64,000 nucleotides of DNA from a bacterium (GTDB taxonomy: Bacteria > UBA8248 > JACPRG01 > G963555815). This document shows, piece after piece, positions 1-64,000 of the stretch (the first letter of the stretch is position 1; each line of letters starts with the position of its first letter). The position numbers and the translations under genes are program-made. The DNA lies in NCBI GenBank assembly GCA_963555815.3, contig CAUVWX020000002.1:480001-544000 (forward strand), given 5' to 3'. Under the pieces are notes generated by a model. It saw only the letters and a program-made list of their open reading frames with translations, ran no database searches and had not been told where the DNA came from.

Positions 1-35
1 TCTGGGTCGCCTGGGAAGAAGCACGCTGCCAGGTC

Positions 36-1253
36 TCAGAGATCCATCCGGGCTGGAAGGTAGCAGGACAGGTCAACCCCGGGAAACTCCGGGGTCTTTC
101 CTCTGATTAGTTCTGCGATGATCTTCCCTGTAATGGGGGCGAGGGTGACGCCGTCTCCCTCGTGGCCCGTCGCGTACCAGAGACCTTCGACACGGGCAGA
201 GGGGCCGATCAGCGGACGGTGGTCCGGCGTCCAGGGGCGCAGCCCCGCAAAAGAGCGCGCGAGGGAGACATTTGAAAGGATTGGGAACCACCTCCGAGCA
301 CTCTGAAGGATAGCCTCCCGCCCCCTATCCGTTACGGTCTCCTCAAAGCCTGCGAACTCCCGCGTCGAGCCCAGGTAGCAACTCCCCCCGGGGTGCTGCT
401 GAAAAGAGAAGCTGTGGAGGAACCCGGGAAGGGTAGTTTCATCACACTGGATCTCGGGTTTCCCGCCAACGGATGTCTTCTCTTGCCCCCCCCGAAGCTT
501 TTGCAGGATGTAATCGGCGCTCCAGATGAGGTATTGGCTCACAGGACCTATCTCCTCAGTGACGAGGACCTGGCCGCGGCGAGGCAGGATCGGGACCTCA
601 AGACCAAGGCCCTCTGTCACCCTGGGGGACCAGACCCCGGCCGCCAGGACAACGCCATCGGCCTCATATTCTCCCTTCTCGGTCTTCACTCCCTTGATCC
701 TTCCCCCCTCAGTGAGAAGTTTCTGGACAGGCTCCCGCTCGCGGATGAGGGCACCCGCCCTGGTCGCCCCCTCAAGGAGTGCTCGGGCCGCCGCCTCAGC
801 GCCGACCAGGGTCCCGATGGGGCAAAACAGGCCTCCCAGGGTCTCAACGCTCAACTCCGGCACCCTTCGCCTCACCTCTGCGGGCTCTAAAAGCTCGGCA
901 CCCACCCCCAGGGCCTTAATGCCCCGAACGCAAGCCTCCAGTTGGGAGGGAGTTCCCTCAGTCCCCTCGGCCAGGACCATGATCGAGCCTCGTTCCTCAA
1001 AGAGAAAAGGGCGGGGGAGAATTTTCAGGAGCACCTCATAAAGGCGGCGGCTCTCAAGGGCGATGGCCATCTGTTGGTCAGGGGTCCTGCTGACGAGGTC
1101 CAGAACCCCCGTATTCCTGGCAGTCGTCCCGCAGGCGCACTCATCCCGCTCAAAGAGGTTCACCCGTATGCCCTCCTGGCTGAGGAAGTAGGCGACGGAC
1201 GCGCCGACGATGCCGCCCCCGATGATGATGACGCTTTTGAGATCTTTCAACAT
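36..1253 (-). CDS. FAD-dependent oxidoreductase, glycine/D-amino acid oxidase (DadA/ThiO/sarcosine oxidase beta-like)
   Basis: N-terminal IIGGGIVG FAD motif, GTTARNTG, LAAGVWS, GLRPWTPD and GHEGDGVTLAP. Confidence 0.9.
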   Translation of the reverse strand: MLKDLKSVIIIGGGIVGASVAYFLSQEGIRVNLFERDECACGTTARNTGVLDLVSRTPDQQMAIALESRRLYEVLLKILPRPFLFEERGSIMVLAEGTEGTPSQLEACVRGIKALGVGAELLEPAEVRRRVPELSVETLGGLFCPIGTLVGAEAAARALLEGATRAGALIREREPVQKLLTEGGRIKGVKTEKGEYEADGVVLAAGVWSPRVTEGLGLEVPILPRRGQVLVTEEIGPVSQYLIWSADYILQKLRGGQEKTSVGGKPEIQCDETTLPGFLHSFSFQQHPGGSCYLGSTREFAGFEETVTDRGREAILQSARRWFPILSNVSLARSFAGLRPWTPDHRPLIGPSARVEGLWYATGHEGDGVTLAPITGKIIAELIRGKTPEFPGVDLSCYLPARMDL

Positions 1254-1329
1254 ATCCTCATTCGAGGGGAGTCCCTGATAAAAAGATCGCTATGAAGCAG
1301 TCTAGTGGAGAGGGATTAAAGCGGCCAAT

Positions 1330-2025
1330 CTATCGAAGGTATACGTTAATACCGAAGCCGATGTGCTGGGATTGGATCTCGAACGCGTCCGTGACTCCCG
1401 AGTCTACAAAGCGAATGTCATCCGTCAGCGTGAACTTGTACTCAGCGAAAACTGAAACGTGACGGGTCAAGAAAGCGGACAACCCGGCCACGGCTTGGCC
1501 TCCCCCCACCGTGTCCGTTGCGTCAAAGTTGCCGCCCGTAATCTCTGCACTGGACATAAAAACCCCGCCGCCAACGCCGAGGTAAGGCTCAAACCTCCGC
1601 TCGAACCTCTCATTTTGAAATCTCGTCGGAATGACGATGGGGAAACGGCCCAGAAGGCCGAAGGTGATGGCCGTGGTCCTTACATTCATCTGAGTGGTGG
1701 TGGCCTGGGTGACGGGAAGGCCAGAGATGGTCCCCGTTGCGGAGACATTTTGTGCCGGGACGTCCGAGGTAAAGTTGTAGACATCAAGCTGAAGCCCGAA
1801 AAAGCGCCCAACCCAATATCCCACCTTGCCGCCAAAAAGGGGCCCGGTTTGCAAATCAACTTCCTGAAACGTCACATTCCTCGTCGATGAGGTTTCGCGA
1901 ATGTCCTCATCCCGGTTAAGGGAAATGCCCCCATAACCGGAGATAAATAACTCGGCTTTGGCAATCGCGGCTTGGCCCAGAACCAACCACAAGCCAAGAA
2001 CTAGAGAAAGGAAAAAGCGATTCAT
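1330..2025 (-). CDS. Outer membrane beta-barrel protein (8-stranded OmpA/OmpW-like)
   Basis: Signal peptide MNRFFLSLVLGLWLVLGQAAIAKA; amphipathic strands GGKVGYW, PYLGVGGG, VFAEYKF, HIGFGINVY; start moved to ATG 2025. Confidence 0.75.
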   Translation of the reverse strand: MNRFFLSLVLGLWLVLGQAAIAKAELFISGYGGISLNRDEDIRETSSTRNVTFQEVDLQTGPLFGGKVGYWVGRFFGLQLDVYNFTSDVPAQNVSATGTISGLPVTQATTTQMNVRTTAITFGLLGRFPIVIPTRFQNERFERRFEPYLGVGGGVFMSSAEITGGNFDATDTVGGGQAVAGLSAFLTRHVSVFAEYKFTLTDDIRFVDSGVTDAFEIQSQHIGFGINVYLR

Positions 2026-2240
2026 CCAGATACCCCCTGCTGCTAAGCACCAATACAATCACTGCAATGCTAAATATTTTTATAGATTTTTACAAACAGA
2101 AATTTTTGCCGTGAGAATTGAGTCCTCGCCCGCAACGATTTTCGCTCAATCTCAGGGACTTGACAAGGGAAAGGCATGGTAACATGTCTCCCACTTCCTT
2201 AAGGACTGGGGGTTCTGCCTTGAAGGGGGAGGGGGTTGGG

Positions 2241-2843
2241 ATGCGCCGAGTTCTCGCACCGGGGTGGCTAATCCTGCTGCTCTACGGATGCTCTTTCTAC
2301 TCCGCCGAGCCCCTTCGCCTCGAAAACCTCGCTCAGGCCCCCTACCACAGCGAAGAGGAATCAATCTATTTCATCATCAGGCCCATGGACCTCCTTGAAG
2401 ACACGAATGAATATTTTCAGGCCGACTTGATAGAAGAGGGGTTTCTCCCCTTCCACCTCCTCGTCCTCAATCGGGGGAACGACCGAATCTCACTCGGCCG
2501 AAACCGGGTCTCTCTCGCCTTGAACGGGACCTCCCCGCTCTCGCCAACACCCGCCAAAAAAGTGGCCAGCGAACTGAACACCTCCAAGTTCTCGGGGCTT
2601 CCCATATTCCTCAGCATCCCTGCCCTGGCAAGCGCCTTCTGGACAGATTACAACCGCTCGTATGACTATCAGCAGAAGGAATTTCCAGACCAAATCGTTG
2701 TGGGACCCCAAGAAGCGGTCGCCGGCGTCGTTTTCTTCAAGCTCCCGGAACAGGTGGACAGCGCCTCAGGAAGTCAGATCGCAGTCCGCTTTCGAAATCT
2801 CCGCACCAGGACTGATCAGAAGGTTACCCTGCTCTTTCGCTAG
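2241..2843 (+). CDS. Hypothetical lipoprotein
   Basis: MRRVLAPGWLILLLYGC signal with lipobox-like LYGC; G-rich RBS before ATG 2241. Confidence 0.6.
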   Translation: MRRVLAPGWLILLLYGCSFYSAEPLRLENLAQAPYHSEEESIYFIIRPMDLLEDTNEYFQADLIEEGFLPFHLLVLNRGNDRISLGRNRVSLALNGTSPLSPTPAKKVASELNTSKFSGLPIFLSIPALASAFWTDYNRSYDYQQKEFPDQIVVGPQEAVAGVVFFKLPEQVDSASGSQIAVRFRNLRTRTDQKVTLLFR

Positions 2844-2957
2844 CCGCCGATTCCCTGATTGACAGCCCGCTGTCTGGCAGAAGGATGCGGACGGGGGGTG
2901 ATCTGAGTGACCCTCGCGTCGCCTAGATGGTGGGAGCAAGAAGGGAGGCGCTAAGGC

Positions 2958-3524
2958 TCATTTGGCCCGTTCCACGTAGGCACCCGTCCGGGTATCAATC
3001 CGGATGGCCTCTCCCTGATTCACGAACAGGGGAACCTGGACCACCGCCCCCGTTTCCAAGGTGGCCCGCTTGGTCCCCCCGACGGCCGTATCGCCCCGGA
3101 CTCCCGGGTCTGTCTCCGTGATCCGAAGCTCAACAAAGGTGGGAAGGTCTACGCCGATGGGAACCCGGTTGTGGAAGAGGACGGCGACGGTGACGTTGTC
3201 CTGGAGCCAGTTGACGGCGTCTCCCAGATGCTCTCGCGTCAGAAACTCCTGCTCGTAGTTCGAGGTGTCCATAAAGCAGTACCGGTCGCCCTCCCGATAG
3301 AGGTACTGCATCTGCCGGTCTTCCAGGTCGGGGGTATTGACTTTCTCTCCGGAGCGGAAGGTCTTGTCCTGAACCAAGCCGGTGCGAAGACTTTTCAGGC
3401 GCGTCTTGACGAAGGCGGCCCCCTTCCCCGGCTTGACATGCTGGCACTCCGCGATGAGAAAGGGCTCACCGTTGAGTTCGATCTTGAAGCCGTTTTTAAA
3501 CTGAGTGGTCGATGCGGTCCCCAC
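2958..3524 (-). CDS. efp: Elongation factor P
   Basis: QHVKPGKGAAFV, PGVRGDTA, LETGAVVQVPLF, IDTRTGAYVER. Confidence 0.98.
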   Translation of the reverse strand: MGTASTTQFKNGFKIELNGEPFLIAECQHVKPGKGAAFVKTRLKSLRTGLVQDKTFRSGEKVNTPDLEDRQMQYLYREGDRYCFMDTSNYEQEFLTREHLGDAVNWLQDNVTVAVLFHNRVPIGVDLPTFVELRITETDPGVRGDTAVGGTKRATLETGAVVQVPLFVNQGEAIRIDTRTGAYVERAK

Positions 3525-3532
3525 GCTCGCCC

Positions 3533-4603
3533 CTAAGCAATGGCGACCAAATCCTTGGAGATGGCTGCCGTCAGGACTTCGACTCCCTTCGGGGTCACCA
3601 AGGCCATATCCTCGATTCGAACGCCGCCGATCCCCGGCAGATAGATCCCCGGCTCAACGGTGAACACCATCCCCGGCTTGAGCTCACGCTCCTGGCCCTC
3701 GGCAATCCGAAGGGGCTCGTGGACTTCCAGGCCGAGCCCGTGGCCAGTCCCGTGGCCGAAGTTTTCACCGTAGCCAGCTTCTTGGATAACGCTGCGGGCC
3801 GCGTCATCTACCTTCCCGGCCTTCACGCCGGGGCGGACCGCCTCAATCCCGGCCCGATTGGCCCGAAGGACGACCTCGTAAACCTCAATCAGCTTTTCCT
3901 CGACCGCCCCGACGGGGACGGTGCGGGTCAGGTCGCTGAAGTAGCCCTGGGCGCAGGCCCCAAAATCCACCGTCACCATCTCTCCCCTGCGGACAACCTT
4001 GTCAGAGGCCCGGGCGTGAGGAAGGGCCCCTCGGGGGCCTGAAGCGACGATGAGGTCAAAGGGGGTTTGCTCTGACCCCAGGCTCTTCAATTGGAACTCC
4101 AACTCCAAGGCCACCTCCCGCTCACTGGCCCCTTCCGCGATGAAGCCGACCGTCTCCTCCCAGGCCTCGACGGCAATCTCAACGGCTCGGCGCATGGCCA
4201 ACAGCTCTTCTGAATCCTTGATGTGCCTAAATTCTTCCACCGCCTCCCGGGTCGGAACCAGGGGGAACCCCTCCAGTTCTTTCGCCAGGCCCTCATAGAT
4301 CTGATAAGAGAGGTGCCCCGCCTCAAACTTGAGCCGACGTGCCCCGAAGGAGCGGACGGCCTCGGCCAGCTCGGGAAGCTGCATCTTATAGATGAGCCGA
4401 GGGAGGCCTTTCACCTCCTCCTCCGCCTGAATGAGGTAACGAAAATCGGTGAGAAAGAGTTCCTCCCCGGGCGTCAGGAGAAGCAGGGCTGAGGAGCCCG
4501 TGAACCCAGAGAGATAGCGGATATTCTCCAGTGAAGAGACGAGAAAGGCCTCCCCACTCTCCAGAGTGGACCGCAGAGCCTTTCTGCGTCTTTCATGGGG
4601 CAA
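3533..4603 (-). CDS. Xaa-Pro aminopeptidase/dipeptidase, M24B family
   Basis: NIRYLSGFTGS, DFGA..SDLTRT, HGTGHGLGLEVHE, TVEPGIY, GVRIED. Confidence 0.95.
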   Translation of the reverse strand: MPHERRRKALRSTLESGEAFLVSSLENIRYLSGFTGSSALLLLTPGEELFLTDFRYLIQAEEEVKGLPRLIYKMQLPELAEAVRSFGARRLKFEAGHLSYQIYEGLAKELEGFPLVPTREAVEEFRHIKDSEELLAMRRAVEIAVEAWEETVGFIAEGASEREVALELEFQLKSLGSEQTPFDLIVASGPRGALPHARASDKVVRRGEMVTVDFGACAQGYFSDLTRTVPVGAVEEKLIEVYEVVLRANRAGIEAVRPGVKAGKVDDAARSVIQEAGYGENFGHGTGHGLGLEVHEPLRIAEGQERELKPGMVFTVEPGIYLPGIGGVRIEDMALVTPKGVEVLTAAISKDLVAIA

Positions 4604-4620
4604 TATGGGTCCGTCCTCCC

Positions 4621-5076
4621 TTATCCTTTCTTCTTCTCTTTCCCTGCCAGGAGGTCCATGGCGGCGACAAGGGCCAGCTCGTAGCCCTGGGCTCCCAGCC
4701 CCACGATCTGGCCCACGGTGACCGGGGAGATCAGGGAGGACGACCGGAAGGGCTCTCGGGCGTAAATGTTCGTCAGGTGGACTTCGATGGTGGGGATCCC
4801 CACGGCGGCGACGGCATCCCGCAGGGAGACACCATAGTGCGTATAGCCCCCCGGGTTGATAATCATGAAGTCGACTTCTCCGAGCGCCTTATGGATGCGA
4901 TCGATAAGGGCCCCCTCGTGATTGCTTTGAAAGGTCTCAAGGGTGACCCCGCGTTCGGTGGCCAGGGCCTGAAGGCGACCGTCGATCTCCTTCAGGGTCT
5001 GAAACCCGTAGAGCTCGGGTTCACGGGCACCCAGGAGATCCATGTTGGGGCCATGCAGGACAAGAACCTTCGCCAC
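4621..5076 (-). CDS. aroQ: Type II 3-dehydroquinate dehydratase
   Basis: VLHGPNMDLLGAREPELYG, QSNHEGALID, INPGGYTH, EVHLTNIYAREPFR; GTG start at 5076 preferred. Confidence 0.96.
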   Translation of the reverse strand: MAKVLVLHGPNMDLLGAREPELYGFQTLKEIDGRLQALATERGVTLETFQSNHEGALIDRIHKALGEVDFMIINPGGYTHYGVSLRDAVAAVGIPTIEVHLTNIYAREPFRSSSLISPVTVGQIVGLGAQGYELALVAAMDLLAGKEKKKG

Positions 5077-5186
5077 CGGATTTTCCCCTCTCAAAGTGCA
5101 AACGCCCCCTTCCGTGGGGGCTTCGGTGAAGAGTCTAGATCTCTCCCTTCCGCCAAGTCAACTCTCAAAGGGGGAATCCAGAGGTT

Positions 5187-6275
5187 TTAGGCCGAGGACT
5201 CCTTCAACGCCTCGAACAGGGCCTCCTCAGGGATATGGCCGTAGAGGCCCACCTCACCGATCGCCCGAAGGAGGACAAAACGCACCTCCCCGCCCCGGGC
5301 CTTCTTGTCCACCCCGAAGGTTTTTAGCAGGCGAGTTCGGCTCAGGCGCGGCGGGGTCGTCGGGAGGCCTGCCCTGCGCAGGAGCCTGACCAGGCGGGCC
5401 GACACCGCCGAGGGGCAGATCCCCAGAATGCTGGAGAGGCGGGCCGCATAGGCCATGCCGATGGCGATGGCCTCGCCGTGGGAGTAGCGACGATAACGTG
5501 TGAGGGCCTCCAGGGCGTGCCCAAAGGTGTGGCCGAAATTGAGGATGGAGCGGAGCCCCAAGTCCCTCTCGTCGGCCGAAACGACAGCCGCTTTGATCCG
5601 ACAAGAGGTGGAGATGGCCCGGCCAAGGGCCGGCGATCGAAGAGAGAGGAGGTCGTCCAGGTGGTCCTCGAGGAAGGAAAAGAAGGCCCCGTCCGCAATG
5701 ACGCCATACTTGATGAGCTCTGACATCCCCGCCAAGATTTCGCGCCGGGGGAGTGTTCGAAGCAGGTCCGGATCGATGGCGACAAGATTAGGTTGACAAA
5801 AAACCCCCACCAGGTTTTTCCCCGCCGGCAGGTTGACCCCCGTCTTTCCACCAACGCTGCTGTCGATCTGAGCTGTCAAAGAGGTTGGGACCTGAACTGT
5901 GGCCACCCCCCTCAGATAGGTCGCGGCCACAAAGCCCGCCAGATCTCCCACCACCCCCCCGCCCAGGGCAATGACCGTCCCATGCCGGTCCACACCTGCC
6001 TCCAGGAGGGAACGGTAGGCTCGCCCACACCAGGCCAGGTTCTTGTGGATCTCACCGTCCGGGACGTTGAAGCGGGAGTAGGAGATTCCAGCACGAGCAA
6101 GGCCCTGCTGAAGCCTTCGGGCGTAGCGCCGGCCCACCACGGGGTTCGTGAAAATGACGGCCCGGCCTCGAAGCCCCCGGGAGGCCATCAGGCGGCCCAC
6201 ACGGTCCAGAACCCCCTCGCCCACCACGAGGTCGTAACTTCGCTTGCCCAGTTGGACAGAGATGGTCTTCACCAA
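5187..6275 (-). CDS. aroB: 3-dehydroquinate synthase
   Basis: ALGGGVVGDLAGF, DSSVGGKTGVN, KNLVGVF, LNFGHTFGHALE, HGEAIA. Confidence 0.97.
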   Translation of the reverse strand: MVKTISVQLGKRSYDLVVGEGVLDRVGRLMASRGLRGRAVIFTNPVVGRRYARRLQQGLARAGISYSRFNVPDGEIHKNLAWCGRAYRSLLEAGVDRHGTVIALGGGVVGDLAGFVAATYLRGVATVQVPTSLTAQIDSSVGGKTGVNLPAGKNLVGVFCQPNLVAIDPDLLRTLPRREILAGMSELIKYGVIADGAFFSFLEDHLDDLLSLRSPALGRAISTSCRIKAAVVSADERDLGLRSILNFGHTFGHALEALTRYRRYSHGEAIAIGMAYAARLSSILGICPSAVSARLVRLLRRAGLPTTPPRLSRTRLLKTFGVDKKARGGEVRFVLLRAIGEVGLYGHIPEEALFEALKESSA

Positions 6276-6331
6276 AAACCCTTCAACCGCCTTCTCGATG
6301 AATCCCTTCGATTAGACAGCCGGCGGAAGCC

Positions 6332-7228
6332 TCAAATTTGAAATGGCACAGGCGTGAAACTCAAGGCGAAGATGGCAAGGCAGACCCAGCCAAGGTACTT
6401 CCTTCCTCTATCCAGAGGAGTCAACTCGTCAATCAAGGGAGGGTGGTGAAACCCAAAGAACACAGTGAGGGCCGCCCATATGAACCACCCCTGCCAGAGG
6501 AACCCCAGCGGGATCAGGATGACCAACGTTCCCACAGTAACGATTCGATGTCTCTTTGAGAAAATGGCGTAGATGAGGTGGCCGCCGTCGAGCTGCCCCA
6601 CAGGAAGGAGGTTCAGGGCGGTGACGAAGAGGCCGATCCAGCCGGCAAAGGCCAAAGGGTGAAGGATGATGGTGTAATCGCTGGGCGAGGCCCCAAGGAC
6701 CCACTTAGTCAAAAAAGAGAAAAGGAGAGAAGACCCGAGGGTGAGGCCGGGCTGGTGAGTGGAGGGCTGGACATCAGAGAGACTCAGGCCGATGAGGATG
6801 ATGGGAATTGCCACAACGAAGCCCGCCAGAGGGCCTGCCGCCCCGATGTCAAAGAGGACACGGCGGTTGAGGATAGGCGATTTCAACTTGATGAAAGCCC
6901 CCAGAGTCCCAAGACCCATTGGGAGAGGAATGAAATAGGGCAAAGAGGCGGGGACCCCCCAACGGCGCGAGAGGACATAATGGCCGGCCTCATGACAGCC
7001 CAGGATGAGAAGGAGTGCCCCGGCAAATGGAAATCCCCTGTAGAAAAGGTGGGGATCCTGTCTGAGATCCACCCCCGCCCAGCCGGCCCCGGCGATGACG
7101 GTAGTGAAGAGCGTGGCGACGAAGAGAAGGACATTGGTCCAAGGAAACGCCATGCGAGGTCTGGGAGGACTCCCCAAGAGGGTTTCCCCATTCCACTGGG
7201 ATCCTCCAGCTTCAACAGGATTCGCCAC
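6332..7228 (-). CDS. Site-2 protease family (M50) membrane metalloprotease
   Basis: HEAGH, FDIGAAGPLAG, LNLLPVGQLDGGH; several TM segments. Confidence 0.93.
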   Translation of the reverse strand: MANPVEAGGSQWNGETLLGSPPRPRMAFPWTNVLLFVATLFTTVIAGAGWAGVDLRQDPHLFYRGFPFAGALLLILGCHEAGHYVLSRRWGVPASLPYFIPLPMGLGTLGAFIKLKSPILNRRVLFDIGAAGPLAGFVVAIPIILIGLSLSDVQPSTHQPGLTLGSSLLFSFLTKWVLGASPSDYTIILHPLAFAGWIGLFVTALNLLPVGQLDGGHLIYAIFSKRHRIVTVGTLVILIPLGFLWQGWFIWAALTVFFGFHHPPLIDELTPLDRGRKYLGWVCLAIFALSFTPVPFQI

Positions 7229-7470
7229 AAAAAGACCCCTCTAAGTGGGCTGACCATCAGACGTTTTCCCCGCTAAGCATACAATATCCTGAGATAATCG
7301 TGACAAGTATAAATGGAGGCCCTTCGCAAAACCGCCTGCCCTCTTTGAGGGAAAACGGCCCTTTGGCCACCGCCTAATCCCCACTTTAGGGCTCCAAAAT
7401 AAGGGGGTCCCTCGAACCTCTGCATCTCAGTGGAAATCACCTGTGACTTCCACAAGGGCTAAATTTTTCA

Positions 7471-7499
7471 TTGACATGAGGGGATTAGCTTGATAGCTT
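7471..7499 (+). promoter_or_regulatory. Sigma70-type promoter upstream of the csp gene
   Basis: TTGACA (7471-7476), 17 nt spacer, TAGCTT (7494-7499) with extended TG; AT-rich upstream. Confidence 0.6.
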
Positions 7500-7616
7500 T
7501 GCCTCCAATTATGTTTTGCCTTGTTGAGCGTGGTTTTGAGTGATCTGCGTATGTTTTCCAGTGGGCCCATCGGGTCCCGCTGCACCACAGGCGGGATCAA
7601 GAGGGGTCCGTGTCTT

Positions 7617-7651
7617 AGCCGCGAGCCCCAACGGGGTATCGCGGTTTTTTT
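7617..7651 (+). terminator. Intrinsic terminator-like hairpin inside the csp 5' leader
   Basis: GCCGCGA-GCCCC-AAC-GGGGT-A-TCGCGG followed by T7 (7645-7651). Confidence 0.6.
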
Positions 7652-7755
7652 GGCCCTCTGAAGAAAGGGATTTCTGCCGATTGCGAGCTTGCTAGCCAGT
7701 TGGGGTTTTCACCCCGGGGCCCAGGCTCAGAGGGGCAAAGGGAGGAGCAGTCAGG

Positions 7756-7959
7756 ATGGCGGAAGGTAAGGTAAAGTGGTTCAATGACGCCAAGGGGTAT
7801 GGATTCATCGAGCAGGAGGGAGGCGAAGACGTCTTCGTCCACTATTCGGCCATTCAAGGGGAGGGGTTCCGGTCCCTCGCGGAAGGCCAGGAGGTCCAGT
7901 TCGATGTCACCTCGGGACCGAAGGGCCCCCAGGCGGCAAACGTCACCCGAAAGGTGTAG
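7756..7959 (+). CDS. Cold-shock protein (CspA family)
   Basis: [15 protein letters not shown] (RNP1), DVFVHYSAI (RNP2), [18 protein letters not shown]. Confidence 0.98.
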
Positions 7960-8057
7960 GACAAATCCATAAGGCGCCCCGGACGCCCAGAGTCTGTTCG
8001 CTTAGGGGTTCTCTGAAATCTTGGGGGACGTGGAGACCCCGCGCAAACTCTCGCGGG

Positions 8058-9152
8058 TTAGCTTGAAAGCTCCCAACCAGCGTCGGCGTCTAGACGAAGG
8101 GCCTGGGTTTCCGTCTGCCGACCCGCCTTGAGGAGAAAGTAGCCAGCCGAGGCGATCATGGCGGCGTTATCCGTGCAAAACGGGACGGCAGGGACATAGA
8201 GACCCACGCCCTCTTCGACCGAACGTCTTCGAAGCCTTGTCCGAAGGCCTTGATTGGCAGCCACTCCCCCCACCACAGCAAGGGCCCGACACCCCTCCTG
8301 GCGGACCGCTCGCAGGGCCTTCTCCGTTAAGACCTCGACAACCGCTGCCTGAAAGGCGTGGGCGATTTGTCGACGGAGATCCTCCCCAATGCCCCGGGCA
8401 CGCTCAAGGGGAGGAAGCGCAGGGTCGTTGGTATAGAGGCCAAGGTCCATCAAGTGGTAGAGAACGGCGGTCTTTAGCCCGCTGAAGCTGAAGTCAAGCC
8501 CTCCGTCGTCGAGGATAGGCCGAGGGAACTGAATAGAGGGTTCACCCTCCACTTCGGCGGCCAAAGCATCCAGGATAGGCCCCCCAGGATAGCCGAGCCC
8601 CAAGAGCCTTGCCACCTTGTCATAGGCCTCACCGGCGGCGTCGTCCCGTGTGGCGCCGAGGCAGCGGAAGGAGAACGGGTCCTCCACCCGGTAGAGGTGC
8701 GTGTGGCCTCCCGAGACCACCAGGGCCACAAACGGCAAGGGAGGGCTCTCAGGGCCTCCGATCCCCTCTGGCTCCTGCATGGCAGCTTCGAGATAAAGGG
8801 CTGACACGTGACCTGCCAGGTGGTGGACGCCCACGAGGGGGATCCCTCGGGCGAGCGCAACTCCCTTGGCCGCCTGGAGCCCCACGAGGAGGGCAACCAC
8901 CAGTCCGGGGCCGCGCGTCACAGCAACCGCATCGACCTCCTCCCATCCCACATCGGCCACGGCCAGGGCCTCCTCCAGGACGGGATGGATTCGCTCGATA
9001 TGGTGGCGAGCTGCCAGCTCTGGGACCACACCGCCGTACTTTTGGTGAAGGGCAAGTTGGGAAGCGACGATGTTCGAGAGGACACACCGGCCATCCTCCA
9101 CCACGGCCGCCGCCGTCTCATCGCAGGAGGTTTCAATCCCTAGGACCCGCAT
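8058..9152 (-). CDS. tsaD: tRNA N6-threonylcarbamoyladenosine transferase
   Basis: LGIETSCDETA, GGVVPELAARHH, GPGL, HHLAGH, VSGGHT, DDAAGEAYDK, FSFSGLKT, CTDNAAMIA. Confidence 0.97.
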   Translation of the reverse strand: MRVLGIETSCDETAAAVVEDGRCVLSNIVASQLALHQKYGGVVPELAARHHIERIHPVLEEALAVADVGWEEVDAVAVTRGPGLVVALLVGLQAAKGVALARGIPLVGVHHLAGHVSALYLEAAMQEPEGIGGPESPPLPFVALVVSGGHTHLYRVEDPFSFRCLGATRDDAAGEAYDKVARLLGLGYPGGPILDALAAEVEGEPSIQFPRPILDDGGLDFSFSGLKTAVLYHLMDLGLYTNDPALPPLERARGIGEDLRRQIAHAFQAAVVEVLTEKALRAVRQEGCRALAVVGGVAANQGLRTRLRRRSVEEGVGLYVPAVPFCTDNAAMIASAGYFLLKAGRQTETQALRLDADAGWELSS

Positions 9153-9937
9153 CTCCCCCCCCCCAGGAGCTCTGACACGGGGACCACGTGCACCCCCCTT
9201 TCCAAGAGACGAGGGAGACCCACACGAAGGGCCTCCAGGGTTTTCTGGTGGGGATGACCGATGGCGATGGCCTTTCCCCGGCGCAAGGCCATCTCCCCAA
9301 CCTCTTCCAGCCTCGCCGAAATGGCTGCACTCTCCAACTCGTTGTCCAAAAAGACCTGTCTCTTGAGCGTTGCCACACCAAAGTCCCTCGCCGTCTGAAA
9401 GGCGACCGAGTGGGGTGAAGTGAGGCTGTCCACATAGAAAAGGCCCCGGGATTTCAAGAGGCTCATGACGAGCCCCATGGCCCAGGGCGTCTCACTCAAC
9501 CTCGAGCCCATGTGATTGTTGACACCGACCGCGTGGGGGACCGAGGCGAGGGAACTCTTGAGGGTTCGAAGAAAGGGCTCTCTTTCCATAATGCTGAAGA
9601 GAGCGCCCGGCCCGGGCGGGTTCCTCTCGAGGTCATGGGGCTCCATGGGAAGATGGAGGAGAACCTGACGGGAAAGCCGGTGGGCTTCCTCCGAGATGCG
9701 AAGAGAATGGGGAAGGTGAGGGAGAACGCTGAGGGTGATGGGCGCCGGAAGATTCAGGACCTCTTGTGCGACCTTCCAGCTTCCCCCCAGGTCATCAATG
9801 AGAATTGCCACGCGGGGGGGAGCCTCCGCTGGGGACGTTCCCTCCCCTTCCAGCCCAAGTGCTGTCTGAAACAGTAAACTCCCTGTTGCCAAGAGCCCGA
9901 TCGCAAGGAGGCCCCGGGGCCCACGCGAAAAATTCAC
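9140..9937 (-). CDS. Divergent polysaccharide deacetylase family protein (YibQ-like)
   Basis: AILIDDLG, LLHLPMEP, GVNNHMGS, YVDSLT, VFLDN, IAIGHP; follows ctpA as is typical. Confidence 0.93.
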   Translation of the reverse strand: MNFSRGPRGLLAIGLLATGSLLFQTALGLEGEGTSPAEAPPRVAILIDDLGGSWKVAQEVLNLPAPITLSVLPHLPHSLRISEEAHRLSRQVLLHLPMEPHDLERNPPGPGALFSIMEREPFLRTLKSSLASVPHAVGVNNHMGSRLSETPWAMGLVMSLLKSRGLFYVDSLTSPHSVAFQTARDFGVATLKRQVFLDNELESAAISARLEEVGEMALRRGKAIAIGHPHQKTLEALRVGLPRLLERGVHVVPVSELLGGGRCGS

Positions 9938-9961
9938 AAGACGCCTTGACCTCTCCGCTCT

Positions 9962-11266
9962 TCACTCGGCAGCCTTTAGCCCGACTCCACTGCCATTCCC
10001 AAGATCTGCCTGAAAGACCTCCCAGCTCTTCAGGATCTCAACGGCCCGAATCAGCTGCAGATCGTCGCTGCGCAGCCTAGCGGTCGTTCCCCCGCCATCA
10101 GGCCCGTCCTCTCCCTCAAGGGGCTCCTCCACCTCGGTTTCAAGGGGGTGCGACGGGGCGACGGGTGGGGCGTTTACGACCACGATGTCAGGCTCGATCC
10201 CCTCCCCCTGGATAAGGCGTCCATGGGGTGTGAAATAGCGAGCAGTCGTGAGCCGAAGACCCGAGCCATCGCTCAAAGGAACAATCGTCTGGACCGACGC
10301 CTTCCCGAAGGTCCTGGTCCCCAAGATGACGGCCCGTCCAAGGTCTTGCAAGGCTCCCGAGACCACTTCGGAGGCGCTGGCGCTTCCGGAATTCACCAGG
10401 ACGATCATGGGAAAATCCATATAAGTGCCCCGTCGGTGGGTGTGAAATCTCACGTTCTGGTCTTCCAGCCGGCCCTCGGTGTAGACGATGAGGGAGCCCT
10501 CATCCAGGAAAAGGTCGGCCACCCCCACTGCCTGCCTCAGAAGCCCCCCTGGGTTGTTTCGAAGGTCGAGGATGAAACCCTGGAAGCCTTCTCCTTCCAA
10601 TTCATCCAGGGCGCTCTGCAACTCGTCTCGCGTGTTCTGGCTAAAGCTCCGGATCCGGGTGTAGGCGATGCCGTCGTCCAGCATCCGGTGGTCCACACTC
10701 CTCACCTGGATGACATCCCTGACCAGGGTGAAATCTCTGGGTTCGTCCCACCCTTCGCGCATAATCGTGACGGTCACCCTGCTGCCCCGCGGGCCTCTCA
10801 ACATCATCACGACCTCAGACAGGGTCAGATCCCCGGTCGGCTCACCGTCGGCCCTCAGGATTTGATCGCCTGTGAGGATGCCCGCCCGATCCGCCGGTGT
10901 ACCCGCGATGGGGGCCACCACGGTCAGGACACCGTTGCGAATCGTGATCTCAATCCCCAGGCCTCCGAACTCCCCCCGGGTCTCCACCTGGAGTTCCTGG
11001 TAGACCTCGGGGGGCATGAAGGAGCTATGGGGGTCGAGGGTGTCGATGAGGCCCCGGATGGCCCCGTAGACGAGCTCCCTTTCCTCAACGGGCTCCACAT
11101 AATTCTCCCGAATAAGAGAGAGCACCTCGGCAAAGGTCTTCAGGTGGTCATAGACTGCCGCGCGGGCCATCATTGCTCGGCCGAGGATTACTCCCCCCAG
11201 CCCCATCACCACGAGGGCTACCAGGGAAACGGCGAGCCATCTTCGCCATCGGGGGATAGAATGCAT
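9962..11266 (-). CDS. ctpA: Carboxy-terminal processing protease, S41 family with PDZ domain
   Basis: LDPHSS, GEFGGLGIEI, LDLRNNPGGLL, SASASEVV, TFGKASVQ, ARYFTP. Confidence 0.95.
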   Translation of the reverse strand: MHSIPRWRRWLAVSLVALVVMGLGGVILGRAMMARAAVYDHLKTFAEVLSLIRENYVEPVEERELVYGAIRGLIDTLDPHSSFMPPEVYQELQVETRGEFGGLGIEITIRNGVLTVVAPIAGTPADRAGILTGDQILRADGEPTGDLTLSEVVMMLRGPRGSRVTVTIMREGWDEPRDFTLVRDVIQVRSVDHRMLDDGIAYTRIRSFSQNTRDELQSALDELEGEGFQGFILDLRNNPGGLLRQAVGVADLFLDEGSLIVYTEGRLEDQNVRFHTHRRGTYMDFPMIVLVNSGSASASEVVSGALQDLGRAVILGTRTFGKASVQTIVPLSDGSGLRLTTARYFTPHGRLIQGEGIEPDIVVVNAPPVAPSHPLETEVEEPLEGEDGPDGGGTTARLRSDDLQLIRAVEILKSWEVFQADLGNGSGVGLKAAE

Positions 11267-11436
11267 TAGTGGATCCTCCTTCCGCTCAGAGACCTACAGC
11301 CACCCCAAAGGGTTTTCCGCCTGGATGCAATCACACACCTAAAATACAAGGTTAAACCCTAGAAAAACCAAACCCTTTTCCTTAAAAAATACCAAAGGGA
11401 GGTTCCTTCCGCAACTCTTTTCCAAAGACCGTCCTG

Positions 11437-11458
11437 TTTGCAAACCCTTTGCAAACCC
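11437..11458. repeat. Tandem direct repeat (TTTGCAAACCC)x2 in a divergent intergenic region
   Basis: Two exact 11-nt copies, each containing the palindrome TTTGCAAA. Confidence 0.7.
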
Positions 11459-11534
11459 GAGGAACCCGGTGTTAGACTTCCGGCGAGAAAGAGATGAATG
11501 GAAATCCTTCGAAGCGCGAGGGAGCCGGGCTGCC

Positions 11535-12173
11535 ATGGAGACCTTCGACACTCCCAAGATCACCATCAAAAAAGTGCCTGTTGGAAATTTTGGAAACAAT
11601 GTCTATGTCCTCGTGTGCAAGGCGACAGGCGATAGCGTCATTGTCGACACCTCGTTTGAAGCGAGGCAAATCCTCGAGGCGACCGAAGGGACCACCGTGC
11701 GCTATATCCTGCAGACTCACTGCCACAGCGATCACATCCAAGCCTTGGCGGAGGTAAAACGGCGAACTGGCGCCCCCGTCGGGATCCACCCGGATGACGC
11801 AGACCACTTCGGAATCGAGGCGGATTTCGACCTCCACGATGAGGACATCATCAACTTCGGAGAGTGTCAGGTGAAGGTCGTCTTCACGCCGGGGCACTCC
11901 CCCGGCGGAGTGGGCTTCCTCTTTCCGGGCCATTTCATCATCGGGGACACCGTCTTTCCGGGCGGGCCAGGAATGACTTCCAGCCCCCAGGAATTCGAGC
12001 AACTCTCCGACAGCATCCAGCAAAAGGTGTATTCCCTCCCGGACGAGACGGCGCTCTACCCTGGACACGGTGAGAACACAACGGTCGGGGAGTCAAAAAA
12101 GGAATACACGGTCTTCGCCAGCAAGGTGAGGGACAGGCCCGTTTGCGGAGACGTGCTTTGGCTGGAGACCTAG
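11535..12173 (+). CDS. MBL-fold metallo-hydrolase (glyoxalase II-like)
   Basis: THCHSDH, TPGHSPG, GDTVF, YPGHG; start at METFD. Confidence 0.92.
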   Translation: METFDTPKITIKKVPVGNFGNNVYVLVCKATGDSVIVDTSFEARQILEATEGTTVRYILQTHCHSDHIQALAEVKRRTGAPVGIHPDDADHFGIEADFDLHDEDIINFGECQVKVVFTPGHSPGGVGFLFPGHFIIGDTVFPGGPGMTSSPQEFEQLSDSIQQKVYSLPDETALYPGHGENTTVGESKKEYTVFASKVRDRPVCGDVLWLET

Positions 12174-12176
12174 CCC

Positions 12177-12596
12177 GTGAGAGAAAAACCGACTAAAAGC
12201 CGGGAGGCCCGCGCCAAGCCAGAGGCGGAAAACCGCGGGGGGGCAACCAAATGGCCCTACCTGGGAGAGACCCCCGTCTATGCCCCCCTCTCTCCCTGGA
12301 CCCGATTCCAGGGAGGGGCCTTTTACATTATGTTGATCAATCTCTTCTCCGTCGTCTGGACCATCGTCTGCGGAGGGGGCATCTACTATGGGATGCGAAA
12401 CATCGCCATCATCAAGGGGGTGAGCCTGGGGGAAGCCCTCGTGCTCAGGTGGGATACGGGCCTCTGGCTCTGGGTCCAAGTGTGGTTCTACCCTGTCCTC
12501 ACAGTGCAACTCGCCAGTTTCCTCATCCGTCTCTATTACAAAAAAAGGGGGAGACCCCTTCCAAAGGCCTCCCTCATCCCAGGGTCCAGAGGGTGA
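12177..12596 (+). CDS. Hypothetical membrane protein (2 predicted TM helices)
   Basis: Starts 3 nt after the MBL gene; two hydrophobic stretches with basic flanks. Confidence 0.55.
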   Translation: MREKPTKSREARAKPEAENRGGATKWPYLGETPVYAPLSPWTRFQGGAFYIMLINLFSVVWTIVCGGGIYYGMRNIAIIKGVSLGEALVLRWDTGLWLWVQVWFYPVLTVQLASFLIRLYYKKRGRPLPKASLIPGSRG

Positions 12597-12628
12597 GTCC
12601 ATGGACTCCCTGGGGAAGTGTCTCTTAC

Positions 12629-14458
12629 CTACAAGATTCGAAGGTCCCTCAAGTTGAGCTGCAGTGTCGTCCGATTGTTCCAACGGTTGAGCTCCGGCGT
12701 GAAGACGAGGTCCACCCGCTGATCCCGGCGGCTCAAGGCTTCAAAACCCTGCCCCGATTCCTGGGTCGTCTGAGCTCCCCGGAAATTTTCCCCTGATCCC
12801 ATTCGAAAGCCGATCACCCCAGCCGCAGCCCGTCCCTGGCGAACCTCGAACTTGAGATGCTGCCCGTCTTTACCCACGTGCTTCACCGGACCCAGCACCT
12901 CGGCTCCATCAAGGAAGAGAAGGGGTTTTGGATTTCGGGATCCGAAGGGAGCCAGCCCCTCGATGGCCTCCATCGTCTGGGGCGTCAGGTCAGACAGGGT
13001 CACCCTCGCCTCCACCTCCAGGCGGGGGACATAATCCTCGGCGGTAAGGCTCTCGGCGGCAATCCTTCGCAAGCGCTCTGCAAACTCGCCAACCCGCTCT
13101 TTTCGGATAACCAGACCCGCCGCATAGTGGTGCCCGCCGAACTGCTCCAGCAGGTCAGAGCAGCGGGAGAGGGCTCGGTGGAGGTGAAGGGCCCGGATGC
13201 TTCGCCCCGAACCCTTCCCCACCTCTCCCTTGAGCCCGATGAGGATCGCAGGGCGGTGGTACTCTTCGACTATCTTGGAAGCCACGATGCCGAGCACCCC
13301 CGTGTGCCAACCTGCCTCGGCCAGGACAATGGGCCCCTCCCCAAGGAATAGATCTCGCTCCACCCTCTCGCGCACCTCTCGATGGAGGTCCTCCTGGACA
13401 CGCTGTCGCTCCTGATTGACGGCATCAAGACGCCCGGCCCCCTCGGCAGCTCGCTTGGCATCCTCCTCGACGAGCAGAGAAAGCCCCTCCCGCGCGTCTC
13501 CCAGGCGTCCCACCGCATTCAACCGAGGGCCCAATTGAAAGCCTACCTGACCCGCGGACACCTCTGCGAGGGGCGCGATCCCCGCGACCCGAAGGAGGGC
13601 CTGGAGCCCCGGCTTTCGAGTCCGGGCCAATTCGGAGAGTCCGTGACGAACGAGGACGCGGTTCTCCCCGCAGAGGGGAACCACATCGGCCACCGTCCCA
13701 AGGGCCACCAGATCCATGTGCTGCCTCAAGTTAGGAAGAGATTCGGCGGCAAAGCCCCGCTCTAGAAGCCTTCGCCGGACAGCGGTCGCCAGCTTGAAAG
13801 TCACCCCCACCCCCGCCAGGTTCTTGTCCGGATACCCGCACCCTGGGCGAAGGGGATCCAGGACGGCCATCGCTGAGGGAAGGGTTGGCGGAGGGTGATG
13901 GTGGTCCGCAATGATGATCTCCAGACCCGCCCGGGACGCCGCCGCCACCTCGGCGACGTTGCTGATCCCCGTGTCCACCGTGATGAGAAGCCCGGCGCCC
14001 TGGGCGGCAAGCCCTAGGAGGGCCGCCTCGTTCAGGCCGTAGCCTTCTCTGAAGCGGTCCGGGACGTAGGTCTCCACCTCTCGACCAAAGGCTCGGAAGA
14101 AATGGACGAGAAGGGCGGCCGAGGTCAAGCCATCCACATCGTAGTCGGCGTAGACAATGATCCGCTCCTCCCCCTCAATGGCCCTTGCGACTCTCTCGGC
14201 CGCTTCTTCCATCCCCGCCATCAGGAAGGGGTCGTGAAGGCGTTCCAGGTCAACCGCCAGGAACTCTTGAGCGGCCGCCTTTTCCCGAATGCCCCTTCTC
14301 CACAAAAGGGTCCCGAGAAGAGGATTTAGGCCAAGGGCGGCGGCGAAACGAAGAACCTCCGGGTCAGGCTCCCCGGGCACCTCCCACCGGAAGCGAAGGC
14401 CCATTTTTGTCGGACTCGTCGGACTCACGGTGAAGGGTTTCCTCGGCGAGGAGATCAA
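12629..14458 (-). CDS. recJ: Single-stranded-DNA exonuclease RecJ
   Basis: YADYDVDG, ITVDTG, DHH, LGTVADVVPL, GSGRS, FGGHHYAAG, APFGSRNP; TTGA overlap with the dacB stop (alternative ATG 14404). Confidence 0.96.
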   Translation of the reverse strand: MISSPRKPFTVSPTSPTKMGLRFRWEVPGEPDPEVLRFAAALGLNPLLGTLLWRRGIREKAAAQEFLAVDLERLHDPFLMAGMEEAAERVARAIEGEERIIVYADYDVDGLTSAALLVHFFRAFGREVETYVPDRFREGYGLNEAALLGLAAQGAGLLITVDTGISNVAEVAAASRAGLEIIIADHHHPPPTLPSAMAVLDPLRPGCGYPDKNLAGVGVTFKLATAVRRRLLERGFAAESLPNLRQHMDLVALGTVADVVPLCGENRVLVRHGLSELARTRKPGLQALLRVAGIAPLAEVSAGQVGFQLGPRLNAVGRLGDAREGLSLLVEEDAKRAAEGAGRLDAVNQERQRVQEDLHREVRERVERDLFLGEGPIVLAEAGWHTGVLGIVASKIVEEYHRPAILIGLKGEVGKGSGRSIRALHLHRALSRCSDLLEQFGGHHYAAGLVIRKERVGEFAERLRRIAAESLTAEDYVPRLEVEARVTLSDLTPQTMEAIEGLAPFGSRNPKPLLFLDGAEVLGPVKHVGKDGQHLKFEVRQGRAAAGVIGFRMGSGENFRGAQTTQESGQGFEALSRRDQRVDLVFTPELNRWNNRTTLQLNLRDLRIL

Positions 14459-15996
14459 CGACTGGGCGAGGTTCGAGCGGGAGAGAAGCCCCGGTTCAGA
14501 TGGACCAGGGCGAGGGCCATCCGGTCCTGGATCACCTTGACCTTCCAGTGGGGACAGGAAGAACCGTTCATCAAGATCGAAAAGGCCAGGACCTCTCCCT
14601 CCCCGGTGACGGCATATCCCGAGAGGGTGTCCACCCCTTTCAGGGAACCCGTCTTCGCCCGGACCCGTCGCTCGCCCCGGGTGTCCTCAAGACGATCTCG
14701 GGCAGAGCCGTCCACGCCCATGACGGACAGGGAGGAAACGAACTCCGACCGATAGCGAAAATCGTTGTACATGTCCTGGAGAACCTTCACGAGCTGCCCT
14801 GGTGAAAGGCGGTTCTCTCTTAAAAGGCCCGAGCCGTCGGCCATCTGAAAGTTTTCGTCGGAGACGCCGAGACGCTTCAGGTAGCTCCCCACCACAGCCA
14901 CCCCTTTTTCCACTGTTCCCGGGGGGCCCTCCGCCTCGGCCCCGAGGACGTTGAGAATTTGCTGTGCCATGAAGTTGTTACTCCACTTGTTCATATCCCA
15001 AAGAATGGAGGCCAGGGACTTTGAGCGGTGCTGGAAGAGGAGTCCCGCTTCAGGGGGGACCGGGCCAAGGCGCACCTCCCCCTCAACGGAGATTCCTCCT
15101 CTTTGGAGAAACTCGACGAACGTATGGCCTAAATAGAGGGCGGGATTCGAGATGGAGACCCAGATCAGTTCTCTCGGGCTTCCAAAGGGGAGATTTCCTT
15201 CAACGATGATCCGGTCCGACCCCGAAAGCGTCTCTCTTAACACCCTAAGGGTCTTGCGCTTGCTCCCGCGCACTGTTTTTGCCCGGTTTAAAAGCTCAAA
15301 GTAAGGGGACGCGGGCTCCAGGACCACGCGAGGAGGTTGACCCGGAGAGGCCCCGGGCTCTGCATGGACTGCAACCGCGTTGAAGTTCAGGGAGGCCGCC
15401 CCGTAGGGGGCCAGATAGGCACGCGCCTTTGTCGGGGAAGGGGGAGGCGACGGGGGACTGGAAAAATAACTGTCGTCAATGACCAAATGCCCCCGAACTT
15501 TTCGCAACCCCAAGGTCCGAAGAGACATGACCAGCTTCAAAAGTTCCTCGGAGACCAAGCTCGGATCTCCAAACCCTTTCAGATAAAGATTGCCCTCAAG
15601 AGTTCCTTCCGAGAGAGAGGTGTCCGAGTGGAGGTCAGTCTTGAAGACATAATCCGACTTGAGAAAGCGAAGGGCTGCAGCCGAGACGAAAAGCTTGATG
15701 TTTGAGGCCGGGACGAAAAGTTCTTCCCCTCGGCGATCGTAGAGAACCTCTTCATTATCAAGGGATAAGACGTGGACCCCCACCCTCGCGTCCGCAAGGC
15801 AGGAATCTTGAAGAAGGCCGCCCAGCTTCGCTTGAAGAGGCGAAGAGGGCTTGGGGGGAGGCTCTTGCGCCAGAAGATGAGGGCTCATCCAAAGAAAGGC
15901 GGCCATAAAAAAGAGCCCGGCAGCCCACCCGCGCCGCCGGAGGCCCCCCTCAGGGCGTCTCCTCACAAATCCTTCTGCCAGCGGGCTAAGGCCCAT
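14455..15996 (-). CDS. dacB: D-Ala-D-Ala carboxypeptidase/endopeptidase PBP4 (S13)
   Basis: PASNIKL (SxxK), GFGDPSL, SNN, DGSGL, KTGSL. Confidence 0.95.
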   Translation of the reverse strand: MGLSPLAEGFVRRRPEGGLRRRGWAAGLFFMAAFLWMSPHLLAQEPPPKPSSPLQAKLGGLLQDSCLADARVGVHVLSLDNEEVLYDRRGEELFVPASNIKLFVSAAALRFLKSDYVFKTDLHSDTSLSEGTLEGNLYLKGFGDPSLVSEELLKLVMSLRTLGLRKVRGHLVIDDSYFSSPPSPPPSPTKARAYLAPYGAASLNFNAVAVHAEPGASPGQPPRVVLEPASPYFELLNRAKTVRGSKRKTLRVLRETLSGSDRIIVEGNLPFGSPRELIWVSISNPALYLGHTFVEFLQRGGISVEGEVRLGPVPPEAGLLFQHRSKSLASILWDMNKWSNNFMAQQILNVLGAEAEGPPGTVEKGVAVVGSYLKRLGVSDENFQMADGSGLLRENRLSPGQLVKVLQDMYNDFRYRSEFVSSLSVMGVDGSARDRLEDTRGERRVRAKTGSLKGVDTLSGYAVTGEGEVLAFSILMNGSSCPHWKVKVIQDRMALALVHLNRGFSPARTSPSR

Positions 15997-16582
15997 CCCA
16001 CTTCTCCGAGACTACCAGGCCCAAAAGTCCCGCCAGCCAGTTAAAACCCACATCCCTGGGATCTCCGAAGCGATTGGGAAGGAGATATTGAATGAGCTCG
16101 TCAAGAAGCCCGACCGAGAAGACCAGCGTAAGGGCCCGGATCCGAAGGGCCCGCCTATCCTTCGAACCGGGGTGTTTCTCCCCTTCATTGAACGCGTGGC
16201 CCCGGGCCTGAAAATAACGAAGGCTGAAATGGGAGAGAAATCCATACTCGGCAAAGTGGACCTTCTCGACGGGGTTCTCAAGGATCCAGAGAAACCATCC
16301 ATAGATCCCAGCGGAGGCGAGCAGAAGAGGGCTTGCCTTCCAGGAAAGAGAGCGCCGGAGGAACCCGAGGCCGATGGCGAGGCCCAGGAGGACAAGAAAG
16401 GCCGTCAGAGACCTCTCAGCCGTCGCGCCAAATTGATCCCGAAGGGGAATCCAAAGGAGTGAGAGGACAGGAAGGGTCACCAGGATAGCGGCCACATAAG
16501 CCCCAAGGACCCATGCCGATCCCGTCGTCCACTTCCCCCTCAGCGTGTAGGTGAGTTCACCCGAAGGCCTCTCCTCTTTCAT
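15986..16582 (-). CDS. VanZ-family membrane protein
   Basis: EKVHFAEYGFL, DELIQYLLPNRFGDPRDVGFN; multiple TM segments; start uncertain (16582 or 16618). Confidence 0.85.
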   Translation of the reverse strand: MKEERPSGELTYTLRGKWTTGSAWVLGAYVAAILVTLPVLSLLWIPLRDQFGATAERSLTAFLVLLGLAIGLGFLRRSLSWKASPLLLASAGIYGWFLWILENPVEKVHFAEYGFLSHFSLRYFQARGHAFNEGEKHPGSKDRRALRIRALTLVFSVGLLDELIQYLLPNRFGDPRDVGFNWLAGLLGLVVSEKWDGP

Positions 16583-16689
16583 CCCCTGCTCATCTCTTCG
16601 ATCCAAGCCTCCGAGCACTTGGCGAGATTATACAAGAAAGGAAGGAAACTGCCCCACGAAAAGTGGTGAGGGGGTGAGGGACAGGAGGG

Positions 16690-17712
16690 TCAGCCCGATC
16701 TTCTTGGGACAGGGGGAATTTCGTCGAAGGCCCCAAGGCCGGTGGCGGTTCTGAGGCCTGGGGGTTCTGAAAGGATGTCTTGAACCGCCCGAAGGAGGAT
16801 GGCAATCGTCGCCTCATCACCCCGGATTCCTCCAGGGATCTGCATGCGAACCGAAGGGGCTCCCTCCACCACAATGGCGTCGTGAGGGTCTAGGGCACCG
16901 ATGCGCATCTGAAGGAGGAGGTCAATCACCACCTCCCCGGACAAAAATCCCTTCCCCCTCTGCTCGACCCCTGCCACTTCTCCCCTGCCGACCTCCAGGG
17001 ACCCGGTCGAAAGATCACGCTCGGCCAGAATGGCCTTCTTCTCCTCTTCTACCACATCAAGCTTCCAGCCAAGCCCGTGGGCGATGAGGGCCACAGACTC
17101 CCTGAGGCCCACGTGTCCGAACCGGGGGGAGGCCAGCTCTTTCTGAAAATCCTTCGATGACACACCCATCTTCCTTTGAAGGGGCTCCCGTCGGCTGGCC
17201 AAATCCGCCACCCGCTCCGCCTGGATATTTCCGATCTCCAGGCAATTTCGAGCGAGATCCAGGACGAGGCGGTCCATCACAAAACCTGGGTTGACCCCGG
17301 TCCCCATGACGGCCACCCCTCGCTCTTTCGCCAGCTCGTCCAGCCTTCGGGCCTCATCGGGATGTTGTAGGGGAAGGAAGGAGAGCTCTTCGGCCGATGA
17401 GACGATCCGGCACCCCGCCTCGACGGCCGCCAAGACCTGAGGGCGAACCTCTTCGTAGAAGGAGGAGGTTGTGTGAAGGACGACCTCGGGCCTCACCTTC
17501 GACAGGGTCCCCTCAGGGTCGTCCGAAACCGGGATGCCCAGGGATGATTTCAGACCAAGGACCTGCCCGGCGTCCTGGCCGGCCTTCGCAGGGTCTATAT
17601 CGACCGCCCCTGTCCACTCGATCCAGGGGGACTCCAGGGCACGAAGGGCGAGGGCCCTTCCGATGGCCCCCAGGCCGTAGCTGAGACAGCGAATTTTCCT
17701 ATGTGGAGACAA
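16690..17712 (-). CDS. 2,4-diaminopentanoate dehydrogenase (Ord)-like / DapB-like NAD(P)-dependent amine dehydrogenase
   Basis: YGLGAIG Rossmann motif, VDIDPAKAGQD, SSAEEL, GTGVNPGFVMD, GHVGL.ES, GGIRGD.AT. Confidence 0.85.
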   Translation of the reverse strand: MSPHRKIRCLSYGLGAIGRALALRALESPWIEWTGAVDIDPAKAGQDAGQVLGLKSSLGIPVSDDPEGTLSKVRPEVVLHTTSSFYEEVRPQVLAAVEAGCRIVSSAEELSFLPLQHPDEARRLDELAKERGVAVMGTGVNPGFVMDRLVLDLARNCLEIGNIQAERVADLASRREPLQRKMGVSSKDFQKELASPRFGHVGLRESVALIAHGLGWKLDVVEEEKKAILAERDLSTGSLEVGRGEVAGVEQRGKGFLSGEVVIDLLLQMRIGALDPHDAIVVEGAPSVRMQIPGGIRGDEATIAILLRAVQDILSEPPGLRTATGLGAFDEIPPVPRRSG

Positions 17713-17799
17713 AAAGGGCCTCCGCTCGTGACGAAAGAGCGTCCCTCTGAAATCCTTCCCCGAGGGTCGGCGAGAAGTTTTCGGGGGGCGAGGTTTCCG

Positions 17800-18321
17800 T
17801 TAAAGCCAGCGAAGGGTGTTCACGATGAGGCTTTCACTTGGGCGATCGGAGAAATCTTTCCCGATATGTTGAAAGCGAATGACCCCTTCCGCGTCGATGA
17901 TGAAGGTGGCGGGGCGGGAGATACCCTCTTGAGGGTGGAGAACCCCGAAGCGCCTGATGATCTCTCGATTCGAATCCGGCAGCACGGTATAGGTGAGCTG
18001 AAGCGCCTCAATAGTCATCTCGGCGGTCTCGGCATCGTCCGCGCTGAGGGCCACAAGAGAAGCCCCCAACCCTTTTATCTCCTCCAAGTGCTTCTCCAGC
18101 TCGACCAGCTGGTTTCTGCAAACACTTCAGAAGAGCCCCCGGTAAAAGACGAGGACGACGGGCCCCTTTTTAATGGCCTCCTCGAGCTTGAAATTAGCCA
18201 CCTCAAAGGCCGGCGCCCTGTCTCCCTCAGGGACTGGGTCAAACGGCCCCGCCCAAAGGGGCGACGCCAGGAAGAGCAACAGGAGAAATGGAAGGAAAAG
18301 ATACGAACGAACCACCTTCAT
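17800..18321 (-). CDS. Selenocysteine-containing exported peroxiredoxin-like (AhpC/TSA, thioredoxin-fold) protein, 173 aa, UxxC motif
   Basis: ORF-track pieces 18127..18630 and 17800..18087 share a frame joined by TGA at 18129-18127: VVLVFYRGLF-U-SVCRNQL, matching the family FYRGxWCPxC motif; signal peptide, GGAGG RBS, C-terminal RPATFIID..G.IRF. Confidence 0.9.
18086..18129 (-). promoter_or_regulatory. Bacterial SECIS element
   Basis: UGA-AGUGUUUGCAGAAA-CCAGCU-GGUCG-AGCUGG-AG-AAGCACUU: 6-bp apical stem, G-initiated loop 21 nt after UGA, 8-bp basal stem. Confidence 0.8.
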
Positions 18322-18365
18322 GGTCTTCCCTCCTGCGGTGACAGTATGGCTCTCAAGACTTTCTA

Positions 18366-18393
18366 AATTTACCATAGACGGGGCCCGTTGACA
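18366..18393 (-). promoter_or_regulatory. Putative sigma70 promoter for the selenoprotein gene
   Basis: TTGTCA, 16 nt, TAAATT with extended TG; spacer contains the palindrome ACGGGCCCGT. Confidence 0.4.
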
Positions 18394-18435
18394 AGCGAAG
18401 CCGCCCGAAAAAGTCGATTCAGCGAAGCCCTTTTG

Positions 18436-18464
18436 TTGACCTGGCGATCGGCTGGTGTTAAGAT
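18436..18464 (+). promoter_or_regulatory. Sigma70 promoter for the ABC transporter operon
   Basis: TTGACC, 17 nt, TAAGAT with extended TG; supports a start at 18508. Confidence 0.6.
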
Positions 18465-18507
18465 TTTTTGGATGGGTGACTCTCCCTGCTTTCGCTCTTT
18501 TTTCTCT

Positions 18508-20124
18508 ATGCGACAACGCGCCCTTTATTTCCTGCTCTTCGTCATCGTGCTGGTCCCCACTGCCTGCGGACAAGGGGACCAAAACGGTCTCAAGATTTTG
18601 ACCGTTGGTCTCGAGGCCAACCCCACCCATCTGGACCCCCGTTTTTCTCTAGACGTGGCTTCGGCCCGGGTGACCCAGCTCGTTTTCAACGGCCTCCTTC
18701 GAAAGGACCGCCGCTCCCAGATCGTGCCAGACCTCGCCCTCCGGTGGGAGCATCCGGAACCAACCATTTATGTCTTCCATCTCCGGCAGGATGTTCAGTT
18801 CCACAATGGGCAGCCCTTCACCTCGGCCGACGTGGCCTACACCTTCCGCTCTATCCTGGACTCGACCCTGGGCTCTCCCAAGCTGGGGAGCTACCAAGTC
18901 ATCCAGGAGATCGAGACCCCGGACCCCCAGACCGTTGTCTTTCACCTGAAGGAGCCCTTCGCCCCTTTCCTGGCCCAGATGGTGGCCCCCATTGTGCCCC
19001 ATCAGGCGGGGAAGGAAATCGCTCACTTCAGGGAACACCCCATCGGGACCGGACCCTTTCAATTTGAGGATTTTAGGTCTGACGAACGGGTCGAGCTCTC
19101 CGCCTATGCGGAATATCACGAGGGAAGGCCGAAACTGGACCGGGTGGTCTACCGAATCATCCCGGACGGGACGGTGAGGCGTCTCGAGCTTGAACGGGGC
19201 GGGCTGGACCTGGTGGTAAACGCCCTCTTGCCTGAGAGTCTGAAAAGGCTCGCGACCCGGCCCCACCTCAAAATTGAGCGCGCCCCCGGGACAAATTTCA
19301 CCTATCTTGGCTTCAACCTGCAGGACCCCATCTTGAGCCGTCCAAAAGTCCGCCTCGCCTTTGCCCACGCCATCGACCGGGCGGCCATCATCCAACACGT
19401 CCTAAAGGGACTCGCCCGGCCCGCTCGAAGCCTCCTGGCGGAGACTCACTGGGCCCATGCTGGGGACGTCGCCACATACCCCTACGACCCGGACCGGGCC
19501 CGTCAGCTCCTGGATGAGGCCGGTCTGCAGGACCCTGACGGACCGGGGCCTGAGCCCCGCTTTCGCCTGGTCTTCAAGACCTCTCAGAACGAGGTCCGCC
19601 GCCAAGTGGCCGAGGTGATTCAGGCCCAGCTCCAGCAGCTTGGGGTCGAGGTCCAGATCCGTAGCTTCGAGTGGGGGACCTTCTTCTCGGACATCCGGAG
19701 TGGAAATTTCCAGATCTTCGCCCTCACCTGGGTCGGTGTCCTGGACCCAGACATCTACCACTACATCTTCCACTCCTCGAGCGTCCCCCCTTCGGGGGCC
19801 AACCGGGGGCGTTATCTAAACCCAGAGATGGACCGCCTCTTGGAGGAGGGCCGCCGGCTCCTCGACCTTCAGGCAAGGAAAGGGATCTATGACCAGGTCC
19901 AACAGATCCTGGCCCAGGACCTTCCCTACCTGTCTCTGTGGCATTCGACCCACGTGGCCGTCATGCGAAAGGAAGTCCAAGGGTTTGAACTTTATCCCGA
20001 CGAGTCCATGCGCACCCTAAAGGATGTAGACCTCTTGCCTGGGCCCACCACTTCTTCTTCTCCCATCGACCCTTTGGCGAACCCCCTCTGCCAGGGGTGC
20101 GAGCCTCTGTCCAGGCCCTCATAA
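18508..20124 (+). CDS. ABC transporter substrate-binding lipoprotein, peptide/nickel family 5
   Basis: Signal ending VPTAC; PDLALRW, LRQDVQFHNG.PFTSADV, PIGTGPF, VRLAFAHAIDR. Confidence 0.93.
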   Translation: MRQRALYFLLFVIVLVPTACGQGDQNGLKILTVGLEANPTHLDPRFSLDVASARVTQLVFNGLLRKDRRSQIVPDLALRWEHPEPTIYVFHLRQDVQFHNGQPFTSADVAYTFRSILDSTLGSPKLGSYQVIQEIETPDPQTVVFHLKEPFAPFLAQMVAPIVPHQAGKEIAHFREHPIGTGPFQFEDFRSDERVELSAYAEYHEGRPKLDRVVYRIIPDGTVRRLELERGGLDLVVNALLPESLKRLATRPHLKIERAPGTNFTYLGFNLQDPILSRPKVRLAFAHAIDRAAIIQHVLKGLARPARSLLAETHWAHAGDVATYPYDPDRARQLLDEAGLQDPDGPGPEPRFRLVFKTSQNEVRRQVAEVIQAQLQQLGVEVQIRSFEWGTFFSDIRSGNFQIFALTWVGVLDPDIYHYIFHSSSVPPSGANRGRYLNPEMDRLLEEGRRLLDLQARKGIYDQVQQILAQDLPYLSLWHSTHVAVMRKEVQGFELYPDESMRTLKDVDLLPGPTTSSSPIDPLANPLCQGCEPLSRPS

Positions 20125-20127
20125 GAA

Positions 20128-21048
20128 ATGCGGCGCTTTCTTCTCCGCCGCCTAGGGCTTCTCGTCCTAGTCGTCCTCGGTATCGTCACCATCGTCTTTT
20201 TGATCATCCATCTCATCCCAGGGGACCCCATAGAGGTGATGCTGGGGGAGACAGCTCTCCCCGCCGACCGAGAGGCCCTTCGCCACGCCCTCGGGTTGGA
20301 TCGTCCAGTCCTTGAGCAGTACGGACGATATCTCTCTGGGCTCCTTCAAGGAGACTTGGGAAACAGCATTCACACCCGGCGCCCGGTGGCAGCCCTTCTG
20401 GCTGAGCGGATCCCCGCAACCCTGGAACTCACCTTTGCGAGCCTCCTCATCGCCCTCGTCATCGCCATCCCGGCGGGGGTCCTCGCAGCCGCCAGGGCCC
20501 GTTCCTGGTTCGACCGCAGCTCTATGCTGGGGGCCCTCCTGGGGGTTTCGATCCCCAACTTCTGGCTGGGCCCCATGCTAATTGTCCTCTTCTCTCTGCA
20601 GCTCGGCTGGCTGCCCGCCTCAGGACGGAGTGGGATCTCCCATCTCATCCTACCCGCCGTCACCCTGGGGACTGCCCTGGCCGCCATCTTGACCCGGATG
20701 ACCCGGGCGAGCCTCCTCGAGGTCCTCCCTAAGGATTTCGTGCAGACGGCGCGGGCGAAAGGGCTGAGAGAGGTCTGGGTCCTCATGCGCCACGCCCTTC
20801 GAAACGCACTCATCCCCATCATCACGCTAACGGGCCTCCAGTGCGGGGCCCTGCTCTCTGGGGCCATCATCACCGAGACCATCTTCGCCTGGCCTGGGGT
20901 CGGACGTCTCATCCTGCAGGCCATCGCCACCCGGGACTACCCCCTGGTCCAGGGGTGCGTCCTCGTCTTCGCCCTGGGCTATGTGGGAGTCAACCTGGTG
21001 GCGGACCTCCTCTATGCCTGGTCGGACCCCCGGGTCCGTTACAACTGA
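20128..21048 (+). CDS. Peptide/nickel ABC transporter permease (DppB/OppB-like)
   Basis: IPGDP, LGLDRP, PATLEL, SIPNFW, TARAKGL, ETIFAWPGVG. Confidence 0.95.
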   Translation: MRRFLLRRLGLLVLVVLGIVTIVFLIIHLIPGDPIEVMLGETALPADREALRHALGLDRPVLEQYGRYLSGLLQGDLGNSIHTRRPVAALLAERIPATLELTFASLLIALVIAIPAGVLAAARARSWFDRSSMLGALLGVSIPNFWLGPMLIVLFSLQLGWLPASGRSGISHLILPAVTLGTALAAILTRMTRASLLEVLPKDFVQTARAKGLREVWVLMRHALRNALIPIITLTGLQCGALLSGAIITETIFAWPGVGRLILQAIATRDYPLVQGCVLVFALGYVGVNLVADLLYAWSDPRVRYN

Positions 21049-21051
21049 GCG

Positions 21052-21861
21052 ATGCAACGACCCACTATTCTTGCTGGCCTCATCATCGTAGTCGCCCTCG
21101 TTCTGGCGGCGGCCCTGGCCCCGGCACTCGCCCCCCAGCACCCTTTTCAGCAGGACCTGCCAGGAGGCCTCGGCCGACCCGGATTGACCCATTTGCTCGG
21201 GCAGGACCACCTCGGCCGAGACATCCTGAGCCGGCTCATCCACGGAAGCCGTATCTCCCTCATGATCGGCCTCATCACGGTGGGAGTGTCGAGCATCGTG
21301 GGTATCTTCTTGGGGGCCTTGGCGGGGTACTTCGGAGGGTGGACGGACGAGGTCATCATGCGTTTGACAGACATCTTGCTGGCCTTTCCCGGGCTCCTTC
21401 TGGCGATCGCCCTCATGGCGGTGAGAGGTCCTGGAATTCTCAACGTCATTATCGCCTTAAGCGTCCTGGGGTGGGTGGGGTATGCGAGACTCGTCCGGGG
21501 ACAGATCCTGGCCCTAAAGCAGGCGGAGTTTGTCACGGCGGCCCGGGCCCTCGGGGCCCCCTCCCGGCGCATCATCAGCCGCCACCTTCTGCCGAATATC
21601 CTCTCACCACTTCTTGTGGAGGCCACCTTCGGAATGGCCGCGGCCATCCTGGCGGAGGCGGGCCTGAGCTTCCTCGGCCTGGGCACCCAGCCCCCAAACC
21701 CAAGCTGGGGGACCATGTTGAACGAGGGGCGCCGCTTTCTCCTCGAGGCCCCCCACCTCAGCCTCTTCCCCGGCCTCGCCATCATGGCCGTGGTCCTGGC
21801 CTTCAACTTCCTGGGAGACGGACTGAGGGACGCCCTTGACCCGACTCTGCGATCCCGCTAG
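21052..21861 (+). CDS. Peptide/nickel ABC transporter permease (DppC/OppC-like)
   Basis: HLLGQDHLGRDILSR, ARLVRG, AARALGA, EAGLSFLGLG, FNFLGDGLRDALDP. Confidence 0.95.
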   Translation: MQRPTILAGLIIVVALVLAAALAPALAPQHPFQQDLPGGLGRPGLTHLLGQDHLGRDILSRLIHGSRISLMIGLITVGVSSIVGIFLGALAGYFGGWTDEVIMRLTDILLAFPGLLLAIALMAVRGPGILNVIIALSVLGWVGYARLVRGQILALKQAEFVTAARALGAPSRRIISRHLLPNILSPLLVEATFGMAAAILAEAGLSFLGLGTQPPNPSWGTMLNEGRRFLLEAPHLSLFPGLAIMAVVLAFNFLGDGLRDALDPTLRSR

Positions 21862-21936
21862 GGAAAACCGGCCGCTGTCTTTGGCAGAAGCTCTACGGGG
21901 AGTGAAAAAAGGCGCTCGAGGGCGGCGTTCAGGCTC

Positions 21937-22305
21937 TCAGCTGCTCGAGCCGTCCGGGGGATGGAGGGTGATCCGGTGCTCTGGGTCGAAGAAATTGAAG
22001 TTAACGCTGTGACAAACCCGGCACTCTCGGGCCTCGCGAAACTCTCGGACCTCGTACTGGGGGGCTACCTCTGCGACGTGACGATCGGCTATAAAATCCC
22101 GATGGACATGGCAGGACTGGCAATAGTTGTTGATGATCCGGTTATTTTGCGTGGGGGGAAACTTTCCCTTCAGGGCCGCCTTGAGGGGATCGCGAGTACA
22201 AGCGGCCAAAGACAAAAATAGGACACAAAGACCGAGAAAGAAAATCCCCCCGCCGCTTGAATGTCTTTTTCCTCTTTTCGCCGGAAGGTTTTGGGCCATG
22301 GGCAC
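21937..22305 (-). CDS. Small dihaem c-type cytochrome lipoprotein
   Basis: Lipobox LAAC; two haem-binding motifs CQSCH and CRVCH. Confidence 0.75.
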   Translation of the reverse strand: MPMAQNLPAKRGKRHSSGGGIFFLGLCVLFLSLAACTRDPLKAALKGKFPPTQNNRIINNYCQSCHVHRDFIADRHVAEVAPQYEVREFREARECRVCHSVNFNFFDPEHRITLHPPDGSSS

Positions 22306-22308
22306 CCC

Positions 22309-23751
22309 TCAGCGGGATGGAGGTTCCCCGGCGGACGCCGCCGCGGAGTCCTTCAGTGAGGAAAGGTCCTCCTGCGGGGGCACAGGCACCGGATAGTCCC
22401 CGGTGAAGCAGGCAGCACAGAAATGGCCCTCGGGCTTCGTGAGGCCGGGCCCATCCACGGCCTCCAGCATCCCTTTCAGGCTGAGATAGGCCAGGCTATC
22501 GGCTTCGAGGAACTTTTCGATCTCCGCGACCGAGTGGTTGGAGGCGATGAGTTCTTCCCGCCGCGGTGTGTCTATTCCGTAGAAACAGGGGCCGGTGATG
22601 GGGGGGGAGCTGATGCGCATATGGACCTCTGTTGCACCAGCCTGACGGATCATGTGGACGATCTTTCTGGACGTTGTGGCCCGGACGATGGAATCATCCA
22701 CCACCACGACCCGCCGGCCCTCCAGGGACGCCCGCACGGCGTTCAGCTTTATCTTGACGCCGAAATGGCGGATGGCCTGCTCGGGCTCAATGAAGGTGCG
22801 ACCCACATAGTGGTTTCGGATGAGGCCCATCTCAAAGGGAAGACCTACCCCGTGGGCGTAGCCCATGGCGGCCGGGACCCCGGAGTCCGGGATTGGGATG
22901 ACGATGTCGGCCTCAGCAGGGCTCTCGGCGGCCAGGCGCTCGCCCAGACGCCTTCGGACCTGATAGACATTTCGGCCGAAGACAGTGCTGTCGGGCCGGG
23001 CGAAGTAGACGAACTCGAAGATGCAGGGGGCGGGGGAGCTCGATTCAAAGGGTCTAAAAGTTCGGATGCCGGCCCTATCGATGACGACCATCTCACCGGG
23101 CTCAATCTCCCGGACAAGCTCTCCGTCGATGAGGTCGAGGGCGCAGCTCTCCGACGCCAGGACGTAGGCCCCCTGTCGGCGGCCGAGGACAAGGGGACGA
23201 AAGCCGTGGGGATCGCGGACGCCGATGAGGGCACCTTCGGTCATGAGGAGGAGGGAGTAGGCCCCCTCCACCATCCCGAGGGCCTCCACCACCCGGTCCT
23301 CAAAAGCCTCTTGGCGCGAGCGGGCGATGAGATGGACAACAATCTCCGTGTCCATCATGGACCGGAAAATGGCCCCCTCGGACTCAAGCCAGTTTCTGAT
23401 CTCTTTCGCATTGACCAGGGTGCCGTTGTGGGCCAGGGCAAAGGTGCCCCGAGAGGTCCTCGCAAGGAGGGGCTGGGCATTGGCCAGGTCGCTTGAGCCC
23501 GAAGTGGAGTATCGGTTGTGGCCAATGGCGAGAGAACCGGAAAGGTGCTTAAGGCGCTCCTCGGTAAACACCTCGGCCACAAGCCCCATGCCCACTTCAG
23601 CCCGAAGGGTCTGGCCATCCGAAGAGACGATGCCCGCACTCTCCTGGCCCCGGTGTTGCAAGGCGTAAAGTCCAAGGTAGGTCAGATTGGCGGCTTCGGA
23701 ATCCCCGGAGATCCCGAAGACCCCGCAGGCCTCACGCAAACCTTCTGCCAC
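22309..23751 (-). CDS. purF: Amidophosphoribosyltransferase
   Basis: EACGVFG (propeptide then Cys), [53 protein letters not shown]. Confidence 0.98.
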
Positions 23752-23923
23752 GAGACCTCCATCCCTGCAAGCATCGCCCCCCGTGACGGCCGGGGCGCTT
23801 TCGGCAATTCCTCAAATGGCCAACCCTTAAGGCCGGTCAGAATCCTGGGGCGCGTCGTCGACGGCCGCGACAGAAATGAGACTCCCTCTCATGAGTCTGA
23901 AGGAAGGCAGCCTCACACTTTTC

Positions 23924-23951
23924 AGTATATGAAGCCCCTCTCCCAAGTCAA
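23924..23951 (-). promoter_or_regulatory. Putative internal promoter for purF
   Basis: TTGACT, 16 nt, TATACT in the 241-bp purL-purF gap. Confidence 0.55.
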
Positions 23952-23992
23952 GGACACAGAGGGAGAAACCGCGGCGAGAAGTCGCCATCTGA

Positions 23993-26230
23993 CTAGCCCT
24001 CCTTGAGGGCCATCTGAAGTCCATCCCACCACCGGGCCATGAGATCTGTCATCTGGATATCAACGGTGTGGCGGCTCCCCAACTCTCCCTGGAGCTCGAT
24101 CAGTAGACGTTCTCCCCCCACCCTCCCGATAGGGAGGACAGGAACCGCCGCCTCTTTGCTGAGGGCAAGGAGGCGGGGAAGCTGGTCCTCTGGGAGGGAG
24201 AGAAGGGCTCGTCCCTGGTCCTCCCCGAAGAGGACAACGTCGGCCCGCCCCCGGATGGATAGAGAGATCGAGGCCCCAAGGTGAGGATCCGTCAGCAGGC
24301 CCGCCTCGGCAAGGGCCACGGCGAGACCCCCGTCCGAGACATCGTGGCAGGATGAAAGGAGTCCTTCGCGGATGGCGGTGCGAATGAGGCCGTGGAGGGC
24401 CACCTCCGCCTCGAGGTCCATCTTGGGGCAGGGGCCGAGCCTGCTTCCCAGGACGCCCCATAAATAGAGGCTTCCCCCGAGCCCTTCGCCAAGACCTCCC
24501 AGGAGGACGACGAGGTCTCCCTCCCGCTGAAAAGCCGTCGGACAGAGCCGGCCCACGTCTTCGAGCACTCCCACCATGCCGATGACGGGGGTTGGGGGGA
24601 TACTTTTGCCCAGGGTTTCATTGTAGAAACTCACGTTTCCGCTCACGACCGGAACCTCCAGGCGCTGGCACGCGGCGGTCACCCCGTCGATGGCCCTCGA
24701 GAACTGCCACATCACATGGGGGTCCTCTGGATTTCCAAAATTCAAACAGTCGGTGAGCCCAAGTGGCGTTGCCCCGGTTGAGGAGAGGTTTCGCGCAGCC
24801 TCGACGACCGCGATGGCCCCTCCCTGGAATGGGTCCAGGGAGCAGTAGCGCGAGTTCCCGTCCACGGTGAGGGCAATCGCCTTCCGGCTTCCCTTGAGGC
24901 GGAGCACGGCCGCGTCGCCCCCTGGGCGGAGGATGGTGTTGGTGCGGACCATGTGGTCGTACTGCTCATAGACAATGTGCTTTGATCCAATCTCCGGGAG
25001 ACTCAAGAGGGCCAGAAAACATTCCTGGAGGTTTTCTGGTTCCGGTATCTCTTGGAGATCCACGGCGGGTTGGGCTTTCGGAGACGGCGCCTCCGGCCTT
25101 TTTAAGAGAGGGGGCCCGTCGGCCAAGAGCGCGGCGGGGACTCTCGCCACCTCTTTCTTCCCGTCCAGGACGGTCAGGTGGCCATCCCCCGTCACCTCTC
25201 CGACGATTGAGAACTCGAGGTCCCATTTGGCGAAAACCTTCTCCGCCGCCTGGACCCCCTCCGGGCGCAGGATGATGAGCATCCGTTCCTGGGACTCGGA
25301 GAGCATCACCTCATAGGGGCTCATTCCGGGCTCCCGCCGAGGAACGCGGGAGACATCGATCCGAATACCGGTCCCCCCGCGCGCGGCCATCTCAGCGCTG
25401 GAGCTCGTGAGGCCACCCCCGCCCATATCCTGAAGGGCGACCACCTCTTCCGTGTCATGGATCTCAAGACACGCCTCAAGGAGAAGCTTTTCCAGGAAGG
25501 GGTCGCCCACCTGAACGGCGGGCCGCTTTTTCTCGGCCCCTTCGCCAAAGGCGAGAGAGGCCATGGCCGCCCCGTGAATGCCATCGCGGCCCGTCCTGGC
25601 CCCCACATAGGCAACGGGGTTTCCCACTCCCCCCGCCCTCGCCCGGAGGATCCGATCCTTTGGAACAAGGCCGAGGGCAAAAACATTCACCAGGGGATTT
25701 CCGGCGTAGTCGGGGTCAAAGGCGATCTCCCCCCCCACCGTCGGGATCCCAATGCAATTTCCATAGCCTGCGATCCCGGCCACTACCTGGGTCAGCAGGT
25801 AGCGGATCCTTGGCTCACTGAGGTCTCCAAAGCGGAGGGAATTCAAGAGGGCGATGGGTCTTGCCCCCATGGTGAAAATGTCCCGCAGGATCCCGCCGAC
25901 CCCCGTCGCCGCCCCCTGGTAGGGCTCGATGAAGGACGGGTGGTTGTGGCTTTCCATCTTCAGGACGACGGCGAGCCCATCCCCAAGATCCACGGCCCCC
26001 GCATTCTCGCCCGGCCCCTGCAGCACGGACGGCCCCTCGGTGGGAAGGCGTCGAAGATAGGCCTTTGAGGTCTTGTAGCTGCAGTGCTCATTCCACAGGG
26101 CCGAGAAGAGGCCAAGCTCGGTGAAGGTGGGGGTCCGGCCAAGGGTTTTTAGGATGTGGCGGTACTCTTCAGGGGACAGGCCGTGCTCGAGGGCCAGGGT
26201 CTCGGTGACAGGGGGTTCAGGGGAGGTCAC
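23993..26230 (-). CDS. purL: FGAM synthase subunit PurL
   Basis: [70 protein letters not shown]. Confidence 0.98.
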
Positions 26231-26925
26231 GAGAGGCCGTTTTTACCCGCCAGGAGGGATTCGAAGATGAGCCTGCCGTCCTCTCCGCCAAGGCAAGCCT
26301 CTGAGGCCCGTTCCGGATGAGGCATCAGGCCAAGGACGTTTCTCTTAGAATTACAGATCCCGGCGATGTGGGAAAGGGACCCGTTGGGATTGGCCTCCTC
26401 CGAGAGATCTCCCCGGGCGGTGCAATATCGAAAGACGACCTGCCCCTCCCCTTCCAGCCGCCTCAAGATTTCGGGGTCGGCGAAGTAATGCCCGTCCATA
26501 TGGGCGATGGGGAGTTTGAGGACTTGTTGCGGTTCGCACCTTCGGGTGAACGGTGTCTCCTTCGTCTCCACCCGGACGAAGACATCCCGGCAAATAAAGG
26601 AAAGGAAGCTGTTTCGGAGCATCGCCCCAGGCAGGAGCCCAGCCTCCAGAAGGATCTGGAAGCCATTACAGATCCCCAGGACCAGCCCCCCCCTTTGGGC
26701 ATACTCGATGATGACCTCCATAATGGGCGAAAATCTCGCGACGGCCCCGGTTCGAAGATAGTCGCCGTAGGAAAACCCCCCGGGCAGGATGACGCAGTCT
26801 ATCCCCTTCAGGTCCCGGTCCTTATGCCAAAGGAAGCGAATCTCCTGCCCCAGGACCTCCTTCACCACCTCGTAGCAGTCGTCGTCGCAGTTGGACCCGG
26901 GAAAGGTGACGACGGCAAACTTCAT
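26227..26925 (-). CDS. purQ: FGAM synthase glutaminase subunit PurQ
   Basis: [38 protein letters not shown]. Confidence 0.98.
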
Positions 26926-27197
26926 TCTTTCACCCCTGGCGCCCCGGCTGCCTCCCCGTCCAGCTCAAAGCGGAAGTCCTCGATAATGGGGTTCGCCAGG
27001 AGCCGCTCGCACATGGATTGAAGGCGCGAGCGGAGCTGGTCAGAAGAGGAGCCTTCGAGTTCTAGCTCGATGAACTTCCCCATCCTGACCTCTTGAACCT
27101 CCTGGAAGCCCAGACTGACTAAAGCCCCTCGGATGGTTACACCCTGTGGGTCGACAACCCCCGCTTTATAGGTGATGTAGACCTTGGCTCGCGTCAT
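26922..27197 (-). CDS. purS: FGAM synthase subunit PurS
   Basis: [21 protein letters not shown]. Confidence 0.97.
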
Positions 27198-27206
27198 AAC
27201 ACGAAA

Positions 27207-27920
27207 TCAGCCCTCAAGACGACGCAGGACCTCCCGATAGGCCTCTCCCACCCCTCCGAGGTCCCTTCGGAATCGATCCTTGTCTAATTTCTCACCGGTC
27301 TGCAGATCCCACAGACGACAAGTGTCCGGGGTGACTTCGTCTGCCAGCAAGAGGTCGCCGGCGTCACCCCGCATCACACGGCCAAACTCAAATTTCAGAT
27401 CCACCAGGATGAGACCTTTTGTCTCAAAGAATTTCCGAAGAATCTCGTTGGCACGGCCCGCAACCTCCCTGACCTCTTTCAAGGTGGCCTCATCAGAGAA
27501 GCCAAAGACAAGGATGTGATCCTCATTGAGGATGGGGTCTCCGAGGTCGTCGCGCTTATAGTACCATTCCGTGATGGCACGAGGGAGTCTCGCCCCTTCT
27601 TCCAAGCCCACGCGTTTTGCCAAACTCCCGGCGACCAGGTTTCGCACCACCACCTCGATGGGGATCATCTCCAGACGTTTGACCAGCATCTCCCGGTCAC
27701 TGAGCTTTTTAATGAAGTGGGTGCGGACCCCTTCAGATTCCAGGTGCTCGAAGAGAAGGCAGGAGATGGCATTATTGGTAGCGCCCTTGGACTCGACGAC
27801 CCCCCGCTTCTTCGCATCAAAGGCCGTCATCTCGTCCTTAAAGTACTGGACGATCTGGTCCCCGCTGTCGGTCGTGAAGAGGATCTTGGCCTTTCCTTCG
27901 GAGATTTTTTGTCGTTCCAT
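27207..27920 (-). CDS. purC: SAICAR synthase
   Basis: EGKAK, FKD, IPIEVVVRN, LVDLKFEFG, ADEVTPDTCRLWD, LDKDRFR; start at MERQK (27920). Confidence 0.97.
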   Translation of the reverse strand: MERQKISEGKAKILFTTDSGDQIVQYFKDEMTAFDAKKRGVVESKGATNNAISCLLFEHLESEGVRTHFIKKLSDREMLVKRLEMIPIEVVVRNLVAGSLAKRVGLEEGARLPRAITEWYYKRDDLGDPILNEDHILVFGFSDEATLKEVREVAGRANEILRKFFETKGLILVDLKFEFGRVMRGDAGDLLLADEVTPDTCRLWDLQTGEKLDKDRFRRDLGGVGEAYREVLRRLEG

Positions 27921-27927
27921 TTCGTCC

Positions 27928-29241
27928 CTAGAACCTCTGTTCGTCGGGAGGGCCAAAGACCCGCCCGAAGAGGGTTCCCACATGGGCCACATGGGGCGAG
28001 AGGTCAAAACAGGCCGCCAGCGCCTCGGGGGACAAGCGAGCTTTTACTTCCGAATCCTCTTGAACTACCGCCCTAAAGTATTTGTTTTCGTTTACTGTCT
28101 TAAATGAAAGACGTTGAACGGTCTCGTAGGCCGCCTTTCGTGATAGGCCCGCCTGAAGGAGGGCCAGCAGGACCTGCTCGGAGTGGATGAGTCCGCGGCT
28201 CAGGTCGAGGTTTCGCCGGATTGCCTCTTTGTTCACCACAAGGCCATCCATCAGCTCTGAAAAGCGCGTCACCATATAGTCGACCAAGATGGTGCTGTCG
28301 GGCAGGATGACGCGTTCCACCGATGAGTGGCTGATGTCCCGCTCGTGCCACAGCCCCACATTCTGAAGGGCCGTCGCCGCATTGGCCCCGACGACCCTGG
28401 CGAGCCCCGTCAGTTGCTCCGACACGATGGGGTTTCGCTTGTGGGGCATGGCGGAGGAACCCTTTTGCCCCTTCCCGAAGGCCTCGGCCACCTCCCCCAC
28501 CTCGGTGCGGGAGAGGTGACGAATCTCCGTTGCCATCTTGGCCACGCTGGCAGCGATGAGGGCGAGAGCGCTCATATACTCGGCGTGGCGGTCCCGCTGG
28601 ATGACCTGGGACGCTATCGGGGCGGGACGAAGGTTGAGGCGCTCGCAGACATATTCCTCAACTCGGGGGGAGATGTGGGCGTAAGTCCCGACGGCCCCCG
28701 CGATCTTCCCCACCCGGACAGCCTCCTTCGCCCGAGTCATCCGACCCGCCCCCCGGCCCACCTCCTCAAACCACAGCGCCAGCTTGAGGCCAAGCGTGAT
28801 GGGCTCGGCATGAACACCGTGAGTCCGGCCCACCATGACGAGGTCTTTGAACTCCATGGCCCGTCGGGCGAGCACCTGTCGAAGTGAGGCGAGGTCTTGC
28901 AGGATGAGGTCCGCCGCCGCCGACATCTGAAGGGCAAGGGCGGTGTCGAGGAGGTCCGAAGAGGTGAGTCCCCAGTGGATATAGCGGGCGTGGTCCCCGA
29001 GCGTTTCTTCCAAGTGGGTGAGGAAGGCGATCACATCGTGACGCGTCTCCTTCTCGATCTCAGCCACCCGGGCCGGGTCTGCTTTGGCCTTCTTTCGGAC
29101 TTCCCCCGGGACCTCTTTCGGTATTCGTCCTTCTGCCGCCAGGACCTCCAGGACGAGACACTCGATCTCCACCCAGTGGGCGAGTTTGGTCTCCTCGGTC
29201 CAGATCTTCCCCATCTCGGGACGGGTGTAGCGACTAATCAC
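27928..29241 (-). CDS. purB: Adenylosuccinate lyase
   Basis: ISRYTRPEM, HDVIAF, GLTSSD, GRTHGVHAEP, GSSAMPHKRNP, WHERDISHSSVER; GTG start 29241. Confidence 0.98.
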   Translation of the reverse strand: MISRYTRPEMGKIWTEETKLAHWVEIECLVLEVLAAEGRIPKEVPGEVRKKAKADPARVAEIEKETRHDVIAFLTHLEETLGDHARYIHWGLTSSDLLDTALALQMSAAADLILQDLASLRQVLARRAMEFKDLVMVGRTHGVHAEPITLGLKLALWFEEVGRGAGRMTRAKEAVRVGKIAGAVGTYAHISPRVEEYVCERLNLRPAPIASQVIQRDRHAEYMSALALIAASVAKMATEIRHLSRTEVGEVAEAFGKGQKGSSAMPHKRNPIVSEQLTGLARVVGANAATALQNVGLWHERDISHSSVERVILPDSTILVDYMVTRFSELMDGLVVNKEAIRRNLDLSRGLIHSEQVLLALLQAGLSRKAAYETVQRLSFKTVNENKYFRAVVQEDSEVKARLSPEALAACFDLSPHVAHVGTLFGRVFGPPDEQRF

Positions 29242-29260
29242 CCCAAGTCCTCCCCGGTTC

Positions 29261-30028
29261 TCAATTCTGCAAAACAGCCGTTGGGCGGCGCGAAGCGGCG
29301 ACGCACAAGGAGACCCCGGACCCGTCCAGGACCGCTTTTGCTGTGCCCTTGGCCCGATCCGGACGGTTATTGGTCTCACTTAAATGGGCCAAGACAACCT
29401 GCCGAAGCCCTCGGTGTTGCACCTGCGCCAGGAGGGCTGCCGTCTCGTCATTGGCCAGGTGCCCAAGGGGGCCCGCGATCCGAGCCTTCACGGTGGAGGG
29501 ATAGGGGCCCTCCTCCAGGAGGCGGCGGTCATGGTTCGCCTCCAAGATAAGGCAATTTACACCCGAGAGGGCAGCCACAAGGTCTATTGTGATCGCCCCG
29601 ATGTCAACCGCTACCCCGATCTTCGTCCCTTCAAAGGAAATGAGAAAGCCCACAGGCTCGCGCGCGTCGTGGGGGATCGGAAAAGTGTTCACCTCAAAGG
29701 GCCCGAGGGAGAAGGCGTTCCCCGTGCCGAAGAGCACCCGGTCGCCGGGATATCCTCCCCAATCTGCGGTGAGGCCCTGGGACGTCCCGGCATTCATGTG
29801 GAGTGGGGTGCCGTAACGCTTGGAAAAAGGGACAGCCCCACGGACGTGATCCCCATGCTCATGGCTGAGAAGGATGGCCTGAAGGTCCTGGGCTCGGGCA
29901 CCGATAGAGTTGAGCCTGCCTTCGATCTGACGGGGCGAGAACCCAGCGTCCACAAGGAAACCATACCCCCCCGCCTCACAGTAAAGGGCGTTTCCGGTGC
30001 TGCCGCTTCCCAAGAAGACCAGCCTAAT
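29261..30028 (-). CDS. MBL-fold hydrolase, YycJ/WalJ-like
   Basis: LGSGSTGN, VDAG, SHEHGDH, PHDA, LEANHD, GHLAN, LAHLSETNN; probable ATT start at 30028 (first canonical start is TTG 30013). Confidence 0.9.
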   Translation of the reverse strand: MRLVFLGSGSTGNALYCEAGGYGFLVDAGFSPRQIEGRLNSIGARAQDLQAILLSHEHGDHVRGAVPFSKRYGTPLHMNAGTSQGLTADWGGYPGDRVLFGTGNAFSLGPFEVNTFPIPHDAREPVGFLISFEGTKIGVAVDIGAITIDLVAALSGVNCLILEANHDRRLLEEGPYPSTVKARIAGPLGHLANDETAALLAQVQHRGLRQVVLAHLSETNNRPDRAKGTAKAVLDGSGVSLCVAASRRPTAVLQN

Positions 30029-31001
30029 CGCCCCCCCCCTTCTGGCCGGCCTCCTGCCGATCCCTGATCATGGCGTAGAGAAGAGGGAGGAGAATCTCAT
30101 GATGGCCTGTGATCTGATACCCCTTTCCCTGCGGCTCGACTGGTCGCGTCACCACATTTTGAGTGGGCCGATAATGGCGAATCATGTCAAAGTCCACGGC
30201 AATAAAGTCGTGGGGTTTCCCCGTCAGATTTCTCGCGATGTTAAGCGCCTTCAGAAAGATCTCGGGCATGAGGACCGCCGATCCCAGATTGATGAAGACG
30301 CCTCCCCGGTCTAGTCCAATGACCTCTTGGGCAAGAACCTGAAAATCCCGGTAGGTGGCACGACCGAGGGCGCCGGCGTCCACTCCGGGGTGCATGTGGA
30401 CGATATCGGAGCCCAGCGCCACATGGAGAGTGGCCGGAACCCCCTTTTTATAAGCCGCCGCCAGAATGCTCAGACCTTTCCGGGGAAAATCCCCCTCTTG
30501 GATCTCCTGGCCCAGGGCCTGCCCAAGGCCGTAACCCGAGTCCTCAGCCCGTCGGACCACACGGTGATAAACGGCGCCCGTCTCCTCGGCCATCCCGAAA
30601 TCCCCTTGGGGAAGACCCTCCTCCACTTCCTCCGAGGTCTGGCCCGCGAGGGCCATCTCAATCTCGTGGACGGCAATGGCGCCCGTCCCCGAAACGGCTG
30701 TCAGGATCCCCCGGTCGATGAGATCGATGATGAGGCGGCTCAGGCCCACCTTGATAGGATGGGCCCCCATGGACAAGATGACCGCCCGACCCGATGAGAC
30801 GGCCGACACCACCCCATCGGCCACTGCTCGAAGGTCCGCCCCTTTCAAGATGGGAGGGATGATGGCCTCGACCCCTCCTCCGGGGCGGTAGGCCCCCGGA
30901 TCGGCCAGGACCTCCTCACCCACTTTGCTCTTTCGGGTCGAGAGGGGGTGGGTCCGGGTGCCCTGGAACTCAAGGTGTTTGTGCGGAGGCTTAGACCCCA
31001 C
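30024..31001 (-). CDS. Conserved hypothetical protein, deoxyhypusine-synthase-like fold
   Basis: MGAHPIKVGLS, GAIAVHE.E, TSEEV..G...G.FGMAEETG, HVALGSDI.HMH, GSAVLMPEIFLKA, GHHEILLPL. Confidence 0.7.
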   Translation of the reverse strand: MGSKPPHKHLEFQGTRTHPLSTRKSKVGEEVLADPGAYRPGGGVEAIIPPILKGADLRAVADGVVSAVSSGRAVILSMGAHPIKVGLSRLIIDLIDRGILTAVSGTGAIAVHEIEMALAGQTSEEVEEGLPQGDFGMAEETGAVYHRVVRRAEDSGYGLGQALGQEIQEGDFPRKGLSILAAAYKKGVPATLHVALGSDIVHMHPGVDAGALGRATYRDFQVLAQEVIGLDRGGVFINLGSAVLMPEIFLKALNIARNLTGKPHDFIAVDFDMIRHYRPTQNVVTRPVEPQGKGYQITGHHEILLPLLYAMIRDRQEAGQKGGGD

Positions 31002-31022
31002 GGCAATGGACCTCCAGGCTCA

Positions 31023-32531
31023 TTAGCTGCCTCGATTTCGCAGGGATGCCATCAGCCCAGTCGTTGAGAAGCCCGGAAGGAGCGGGATGATCTCCACGCG
31101 GCCCCCATAGGCCTCTACAATCCCCTTGCCGACCACCTCATAGGGCTCGTAATCTCCCCCCTTCACAAGGACATGGGGGCGAAGGGCACGAATGAGACGG
31201 GAGGGGGTCCTCTCGCGGAAGACCACCACATAATCTACAAAACGAAGGGCCGCCACAAGCTCGACCCGCTGCTGCAAGGGAAGGATGGGGCGCCCCGGCC
31301 CCTTTAGGCGCCGGACCGAGGCGTCATCGTTCAGGCCCACGACGAGGAGATGCCCGAGGGCCCGGGCCCGCTGAAGGAGATAGAGGTGCCCGGTATGGAG
31401 AAGGTCAAAGCAACCATTGGTGAAGACCACGGTCTGCCCATCGCTCCTCGCCCGGTCGAGGCGTTCTCTCAACGCAACAAGGGGGAGGACCTTTTGAGCC
31501 GAATGGGAGAGGCCCGAGTCGAGGGCCCTCGCTAGGCCGGAGAGGCCGACGGCCTTTGTCCCCACCGTTGCCACCACCAAGCCCGCCGCCACGTTGGCCA
31601 GTCGGGCCGCTTGGGCGAGCGGGGCGCCGCCAAAGGCTGCAAGACCGAAAATGGCCGCCACGGTGTCCCCCGCACCCGTCACATCGTAGACCTCGTGGGT
31701 CTGAGCGGGAGGCAGATGGGTGGCCCCTCCGCTGCGCCCATATAGGGTCATCCCCTGTCCACCACGGGTCACCAAAAAAGCTTTTGCACCGGTCGTCCGA
31801 AGAAGCCCCCTCACTCTGGAGGCGAGAGCGCCTTTGTCCTGGGTCCGGCTGCGGGCCGTCGCCCGGATCACCTCTTCTTCATTGGGCGTGATGAAGTCAG
31901 CCCCCCGGTAGCGGCTGAAGTGGACGTCCTTTGGGTCGACCAGGACCGGACAGGCCGCCCGGGCGGCGGCAGAGAAGGTTTCCTCCAGGACGCGGTCCGT
32001 CAAGACCCCCTTTGCATAATCAGAGCAGATGATGCCGCGGGCCCGGCGCGAGAGCCTTTTGAGTGCCGAGCACAACTGCCTCTCATAGGACCCCTCCAAG
32101 GGTTTTAGATCCTCCCGGTCGATGCGAAGGACGTGCTGATTTTGGGCGATGACCCGCATCTTCCGCACGGTGGGACGGTCGGGTAGGGAGAGAACACCCT
32201 CGGTGTCGATCCCCTGGGTTTCCATAAGGCGGCGAAGATGTCTGCCCTCAACGTCGGCCCCTACAACTCCTATCAGGCGCACTGGACACCCAAGGGAGGC
32301 GAGGTTGTGGGCGACATTGGCGGCCCCCCCCATGGCCTCGGCCTCGTGATGCCAGCGGAGGACCTGGACAGGGGCCTCTGGAGAGATGCGGTCCACGTCA
32401 CCCCAGACATAATGATCGTAGATGAGGTCTCCGACGACCAGGACGGGTCTGGGATCATCCAGACCGGCCCAGGCGCCGAGGGCGGATTGACCCTGCCCCT
32501 TTTGCCCACCTACCCTCTTTCGTCTCTTCAC
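31023..32531 (-). CDS. hldE: Bifunctional heptose 7-phosphate kinase / heptose 1-phosphate adenylyltransferase
   Basis: RISPEAPV, GGAANVA, SDYAKG, TPN, DVTGAGDT; FTNGCFDLLHTGH, VGLNDDASV, LVKGGDY. Confidence 0.96.
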   Translation of the reverse strand: MKRRKRVGGQKGQGQSALGAWAGLDDPRPVLVVGDLIYDHYVWGDVDRISPEAPVQVLRWHHEAEAMGGAANVAHNLASLGCPVRLIGVVGADVEGRHLRRLMETQGIDTEGVLSLPDRPTVRKMRVIAQNQHVLRIDREDLKPLEGSYERQLCSALKRLSRRARGIICSDYAKGVLTDRVLEETFSAAARAACPVLVDPKDVHFSRYRGADFITPNEEEVIRATARSRTQDKGALASRVRGLLRTTGAKAFLVTRGGQGMTLYGRSGGATHLPPAQTHEVYDVTGAGDTVAAIFGLAAFGGAPLAQAARLANVAAGLVVATVGTKAVGLSGLARALDSGLSHSAQKVLPLVALRERLDRARSDGQTVVFTNGCFDLLHTGHLYLLQRARALGHLLVVGLNDDASVRRLKGPGRPILPLQQRVELVAALRFVDYVVVFRERTPSRLIRALRPHVLVKGGDYEPYEVVGKGIVEAYGGRVEIIPLLPGFSTTGLMASLRNRGS

Positions 32532-32542
32532 GGCCCGCCCGG

Positions 32543-33166
32543 CTATGATTTTTTCCCCTTCTCGGGTTTCTCAGTCAGTTTCAGACGGCTTTCCACCTCA
32601 CCGCAGATGACATGGAGGACTATTCTGTGGACTTCCTGGATGAGTGGCGCCTCATGGCTCGGGACAATGAGGGCCACATTGACCACCTGTTTGATGCGCC
32701 CCCCGTCGGAGCCGAGGAGCCCCACCGTCTTCGCCCCGCGGTCCTGGCCCCGCCGGATACCCCGGTAGACGTTTTCCGACTCACCACTCGTGCTGATCCC
32801 CACGACCACGTCCCCGGGCTCCGCCAGGGCTGCCACCTGACGCTCAAAGATGGTGGCAAACCCATAGTCGTTTCCCACAGACGTCAGGACGGAGGTGTCC
32901 GTACTGAGGGCGATGGCGGCAAGGGGTCTTCGCTCGACCCGAAAGCGGCCGACCAGTTCTGCAGCGGTGTGCTGGGCGTCAGCGGCGCTACCGCCATTTC
33001 CGAAGAGGAGCACCTTTCGCCCTCTCGAGAGGGCCTCTGTGATGAAGGCCGTGGCTCGCTCTACAGCCTCCACTAAGGAAGTCTCCTCCAAGGCCTCCAG
33101 GAGAGAACGCCTCTCTAAGAGAGCCCCTTTCCAGTATGGGGTGGCCCCTTCGGCTCCCTTGGCCAT
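32543..33166 (-). CDS. gmhA: Phosphoheptose isomerase
   Basis: FGNGGSAADAQH, NDYG, GISTSG, IQEVH. Confidence 0.96.
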   Translation of the reverse strand: MAKGAEGATPYWKGALLERRSLLEALEETSLVEAVERATAFITEALSRGRKVLLFGNGGSAADAQHTAAELVGRFRVERRPLAAIALSTDTSVLTSVGNDYGFATIFERQVAALAEPGDVVVGISTSGESENVYRGIRRGQDRGAKTVGLLGSDGGRIKQVVNVALIVPSHEAPLIQEVHRIVLHVICGEVESRLKLTEKPEKGKKS

Positions 33167-33178
33167 CCTTCCTCCACT

Positions 33179-33880
33179 TTAGAGCTGTCCTTCGTCGGCG
33201 AAACTATAGTAGCGGCCGTCGCCGACGATGAGATGGTCCAGGACGCGAATGCCCAGGAGCTCTCCGGTCTCCTTGAGACGACGCGTGATCTGGACATCAT
33301 CTTTGCTCGGCTCGGGGTCCCCGCTCGGATGGTTGTGTACAAAGATGACAAAAGCCGCGGACTCCCCAAGGGCTGGCCGAAAGGCCTCCCTGGGATGGAC
33401 AACGCTCTCGGTGAGAGAGCCCTCTGAGATGGTTTCCACTTTCAACAATTGGTTCTTGGCGTTGAGGAGGATGACCTGGAAAATTTCCTTTCGCCGGCCC
33501 ACGAGGGAGGGGCCGAGATAGCTCGCCACATCCTCGCTCGTGTTAAAGCGGGGCGAAGGGCCTCCCGCCCGGCTAAGAAGGCGACGGCCCAGCTCGAACG
33601 CCGCCTTCACTTGGGCGGCTTTGGCAGGGCCCATCCCTACAACCTCGCAGAGCTCGGCCACCCCAGCCTCCTCCAAAGTCCGAAGGTCTCCAAATCGGTG
33701 GAGCAGGCCCCGGACGAGATCCAGAGCGCTTCCGCCCTGGGTGCTCCCCGTTCGAAGGATGATGGCGAGGAGCTCCGCCTCTCCCATGGACCTCGCCCCC
33801 CGGGCCATCAGCCGCTCCCGGGGACGCTCTCCCTTAGGCCAATCCCGAATAGCGGTGGGATAAGGACGGGGGGAGTTCAC
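33179..33880 (-). CDS. radC: RadC family JAB-domain protein
   Basis: ERPRERL, ELLAIILRTG, GMGPAKA, VHPRE, HNHPSGDPEPS..D, LDHLIVG. Confidence 0.96.
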   Translation of the reverse strand: MNSPRPYPTAIRDWPKGERPRERLMARGARSMGEAELLAIILRTGSTQGGSALDLVRGLLHRFGDLRTLEEAGVAELCEVVGMGPAKAAQVKAAFELGRRLLSRAGGPSPRFNTSEDVASYLGPSLVGRRKEIFQVILLNAKNQLLKVETISEGSLTESVVHPREAFRPALGESAAFVIFVHNHPSGDPEPSKDDVQITRRLKETGELLGIRVLDHLIVGDGRYYSFADEGQL

Positions 33881-33904
33881 AGGGGTTCCCCTTCTTCGAG
33901 CGGG

Positions 33905-34849
33905 TCACGCCGCCTGAAGCTTTCCCCGAAAGTAATGGGTAATGATGGCGAGCCCTTCCTCCAGCCCCACCTGGGGTTGCCACTCCAGGAGTTCCTTAGC
34001 TCGCCCGATATCGGGCTGACGGACCTTCGGGTCATCGACCGGAAGGGGCCCGTATTGGACAGAACTCTTGCTCTCCGTCACCCGGAGAATGGCCCTCGTG
34101 AGTTCCTGGATGGTAATTTCCGAGGAATTTCCAAGGTTCACGGGCTCCACGCAGGAGGAATTTATCAGGCGATATATCCCCTCGACCAGGTCCGAAATAT
34201 AACAGAAACTCCGGGTCTGAGACCCATCCCCGAAAACGGTGAGGGGGACCCCTCGAAGGGCCTGGGAGAAGAAGGTGGGGATGGCCCGGCCATCTTCAAG
34301 ACGCATGCGAGGTCCGTAGGTGTTGAAGATCCGGGCGATTCGGGTGGGAAGCCCATGGACGCGGTGATAGGCCATAGAGAGGGCTTCGGCGTAGCGTTTG
34401 GCTTCGTCATAGACCCCCCGGGGGCCGATGGGATTCACATTGCCCCAGTAGTCCTCCCTCTGGGGGTGCTCTTTGGGGTCCCCGTAGACCTCGGAAGTAG
34501 AGGCCAGGAGAAAGGTGGCCCCTTGGGCCTTGGCCAAACCGAGGGCGTTCAGGGTTCCAATGGCTCCCACCTTCAGGGTCTGGATGGGGAGTTCAAGGTA
34601 ATCGAGCGGACTCGCGGGGGAGGCGAAATGGAAGACGAAATCCAAGTGCCCCTCGACGGAGATGTAATTGGTGACGTCGTATTCGAGGAACCGAAACCCC
34701 TGACCGCCCAGGTGGGCGATATTCTCATCGTTCCCCGTGAGGAGGTTGTCCATGCAGATCACCTCGTGGCCCTTTGCCAAGAGGTATTCGCAAAGGTGAG
34801 ACCCGATAAAGCCGGCCCCCCCCGTCACGAGGCTCTTCAGTGGCTTCAC
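33905..34849 (-). CDS. UDP-glucuronate decarboxylase (UDP-xylose synthase) family
   Basis: [65 protein letters not shown]. Confidence 0.95.
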
Positions 34850-34851
34850 CC

Positions 34852-36144
34852 TCAGGGCCGCCCAAGACTGTAGTATTCAAACCCAAGGCGCCGCTTCCGT
34901 TCCGGGTCATAGATGTTACGACCGTCGAAGATGACGGGCCGAGCCATGAGCTCTTTAATGCGCGTCATGTTCAACTGGCGAAACTCCCGCCACTCCGTCA
35001 GGACGGCCAGGGCGTCGGCCCCTTCGGCCACCTCGTAAGAGCTCTGACAAAACTGTACATCGTTGAAGATGCGACGGGCGTTCTCCATGGCCACCGGGTC
35101 ATAGACCTTGACCCGGGCCCCCTCGGCCTGAAGCCCCCGGATGATCTCGACGGACTTGGCGTCCCGCATGTCGTCGGTATTGGGCTTGAAGGCGAGGCCC
35201 AGAACTCCGATCATCTTCCCCTTGAGCCCCCCCAGTTTTTCCCGCATCAGGGATAAAAAGCGGGCACCCCGGTCCCGGTTGACCGCTTGGGTCGCCTTGA
35301 GGAGGTCGAACTCGTAGCCGAACTTGTGCGCGGTGTGAATCAAAGACTCCAGATCCTTGGGGAAACAGGACCCCCCGAAACCAAGGCCAGCCTGGAGGAA
35401 CTCCTTCCCGATGCGCTGGTCATAGCCCATCCCCTTGGCCACATCCTCCACACTCGCGCCAGCGCGCTCACAGATATTGGCAACCGCGTTGATGAAGGAG
35501 ATCTTGAGCGCCAGAAAGGAGTTGCTGGCGTACTTGATCATCTCCGCGCTGTAGACATCGGTGATGAGCATGGGCCGCTCCAGGGGGGCGTAGAGCTCAA
35601 GGAGGCGCATCGCCACATTCTTGTTGGGGGCCCCGATCACGATCCGATCAGGCGCGAGGGTGTCCTGGATGGCAGAACCCTCGCGCAGAAACTCCGGATT
35701 GGAGACCACATCGAAGTCCACGTCGCTGCGCTTATCTCGTTCGATGATCTCCGAGACGAAATCCCCTGTCCCAACCGGGACCGTGCTCTTGTTAACGATG
35801 ACCTTGTAATGGTTGATGGAGCGGGCAATGGCCTTAGCGGCCTGCTCTACGAAGGAGAGGTCCGTCTCGCCATTCTCTCGGGGGGGAGTCCCGACGCAGA
35901 TGAAGATGATGTCGGAGGCCCGCACCGTCTCATCGAGATCGGTGCTAAAGGAGAGCCTGTTATCGGCCACGTTTCGGTGGACCATCTCCTCCAGCCCCGG
36001 CTCGTAGATGGGCATCTCCCCGCGGCGCAGGAGGTCAATCTTCTCCTTAATAATGTCGACACAGATGACGTCATTGCCGAGGTCCGCGAAGACAGCCCCC
36101 GTCACCAGACCCACATATCCCGCTCCAAAAACCCCTACCTGCAC
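34852..36144 (-). CDS. ugd: UDP-glucose 6-dehydrogenase
   Basis: [51 protein letters not shown]. Confidence 0.96.
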
Positions 36145-36166
36145 TGTCCGCCTCCCTGGGTTCTCA

Positions 36167-37174
36167 TCATCGGTTGGCGTACATCCGCTGGTAGTAGGCG
36201 CGGAACTCTCCGTCCCGAATGCGTCGCCACCAGCCAGGGTTCTCGACGTACCAGCGGATCGTCTTCGGCAAACCCTCCTTCAGAGTAACCTTGGGAGACC
36301 AGCCCAGTTCGCGCTCGATTTTCTTTGCGGCGACGGCGTGGCGGCGCACATGGCCCGGGCGGTCCGTCACACTCTGGATGAGGTCTTCAGGCTTCTCGAG
36401 AGTCTTCAAAATAGCGCGGGCCATCTCGAGGATAGTCCGCTCCTCCCCGGTCCCGATGTTGAAGGTCTCGCCCTCGATCCCCGGGGCCTGGGCCAGAAGC
36501 TCCAGGGCCCGGCAGTGGTCCTCTACGTGGATCCAGTCCCGGCTGTTCAGCCCGTCGCCGTAGACGGGGAGGGGTTTATCCTCCATCGCATTGGTGATGA
36601 AGAGAGGAATCATCTTCTCTGGGTACTGAAAGGACCCGTAGTTATTGGAGCAACGGGTGATCACGACGGGGGTCCCGTAGGTGGCGAAATAGGCGAAGGC
36701 GAGACGATCCCCCCCGGCCTTGCTGGCCGCATAAGGGCTCTTCGGCATGAAGGGGTCCTCTTCTGTCGAGGGTTTTTGTCCGGCCTCGCCATACACCTCG
36801 TCGGTGGAGACTTGGACAAACCGCCGGATGGAGGACTCCCGGGCGGCCTCCAGTAGGACGTGAACACCCAGCATGTCCGTCTGGATGAAAGAGGCGGGGT
36901 CGCCAATGGAGCGATCCACATGGGTCTCGGCGGCGAAGTTGACGATCAGGTCCACCCGCCCGATCAGGGGGCGCACATCTTTGGGGTCCGCGATGTCGCC
37001 CTGGTGAAACTCATAGTGGGGATGCTCGGCCAGATCCGACAGGTTTTCACGGTTGGCGGCGTAGGTGATCTTGTCGAGGTTGATGACGCGAAGGTCCGAA
37101 TTTTGACCGAGGAGGTGGCGGATGAAATGGCTCCCAATAAATCCAAGACCCCCCGTGATGAGCCAGGTCTCCAT
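36167..37174 (-). CDS. rfbB: dTDP-glucose 4,6-dehydratase
   Basis: DKITYA, FAAETHVDRSI, VSTDEVYG, SPYAASKA, RCSNNYG, RDWIHVEDH, DRPGH. Confidence 0.96.
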   Translation of the reverse strand: METWLITGGLGFIGSHFIRHLLGQNSDLRVINLDKITYAANRENLSDLAEHPHYEFHQGDIADPKDVRPLIGRVDLIVNFAAETHVDRSIGDPASFIQTDMLGVHVLLEAARESSIRRFVQVSTDEVYGEAGQKPSTEEDPFMPKSPYAASKAGGDRLAFAYFATYGTPVVITRCSNNYGSFQYPEKMIPLFITNAMEDKPLPVYGDGLNSRDWIHVEDHCRALELLAQAPGIEGETFNIGTGEERTILEMARAILKTLEKPEDLIQSVTDRPGHVRRHAVAAKKIERELGWSPKVTLKEGLPKTIRWYVENPGWWRRIRDGEFRAYYQRMYANR

Positions 37175-37179
37175 GGGTT

Positions 37180-37671
37180 TCAGCCGTCCTTTCGGTCCCA
37201 GTCGTAGGGGACAGGTCCCCCGTGGGGCGGGAGGCGGTGCTCGTCCGGGGCCTCATAGCGGTAGACTTCGGTGGGGACATTGATCATGAGCATCACGTCC
37301 TCACCGATGCATTTGAACCCGTGATAGACATAGGGAGGGATCTGAACAAGGAGGGGGTTTTGTTCCCCCATGAAAAACTCGTTGATGAGGCCGTGGGTGG
37401 GGGAATCCTTCCGGGAATCGTAGAGGACCACCTTGGCCATCCCACGAACACAGACAAAGTGATCCACCTGCCCCTTATGATAATGCCAGGCCTTGACCAC
37501 GCCGGGATAAGCGGCTGTCACGTAGACCTGGCCAAAACCCTGGAAGAGGTCATCGTCTTTCCGCAGGATCTCCATCAGCCAACCCCGTTCGTCGGGGATA
37601 ACCTTCAGGCTTTTTGTCTGCACCCCCTCAATGAGGCGGCTCGACGCCTTTACCTCCGCTTTTTCGCTCAC
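37180..37671 (-). CDS. rfbC: dTDP-4-dehydrorhamnose 3,5-epimerase family (RmlC-like cupin)
   Basis: DERGWL.E, GVVKAWHYH, DSRKDSPT, HGFK. Confidence 0.88.
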   Translation of the reverse strand: MSEKAEVKASSRLIEGVQTKSLKVIPDERGWLMEILRKDDDLFQGFGQVYVTAAYPGVVKAWHYHKGQVDHFVCVRGMAKVVLYDSRKDSPTHGLINEFFMGEQNPLLVQIPPYVYHGFKCIGEDVMLMINVPTEVYRYEAPDEHRLPPHGGPVPYDWDRKDG

Positions 37672-38732
37672 TGCACTACCACTCGGGAGTAATCACCCAC
37701 CATAAAACGGCACGCTTCGGGTTTCAGGGAGGACCGCGTAATGACGGCGTTTCGGCCAATGAGGCTGTCCGTGATCCGCCGCGGGATCCCCGAGGCCTGG
37801 CTCCCCTCTAGCAGGATGCTATTCTCGATCTCGCAGGCGTCGATTCGAACGCGGGGCCCCAGGGCGGTAAAAGGGCCGATATAGGAATCCTTCACCTCAG
37901 CCCCCTCTCCGATCACAGCCGGGCCCCGGATGACGCTGCGGATCACTCGGCTGCCGGGGCAGAGGGCCACCTTGAACTCGATCCGGGAATCCTTGTCCAC
38001 GTCTCCGTCCCGCTGGTCCTCGATGTCATCCAGGATGAGGCGGTTTGCCTCAAGAAGGTCTTCCAGCTTTCCTGTGTCTTTCCACCAGCCCTTGACCACG
38101 TGGGAGTGGACCTTCCGTCCACCGTCAATGAGGTGCTGGATGGAATCAATGATTTCTAGCTCTCCGCGGGCCGACGGCCGGATGGCCCGGGCCGCCCCAA
38201 AGATTTGAGAGTCAAACATGTAGACCCCGACGACGGCCAAATTGCTCTTGGGACTGGCCGGCTTCTCCTCCAGACGGATGACGCGTCCTTCCCGAAGCTC
38301 CGCCACCCCGAACTCGCTTGGGTTTGGGACCGGGCAAAGGAGAACCATGGCGTTGGGCTGCGCAGACTTGAACTCCGCCACCAGGTCAGAGATCCCCCCT
38401 TTGATGAGGTTGTCCCCGAGGTACATGACGAAAGGAGAGTCTTGAAGGTAAGGTTCCGCTGTGAGGACCGCATGGGCCAGGCCAAGGGGCTCTGGCTGTT
38501 CGATGTAGGTAACCTCCAACCCCCAGCGGCTCCCGTCGCCAACGGCCGCTTTGATGTCCTCCTTGGTGTCCCCCACGATGATGCCAAGCTCTCGGATCCC
38601 CGCCTCTCGAATGGCCTCGATGCCATAAAAGAGGACGGGCTTGTTCGCCACGGGGACTAGCTGTTTGGCGTTGGTATAAGTGAGGGGGCGAAGCCGGGTC
38701 CCCCGTCCCCCGCTTAGGATAAGACCTTTCAC
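37668..38732 (-). CDS. rfbA: Glucose-1-phosphate thymidylyltransferase, long form
   Basis: GGRGTRLRPLT, KQLVPVANKP, PLGLAHA, YLGDN, LEEKP, SARGELEI, WKDTG; C-terminal beta-helix. Confidence 0.95.
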   Translation of the reverse strand: MKGLILSGGRGTRLRPLTYTNAKQLVPVANKPVLFYGIEAIREAGIRELGIIVGDTKEDIKAAVGDGSRWGLEVTYIEQPEPLGLAHAVLTAEPYLQDSPFVMYLGDNLIKGGISDLVAEFKSAQPNAMVLLCPVPNPSEFGVAELREGRVIRLEEKPASPKSNLAVVGVYMFDSQIFGAARAIRPSARGELEIIDSIQHLIDGGRKVHSHVVKGWWKDTGKLEDLLEANRLILDDIEDQRDGDVDKDSRIEFKVALCPGSRVIRSVIRGPAVIGEGAEVKDSYIGPFTALGPRVRIDACEIENSILLEGSQASGIPRRITDSLIGRNAVITRSSLKPEACRFMVGDYSRVVVQ

Positions 38733-38888
38733 CTACAAAACACCCTCCCACGAGGAGGCGAAAACCATCGCTCGGGGTGTGCAAGAAAGGGACAGCCTTT
38801 CCGACGGACAAACCGTCCCTTCGTGGCCCTCCACTGGGAGAAATCCTGAAGCGAACTCCATATCAGAATCCCCTCCCATTCCGGTGCC

Positions 38889-38918
38889 ACCATATCCCAC
38901 CGCTTCCTCCCAAGTCAA
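38889..38918 (-). promoter_or_regulatory. Putative promoter of the nucleotide-sugar/purine gene run
   Basis: TTGACT, 18 nt, TATGGT. Confidence 0.45.
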
Positions 38919-38967
38919 GGTTTGTGCCGGTCCACAACGCACGAGACACAAGGGCCGAGGGGCCTCC

Positions 38968-40137
38968 TCACACCCTGGCGTGGGGGTCGAAAAGTTTTTG
39001 GTGCTCGTCTTGGGCGAAGCGGTCCGTCATCCCGGCGACGTAGTCGCAGATGACCCTCTCGGCCCCCTCCGACCCTGTTTCGATCTTTTCAAACACCCGG
39101 GGCGGGAGCTGCTCGGGCTGCTTGAGGTAGACCTGAAAGAGGTCCGTCAGGATTCGATCGGCCTTGTTCTCCATCCTCATCACTCGGTGGTGCCGATACA
39201 TATGGCGAAAGAGGTACGCCTTGAGAGCGGCGTTCTTCTCAGCGGCAGCCTCACTGAAGCCGACTATGCGGTGGGGGTGAGCCCGCACCTCGTCGGGGTT
39301 CTGGATCCCAAGGGCCCTTAGTCTCTCCTCCGTGGTATTGATGACGTCGCCCACCTGCTCGTTGATCACCCGGCGGATGGTCTGGTGCTTGTGGACGCGG
39401 AACTCTGCACTCGGGCATTCCGAAACGGCCGCCTCGTAGTGCGTGCGCCAGAGGTCGATGGTCATGAGGTGCCCTGGCTCCAACATGCTGGAAGAGAGGC
39501 CGTCGTCGATGTCGTGGTTGTTGTAGGCGATCTCGTCGCAGAGGTCCGCGACCTGCGCCTCAAGCGGTGGGGAGGGCCCGGGCCTCAGATCGGGGCGGAC
39601 CTCCTCACGGCCGGGTCGGTCAAACTCCGTCGTATGCTTGCTGATCCCCTCCAGGGTCTCCCTGGTGAGGTTCAAACCCTTGAAGTCAGGGTAGCGGTCC
39701 TCGAGAATCTCGACCAGCCGCAGCCCTTGCCGGTTATGCTCAAAGCCCCCATGGCCTTCCGTGAGACGGTTGAGGACCGCCTCTCCCGAATGTCCAAAGG
39801 GGGGATGGCCGAGGTCGTGGGCGAGGGCGATGGCCTCGGCCAGGTCTTCGTTTAGCCGAAGGGCCCGGGCGATAGTCCGGGCCATGGAAGCCGCCTCCAG
39901 GGTGTGTGTGAGGCGCGTGCGAAAATGGTCCCCCTCGTGATAGACGAAGACCTGGGTCTTATATTCGAGGCGGCGAAAGGCCCTGGAGTGAACAATCCGG
40001 TCCCGGTCCCGTTGAAAGGCGATCCGGAAAGGATGCCCTGCCTCGGGATATTTTCTGCCCCGAGAGTCGCCGGACTTGATGGCATAAGGGGCAAGATTCC
40101 GAGTCTCCTGGTCCTCCATCTCCTCTCGCGTCAACAA
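38968..40137 (-). CDS. dgt: dGTP triphosphohydrolase (HD domain)
   Basis: FQRDRDRI, FRRLEYKTQVF, RTRLTH, HDLGHPPFGHSGE, FEHN, DYVAGMTD. Confidence 0.96.
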   Translation of the reverse strand: MLTREEMEDQETRNLAPYAIKSGDSRGRKYPEAGHPFRIAFQRDRDRIVHSRAFRRLEYKTQVFVYHEGDHFRTRLTHTLEAASMARTIARALRLNEDLAEAIALAHDLGHPPFGHSGEAVLNRLTEGHGGFEHNRQGLRLVEILEDRYPDFKGLNLTRETLEGISKHTTEFDRPGREEVRPDLRPGPSPPLEAQVADLCDEIAYNNHDIDDGLSSSMLEPGHLMTIDLWRTHYEAAVSECPSAEFRVHKHQTIRRVINEQVGDVINTTEERLRALGIQNPDEVRAHPHRIVGFSEAAAEKNAALKAYLFRHMYRHHRVMRMENKADRILTDLFQVYLKQPEQLPPRVFEKIETGSEGAERVICDYVAGMTDRFAQDEHQKLFDPHARV

Positions 40138-40219
40138 TGCAGGCCTCCTTCGGGGCTCATCCTCTTGAAGGGTCTCCGATTTGAGTGTCCCCGGCGGGGC
40201 AAATCCTTCGGGTTCGAGT

Positions 40220-41005
40220 TCATTTGATGAGGCGCTTTCGGATCATGCGGACCGCGAGAAGATAGAGGAAAATAGAGGCCACCGTCAACCACAGGACGGC
40301 CGGCAGGACAGCCCCCAGTCCCTCTCCCAAGGTCAGGGCGCGCACAGCGCTCACCGCATGAGTCAGGGGAAGGGACCAGGCCGCCCACTGGACGACAGGG
40401 CCAAAATCTGAAATGGGAAAGAAGATTCCTGAGAGGAAGAACATGGGTGTGATGAGGATCGTGTAGTGATAGTTGAAAAAGAAATAGGACGGGGACAAAG
40501 CTGTCACGATCATCCCGATGGAAGCGAAGAGGAACCCCTGGATGAAGACAACGGGGAAAACGAGGAGGACAAGGGGGGAGCGCACCAGGCCGAAAACGGC
40601 CATGACCACTATCATGGTGAAAGCGCTGAGAAGGGCTCGGGTGGTGGCCCACAAGATGTCTCCTGTCACGATGTCATCCACCGAACAGGGCGTGGCCAGA
40701 ATGCCGTCGTATGTCCCCTGCTGTGTCATCCGGGTGAAAGCGCCATAGGTGGACTCCAGAGAAGAAGACCACATGGAAGAGGAGACCACGAGACCCGGCG
40801 CGATGAACTGGAGATAGGGGACGTCCCCTCCCAGCCGGATGTAGGCCCCCACGCCAAGGCCCATCCCCAGAAGATAGACGAGATGCTCCCCCAGGTTCCC
40901 CACGATGGCGGCTAGATAATAGCCCCGAAAGGAATCCCGGTTCCGCTGCCAAACCCGCAGGGCCCCACGCGAGACATCGGGGAGAACGGCCACCAGAGCG
41001 TTCAT
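40220..41005 (-). CDS. ABC-2 exporter permease, NodJ family
   Basis: YLQFIAPG, ESTYGAFTRM, ITPMFFLSGIFFP, LPLTHAV. Confidence 0.9.
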   Translation of the reverse strand: MNALVAVLPDVSRGALRVWQRNRDSFRGYYLAAIVGNLGEHLVYLLGMGLGVGAYIRLGGDVPYLQFIAPGLVVSSSMWSSSLESTYGAFTRMTQQGTYDGILATPCSVDDIVTGDILWATTRALLSAFTMIVVMAVFGLVRSPLVLLVFPVVFIQGFLFASIGMIVTALSPSYFFFNYHYTILITPMFFLSGIFFPISDFGPVVQWAAWSLPLTHAVSAVRALTLGEGLGAVLPAVLWLTVASIFLYLLAVRMIRKRLIK

Positions 41006-41952
41006 TCCCTAAGCTCCCTTCCCGTCAGCTTGAGAAAGAAATCCTCCAGGGTGGCAGGCCGATGGAGGACGTTCTCCACCCGGACCGCCCTGAGGGCCTG
41101 CACAATTTCCACGGCGCGATCGCTGAAGAGATAAAGGGTGTCTCCCCATCGCTCGATGGTATATGCATCGCCGGGGATTTGCGCCAGGAGGGCCGCCTCC
41201 TCCTCTTTCTCCACCCGAAGCTCCACCACCTCCCGACCCACCCTCCTCTCCACCAGCTCTTGGGGGCAACCCTCGACAACAATTTTCCCCCGATCCATCA
41301 CCACCACCCGGTCGCAGAGCTGGGCCGCTTCTTCCATGTAATGAGTGCTTAGGAGGAGAGTCACCCCTTGGCGCTTCAGGTGGCGAAGGCGCTGCCAGAT
41401 GAGGTGGCGGGCCTGGGGGTCAAGCCCGGTTGTGGGTTCATCCAAGAGGAGGAGAGTGGGTCGGTGAATCAGGGCCCGGGCCACCAGGAGGCGCCGCTTC
41501 ATCCCGCCAGAGAGCTGTTCAATCCTGACGCCCGCCTTTCCCGAAAGCTCCATGAAGGTCAGGAGGTCATCGGCCCGCTGTCTTGCCTCTGGGGCGGGAA
41601 GGTCAAAGTAGCGGGCATAGGTGAGGAAGTTTTGACGGACGGTGAGATCTGGGTCGAGGTTCGTCTCCTGAGAGACGACGCCGATCTGCCGCTTGATGGC
41701 CCGGGCGTGATTCCTCACATCAAGACCGAGGACCATCAGCTCACCCGCAGTGAGAGGTGAGGCCCCGTAGATCATCTTCAGGGTCGATGTCTTCCCTGCC
41801 CCGTTGGGTCCGAGGAGGCCGTAACACTCCCCCCGGGAGACCGATAAGTCGATCCCGTCAACGGCCACGAGGCTGCCAAAGCACTTCACCAGCCCCTGGG
41901 CCACCACCACCTGTTCAGACGTACCCACTATGGATTCAGGCAAGGGAGACAC
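41002..41952 (-). CDS. ABC exporter ATP-binding protein, NodI family
   Basis: GPNGAGKT, LSGGMKRRL, LLDEPTTGLDPQAR, THYMEEA. Confidence 0.93.
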   Translation of the reverse strand: MSPLPESIVGTSEQVVVAQGLVKCFGSLVAVDGIDLSVSRGECYGLLGPNGAGKTSTLKMIYGASPLTAGELMVLGLDVRNHARAIKRQIGVVSQETNLDPDLTVRQNFLTYARYFDLPAPEARQRADDLLTFMELSGKAGVRIEQLSGGMKRRLLVARALIHRPTLLLLDEPTTGLDPQARHLIWQRLRHLKRQGVTLLLSTHYMEEAAQLCDRVVVMDRGKIVVEGCPQELVERRVGREVVELRVEKEEEAALLAQIPGDAYTIERWGDTLYLFSDRAVEIVQALRAVRVENVLHRPATLEDFFLKLTGRELRE

Positions 41953-42000
41953 GCAAAAAAACCTGACCTTAGACCGGGTCTTTGGAGGATCGAGTCTAGA

Positions 42001-42225
42001 CTAACCGCATCCGCAGCTGCTGGGGGTGCAACCGCAGGAACCCCATTTAGGACCCGAGAAGGACGAAGGGGCCTCTGCGAGCCTCACCCCAAAGGTCGAG
42101 AGTTGTCTGGCAACGGCCTGAGAACTACAAGAGGGGCAGCTCAGCCCATCGGGCTTGCCAGGGAGGGACAATTTCTCAAAGTCCTCCCCGCAACTTTTGC
42201 AGTGAAACTCGTAGATGGGCATCAA
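42001..42225 (-). CDS. FmdB-family zinc ribbon protein
   Basis: MPIYEFHCKSCG..FE, CPSC, Cys/Gly-rich tail. Confidence 0.92.
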   Translation of the reverse strand: MMPIYEFHCKSCGEDFEKLSLPGKPDGLSCPSCSSQAVARQLSTFGVRLAEAPSSFSGPKWGSCGCTPSSCGCG

Positions 42226-42233
42226 CCTCCCCC

Positions 42234-42885
42234 CTAGAGATTGCGCTGGGCACTCTGCCAGTCCCGCAGAAACCGCTTGAGGCCCTGGTCCGTCAGGGGG
42301 TGCCTTAACAGCTGCCTCAAAACTGAGAAGGGCATGGTCCCCACGTCGGCCCCCGCCAAGGCGGCCTGCACCACATGGACAGGGTGTCGGATGCTGGCCA
42401 CCAGGACCTGCGTCTCAAAGCCATAGTTGTCGTAGATGGCCAGGATATCCTCAACGGTTTGCATCCCCTGATGGCTGATATCGTCCAGCCGGCCCACAAA
42501 GGGGCTAACGTAGCTTGCCCCCGCCTTGGCAGCCATCAGGGCCTGGGTCGGAGCAAAAGCACAGGGTCACGTTCGTCGGCGTCCCCTCTTCACTGAACCG
42601 CTTGACCGCCTTCAGTCCTGCTGCGCCCATGGGAACCTTGACGACAATGTTCTCAGCGATCCGGGCCCAGTCGCGACCCTCCACCAGCATCCCCTCGAAA
42701 TCCTCAACCAGGACCTCGGCGTTCACAGGCCCATCCACGACCTCGCAGATCTCCTCCAGGGTCTTTCGGTAGTCTTTCCCTTCGCGGGCAATCAGGCTGG
42801 GATTGGTCGTAATCCCGTCAATGACCCCAAGCTCCCAGGCCTCGCGAATCTCCTCCAGATTGGCCGTGTCGAGAAAAAATTTCAT
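42234..42885 (-). pseudogene. fsa: Transaldolase / fructose-6-phosphate aldolase, split by a 1-nt frameshift
   Basis: [26 protein letters not shown] in one frame; [36 protein letters not shown] in another; extra T in TTTT (42555-42558). Confidence 0.9.
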
Positions 42886-43083
42886 CTTGCTCCTCCCAGT
42901 GAACCTCCAAAGGGTCACCAACGCGAAGCAGCTCTTAAAAAGAGTTTGGCACCCAACCGACCTCGCTAATATACACGCCTTTTCCTTCCCATGAATAGAT
43001 CCTTTTTCTTCGGTCACCCCAAAATGCCCGGGCGCATGGCCCCCCCTGCAAGGGCGGATTTGATTGGCGTCAGATAGACGGTC

Positions 43084-43112
43084 TTGATAGAATGGAAGGG
43101 GAATTTTATGCT
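43084..43112 (+). promoter_or_regulatory. Sigma70 promoter for the tmk operon
   Basis: TTGATA, 17 nt, TATGCT. Confidence 0.55.
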
Positions 43113-43189
43113 TCAAGATATGTCTTCTTGTGGTGGTGGGGCAGGTTGCGGTCCCGCTGGCCTTTCAGACGATTGGACGGCTTGCCATC

Positions 43190-43873
43190 ATGGTCTTCAT
43201 CACCTTTGAAGGGATAGAGGGATCGGGTAAAACGACCCAACTGAAACTTCTCGCGGAGGTTCTGTCGAGAAGCGGAATCTCTGTGGAGAGCACGCGGGAG
43301 CCCGGGGGAACGCCGTTGGGAGACGCCATCCGGAAGACCTTCCTTGACCCCGCGAATCGTGAAATGTCCGCCCAGGAGGAACTCTCCCTGATCGAGAAGG
43401 CTCGGAGCGAGCATGTTTTAAAGGTCATCCGCCCCGCTCTCAAGGCGGGAAAGGTGGTTCTTTGCGACCGCTTCATGGACTCCACCCTCGCCTACCAGGG
43501 ATATGCTCGGGGCCTTGATTTGGAGATGATCCAGGACTCGATCCGGCAGGCGACAGGAAGTCTCCAGCCCGACGCAACGCTCCTTCTCAGTCTGGATGTC
43601 TCCGTCGGCCTTGAGAGGGCTGACGGATCGAGCAAGACCGGCCCCCAGGAGACGCGATTCGAGATGGAATCCAGGGAGTTCCACGAGCGGGTCCGAGAAG
43701 GTTTTCTACTCCTTGCCAAGAAAGAAAAAGACCGAATCAAGATTGTCGATGCCTCTGGGGACTCGCAAACTGTTCACCTTCGGGTTCTCGAGGCCTTGAA
43801 GGCCTCCAAGGCCTTGAAGGCCTCCAAGGTGTCTTCGATCCTGAAGGGTGTCCAGGAGATCCAGTGCCACTAG
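43190..43873 (+). CDS. tmk: Thymidylate kinase
   Basis: FITFEGIEGSGKTTQ, TREPGGT, CDRFMDSTLAYQG. Confidence 0.96.
   Translation: MVFITFEGIEGSGKTTQLKLLAEVLSRSGISVESTREPGGTPLGDAIRKTFLDPANREMSAQEELSLIEKARSEHVLKVIRPALKAGKVVLCDRFMDSTLAYQGYARGLDLEMIQDSIRQATGSLQPDATLLLSLDVSVGLERADGSSKTGPQETRFEMESREFHERVREGFLLLAKKEKDRIKIVDASGDSQTVHLRVLEALKASKALKASKVSSILKGVQEIQCH
43791..43829 (+). repeat. 18-bp tandem duplication in the tmk 3' end
   Basis: (AGGCCTTGAAGGCCTCCA)x2 plus AGG, encoding ALKASK-ALKASK. Confidence 0.85.
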
Positions 43874-44904
43874 CCGACGTGAAGGGTCAGGAGCAGGCGG
43901 TCGAGGTTCTACGGCGCGCCATTGCCAGCGACCGAGTCGCTCCCTCCTACCTCTTCGTGGGGCCCGAGGGGGTGGGGAAACGGACGACCGCCCTTGAGTT
44001 CGCCATGGCCCTCCTCTGCCAAGGGGCTAAGGGGGAACCCGACGCCTGCCGGTCCTGCCCTTCGTGCCAAAAGGTGGCGCGGGATTCTCATCCGGACCTT
44101 TTAGTTATCGGACCGGATGGGACCCAGATTAAAATCGGAAAGAGAGACGAGCGGGGAAAGGAGCCCCCTCAGATTCGCCAGCTCATCCGGGCCGCCCACC
44201 GAAAGCCTTATGAGGGCACTCGGAAGATTTTCCTGGTGGACGAGGCCCACCGGATGAACCTGGAGGCGGCGAACGCCCTACTGAAGACGCTGGAGGAGCC
44301 GCCGCCGTCGACAGTCATCATTCTCATCGCCACAACCCTCTTCCACCTCCCGCCCACTATCGTGTCCCGGTGCCAAGTGGTACGATTTAGGCTCCTGCCC
44401 CGGGCTTGGCTGAAGGGCTGGATAGAGAAGGAACGGGAGTTGTCTGCGGAAGAGGCGGACTGGGTCTTGGCCTTCTGCGCGGGGCGCATGGACCGCGCGC
44501 GTGACCTAGACCCGAAGGGGCTTCGGGATCTTTGGTCAGAAGCCCTGGGGATGATCCGGGCTGCCCTTGCGGGGGGGGTTGAGGAGATCCTCGCCGGGGC
44601 GGCCAAGGCGGGAAGGCCCCGCGAGCGGGCGCAGGAGGTCTTGGACATTCTCCTCATCTTCCTGCGGGATCTCACGGTCCTCGCCTGGGGGGTTCCCTTG
44701 GACCATTTTGGGGATGCGGCCCTGCAGGAGGATCTTGCTTCTCTGGCCCGGGAGCATCCCCCTCAGGTGTGGATGCGGCTCTTTGAGGGGGCAAGGCGGT
44801 TTCGGGCCGAGTTAGACCGATATTCAAATCCCCAGCTTGGGTGGGAGGTCTGGTCCCTTGAGGCCTCGGCGGCCATAGCATGGAATTCGGAGGCATACTC
44901 ATGA
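43864..44904 (+). CDS. holB: DNA polymerase III subunit delta prime
   Basis: GPEGVGK, C..C..C zinc site, HPD, EAANALLKTLEEPP, TIVSRC. Confidence 0.95.
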   Translation: MPLADVKGQEQAVEVLRRAIASDRVAPSYLFVGPEGVGKRTTALEFAMALLCQGAKGEPDACRSCPSCQKVARDSHPDLLVIGPDGTQIKIGKRDERGKEPPQIRQLIRAAHRKPYEGTRKIFLVDEAHRMNLEAANALLKTLEEPPPSTVIILIATTLFHLPPTIVSRCQVVRFRLLPRAWLKGWIEKERELSAEEADWVLAFCAGRMDRARDLDPKGLRDLWSEALGMIRAALAGGVEEILAGAAKAGRPRERAQEVLDILLIFLRDLTVLAWGVPLDHFGDAALQEDLASLAREHPPQVWMRLFEGARRFRAELDRYSNPQLGWEVWSLEASAAIAWNSEAYS

Positions 44905-45719
44905 TAAAGGTCATCCAGGTCAATTTTAGGCGCATGGCAAGGCCCAGCCGGTTCAACGCAGGCCAGCTTTCCCTCAGGGTCGGAGACTACTGTGTGGCCG
45001 ATAGAGAGTCCGGGGCGGATGTGGGCCAGGTAGTCGCCAATCCCATGATCCTGGACGAAGCCCAGGTCAAGGAACGCCTTCGCCGGGTCATCCGAAAGGC
45101 CACGCCCGAGGACCTCGCCCAATACCGGGAGAACGATGAGAGCGAGAAGCGGGCTTTCCAGGTCTGCGTCGAGGAGATCCGTGCTCACAATCTTCCCATG
45201 AAGCTTTCGCAGGTGGAGTTCAATTTCAAGGGAGAAAAGGCCACCGTTTATTTCACAGCCGATGGAAGGGTGGACTTCCGGAGTCTTGTCAAGAGTCTGG
45301 CGAGCCGGCTCCGCGTTCGGATCGAGATGAATCAAATCGGGGCCCGGGACGAATCCAAGATGATGGACGGCTGCGGTTCGTGTGGCAAGAAGCTCTGCTG
45401 CTCCACCTGGCTCCCGGAGTTCTCCCCCATCTCCATCCGGATGGCCAAGACTCAGAATCTCTCGCTGAACCCGTCGAGGCTTTCCGGCCTTTGCGGGCGC
45501 CTCAAATGCTGCCTCATCTATGAATTCAAGGAGTACGAAGGGATCGCCAAACGCTTGCCAAAACCCGGAAGGCGGGTCAAGAACTGTGCGGGTTGCAGCG
45601 GCTGCGTCGTCAAGCAGAACCTCCTCGAGGAGTCTTTTGTCATCCGGACCGATGACGGCCGCCAGGTCAACGCCACGCTCGACGATTACGAGGAGAGCCT
45701 GGCGCGGGCCCCCCATTAA
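44901..45719 (+). CDS. ricT: PSP1-domain protein (RicT/YaaT family)
   Basis: YFTADGRVDFR.LVK, RIEM.QIG.RDE, CG..LCC, MAK.QNLSLNP..LSGLCGRLKCCL.YE. Confidence 0.93.
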   Translation: MIKVIQVNFRRMARPSRFNAGQLSLRVGDYCVADRESGADVGQVVANPMILDEAQVKERLRRVIRKATPEDLAQYRENDESEKRAFQVCVEEIRAHNLPMKLSQVEFNFKGEKATVYFTADGRVDFRSLVKSLASRLRVRIEMNQIGARDESKMMDGCGSCGKKLCCSTWLPEFSPISIRMAKTQNLSLNPSRLSGLCGRLKCCLIYEFKEYEGIAKRLPKPGRRVKNCAGCSGCVVKQNLLEESFVIRTDDGRQVNATLDDYEESLARAPH

Positions 45720-45804
45720 AGGAGGAAATATCGCTCTCATGAGAGCCCGAGTGGTACTGGAGAAAAAAGGGAGTCAGACGCAATCCGGGGGTTCCCAGCC
45801 TCCC

Positions 45805-47850
45805 ATGACTCCTATGAGGACTTTCTACCTCACCACTCCTATCTACTATGTCAATGATGTCCCTCACATCGGCCACGCCTACACCACCATCGCGGCGGAC
45901 ACCCTGAGCCGATTTCACCAACTCGCGGGAGAAAATGTCTTTTTCCTGACGGGGACCGATGAGCATGGCCAGAAGGTGGAAAAGGCGGCCCAAAAGCAGG
46001 GCCTTCAGCCCAAGGAACTCGCCAACCGGGTAGTGGGCCGCTTTCAATCCCTTTGGGACCGGCTCAACATCCAGGCCAACGACTTCATCCGGACGACCCA
46101 GAGCCGCCACCGCCTCGCCGTCGAAGCCCTCTTCTTGCTGGTGCGCCAGAGGGGCGACATCTACCTCGGCGACTACGAGGGCTGGTATTGCACGCAGGAC
46201 GAATCCTTCTGGACGGAAACCCAGGTTCAGGGGGGAAAGTGCCCCGAGTGTGGCCGCCCCGTTGAGCGGCTCAAGGAGAAGAGCTACTTCTTCCGGATGT
46301 CCCGCTACCAGGAGCCCCTCCTTCGCCACATAGAGGCCCACCCGGAATTCATCCGCCCCGAGAGCCGGCGAAACGAGATCCTGCGCTTTGTGGAGGGCGG
46401 CCTTCGAGACCTGAGCATCAGCCGCACATCCTTCCGTTGGGGGATCCCGGTTCCCGGCGACCCGGACCACGTCCTCTACGTCTGGTTCGACGCCTTGACG
46501 AACTACCTTTCGGCCCTGGGCTTTCAGGACGCGGATTCGGCGGAGGAACGCTGGGAGAGCCACTGGCCGGCGGACCTCCACCTCGTCGGGAAGGACATCC
46601 TGAGGTTTCACGCCGTTTACTGGCCCACCTTTCTCATGGCCGCCGACCTGCCGCTACCGCGCCAGATCTTTGCCCACGGGTGGTGGACTGTGGAGGGGAA
46701 GAAGATGTCCAAATCCCTCCAGAACGTGGTGGACCCCGAGCCCCTCATTGACCAATACGGGGCCGACGCCCTCAGGTATTTCCTCCTCCGGGAAGTGCCC
46801 TTCGGGGAGGACGGCGACTTCTCCCACCGGGCCCTCATCGGGCGCTTAAACAGCGACCTCGCCAACGACCTGGGGAACCTCCTGCAGCGAACCCTCGTCA
46901 TGGTGGGAAAGTACGCCGGGGGGAAGGTCCCCGAAGCGCAAGAGGCCGGCGCCGAGGAGAGCTCCCTTCGGGCCGCCTCGGAAAAGACCGTTGGCCGGGT
47001 GGAGGCATGCATAGCCGAGACGGACTTCCAGGGAGCCCTCAAGGCCATTTGGGAGTTCATCGGCCTCACGAACAAATATCTCGACACCTGCGCCCCTTGG
47101 TCTCTCGCCAAAGCCGGAAAAGAGCGGGCGGCTCAGAACGTCCTCTTCCACGCCGCCGAGGCCCTCCGGGTCACCTCCGTCCTTCTATGGCCCTTCATCC
47201 CTGAATCGGCAGAAAACCTGAGAGCCCAGCTGGGCCTGCCCCAAAGGCCGTCCTCCCTGGAGGAGGCGCGAAAGTGGGGTCTCCTGCCCGTGGGGGCGGA
47301 AACTCACCCCGGCACACCGCTCTTTCCGCGAATCGACGAAGAGGCTCCGGTCGAGATCGCCCAGGAGGTTCCAGCTGGGGTTGTGCCGGAAGCGCTGGTC
47401 GAGGCCACGCCAATCGCCGAAGAGACTCCGGTTGAGATCGTCCAGGAGGTTCCGGCTGAAGTCGCGCCGGAGGTTCCGATCGAGGTCACGCCAGTCGAAG
47501 AAGAAACTCCGGTTGAGATCGTCCAGGAGGTGGACGTCTTCCAGCAGCTTGACCTTCGGGCTGCTCGGGTCCTATCGGCTAAACGGGTGAAGGGAACAGA
47601 AACCCTCGTCAAATTGGTGCTGGACCTCGGCCGCGAGCGGCGCACCGTGGTGGCCGGGATCGGGAAGAGCTATACCCTCAAGTCCCTGAAGGGAAAGACG
47701 CTGGTCTTCGTGGCCAACCCGAAGCCCCGCACCCGAAGGGGCATAAAATCCGAGGGGATAGTGTTGGCAGTCAGGCAGGGAAAAGGGTTCGTCTTGATCG
47801 AGCCGGAGTCACCCGTCGAACCAGGGCGCTCTGTGAAGGACGTTCTGTGA
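45805..47850 (+). CDS. metG: Methionine--tRNA ligase with C-terminal tRNA-binding domain
   Basis: FYLTTPIYYVN, HIGH, GTDEHG, YVWFDAL, GKDILRFHA, KMSKS; start 45805 or 45814. Confidence 0.97.
   Translation: MTPMRTFYLTTPIYYVNDVPHIGHAYTTIAADTLSRFHQLAGENVFFLTGTDEHGQKVEKAAQKQGLQPKELANRVVGRFQSLWDRLNIQANDFIRTTQSRHRLAVEALFLLVRQRGDIYLGDYEGWYCTQDESFWTETQVQGGKCPECGRPVERLKEKSYFFRMSRYQEPLLRHIEAHPEFIRPESRRNEILRFVEGGLRDLSISRTSFRWGIPVPGDPDHVLYVWFDALTNYLSALGFQDADSAEERWESHWPADLHLVGKDILRFHAVYWPTFLMAADLPLPRQIFAHGWWTVEGKKMSKSLQNVVDPEPLIDQYGADALRYFLLREVPFGEDGDFSHRALIGRLNSDLANDLGNLLQRTLVMVGKYAGGKVPEAQEAGAEESSLRAASEKTVGRVEACIAETDFQGALKAIWEFIGLTNKYLDTCAPWSLAKAGKERAAQNVLFHAAEALRVTSVLLWPFIPESAENLRAQLGLPQRPSSLEEARKWGLLPVGAETHPGTPLFPRIDEEAPVEIAQEVPAGVVPEALVEATPIAEETPVEIVQEVPAEVAPEVPIEVTPVEEETPVEIVQEVDVFQQLDLRAARVLSAKRVKGTETLVKLVLDLGRERRTVVAGIGKSYTLKSLKGKTLVFVANPKPRTRRGIKSEGIVLAVRQGKGFVLIEPESPVEPGRSVKDVL
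47338..47532 (+). repeat. Imperfect 81-bp (27-aa) tandem repeat, 2.4 copies, in the MetG linker
   Basis: EEAPVEIAQEVPAGVVPEALVEATPIA / EETPVEIVQEVPAEVAPEVPIEVTPVE / EETPVEIVQEV. Confidence 0.9.
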
Positions 47851-47935
47851 GCTGACGGGGCGCCTCTCCAGAGGGGCTCCATCCCCGAGCACCCCTGTTG
47901 AGGTAAACCCTTAGCCTCTTTTTGAGTCATTCCTC

Positions 47936-49324
47936 ATGGAAACCCTATGGGTTGATTCCCACTGCCATCTCGAGGACGACCAGTTCAACGCCGACCGCCA
48001 GGAAGTTCTGGAACGGGCCCGGCGCGCTGGGGTGGGCTACGTGATCACCCTGGGGTCGGACATCCTGAGCAGCCGGAAAGCGGTTCGCCTCGCCCAGAAG
48101 AGCGAGGAGGTCTACGCCGGAGTGGGGGTCCACCCCCACATGGCCAAGACCGCAGGAAAGCGCACCTTCGCCACTCTCACCAAACTCGCTCATGATCCAA
48201 AGGTGGTGGCCATCGGAGAGGTGGGGCTCGACTACTACCGAGACCTCTCGCCCCGAAACGTCCAGCAGGCGGTCTTCCGAAGCCAGATCCGCCTCGCCCG
48301 AAGGGCAGGCCTCCCCCTGGTCCTGCACGAACGGGAGGCCCACGATGACCTGGTGACCATCCTGAGGGAGGAGCGGGCCTGGGAGGTCAGGGGGGTCATC
48401 CATTGCTTCTCGGGGGACTGGGAAAAGGCCCAGGACTATCTGGAGCTCGGTTTTCTCCTCTCGATTGCGGGGCCGGTGACCTTCTCAAAGACCGAGGCCC
48501 TTCAGGAGGCGGTCTCGAAAATCCCCCTGGAATACCTCCTGGTGGAGACGGACGCCCCCTTTCTGACCCCCGTCCCGTATCGGGGGCGCCAGAGGAACGA
48601 GCCCGCCCTTCTCCTCCATACGGCCGAGAAAGTGGCGGAACTAAAGAGGACACATCTCTCCGACCTTGCCCGGGTCACGAGCCAGAACGCCCACGCCCTC
48701 TTCGGGCTCCCATCGGTGAACCCGGCGCCTCAGCTCGTCTACCACATCGGGAATGCCATCCACGTTAACCTCACTTATACCTGCACAAACCACTGCTTTT
48801 ACTGCCCCCGGTTCAACTCCGACTTTTTCATGGGTTACAACTTGCACCTGGAGCACGACCCCTCCACGGAGGAGCTCTGGAAAGCGCTCGAGAGGGCAAA
48901 GGATTACAAGGAGGTGGTCTTCAGCGGATATGGAGAGCCCTGTCTTCGGCTGGATGTCCTCAAAGAGCTCGCCCGACGCGTCAAGGCTCGGGGATACCGG
49001 GTGCGCCTGGTCACGAACGGCCACGGCAATCTCATCCACGGCCGCAATATCCTGCCAGAGCTTCGGGGCCTTGTAGACACGGTGGACGTGAGCCTCCATG
49101 CCGAGTCGGCCGAAAAGTATCTCAAGATAGCAGATCCCCCCTTTGGTCCTCGGACGTACGACGAGGTCCACGCCTTCATCCGGGAAGCGAAACAATATAT
49201 CCCCTGTGTCAGGGTCGCTGTCCCCAAAAAACCCTTCTTCGTCAATCTCGAGGAGTGCAAGCGGGTGGTTCGAGAAGAGCTGGGGGCAGAGCTCCTCGTC
49301 CGCGACTATACCGTCGTGGCCTGA
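47936..49324 (+). CDS. TatD-family nuclease fused to a TatD-associated radical SAM domain
   Basis: DSHCH, GVHPH, IGEVGLDYY, HCFSG, VETDAP; then CTNHCFYC (CxxxCxxC), EVVFSGYGEP, TNGHGN. Confidence 0.93.
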   Translation: METLWVDSHCHLEDDQFNADRQEVLERARRAGVGYVITLGSDILSSRKAVRLAQKSEEVYAGVGVHPHMAKTAGKRTFATLTKLAHDPKVVAIGEVGLDYYRDLSPRNVQQAVFRSQIRLARRAGLPLVLHEREAHDDLVTILREERAWEVRGVIHCFSGDWEKAQDYLELGFLLSIAGPVTFSKTEALQEAVSKIPLEYLLVETDAPFLTPVPYRGRQRNEPALLLHTAEKVAELKRTHLSDLARVTSQNAHALFGLPSVNPAPQLVYHIGNAIHVNLTYTCTNHCFYCPRFNSDFFMGYNLHLEHDPSTEELWKALERAKDYKEVVFSGYGEPCLRLDVLKELARRVKARGYRVRLVTNGHGNLIHGRNILPELRGLVDTVDVSLHAESAEKYLKIADPPFGPRTYDEVHAFIREAKQYIPCVRVAVPKKPFFVNLEECKRVVREELGAELLVRDYTVVA

Positions 49325-49479
49325 GGCCGCGGGGACCCTTTGAGATTTAAATGACCCCCTCCGTTTTCCCCGAGATTCCTGCTCGAGGCCGTTTCTGATT
49401 CTATCGCAACGCTCTTGCGAGGAAAGCGAAAGGCTGTGAGGTTCCTTCGCGCCACAGCCGATGGATCGACGCCCTCAAC

Positions 49480-49614
49480 GAGAGGGGCGGGAGACCAAGT
49501 CGTGACCACCCTCCAGCGAAACCGTTTTTGAGCATGAACCGCTGGGGCCGAAAGCACTGCCCCCGCGGCCGCCGCCCCAAGTCCCACCTTTTTGATAAAG
49601 GAACCCCTCTTCAT
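49480..49614 (-). pseudogene. N-terminal remnant of a TRAP transporter substrate-binding protein (DctP/TakP-like)
   Basis: GGAGG RBS, then MKRGSFIKKVGLGAAAAGAVLSAPAVHAQKRFRWRVVTTW; similarity is lost immediately after. Confidence 0.65.
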
Positions 49615-49661
49615 CTCCCACCTCCGGGACGGATCAGATTTGCTCTCCCTGTCTCTTCCTC

Positions 49662-50486
49662 TCACCCGTTCCCTGAACCTCTAGGGCCACTCTTTGTCTC
49701 TCCCTCTGTTTCTCGGATCTGGATCCGCTCAATGGCCTCTGCCTTTCCCGTCTTCGGGTCCACGGTGACCAGGACGCCGTTCAGCTGTGCCGGGCCTGTC
49801 GCCGTCTCAAATTTTTTGGGGAGTCCCGTCAGAAATCTTTTGATGGCGTTTTGGCGCTTCACACCGATGACAGAGTGGAAGGGGCCCGTCATCCCCGCGT
49901 CGCTGAGAAAGGCCGTCCCCCCTGGGAGGATCCACTCGTCGGCCGTTTGGACATGGGTGTGGGTCCCGACGATGGCAGAGACCTTGCCGTCGAGGTGCCA
50001 GCCCAGGGCAACCTTCTCCGAGGTAGCCTCGGCATGGAAGTCCACCAGGATGACGGGCGTCTCGGCGCGAAGGCGCGCTGCAGCCTCGGCACCCACCCGA
50101 AAGGGGCAATCCAGGGCGGGCATGAAGACGCGCCCGCAGAGATTCAGCACCCCGACGGGCGTTCCGTTTGAGGTTTGAAAGACTCGAAACCCCCGTCCCG
50201 GGACATCGGGGGGGTAGTTGGCGGGCCGAAGCAAGCGGGGATCCGAGGCGATGAGAGGAAGGGCCTCTCGCTGGTCCCAGACGTGATTCCCCGAGGTGAA
50301 GGCATCAAGACCGAGATCGAACAGTTCGTCGGCCACGGCTGGGGTGATGCCAAATCCCCCGGCGGCGTTCTCCACGTTGGCCACGGAGAAGTCCACCCCC
50401 CGCTCCTGCAAGAGGGCCGGCAGGTGGGCCGCCATCATCCGGCGGCCTGGCTTTCCCACGATGTCGCCAATAAAGAGGATCTTCAA
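49662..50486 (-). CDS. ymdB: YmdB-family metallophosphoesterase
   Basis: FIGDIVG, NVENAAGG, TSGNH, RPANYP, DFHAEATSEK, GTHTHVQTAD, DAGMTGP. Confidence 0.96.
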   Translation of the reverse strand: MKILFIGDIVGKPGRRMMAAHLPALLQERGVDFSVANVENAAGGFGITPAVADELFDLGLDAFTSGNHVWDQREALPLIASDPRLLRPANYPPDVPGRGFRVFQTSNGTPVGVLNLCGRVFMPALDCPFRVGAEAAARLRAETPVILVDFHAEATSEKVALGWHLDGKVSAIVGTHTHVQTADEWILPGGTAFLSDAGMTGPFHSVIGVKRQNAIKRFLTGLPKKFETATGPAQLNGVLVTVDPKTGKAEAIERIQIRETEGETKSGPRGSGNG

Positions 50487-50505
50487 GGGGTTGCCCCAAG
50501 GGACC

Positions 50506-52083
50506 TTAGTGGGCGTGGTCGATAGTCCGGGTCTCGCGGATGACCGTCACCTTGATCTCACCTGGGTAGGTGAGCTCTTCCTCAATCTTCCGGGCAATAT
50601 CCTTGGTCAGGAAGATGGCCTCCGCCTCGCTGACGGCACCGGGTTCCACAATGACCCGGATCTCCCGGCCAGCCTGGATGGCGTAAGTCTTCTCCACACC
50701 CGGGAAGGAGTCCCCGATCTCTTCCAACTTCTCCAGCCGTTTGATGTAGGACTCCAGGATCTCCCGCCGGGCGCCCGGCCGGGCCGCTGAAAGTGCGTCG
50801 GCGGCGCAGACAAGGACCACCTCGAGGCTTTTAGGCTCTTCCTCCTCGTGGTGAGCCGCGATGGCGTTCAGGACGAGGGGGCCTTCGTTATAGCGCCGGC
50901 AGAGATCCTGACCGACCTGGATGTGGGAGCCCTCCGCCTCGTGGTCGGCGGCCTTACCGATATCGTGGAGGAGCCCCGCTCGTTTGGCCAGCTTGATGTC
51001 AGCCCCCAACTCAGCCGCCATGAGGCCGCTCAGGTGGGCCACCTCCTTGCTATGAAGGAGGACATTCTGGGAGTAGCTGGTCCGGTAGTGGAGGCGACCG
51101 AGCAGACGCAGGATCTCGGGATGGATCCCCTCCAGTCCCACGTCGAAGACGGCCTGCTCTCCTGTCTCCAGGACGTGCTTGTCCATCTCCTTCTTGACCT
51201 TCTCCACGACTTCTTCAATCCGCCCCGGGTGGATGCGGCCATCGGTGACGAGCCTCACCAGGGCCTGGCGGGCCACCTCCCGTTTGACCGGGTCGAAGCC
51301 TGAGAGGAAGACCGCCTGGGGGGTATCATCAATGATGAGGTCCACCCCCGTTGCCATCTCCAGGGCCCGGATGTTTCGACCCTCTCGACCGATGATGCGG
51401 CCCTTCATCTCGTCGTTGGGAAGCTCTACTACGGAGACCGTGGTCTCAGCCACATGATCGGCGGCGTAACGCTGGATGGCGGTGCCGATGATGCGCTTGG
51501 CCTCCTGCTCGCCTTTCTCCCGGGCCTCCTCCTCGATCCGACGCACCAAGCCTCCGGCCTCCCGCCGGGCATCCTCGGTCATCTGGGTCACCAGGATCTT
51601 TCTGGCCTCGGCTGAGGTCATCCCCGAGATCCTCTCGAGTCGGCGGATCCACTCCTTCACCATCTCCTCGGACTCTTTGAGTTTCTCCTTCGCCGCGTGC
51701 TCTATGTCCAGGGACCGGCGCCCCTGCTCCTCAATTTCCCGGACCTTCTGATCGGCCCCCTCCGACTTTTTGTCCAGATGCTCTTCCCGCTGGAGAAGCC
51801 GCCGCTCCAGGTTATGGAGCTCCTGCTTTCTCTCCAGGTTCTCCCGTTCCAGCTCTCCCCGGGCCCGCAGGGCCTCCTCCTTAGACTCCAGCCGCATCGC
51901 CTTCTTCAGGCTTTCGGCCTCCCGCTGGGCCTCTTCCAGGAGCTTTTGGGCCTGGTCCTTTGCTGCCCGAACAATGGGCCGATCAGACGTCCTGCGAAGG
52001 AAAAACCCGATGAGGGCCCCCACGACAAGGGCCGCCAGGGCCAAAATCCACCCGATCAGGCTCCCAAAAAATGCTGTCAGCAC
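50506..52083 (-). CDS. rny: Ribonuclease Y
   Basis: N-terminal TM, coiled coil, KH domain ([14 protein letters not shown]), HD domain (LLHDIGK), [12 protein letters not shown]. Confidence 0.98.
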
Positions 52084-52100
52084 AGTCCCTTACCTCTCCG

Positions 52101-52847
52101 TCATGGCTTGATTGCCAAGCTCAGGCTCGCCGCCCTTCGGGATAAACCACGCCAGACGCCCTTCTCCGTGACAACGCGATGCATCCGGATGTCCCTCGGA
52201 TCACTGGGGATGCGGTCGGCCATCTGGCAGGAAAAGGCCAGGCCAATCCTCCAGGCATCGGGACGCGCTCCGGCCAGAAGGCGATCATAGTAGCCTTGCC
52301 CAAACCCAAGCCGTCTCCCCCCTCGGTCAAAGGCGATCCCGGGGATCACAAAACAATCGATGACTTGCGGCATCACTGGGCGAATGGCCGAGGCCCTGGG
52401 CTCCCAGATCCCGAGTCGGCCTTTCCGGAGTTCGGCCTCCAGGTCTTTCACCTCAGAAAGGAGGAGGGCTCCTCCCGGCTCCGGCGAAACCACGGGGACC
52501 GCGACCCGCCAGCCTCGGCACAGGGCCTCCTCGATGATGGGACGCGTTCGAATCTCCCCGGCGAAAGCGACATAGGAGGAAAGCCAACCCTTTTCCCGAG
52601 CGGCCTGAAGCCTCCAAAACCTTCGAATAATGCGAGCGCTGTGACGCTCGACGAGCGCGAGCGGAAGGCCCTCACGCCTCGCCAGAAAGCTCCGGCGAAG
52701 CTGTGCCTTCTCCGAAGAAAGCTCCCTCCGCGCGCGAGGTGCCAACGCTGACTCCAGATCAGCTCTCGGTTGGAAAAGGTTGGGAGAGATGAGTCTAACC
52801 CCCAGGCCTAAGGGGGTGAGGCGCAAGAGGAGGACTCTCTGCGCCAC
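52101..52847 (-). CDS. fau: 5-formyltetrahydrofolate cyclo-ligase
   Basis: KAQLRR, GIWEP, IPGIAFDRGGRRLGFGQGYYDRLL, DI.M..VVTE; true start may be downstream of 52847. Confidence 0.92.
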   Translation of the reverse strand: MAQRVLLLRLTPLGLGVRLISPNLFQPRADLESALAPRARRELSSEKAQLRRSFLARREGLPLALVERHSARIIRRFWRLQAAREKGWLSSYVAFAGEIRTRPIIEEALCRGWRVAVPVVSPEPGGALLLSEVKDLEAELRKGRLGIWEPRASAIRPVMPQVIDCFVIPGIAFDRGGRRLGFGQGYYDRLLAGARPDAWRIGLAFSCQMADRIPSDPRDIRMHRVVTEKGVWRGLSRRAASLSLAIKP

Positions 52848-53085
52848 GGTGGGTCCGGCCGCCTCTCTTGCTCTGGGCCGAGGCTAACTCTTACGCGAAA
52901 TCCCATACTCTTAAGAGGCATGCCGAAAGAACACCCGCTGCCATCCTTAGAGACGGGCCCTGAGGCCATCGTCTCGGACAGTTCAAGCTCTCCCCGATAC
53001 TGCCTTCCCATCTCCGAGAGGCTGCTCCGACCCGCTGATGGCGACCCATCCTGTTGTCACGGTCGGAGCAGACCCGCCTATTTCA

Positions 53086-53255
53086 GTCCCCTGCCGCAAT
53101 GCCGTGTGGACGAGATTTCGAACCTGGTCACCAAGTGGGCACCGGTAGGCCGCTTTAGGCTCTCTCCATAGGAGGTGCTCACCACGGCCGATCCCAGCTC
53201 CCAGGTTTCATCTGTTGGTTCAAAATTTCATTCCATCACGAACATGACAGGGGAA
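53086..53255 (-). ncRNA. ssrS: 6S RNA
   Basis: Canonical position between zapA and fau; terminal stem UCCCCUGUC/GGCAGGGGA, inner UUGAACC/GGUUCGA, GGGAGC..CCCAC elements and a central bubble; ~170 nt, ends approximate. Confidence 0.9.
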
Positions 53256-53277
53256 CACTTACCGGACCTCCTTTGAC

Positions 53278-53553
53278 CTAATCTCCAACCATGCGAAGGA
53301 GCGTGTCGGCGCGCTCTGCGACCTGCCGTTCCTGCTCCTTCTGGGCCTTTTGAGCTTCAAAGAGATCGTTGGCGATATTGAGGGCCGCCAAGACCGCCAC
53401 TTTCAGCGAGTCGGTCGTGTCCTTTTCGGAAATGACCCTCATCTGGTCTTCGACATAGCGGGCGAGGTCCTGGGCATATTCGGGCTCGGCATCCGCCCGA
53501 ACCTGATAAGCCCGACCCATAATCTCGACGTTGAGGACCTGCTTCTCGTTCAC
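53278..53553 (-). CDS. zapA: Cell division protein ZapA
   Basis: VEIMGRAY, LARYVE..M, KVAVLAALNIA. Confidence 0.93.
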   Translation of the reverse strand: MNEKQVLNVEIMGRAYQVRADAEPEYAQDLARYVEDQMRVISEKDTTDSLKVAVLAALNIANDLFEAQKAQKEQERQVAERADTLLRMVGD

Positions 53554-53556
53554 GCT

Positions 53557-53778
53557 CTACCCCTGCATTCTGAAACCCCGAAGGGTCCCCAGAAGGGATT
53601 CCACCTTCTTGCGAATGGCCTTCCTCTCTTGAAGGAGTTTGAGATGCTCGGGGGACTCCTTCTCGGATCCCTTTTGGGAGTCCTTCCCGAACTCCTTCGC
53701 CCGAGCTCGGAGGCTGTCGCGCTCCTCAACCAAGGCCTTTAGCTTGGGCTCTAACAAGTCAAGCTTCTTGAGCCCCAT
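53557..53778 (-). CDS. ZapB-like coiled-coil protein
   Basis: LDLLEPKLKALVEE..ERKAIRKKVESLL; immediately upstream of zapA. Confidence 0.65.
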   Translation of the reverse strand: MGLKKLDLLEPKLKALVEERDSLRARAKEFGKDSQKGSEKESPEHLKLLQERKAIRKKVESLLGTLRGFRMQG

Positions 53779-54087
53779 CCCCTCCCTGGGCGCCGCGATC
53801 ATCCTCTTTGCCTCAACAAGGTTTTAGTTGGCCCTATATTACAAGAATGGGGAAGGCCCACAAGGTTTTTTTCGCGGGAGGGCTTAAAAAGACCCCGCGC
53901 TCTGGGGTGGACCGCCAAAACCTGCTCGACCTGCCATATAATTAAAAATTCTTTGCGTCTTCTTCGTCCTCAAGAAGCGAGTGTCGATGCCCACATCAAG
54001 AGTTTTAGCAGTAAGAAGGTTCTTCGCGCCCGGCGAATCAGCAGGGACAGCGGCTAGACCTCCTCATCCTTCTTATGAGGAGCCCTG

Positions 54088-55362
54088 ATGTCCGTTTTCC
54101 CCCCACAGGTCTGGGTCCTGACGGGGATCACCTTCTGCGTCATGCTGGGGGTGGGGCTGGTCAGCCCTATCCTCCCCCTCTACGCCCAGGGCTTCGGGGT
54201 CTCCTACGTGGCCATTGGCACCTTCATCTCAGTCTTTCCCTTGGTCCGCTTCTTTGCCAACGTGCCGGCTGGGGTCTTGGCGGACCGCTGGGGCGAGCGG
54301 CGAGTGGCGACGCTCGGGCCGGCCATCATCGCCTTAGGCTCCTTGGTGAACGCCACGGCGTCGTCCTATGGGATGCTGATCTCGGGCCGGGTGCTGGAGG
54401 GGCTTGGGTCCGCTCTCTACGTGACGACGGCCATGAAATATGTCATCCGCGTCACCCCGCCTCAGCGCATGGGAAAGGCCATGAGCCTTTATCAGTCATC
54501 CTTTCTCCTTGGGGTTTCCTTCGGGCCGAGCCTGGGGGGTTGGGCGGCCTCGATCGGGGGTCTTCGAATGCCCTTCTTCCTATACGGGTTTCTCGCCCTG
54601 GTGGGCTCCCTCGGGGCCTGGGTCTTTGTCCGGGACCCCGTTGAAGGGGTCCAACCCCTGGACGCGGCCCAGCAGCCCGCGGGGGATCGACCGCAAACCT
54701 CCAGGCAATCCAAGGGGTGGCGGGAGACCATCGTCGAGTTGAGGGCGCTTCGGCCCCTCTTTCGGGACTACGCCTTCGTCATGGCCCTCCTTTTCTCCGC
54801 CGCTATCTTTAGCATCCGCTCAGGGGTCAGGCAGACGGTCCTCCCCCTCTACGCCGAAAAGGTGGCCGGTCTCGGAACCCTTGAAATTGGTCTTCTCATC
54901 ACGGGGGCCACCGTCGCGAGCCTCCTCCTTCTATGGCCCGCCGGAAGGGCGGTCGACCGCACCCGGAAAGGGGTGGCAGTCTTGGGGAACCTCCTGCTCG
55001 CCCTCGCCGTTTTTGCCTTTGCCGGGGCCAACCGCTTCGAAACTCTCCTCGCCGCCGCTTTTGGTTTTGGAGCGATCACGGCCTTTGTGGGCGTCGTCCC
55101 CGCGGTGGTGGCGTCGGACGTGATCCCGCCAAAGATGAGAGGGTCCGCCATTGGCGTCTACCGGATGGCGGGTGACCTCGGCTTCATCCTGGGGCCTCTC
55201 CTGGGGGGGCTCGGCATGTCGCGCTTTGGTTTTGGGCCAACTTTCAGCTTGTTCGCCGTCGTCGCCCTCATCGCAGGACTCTTGGCCCTGAAAATGCGGG
55301 AGACCTTGGCCTCAGGCAAGCCCAAAGAGTCGGCTGTCACGGGCCTGGAGAGAATGGAGTGA
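54088..55362 (+). CDS. MFS transporter (DHA1-like)
   Basis: About 12 TM; motif A GVLADRWGER, GRVLEGLG, GPSLGG. Confidence 0.93.
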   Translation: MSVFPPQVWVLTGITFCVMLGVGLVSPILPLYAQGFGVSYVAIGTFISVFPLVRFFANVPAGVLADRWGERRVATLGPAIIALGSLVNATASSYGMLISGRVLEGLGSALYVTTAMKYVIRVTPPQRMGKAMSLYQSSFLLGVSFGPSLGGWAASIGGLRMPFFLYGFLALVGSLGAWVFVRDPVEGVQPLDAAQQPAGDRPQTSRQSKGWRETIVELRALRPLFRDYAFVMALLFSAAIFSIRSGVRQTVLPLYAEKVAGLGTLEIGLLITGATVASLLLLWPAGRAVDRTRKGVAVLGNLLLALAVFAFAGANRFETLLAAAFGFGAITAFVGVVPAVVASDVIPPKMRGSAIGVYRMAGDLGFILGPLLGGLGMSRFGFGPTFSLFAVVALIAGLLALKMRETLASGKPKESAVTGLERME

Positions 55363-55385
55363 GACCCTCTCGAATGACGCCGAGT

Positions 55386-57083
55386 TTAGTTGCCCTGAGC
55401 GTCCGGGTCAGAGCCGAGGGTTGGATCGGAGGGGATGTTCTCAAGGAGGATCATCTGAAACTTGCCGTAAGACAAAGAGGGCTGGACCACCCGAAGTCTC
55501 TTTTTTAACTCCTCCCAAAACTCCGGAAACGCATTCGCTTTCATCAACACATAGCCATCCTGTGGGTACTCGTCCAGGAAAGAGGCGACCTCACTAAAAC
55601 GTTGGGCGTAGAAGACCTTCCCCTTCCTCTCTTCCCCGCCGTAAAGGTCAATGGAGGCCTTGGTGAAGTGGAAGGCCAGGAGGGGCCGGTCGCCGACCAC
55701 CTGCGCCAAGGCCACCGCGGAGGGGGCTGGTGAGCGACGAGCCTCGATGATGGGTGTGGCCTTCCACTGCCCCGCCACCTGCAAGAGAAGAAGTCCCGCC
55801 AGAGAAATCCCGATCCCCCAGCCGTATTCCCCCCTCCTCACCGCCCAAAGGGCGAGGAGACCCGTCACAAGGCCAATGGCCCCAAGGATGAGAGCCGCCT
55901 GAAATAGCTCCCGGTCCATATACCAGGCGACGGGTGCAAGTCCCACCGAACCCACAACCAGTGCGACCATCATCCCCTGAAAGATGAGCCGCGCCATCCA
56001 CCGCCACCCTATCCCCTGCCCCACCAGGAGTTCGGTTCCCAGGAATGCCCCTGTCAGGAGGGCGGCCGCCGGATACAGGGGGAGGATATAGTGGTCGCGC
56101 TTTGAGGTTGAAAGGCTGAAGAAGATGAAGATGGCGGCCCACCAGAGGAGAAGAAACCCGCTGCCACTTTCCCGCCGCCTCTTCCAGGCATAGACCAGAG
56201 CGGGAAGGCCCAGGAGGCTCCAGGGCAGAAGGTTCGTCGAAAAATGCTCAACGTAGTAGTAGATAGGCTGCGGGTGGTTGAAGGCATTCACGTAACGCGT
56301 CAGGTTTTCGCGAATGAGCAACCCCTCCACATACTCCCGCCCCACAGCTTGGGCATAAAGGACGTACCAAGGGGTGGCGACTGCGGCAAAGAAGGCCACG
56401 CCCAGGAGGTGTCCCCAGACGGGAAACGCCCCCCATTTCCGCTTTGCCCCCAGGAAGGCAAGGCCTCCAAAGACAGCGAGGACTATCCCGACGGGCCCCT
56501 TTGTCAGCGTGGCCAGGGCCGCGGCCCCATAAGCCCCCAGAAGATAGCCAAGACGAGCTTTTGATTCCGCCCGAAGGCTGCCCGCCACAAACAAATAGAC
56601 CGACAGGGTGATGAAGAAAGTGAGAAGCATGTCCGAGCGAGCCATTCGGGCGTGCTGAAAGAAGATAAAGGTGGTGCTGAGGACAAGTGCCGAGAGGAAG
56701 CCCGTCTTTCGGCCAAACAGGATGCTCCCGAGGGCATAAACAAGAAAGAGGGTGGCAAGCGCCGCCGCCGCCGAAGGGATGCGGGCCGTCCACTCGGAGA
56801 CTTCACCTGAAGCCACCGAGAGGAGCCCAATCGTCCAATGAAAGAGCGGGGGCTTTGTCCCCAAAGGCCGGCCGGACCATCGAGGGACAAGCCAGTCGCC
56901 GGTCTCCACCATCTGTCTCGCCTGAAGGGCAAATCGCGTCTCCTCGTTATCCACCAGGCTGGTGCCCGACAGGTTCAGGAAGAAGAGGACGCCACCGATA
57001 AGGAGGAGGGCAAAGACGTGGAAGGTCCGGGACCCCCTGAGCCCCGTCTCCTGAGCGGAAGATTGATGTTCCCTCTCTTTCAC
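55386..57083 (-). CDS. ArnT/PMT-family (GT83-like) membrane glycosyltransferase
   Basis: DNEETRF..ARQMVETGDW, KPPLFHW, ARIPSA, LTKGP, PWY, PIYYY, KRDHYILPLYP. Confidence 0.9.
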   Translation of the reverse strand: MKEREHQSSAQETGLRGSRTFHVFALLLIGGVLFFLNLSGTSLVDNEETRFALQARQMVETGDWLVPRWSGRPLGTKPPLFHWTIGLLSVASGEVSEWTARIPSAAAALATLFLVYALGSILFGRKTGFLSALVLSTTFIFFQHARMARSDMLLTFFITLSVYLFVAGSLRAESKARLGYLLGAYGAAALATLTKGPVGIVLAVFGGLAFLGAKRKWGAFPVWGHLLGVAFFAAVATPWYVLYAQAVGREYVEGLLIRENLTRYVNAFNHPQPIYYYVEHFSTNLLPWSLLGLPALVYAWKRRRESGSGFLLLWWAAIFIFFSLSTSKRDHYILPLYPAAALLTGAFLGTELLVGQGIGWRWMARLIFQGMMVALVVGSVGLAPVAWYMDRELFQAALILGAIGLVTGLLALWAVRRGEYGWGIGISLAGLLLLQVAGQWKATPIIEARRSPAPSAVALAQVVGDRPLLAFHFTKASIDLYGGEERKGKVFYAQRFSEVASFLDEYPQDGYVLMKANAFPEFWEELKKRLRVVQPSLSYGKFQMILLENIPSDPTLGSDPDAQGN

Positions 57084-57125
57084 AATCTTTCCTTTAGAAG
57101 GTGCGCTGGGTGAGATCCAGTTCCT

Positions 57126-58754
57126 CTAGGGCTGCGATTCCCCGTCGAGGTCCTCCGGCTGCGTTTCTCCCGCTTCCCGAAGGATCCGTCTTAAAATCTT
57201 CCCCGATGCTGACCTGGGGATGGCGCGGGTAAACTCCACCTCTCGGACCTGTTTGTACTCGTCAACTTGTGCTCGAACAAAATCCATGATGTCCTCGGCG
57301 TTCACCTCACTCTTGTTCTTGTTCCGCAGGACAATAAAAGCCTTGGGAATCTCCCCTGCTTCAGAGTCGGGTTTTCCGACGACAGCGCAATCGACCACCC
57401 CTGGGTGACAGCGAAGAGCGGCCTCCAGCTCCGCGGGAGCAATTCTGAACCCCTTGTACCTGATCATCTCCTCCAGGCGGTCCTGAAAGTAGATGTAGCC
57501 CTCCTCATCCACCCGGACGAGGTCTCCAGTATAGAGCCAGCCATCTCGAAGGGTCCGGGCCGTCTCCTCGGGCGCATTCCAGTAGCCCTTCATGATGTGA
57601 GGACCTCTGAGGACAAGCTCTCCCGCCTCCCCGGGCGGAACCTCAAGCTCTCCCGTTTCGAGGTCCACAACCCTCTGCTGCTCATCCGAGACAGGGGGCC
57701 CAACGGACTCCGCCTTAACGAGCTCCGCGATGGGGGGGTTCATGTGGGTGAGTGGAGAGGCCTCGGTGAGACCATAGGCCATGAAAGTGAGGACCCCGGT
57801 TTGCTCTTGGACCCGTTCTCGGAGCTCGAGGGAAAGGGGGGCCGCCCCACTCATGATGTAGCGAAGGGAAGAGAGGTCAAACGGGCTGAGGTCGGGATAA
57901 TCGGCGATGGCGAGGAGGTCTGGAGGGGTGCCGTAGAAAAGGCTAACCCGATGGCGCTCAATGAGGCCAAAGGCCTCTTCCGCCTTAAAACGCTTCATCA
58001 GGATCTGTGTCCCCGCCGCCGCCACCATCCCCCCCATGATCATCGTCCCGCCTGCGCCATAGAGGGGAAGGAAGAGAAGGGCCCGGTCGCGAGAGGTGAC
58101 CCGGTGGTTTGCGATAAACTGGATATGGGTGGAGACCAAGTTGCGGTGCGTCAGCATGACTCCCTTGGGGGGACCTGTGGTCCCGCTGGAATAGGAAATG
58201 GTGACGAGATCTTCGGCAGGGTCGATGGGAGGGCCGTCGAAGGGTTCCGTGGACTCCCCGGCAATCCATTCATGAAAAAGTGGTGTCCCGCCGCCGATGG
58301 GACCTTTCCCCACAACAACAAATTCTTCGAGCGTCTGGACATATCGGGTGAGACCTGTGACATGGCGCAAGAGGTCCTGCTCCACGATGCAGACCTTCGC
58401 CCCTGAATCCTCCAGTTGATAACGGGCCTCCTGGGCTTTGAAGGAGGTGTTTAAGGGCGTCAAGATGGCCCCCACCTTGGAGCCGGCAAAGAAGGCGACC
58501 TCGAATTCGGCCGAGTTTCCAAGGTAAAGAGCCAGACGGTCTCCATATCCCACCCCCAGCCCGGCGAGGGCCCGGGCGCCGGCGTTCGAGAGGGCGTCGA
58601 GCTCCTGAAACGTGAGTTTCCGGTCCCCGTCGATGACAGCTGCCCGGCCAGGACACCGCCCGGCGGCGGCACTCAAGAGCCCATGGAAAGGACAATTGGG
58701 ATATTGAAGGGAGGGACGCATAAATTTCATCTTGGCGTTTGGGACAAATGACAC
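57126..58754 (-). CDS. AMP-forming acyl-CoA ligase (long-chain fatty acid / 4-coumarate-CoA ligase-like)
   Basis: YSSGTTGPPKG, YGLTE, GWLYTGD, PAELE, SGKILRR; start 58754 or 58730. Confidence 0.93.
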   Translation of the reverse strand: MSFVPNAKMKFMRPSLQYPNCPFHGLLSAAAGRCPGRAAVIDGDRKLTFQELDALSNAGARALAGLGVGYGDRLALYLGNSAEFEVAFFAGSKVGAILTPLNTSFKAQEARYQLEDSGAKVCIVEQDLLRHVTGLTRYVQTLEEFVVVGKGPIGGGTPLFHEWIAGESTEPFDGPPIDPAEDLVTISYSSGTTGPPKGVMLTHRNLVSTHIQFIANHRVTSRDRALLFLPLYGAGGTMIMGGMVAAAGTQILMKRFKAEEAFGLIERHRVSLFYGTPPDLLAIADYPDLSPFDLSSLRYIMSGAAPLSLELRERVQEQTGVLTFMAYGLTEASPLTHMNPPIAELVKAESVGPPVSDEQQRVVDLETGELEVPPGEAGELVLRGPHIMKGYWNAPEETARTLRDGWLYTGDLVRVDEEGYIYFQDRLEEMIRYKGFRIAPAELEAALRCHPGVVDCAVVGKPDSEAGEIPKAFIVLRNKNKSEVNAEDIMDFVRAQVDEYKQVREVEFTRAIPRSASGKILRRILREAGETQPEDLDGESQP

Positions 58755-58949
58755 GCTTGGCGCAAAAGACTCTCCACTTTAAACAAAAACCTAATCCTGC
58801 GAAGAATTCTAGAGAGGCCTTCCGCACGAAGTCAAATTTGGAGGGGCATTGATGAGGACACCCCATCTTTGTCGTGCTCGTCAGAGGGGATATCGTTGTT
58901 CCCTTAAAAGAGGTTGCCTCGGGTGAAAAAGGAAACCCTTCAGAGTCAA

Positions 58950-59327
58950 ATGAAACATCTGTTTGTCTATGGGACCCTGATGCGGGGAGAAAGACGGGCC
59001 GCCACCGTGGAGGGCGGGACCTACCTCTGCGACGGAAGGGTCGAGGGCTTTTGTCTCTACTACCTGGGGGATTATCCCGGGATCTACCCCACCCCTGGTG
59101 GACAGGTCTTCGGGGAGATTTTTTGTTTCGAGGACATCGCCCTGGCTCTTTCGCGTCTCGATGTTTTCGAGGATGTCCCGTCTCTCTTTCGGCGGGAAAT
59201 CCTGCCGGTCCTATCGGATTCCAGCCCCCTTGAGGCCTGGATTTATGTCCTTCAAGAAGACCCCGGCGGCCGATTTCCACCCATCATCGGCGGCCACTGG
59301 CCCGCCCACCGGCTCTCAAGCACCTGA
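58950..59327 (+). CDS. Gamma-glutamylcyclotransferase (AIG2/YtfP-like)
   Basis: LFVYGTLMRG, LGDYPG, V.GE, LDVFE, AWIY. Confidence 0.92.
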   Translation: MKHLFVYGTLMRGERRAATVEGGTYLCDGRVEGFCLYYLGDYPGIYPTPGGQVFGEIFCFEDIALALSRLDVFEDVPSLFRREILPVLSDSSPLEAWIYVLQEDPGGRFPPIIGGHWPAHRLSST

Positions 59328-59389
59328 GAAAAGGGTTTTGCCAGACTGTTTAGAAGCGACTTGCAGGATTGACCCGCTTCAGTTCGGCC

Positions 59390-60250
59390 TCAATTCGCAG
59401 CTAACTTGGAAGACACCCTTGGGAGGCCCAAAAATCCTTCAAGGGTGTGGGCCTCTTTTTGGGGATGGAGGAGTTTGAATCGTTCCCTAAAACTTTTGTG
59501 CTCGCTGACGAGGACGTCTGCATAAGCCAGGGAAGAGAGATGGATGAACTCCTCGGCGTCACTCCGCTTTCGGTCTTCATGTCGAACCCGGTAAAGAAAA
59601 CGCTTGAGGATCGGGATCTTCAGGAAGGCGGCGAGCGAGGGACACCGGGAGAGCTTGCCCTCCACCTTTCGGGCCAGGGCGGATGGACGCTCGGTCTTCA
59701 TCACCTCGGCCAGGAGCTTCCTCAGCGCTTCTCGTCGCCCCTCCTGGCTCCAACTGGCGACCATCTGCTGAAAATCCTCGGCGTCGCCTGTCCAAAGGGG
59801 GGGCTCCCCGAAAAGGTGATCCACGGCGCGCCCAAAGTGCTCCAGCCAGCGCCGCCTCTCCTTTAAATGGGATTCGGACTCGGGACCAAAGTCTCCCCTG
59901 GCGAACGCCTCAAAGTGCCCCACCACTTGCTTCTGCTCCTCTTCGTCCATCTCCCATCGGGGCCGGGGCCGCTCGTCCAGGACCGCCCGCACCTCCCCTT
60001 GAAGAAGCCAGCGAAAGGGTTTCAGGAGGCCCTTGGGAACCAGCTTCTGGACCAACTCGAAGAGCGCCCTCCCCTCTTCCTGACCTCCAAAACGAAAGGA
60101 ATTGGCAAGCTCGAGGAGGGCGGCCTCGTCAAAGAGGAGCACCCATGGGCTGCCCGGTTGGAGGAGCGCCGGCGCCTCCGTCCCCAGCTCTCGCAGCCGG
60201 TTGTAGGCTGAGGCCTCGAGATAGAGAAGCCTCTTGGATGGGGTGGGCAT
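59390..60250 (-). CDS. Hypothetical protein, possibly a degenerate PIN-like fold
   Basis: 286-aa ORF after DUF62; LLYLEASAY..LLELA and DAEEFIHL..AYADVLVSEH. Confidence 0.6.
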   Translation of the reverse strand: MPTPSKRLLYLEASAYNRLRELGTEAPALLQPGSPWVLLFDEAALLELANSFRFGGQEEGRALFELVQKLVPKGLLKPFRWLLQGEVRAVLDERPRPRWEMDEEEQKQVVGHFEAFARGDFGPESESHLKERRRWLEHFGRAVDHLFGEPPLWTGDAEDFQQMVASWSQEGRREALRKLLAEVMKTERPSALARKVEGKLSRCPSLAAFLKIPILKRFLYRVRHEDRKRSDAEEFIHLSSLAYADVLVSEHKSFRERFKLLHPQKEAHTLEGFLGLPRVSSKLAAN

Positions 60251-60266
60251 GGGAAAAACCCCTGCC

Positions 60267-61085
60267 TTAATTTCGAGGGATGACCGTGACGGGAGTCCCT
60301 CGCCGGGCGCCCAGGCGCTCCCGGGCGTTGGCCGAACGGCAAAAGACTTCCAGATAACCCCAACTGTTGAAGAGGGCCGCTGGGACACCCTCGCAGGCCG
60401 CCTGGTAGTAACTGACCAGGGGGCTGGCGGGGGCGTCCTCCACCTTGACCTCTGCGCCACTGAAGCCGGGTAGGGCTTTTTCTAAGAAAGGCCGGTCGAT
60501 ATTCGTCATCAAGTTTCCGAACCGGTCGACGTGGATCACCTCACCCTCAACGCGAGGCCTCTCCCCGGAGTGTTTAAGAAGTGGAGTCGGCCAGGTGAGC
60601 TCCTGGGCGTCCGAAATCTTCGCCCCGGCCTCCCCGGGGTCAGCCCCTAGGGCCAGATGGGCCGCTGCCGGGGCAAAAACATCCCGGCCGTGGAAGGTGG
60701 TGGAAACCTCAGGGAGAAACCAACGGCGATTGGTCAGTTCAAAAATCTCTGCTCCCTCCTCCTTCAAGGCGAAGGTGAGGAGGCCGTTGTCAGGGGCAAC
60801 GAAGAGGGAGGTGGGGGTCGAGACGACCAGGGCTCGTCGCGTTCCGCCGACCCCTGGGTCCACGACGGCCAAATGGACTGTCCCCGGCGGAAAGTACCGA
60901 TAGGCCGCCTTGAGGATCAGGGCGGCTCCCTGGACATCCTGAGGGGCCACCTCATGAGTGATGTCCACGAGGGCCGCGTCGGGGCAGACCCCCAGGATGA
61001 CGCCCTTCATGGCCCCCACGAAGCCATCATCCCTGCCGAAGTCCGTCGTGAGAATGATGACAGGCCTCTTCCGGCTCACGGGCAA
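60267..61085 (-). CDS. SAM hydroxide adenosyltransferase / SAM-dependent halogenase family (DUF62)
   Basis: LTTDFG..D.FVG.MKG, DITH, VVDPGVG..R, PDNG, STTFHGRDVF, DRFGN. Confidence 0.95.
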   Translation of the reverse strand: MPVSRKRPVIILTTDFGRDDGFVGAMKGVILGVCPDAALVDITHEVAPQDVQGAALILKAAYRYFPPGTVHLAVVDPGVGGTRRALVVSTPTSLFVAPDNGLLTFALKEEGAEIFELTNRRWFLPEVSTTFHGRDVFAPAAAHLALGADPGEAGAKISDAQELTWPTPLLKHSGERPRVEGEVIHVDRFGNLMTNIDRPFLEKALPGFSGAEVKVEDAPASPLVSYYQAACEGVPAALFNSWGYLEVFCRSANARERLGARRGTPVTVIPRN

Positions 61086-62446
61086 AAACCCTCTCTAGAA
61101 CCGGCTTCGAGCGGGGCCACAGCAGTCCCCCGGACGTTTTTCTCCCCCACCGCTTCCACGCAGACATGGACACACTCGTTCATCCAGGCGTCCGGTCCCT
61201 CCGTCAGCACCTCGATGTAATTGTCCGTGAGACCTCTGAGGAGGCCTGTCCCCTTGTGCCGCGTGTGTTCGATGAGAACCGTGACGGTCTTACCTAAATG
61301 GGTCCCAAAGAAAGCGCTTTGCTTTTTCCGTCCTAGCTCCCGCAGCCGGGCGGCCCGCTCCGTTTTGACTTTTGAGGGAATTTGTTCCATTTTCGCCGCC
61401 GGTGTATTCCGCCTGGTGGAGTAGGGGAAGACGTGAAGGTAGGTAATGGGGAGGCGGTCGATCAGGGCGAGGGTCTCCTCGAAGGCTTTTTGGCTCTCCC
61501 CTGGGAACCCGGCGATAACGTCCGCTCCGATCCCCACCGTTGGCATCTTCTCCTTGATGCGCAGCAACCGCTCCGCATAGAAGTCCGATGAGTAGGGTCG
61601 GCGCATGGACCGGAGGACGCCGTCGTCCCCGCTTTGAAGGGGAATGTGAAAGTGAGGACAAAGGCACGGCGTCTCGGCGCATCGGTCAATGAGGTGATTT
61701 GGGATCTCCCAGGGATTCAGAGAGCTGATTCGAAGGCGTTTGAGCCCCTGGATCTCCCCGAGCTGTCCTACCAGGACCGCAAGGTCTGTCTTAGGCGAAA
61801 GATCCCACCCATAACTGCCCAGGTCCACCCCCGTTAGCACGACCTCACGATGGCCGGAGGCCACCATGGCCTCTACTTGCTCGGTCACCGCCCGGGGCGA
61901 GAGACTGCGGCTGGGGCCTCTGGCCAGGGTGATGGCGCAGAAGGAACAGCGGAAATCGCACCCGTCCTGGACTTTCAGAAAGGCCCGGGTGTGCCCCGCG
62001 AATATCTGGAGAGGAAGGGAAGTGAAGTTTCTCGTCTTCGCTATGTCTCCCACCTCGACCACCGGCTCTCCGAGCGGACGCTTCCCAAGGCCGTTCGTCC
62101 CGACGAAGGCGTCAAGACGCTCAGCCAGATGGAGTTTCTCCTGGTTCCCGAGGATCAGATCGACCCCTTCCAGGCGCGCCGCCTCCTTTTGGCTGGCCTG
62201 GGGGTAGCAGCCGGCCAGGACGACGAGAGCCTCCTCATTCCTCTTCACCGCTCGGCGGGCCAGCTGTCGCGAGCGATAGTCGCTCTTTCCCGTCACGGTG
62301 CAGGTGTTGATCACGTAAACGTCGGCCAGGTCTTCGAAGGAGACCACCCGGTAGCCCTTTGCCCGGAGGGACTCCTTCATGGCCGCCGTCTCGAACTGGT
62401 TCATGCGGCAACCAAGCGTATCCAGGGCGACGCGAAGACCTGTCAT
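61076..62446 (-). CDS. mtaB: tRNA t6A37 methylthiotransferase
   Basis: TLGCRMNQFE, INTCTVT, GCY, RAFLKVQDGCDFRCSFC, HFHIPLQSG, HVFPYS, C-terminal TRAM domain. Confidence 0.95.
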   Translation of the reverse strand: MTGLRVALDTLGCRMNQFETAAMKESLRAKGYRVVSFEDLADVYVINTCTVTGKSDYRSRQLARRAVKRNEEALVVLAGCYPQASQKEAARLEGVDLILGNQEKLHLAERLDAFVGTNGLGKRPLGEPVVEVGDIAKTRNFTSLPLQIFAGHTRAFLKVQDGCDFRCSFCAITLARGPSRSLSPRAVTEQVEAMVASGHREVVLTGVDLGSYGWDLSPKTDLAVLVGQLGEIQGLKRLRISSLNPWEIPNHLIDRCAETPCLCPHFHIPLQSGDDGVLRSMRRPYSSDFYAERLLRIKEKMPTVGIGADVIAGFPGESQKAFEETLALIDRLPITYLHVFPYSTRRNTPAAKMEQIPSKVKTERAARLRELGRKKQSAFFGTHLGKTVTVLIEHTRHKGTGLLRGLTDNYIEVLTEGPDAWMNECVHVCVEAVGEKNVRGTAVAPLEAGSREGFCP

Positions 62447-62708
62447 CTCAACTCCTGGCCAAGCAGATCGCTTCTCAAAAAGACCTTGACTGACTCAGTT
62501 GAGCACCGTATCTAGTGTAGCATGACTAAAAGGGCTTGATTGATCTTGCTAGTGTCGCTGAGAGACCGAGGCCATTCTCCTTAACCCCTCCACCTCTGAA
62601 GCCTTTTCTGTGATAATAATCTAACAATAGGACATCGAGATGGGCATCTTGGGGAATCTCTGTCGCTCGATTGATGATGCAAAGGCTGTCGCCGAGGACA
62701 GGTGTTAA

Positions 62709-63608
62709 ATGTCTTCTCCGGTTTTTGGCAGCATCGAAGAAGTTCAAGATCGTCTCAAGGACGAAAAGTACATCGCGGATCGGGCCCTCTCGACGACGGT
62801 CTTTCTTTCGATCCAGATGGGCAAGCCCATCTTCCTCGAGGGAGAAGCCGGGGTCGGCAAGACCGATGTGGCAAAGGTCTTGGCCCGGATCGCAGACACC
62901 CGCCTCATTCGTCTCCAATGCTACGAGGGACTGGATGCCAACGCCGCCCTCTATGAATGGAATTACGCCAAACAGCTCCTTCGAATCAAGCTCTCGGAGG
63001 GTCAAAAGGGCTCGCGGGAGGAGCTAGAGGAAACCATCTTCAGCCCTGACTTCCTCATCAAACGGCCTCTTCTTCAAGCCATCCAGAGCGACAACGACAA
63101 GTCCCCCGTCCTCCTCATCGACGAAGTGGACCGAAGTGACGAAGAGTTCGAGGCCTTTCTCCTGGAGGTCTTGGCCGATTTCCAAATCACGATCCCGGAG
63201 ATCGGGACCATCAGCGCCCACCACAAACCTTACGTGGTCCTCACCTCGAACCGAACCCGGGACGTCCACGACGCCCTCAAGCGCCGCTGCCTCTACCTCT
63301 AGATCGATTACCCCACCTTCGACAAAGAATTGGAAATCGTGACGACGAAGGTCCCCGGGATCGGCGAAGAGCTGGCGCGGCAGATCTGCAACTTCATGCA
63401 GGGATTCCGTGAAATGGACTTCTACAAGAAGCCCGGGATCGCCGAGACCCTTGACTGGGCCACGGCCCTCCTCACCCTTCACCGCTCGGAGCTGGATCGG
63501 GCGGCGGTCGAAGACACCCTGGGCACCATCTTCAAGTATCAGGAAGACGTCCTCCGGGCCCGGGACGAGGCCGTTCCCATGCTCTTTGGCCGCTACGCCG
63601 AGGACTGA
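62709..63608 (+). pseudogene. MoxR/CoxD-like AAA+ ATPase interrupted by an in-frame TAG
   Basis: GEAGVGKT, RLQCYEGLD, LIDEVDR, TSNRTR..DALKRRCLYL-TAG(63300-63302)-IDYP..KKPGIAETLDWA, all in one frame. Confidence 0.85.
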
Positions 63609-63612
63609 GACC

Positions 63613-64000
63613 GTGCTCAAGGGCCAGACCCAGCCAGCAGGAGACGAAAGTCCTCTCTGGTCCTCCTTGAAGTCCGGCCGAGGAAATAATTTTACCCAAG
63701 ATTCCCTCCTCTTTTGCAGGGCGCTCAGAGACCGCAAGGTCAAGGTAACGACGGGCCGGATCATCGATAGCTATCGGAGCTTTCACCACATCGACCTGAC
63801 GCAAAAGAGTGACTTCTACGTAGCCACCCGCGCCAACCTTGTTTCCAACCAGCACGAGATAAAGGTTTTCGACGACGTCTTTCGAGAGTTCTGGGATCTC
63901 GAAGACTTTTGTCCCGATGACCCGGAAGAAAATGCCCCGGGACGGGAGTCCACCGGTCTCGGACCTGAGAGCTGCAACGCCGAAGACCAAGAACCGGGCG
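63613..64000 (+). CDS. CoxE-like VWA-domain protein, N-terminus (runs off the window; absent from the ORF track)
   Basis: Open frame from GTG 63613: LFCRALRDRKVKVTTGRIID..IDL....DFYVATRANLVS..FDDVFREFW. Confidence 0.8.
   Translation, partial: MLKGQTQPAGDESPLWSSLKSGRGNNFTQDSLLFCRALRDRKVKVTTGRIIDSYRSFHHIDLTQKSDFYVATRANLVSNQHEIKVFDDVFREFWDLEDFCPDDPEENAPGRESTGLGPESCNAEDQEPG

Follow-up and report, generated by a model that had tools for sequence, protein, structure and literature searches.

Does the in-frame TGA of a split gene encode selenocysteine (Sec), and what would the full-length protein do? The question is raised by positions 17800..18321 (reverse strand) of the window, the 64,000-nucleotide stretch of bacterial DNA analysed here. 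Under genetic code table 11 the frame is split into the ORFs 18127..18630 and 17800..18087. Translation with TGA read as U joined both fragments, as the preliminary description had claimed, into one frame of 173 codons that starts with ATG at 18321, ends with TAA at 17802-17800 and holds a single in-frame TGA at codon 65 (18127..18129, reverse strand), the predicted Sec codon. The read-through protein of 173 aa has an AhpC/TSA (Prx-like) fold with a UxxC motif and reads FYRGLF-U-SV-C-RNQL around the recoded residue U65. The splitting by gene callers that had been anticipated is visible in the databases, where the 95-aa downstream part has a separate protein entry (P0003). The ribosome-binding site described earlier is a Shine-Dalgarno sequence, AGGAGG, at 18329..18334 (reverse strand), 7 nt 5' of the ATG. 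Further upstream, a sigma-70-like promoter match, by consensus only, was found at 18366..18394 (reverse strand; two matches against 0.9 expected in shuffled sequences), and a weak terminator-like hairpin, which may be due to chance, lies 3' of the gene at 17719..17737 (reverse strand; 12 found in the region against 8.9 expected).

Contigs assembled from six of eight public sequencing runs covered the codon at 18127-18129, and in none of them was another letter present at these positions, although the window may itself derive from one of the runs (X2). The same contigs do vary at other positions. An assembly error is therefore not the origin of the TGA, and the codons TGC, TGT and TGG, named in the preliminary description as refuting if seen in reads, did not appear in these contigs. 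One metatranscriptome run and X16 gave no coverage of the gene, and no conclusion was drawn from them. Run contigs other than the gene's own matched 17646-17682 and 18127-18160; they apparently stem from relatives in which the active-site DNA and the beginning of the following gene are shared. An Rfam scan of the window returned only a 6S RNA, located at 53085-53256 (reverse strand), and no SECIS family.

Selenocysteine decoding and conservation across the phylum

The source genome (2.08 Mb, 95.7% complete) contains adjacent selA and selB genes, a selD gene with its own TGA and a tRNA-SeC(tca). The search for selA, selB, selC and selD that the preliminary description had called for thus detected the complete set, in agreement with its claim that the organism decodes Sec. 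The gene selA was also present in all five relatives tested.

The distribution of the gene was assessed with a profile built from 29 orthologues and run on 51 genomes of the phylum, all of a single class. A full-length match at E 2e-65 or better with exactly one TGA was obtained in 49 of them. In the 50th genome (G023) the 5' half including the TGA is present and cut at a contig end, and in the 51st (G022), which gave no match, the contig stops inside dacB, normally the downstream neighbour of the Sec gene. Among the 50 genomes with the gene no reversion to Cys was observed, and a TGA copy occurred wherever the assembly covers the place. Thirty loci were translated individually, and the other 19 full-length orthologues rest on the stop count only. 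All 30 translated loci share the motif FY[RW]Gx[FY]-U-xx-C with the TGA at the identical position. The one-TGA matches in 49 of 51 genomes and the same motif position in 30 of 30 loci place the TGA beyond chance. In relatives, where a Cys or TGA at codon 65 had been expected, TGA was found in 30/30 loci; of the 233 homologue rows that align at both positions of the motif, 195 have CxxC. The Sec read-through proposed for this TGA is supported by the presence of selABCD together with conservation of the TGA at a Cys position. The gene is nearly a core gene in a phylum rich in selenoproteins, and its split database annotation is thereby repaired.

A SECIS-like stem-loop consisting of a lower stem, an internal loop and an upper hairpin was predicted by mRNA folding at 18086..18127 (reverse strand). 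Its upper hairpin, CCAGCU-GGUCG-AGCUGG, occupies 18112-18096 (reverse strand), and the apical loop GGUCG begins 20 nt 3' of the UGA. In synonymous resampling an intact inner stem of four base pairs was expected in 20.1 of the 30 orthologues and was present in all 30, which include kin and are not independent. One hairpin pair exhibited compensatory change (G-C in 19, A-U in 10, G-U in one, no mismatch), and the outer pair was broken in 10 orthologues. Comparable hairpins accompany 8249 of the 64303 TGA triplets genome-wide. Fold energy was unremarkable and was rejected as evidence for a SECIS element: the mean z over orthologues was -0.25 against synonymous variants, and a stretch of 91 nt gave a z of -2.46 but three others only values between -0.27 and -1.53. 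The hairpin supports Sec decoding, but is a weak argument alone; the case is carried by a TGA that is conserved where homologues have Cys. SelB would almost certainly bind the hairpin 3' of the UGA and insert Sec65. A genuine stop at this TGA, in a pseudogene or between two separate genes, or its decoding as Trp or Cys, is extremely improbable. Three distant deposited homologues (P0005, P0015 and P0161) do carry Trp at the Sec position, but the same TGA is retained phylum-wide at about 40% identity, many orthologues use TGA as their normal stop, and the genome encodes tRNA-Sec together with selABD.

Fold, family placement and predicted export

The read-through protein matched the Pfam family PF00578 (AhpC-TSA) with 99.9 bits at a cut-off of 26. 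Its AlphaFold2 model had a mean pLDDT of 89.3, with low values over residues 1-30, and the best Foldseek match of the model was Bcp4 (3hjp, TMq 0.78). The fold is thus like that of the BCP/PrxQ and AhpE peroxiredoxins (3hjp, 1xxu), and the active site differs. In the alignment Arg61 falls on the Pro and Sec65 on the Thr of PxxxTxxC, Cys68 on the peroxidatic Cys and Pro137 on the catalytic Arg, so that the triad Pro, Thr, Arg of these enzymes is replaced by Arg61, Sec65 and Pro137. Because U65 takes the position of the N-terminal nucleophile of thioredoxins and C68 that of the peroxidatic Cys, the protein is not a Sec peroxiredoxin. Membership among true peroxiredoxins (AhpC, BCP/PrxQ, Sec-Prx of the TxxU type) was rejected, as neither PxxxT/SxxC(U) nor the catalytic Arg is kept. 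From alignment and structural model, the protein is predicted to combine a Prx-like scaffold with a UxxC centre of thioredoxin type. The earlier proposal that the TGA sits at the catalytic Cys holds in so far as it aligns with the first Cys of the FYRGxWCPxC motif, which was indeed seen among the Cys homologues; the position of the peroxidatic Cys is that of C68.

Residue Cys68 (18118..18120, reverse strand), the predicted resolving residue, is invariant in 29/29 aligned orthologues, and the mature protein contains no further Cys. A Pro after U is absent in all 30 orthologues. Invariant residues further include His129, Arg136-Pro137 (17911..17916, reverse strand) and the C-terminal Asp159-Arg160-Pro161 (17839..17847, reverse strand); Pro137 stands at the cis-Pro position of thioredoxins, where peroxiredoxins have the catalytic Arg. 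In the 233 homologue rows SxxC occurred 23 times and WxxC three times besides CxxC, and at the Sec position Ser was seen in 26 rows and Trp in three. The Trp of the deposited sequences P0005, P0015 and P0161 may be a TGA rendered as Trp by a pipeline. In a quick tree of 70 rows, 19 Sec sequences formed one fork that contained no Cys protein (SH-aLRT 89); the tree is too weak for dating the origin of Sec.

Fifteen NCBIfam models matched, none at its own cut-off, and the Prx models scored far below theirs. WCxxC is the motif of the TlpA/ResA/DsbE group; the ResA model reached 44.9 bits (cut-off 170) and the DsbE model 29.8 (cut-off 123), which places the protein outside this group. The model NF040769 for SelL-related redox proteins, with 68.7 bits, also stayed below its cut-off of 120. 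The homologue P0032 carries the NCBI name 'peroxiredoxin-like family protein', and the CDD family PRX_like2 (cd02970) is a candidate family for the Sec protein. With its PF00578 domain, a UxxC motif whose UGA lies at the Cys of homologues, selABCD in the genome and a 3' hairpin, the gene fits the Prx-like UxxC (PF00578) selenoproteins, a family already known. The preliminary description was right to call Prx-like selenoproteins a recognised class: Prx-like thiol:disulfide oxidoreductases of PF00578 with UxxC or UxxU are catalogued as a predicted selenoprotein family, with WP_010940744.1 as an example, in three publications (PMC9312934, PMC13188914, PMC2398784), and the GOS survey counted 225 sequences of 'Prx-like 1' (PMC2398784). 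Compared by description, the Sec protein shares the Pfam family, UxxC, Cys homologues and a UGA with a 3' hairpin with these members, and adds a predicted signal peptide and phylum-wide fixation. The terms 'signal peptide' and 'periplasm' are absent from the main text of PMC2398784 and PMC13188914. The gene is real but mostly ordinary, since its family is known. A conserved, single-copy member with predicted export would nevertheless be a clean target for assays in a family for which the reviews consulted give no tested function. No 'UBA8248' entry was found in the BSepDB supplement; BSepDB itself may already include the gene or orthologues of it. In the titles and abstract starts searched, subscription papers being outside the scope, no prior statement on a periplasmic selenoprotein or on a link between a selenoprotein and missing DsbB was found.

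A Sec-pathway signal peptide is predicted for residues 1-24 (18250..18321, reverse strand) by a hydrophobicity heuristic, and the model has low pLDDT over residues 1-30. According to this heuristic the N-terminus consists of basic residues and a hydrophobic core followed by ..PLWA. The same basic-then-hydrophobic pattern, in divergent sequence, was predicted in all 29 full-length orthologues, consistent with the earlier claim of an exported protein. The signal peptide is very probably cleaved after Ala24, which would make the protein periplasmic. The heuristic basis of the export call and a Leu in place of Ala at position -3 leave some room for an N-terminus that stays uncleaved as a membrane anchor, or for a cytoplasmic catalytic domain. 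Such a topology is very unlikely in view of the basic n-region and hydrophobic core kept in 29/29 divergent sequences, the mostly small-residue c-regions and the contrast with the paralogue L058, which lacks this segment.

Export combined with the missing Pro had been called unusual, a view that did not hold. In a set of 122 Cys homologues with a single domain, the N-terminus was hydrophobic in 64, the Pro was present in 83 and missing in 39, and 15 look exported and lack the Pro. By these counts, export and an absent Pro are both ordinary in the family. Two other Sec proteins of thioredoxin fold in the source genome (L046 and L061) also have signal-like N-termini, and three further Sec paralogues with predicted export were found in the genomes G002, G006 and G045. 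Exported bacterial selenoproteins were already known from SaoB, a substrate-binding protein that likewise contains Sec, has an N-terminal signal sequence (predicted in our case) and is split by annotation, and whose fold and function are unrelated to the Sec protein (bioRxiv 10.1101/2022.07.06.499078).

Candidate functions in the periplasm

Reading frame, motif, Sec machinery, phylum-wide TGA conservation and fold class being established, the gene encodes a predicted exported UxxC oxidoreductase, which we assign with modest confidence to the periplasmic thiol-disulfide reductases fed by CcdA. The selenolate of Sec65 would probably attack a disulfide or an oxidised Cys of an envelope protein or, less efficiently, a peroxide, after which Cys68 would resolve the intermediate to a selenylsulfide. 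CcdA may well re-reduce the protein with electrons from cytoplasmic thioredoxin, either directly or through a TlpA. Judged from the alignment, the retained cis-Pro position, the absent Prx triad and the lack of a second Cys in the mature chain speak for a reductase. Replacement of Cys by Sec shifts a CxxC motif to a lower redox potential, which favours reduction. A precedent for such a reductase, and the nearest analogue with tests behind it, is the exported PrxL of Caulobacter, which ScsB keeps reduced (PMC3322552). A DsbD_TM/CcdA-like match was present in all 51 genomes, with 45 over the cut-off; in family f2 many matches were fragmented and weak (E 1e-4 to 1e-8). The source genome has one CcdA gene, which adjoins the gene of an exported Sec-containing TlpA close to cox1, and the Sec gene is unlinked to it. 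This ccdA-tlpA pair beside cox1 may serve oxidase assembly instead, which counts against a reductase fed by CcdA, and a bias towards even Cys counts in exported proteins of a genome without DsbB or VKOR leaves room for an oxidising role. The gene of the TlpA in question (L044, G000:C1:625536-629180, motif WATW-U-PYC) lies beside the single ccdA, immediately 5' of cox1, and the two likely form a Sec-dependent reducing pathway for oxidase assembly.

A periplasmic, GPx-like peroxide scavenger, in which the selenolate would reduce H2O2 or organic peroxides with stabilisation by Arg136, His129 and Arg160, is rather unlikely. Selenols react fast with peroxide, the solved structures most similar in fold are those of peroxiredoxins (Bcp4, AhpE), an invariant Arg stands beside the cis-Pro with the catalytic Arg of peroxiredoxins one residue on, and the genome contains an aerobic respiration gene. 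However, PxxxTxxC and the position of the catalytic Arg are not kept, and all Prx models of NCBIfam score far under their cut-offs. Moreover, Caulobacter PrxL (cd02969), which is exported and kept reduced by ScsB, had no detectable peroxidase activity (PMC3322552). PrxL and the Sec protein have in common export (predicted for the latter), a Prx-like scaffold without the Prx catalytic residues and two redox residues. In PrxL these are two distant Cys and the gene lies near scsB, whereas the Sec protein has UxxC and is unlinked to a DsbD-family gene (PMC3322552). Membership in the PrxL family (cd02969) was rejected, with UxxC as the only motif and genes for an ABC binding protein and DacB as neighbours.

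The divergent neighbour at 18388..20124 (forward strand) encodes an ABC substrate-binding protein (family 5) and is conserved upstream in 25/30 loci. The gene dacB (peptidase S13; 14455..15996, reverse strand), a part of the context and not of the gene, is found in 30/30 loci with conserved Cys66 and Cys481. Between them, at 16690-17712 (reverse strand), lies a 2,4-diaminopentanoate dehydrogenase-like (Ord-like) gene below the NCBIfam cut-off, which follows the Sec gene in family f1 only. A functional link to this downstream gene was rejected, with adjacency in only 5 of 30 loci. The frame at 21937-22305 (reverse strand) encodes a small protein, predicted to be a lipoprotein, which has two heme-binding CxxCH motifs and only weak Pfam matches. 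The pair Cys66/Cys481 of DacB is likely a structural disulfide. Among solved DacB proteins (six distinct sequences) the pair is absent in the three alignments shown.

In place of reduction, the Sec protein could act as a DsbB-independent thiol oxidase or isomerase. Its selenylsulfide form would then hand disulfides on to exported proteins, DacB among them, and O2, H2O2 or a small-molecule oxidant would oxidise the selenol again; this we consider unlikely. DsbB was found in none and VKOR in one of the 51 phylum genomes, in searches whose controls behaved as expected, and none of the source genome's membrane proteins was seen to be DsbB-like with a CxxC, although a divergent DsbB could be missed. 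The only DsbA-family match of the source genome is a Sec protein without signal peptide, and a heme-copper oxidase is present. In this one genome, with rough gene and signal-peptide calls, 72 of 115 predicted exported proteins have no Cys, 10 have one, 24 two and three have three, in contrast to the steady fall among 963 predicted cytoplasmic proteins (179 with one, 153 with two and 107 with three). The bias of exported proteins towards even counts persisted after removal of CxxC (Fisher p 0.003-0.025 at three thresholds). The Cys66/Cys481 pair of DacB in 30/30 loci and the location of dacB at most 2.5 kb away in 43 of 49 genomes would also suit an oxidase. Precedents are the catalysis of oxidative folding by diselenides (PMC2672033) and SdbA of Streptococcus gordonii, a disulfide catalyst that acts without DsbB (PMC12453122). 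Compared by description, SdbA and the Sec protein are both AhpC/TSA-family proteins of the CxxC type, exported (as predicted here) and without a DsbB-type partner, but SdbA is a shown oxidase with Cys (PMC12453122), whereas the Sec protein is a predicted oxidoreductase with Sec.

On the other side, nothing ties the Cys bias, which stems from one genome and heuristic calls, to the Sec protein: other exported TlpA-like proteins of the source genome are equally good candidates, as is an exported DsbA/ScsC-like protein in many f2 genomes (11 of 25 loci inspected). The link to dacB is broken in all five genomes of family f1 outside g1 (on other contigs in four, far off on a closed chromosome in one). 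Synteny around dacB runs on to recJ and an ABC operon, as ancestral synteny would, and promoter- and terminator-like sites flank the Sec gene itself. The wider idea that the phylum makes periplasmic disulfides without DsbB or VKOR, with a universal exported selenoprotein as a DsbA/DsbB replacement re-oxidised by air or peroxide and kept beside its client DacB, appears decidedly doubtful. If the Sec protein were an oxidase, it would represent a new route to periplasmic disulfide formation, and the even-Cys bias in the face of missing DsbB and VKOR deserves a test whichever protein is responsible.

Further selenoprotein candidates in the genome

When the genome was scanned for TGA codons that have coding-like flanks and are followed by a hairpin, 66 candidates passed, among which the Sec gene ranked first. 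Nineteen others were chosen for read-through translation; 15 of them hit Pfam families in which selenoproteins are typical (two AhpD/CMD, two deiodinase-like, two Grx, DsbA, HMA, ArsC, rhodanese, radical SAM, SelD and three AhpC/TSA or TlpA proteins) and four matched nothing. At least 15 Pfam-backed read-through candidates are thus found among L046-L063 on C1 and C2 of the source genome. In the BSepDB table of the ten bacteria richest in selenoproteins, with 48-54 genes each, members of UBA8248 carry names of the Nitrospinota type (PMC13326102). UBA8248 is also the probable phylum of the source genome.

Several candidates are of interest in their own right. L052 is a Grx fused to a thioredoxin-reductase-like domain, L051 an HMA protein with CxxU, and L056 a B12-binding radical SAM protein that ends in WYC-U plus 11 residues. 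At L058:255-785 a second Prx-like UxxC selenoprotein (FYRGHW-U-HFC) without signal peptide is encoded. It is accompanied at L058:799-966 (reverse strand) by a short frame with GYCPC-U, a strong hairpin and no Pfam match, possibly a small selenoprotein or a product of chance.
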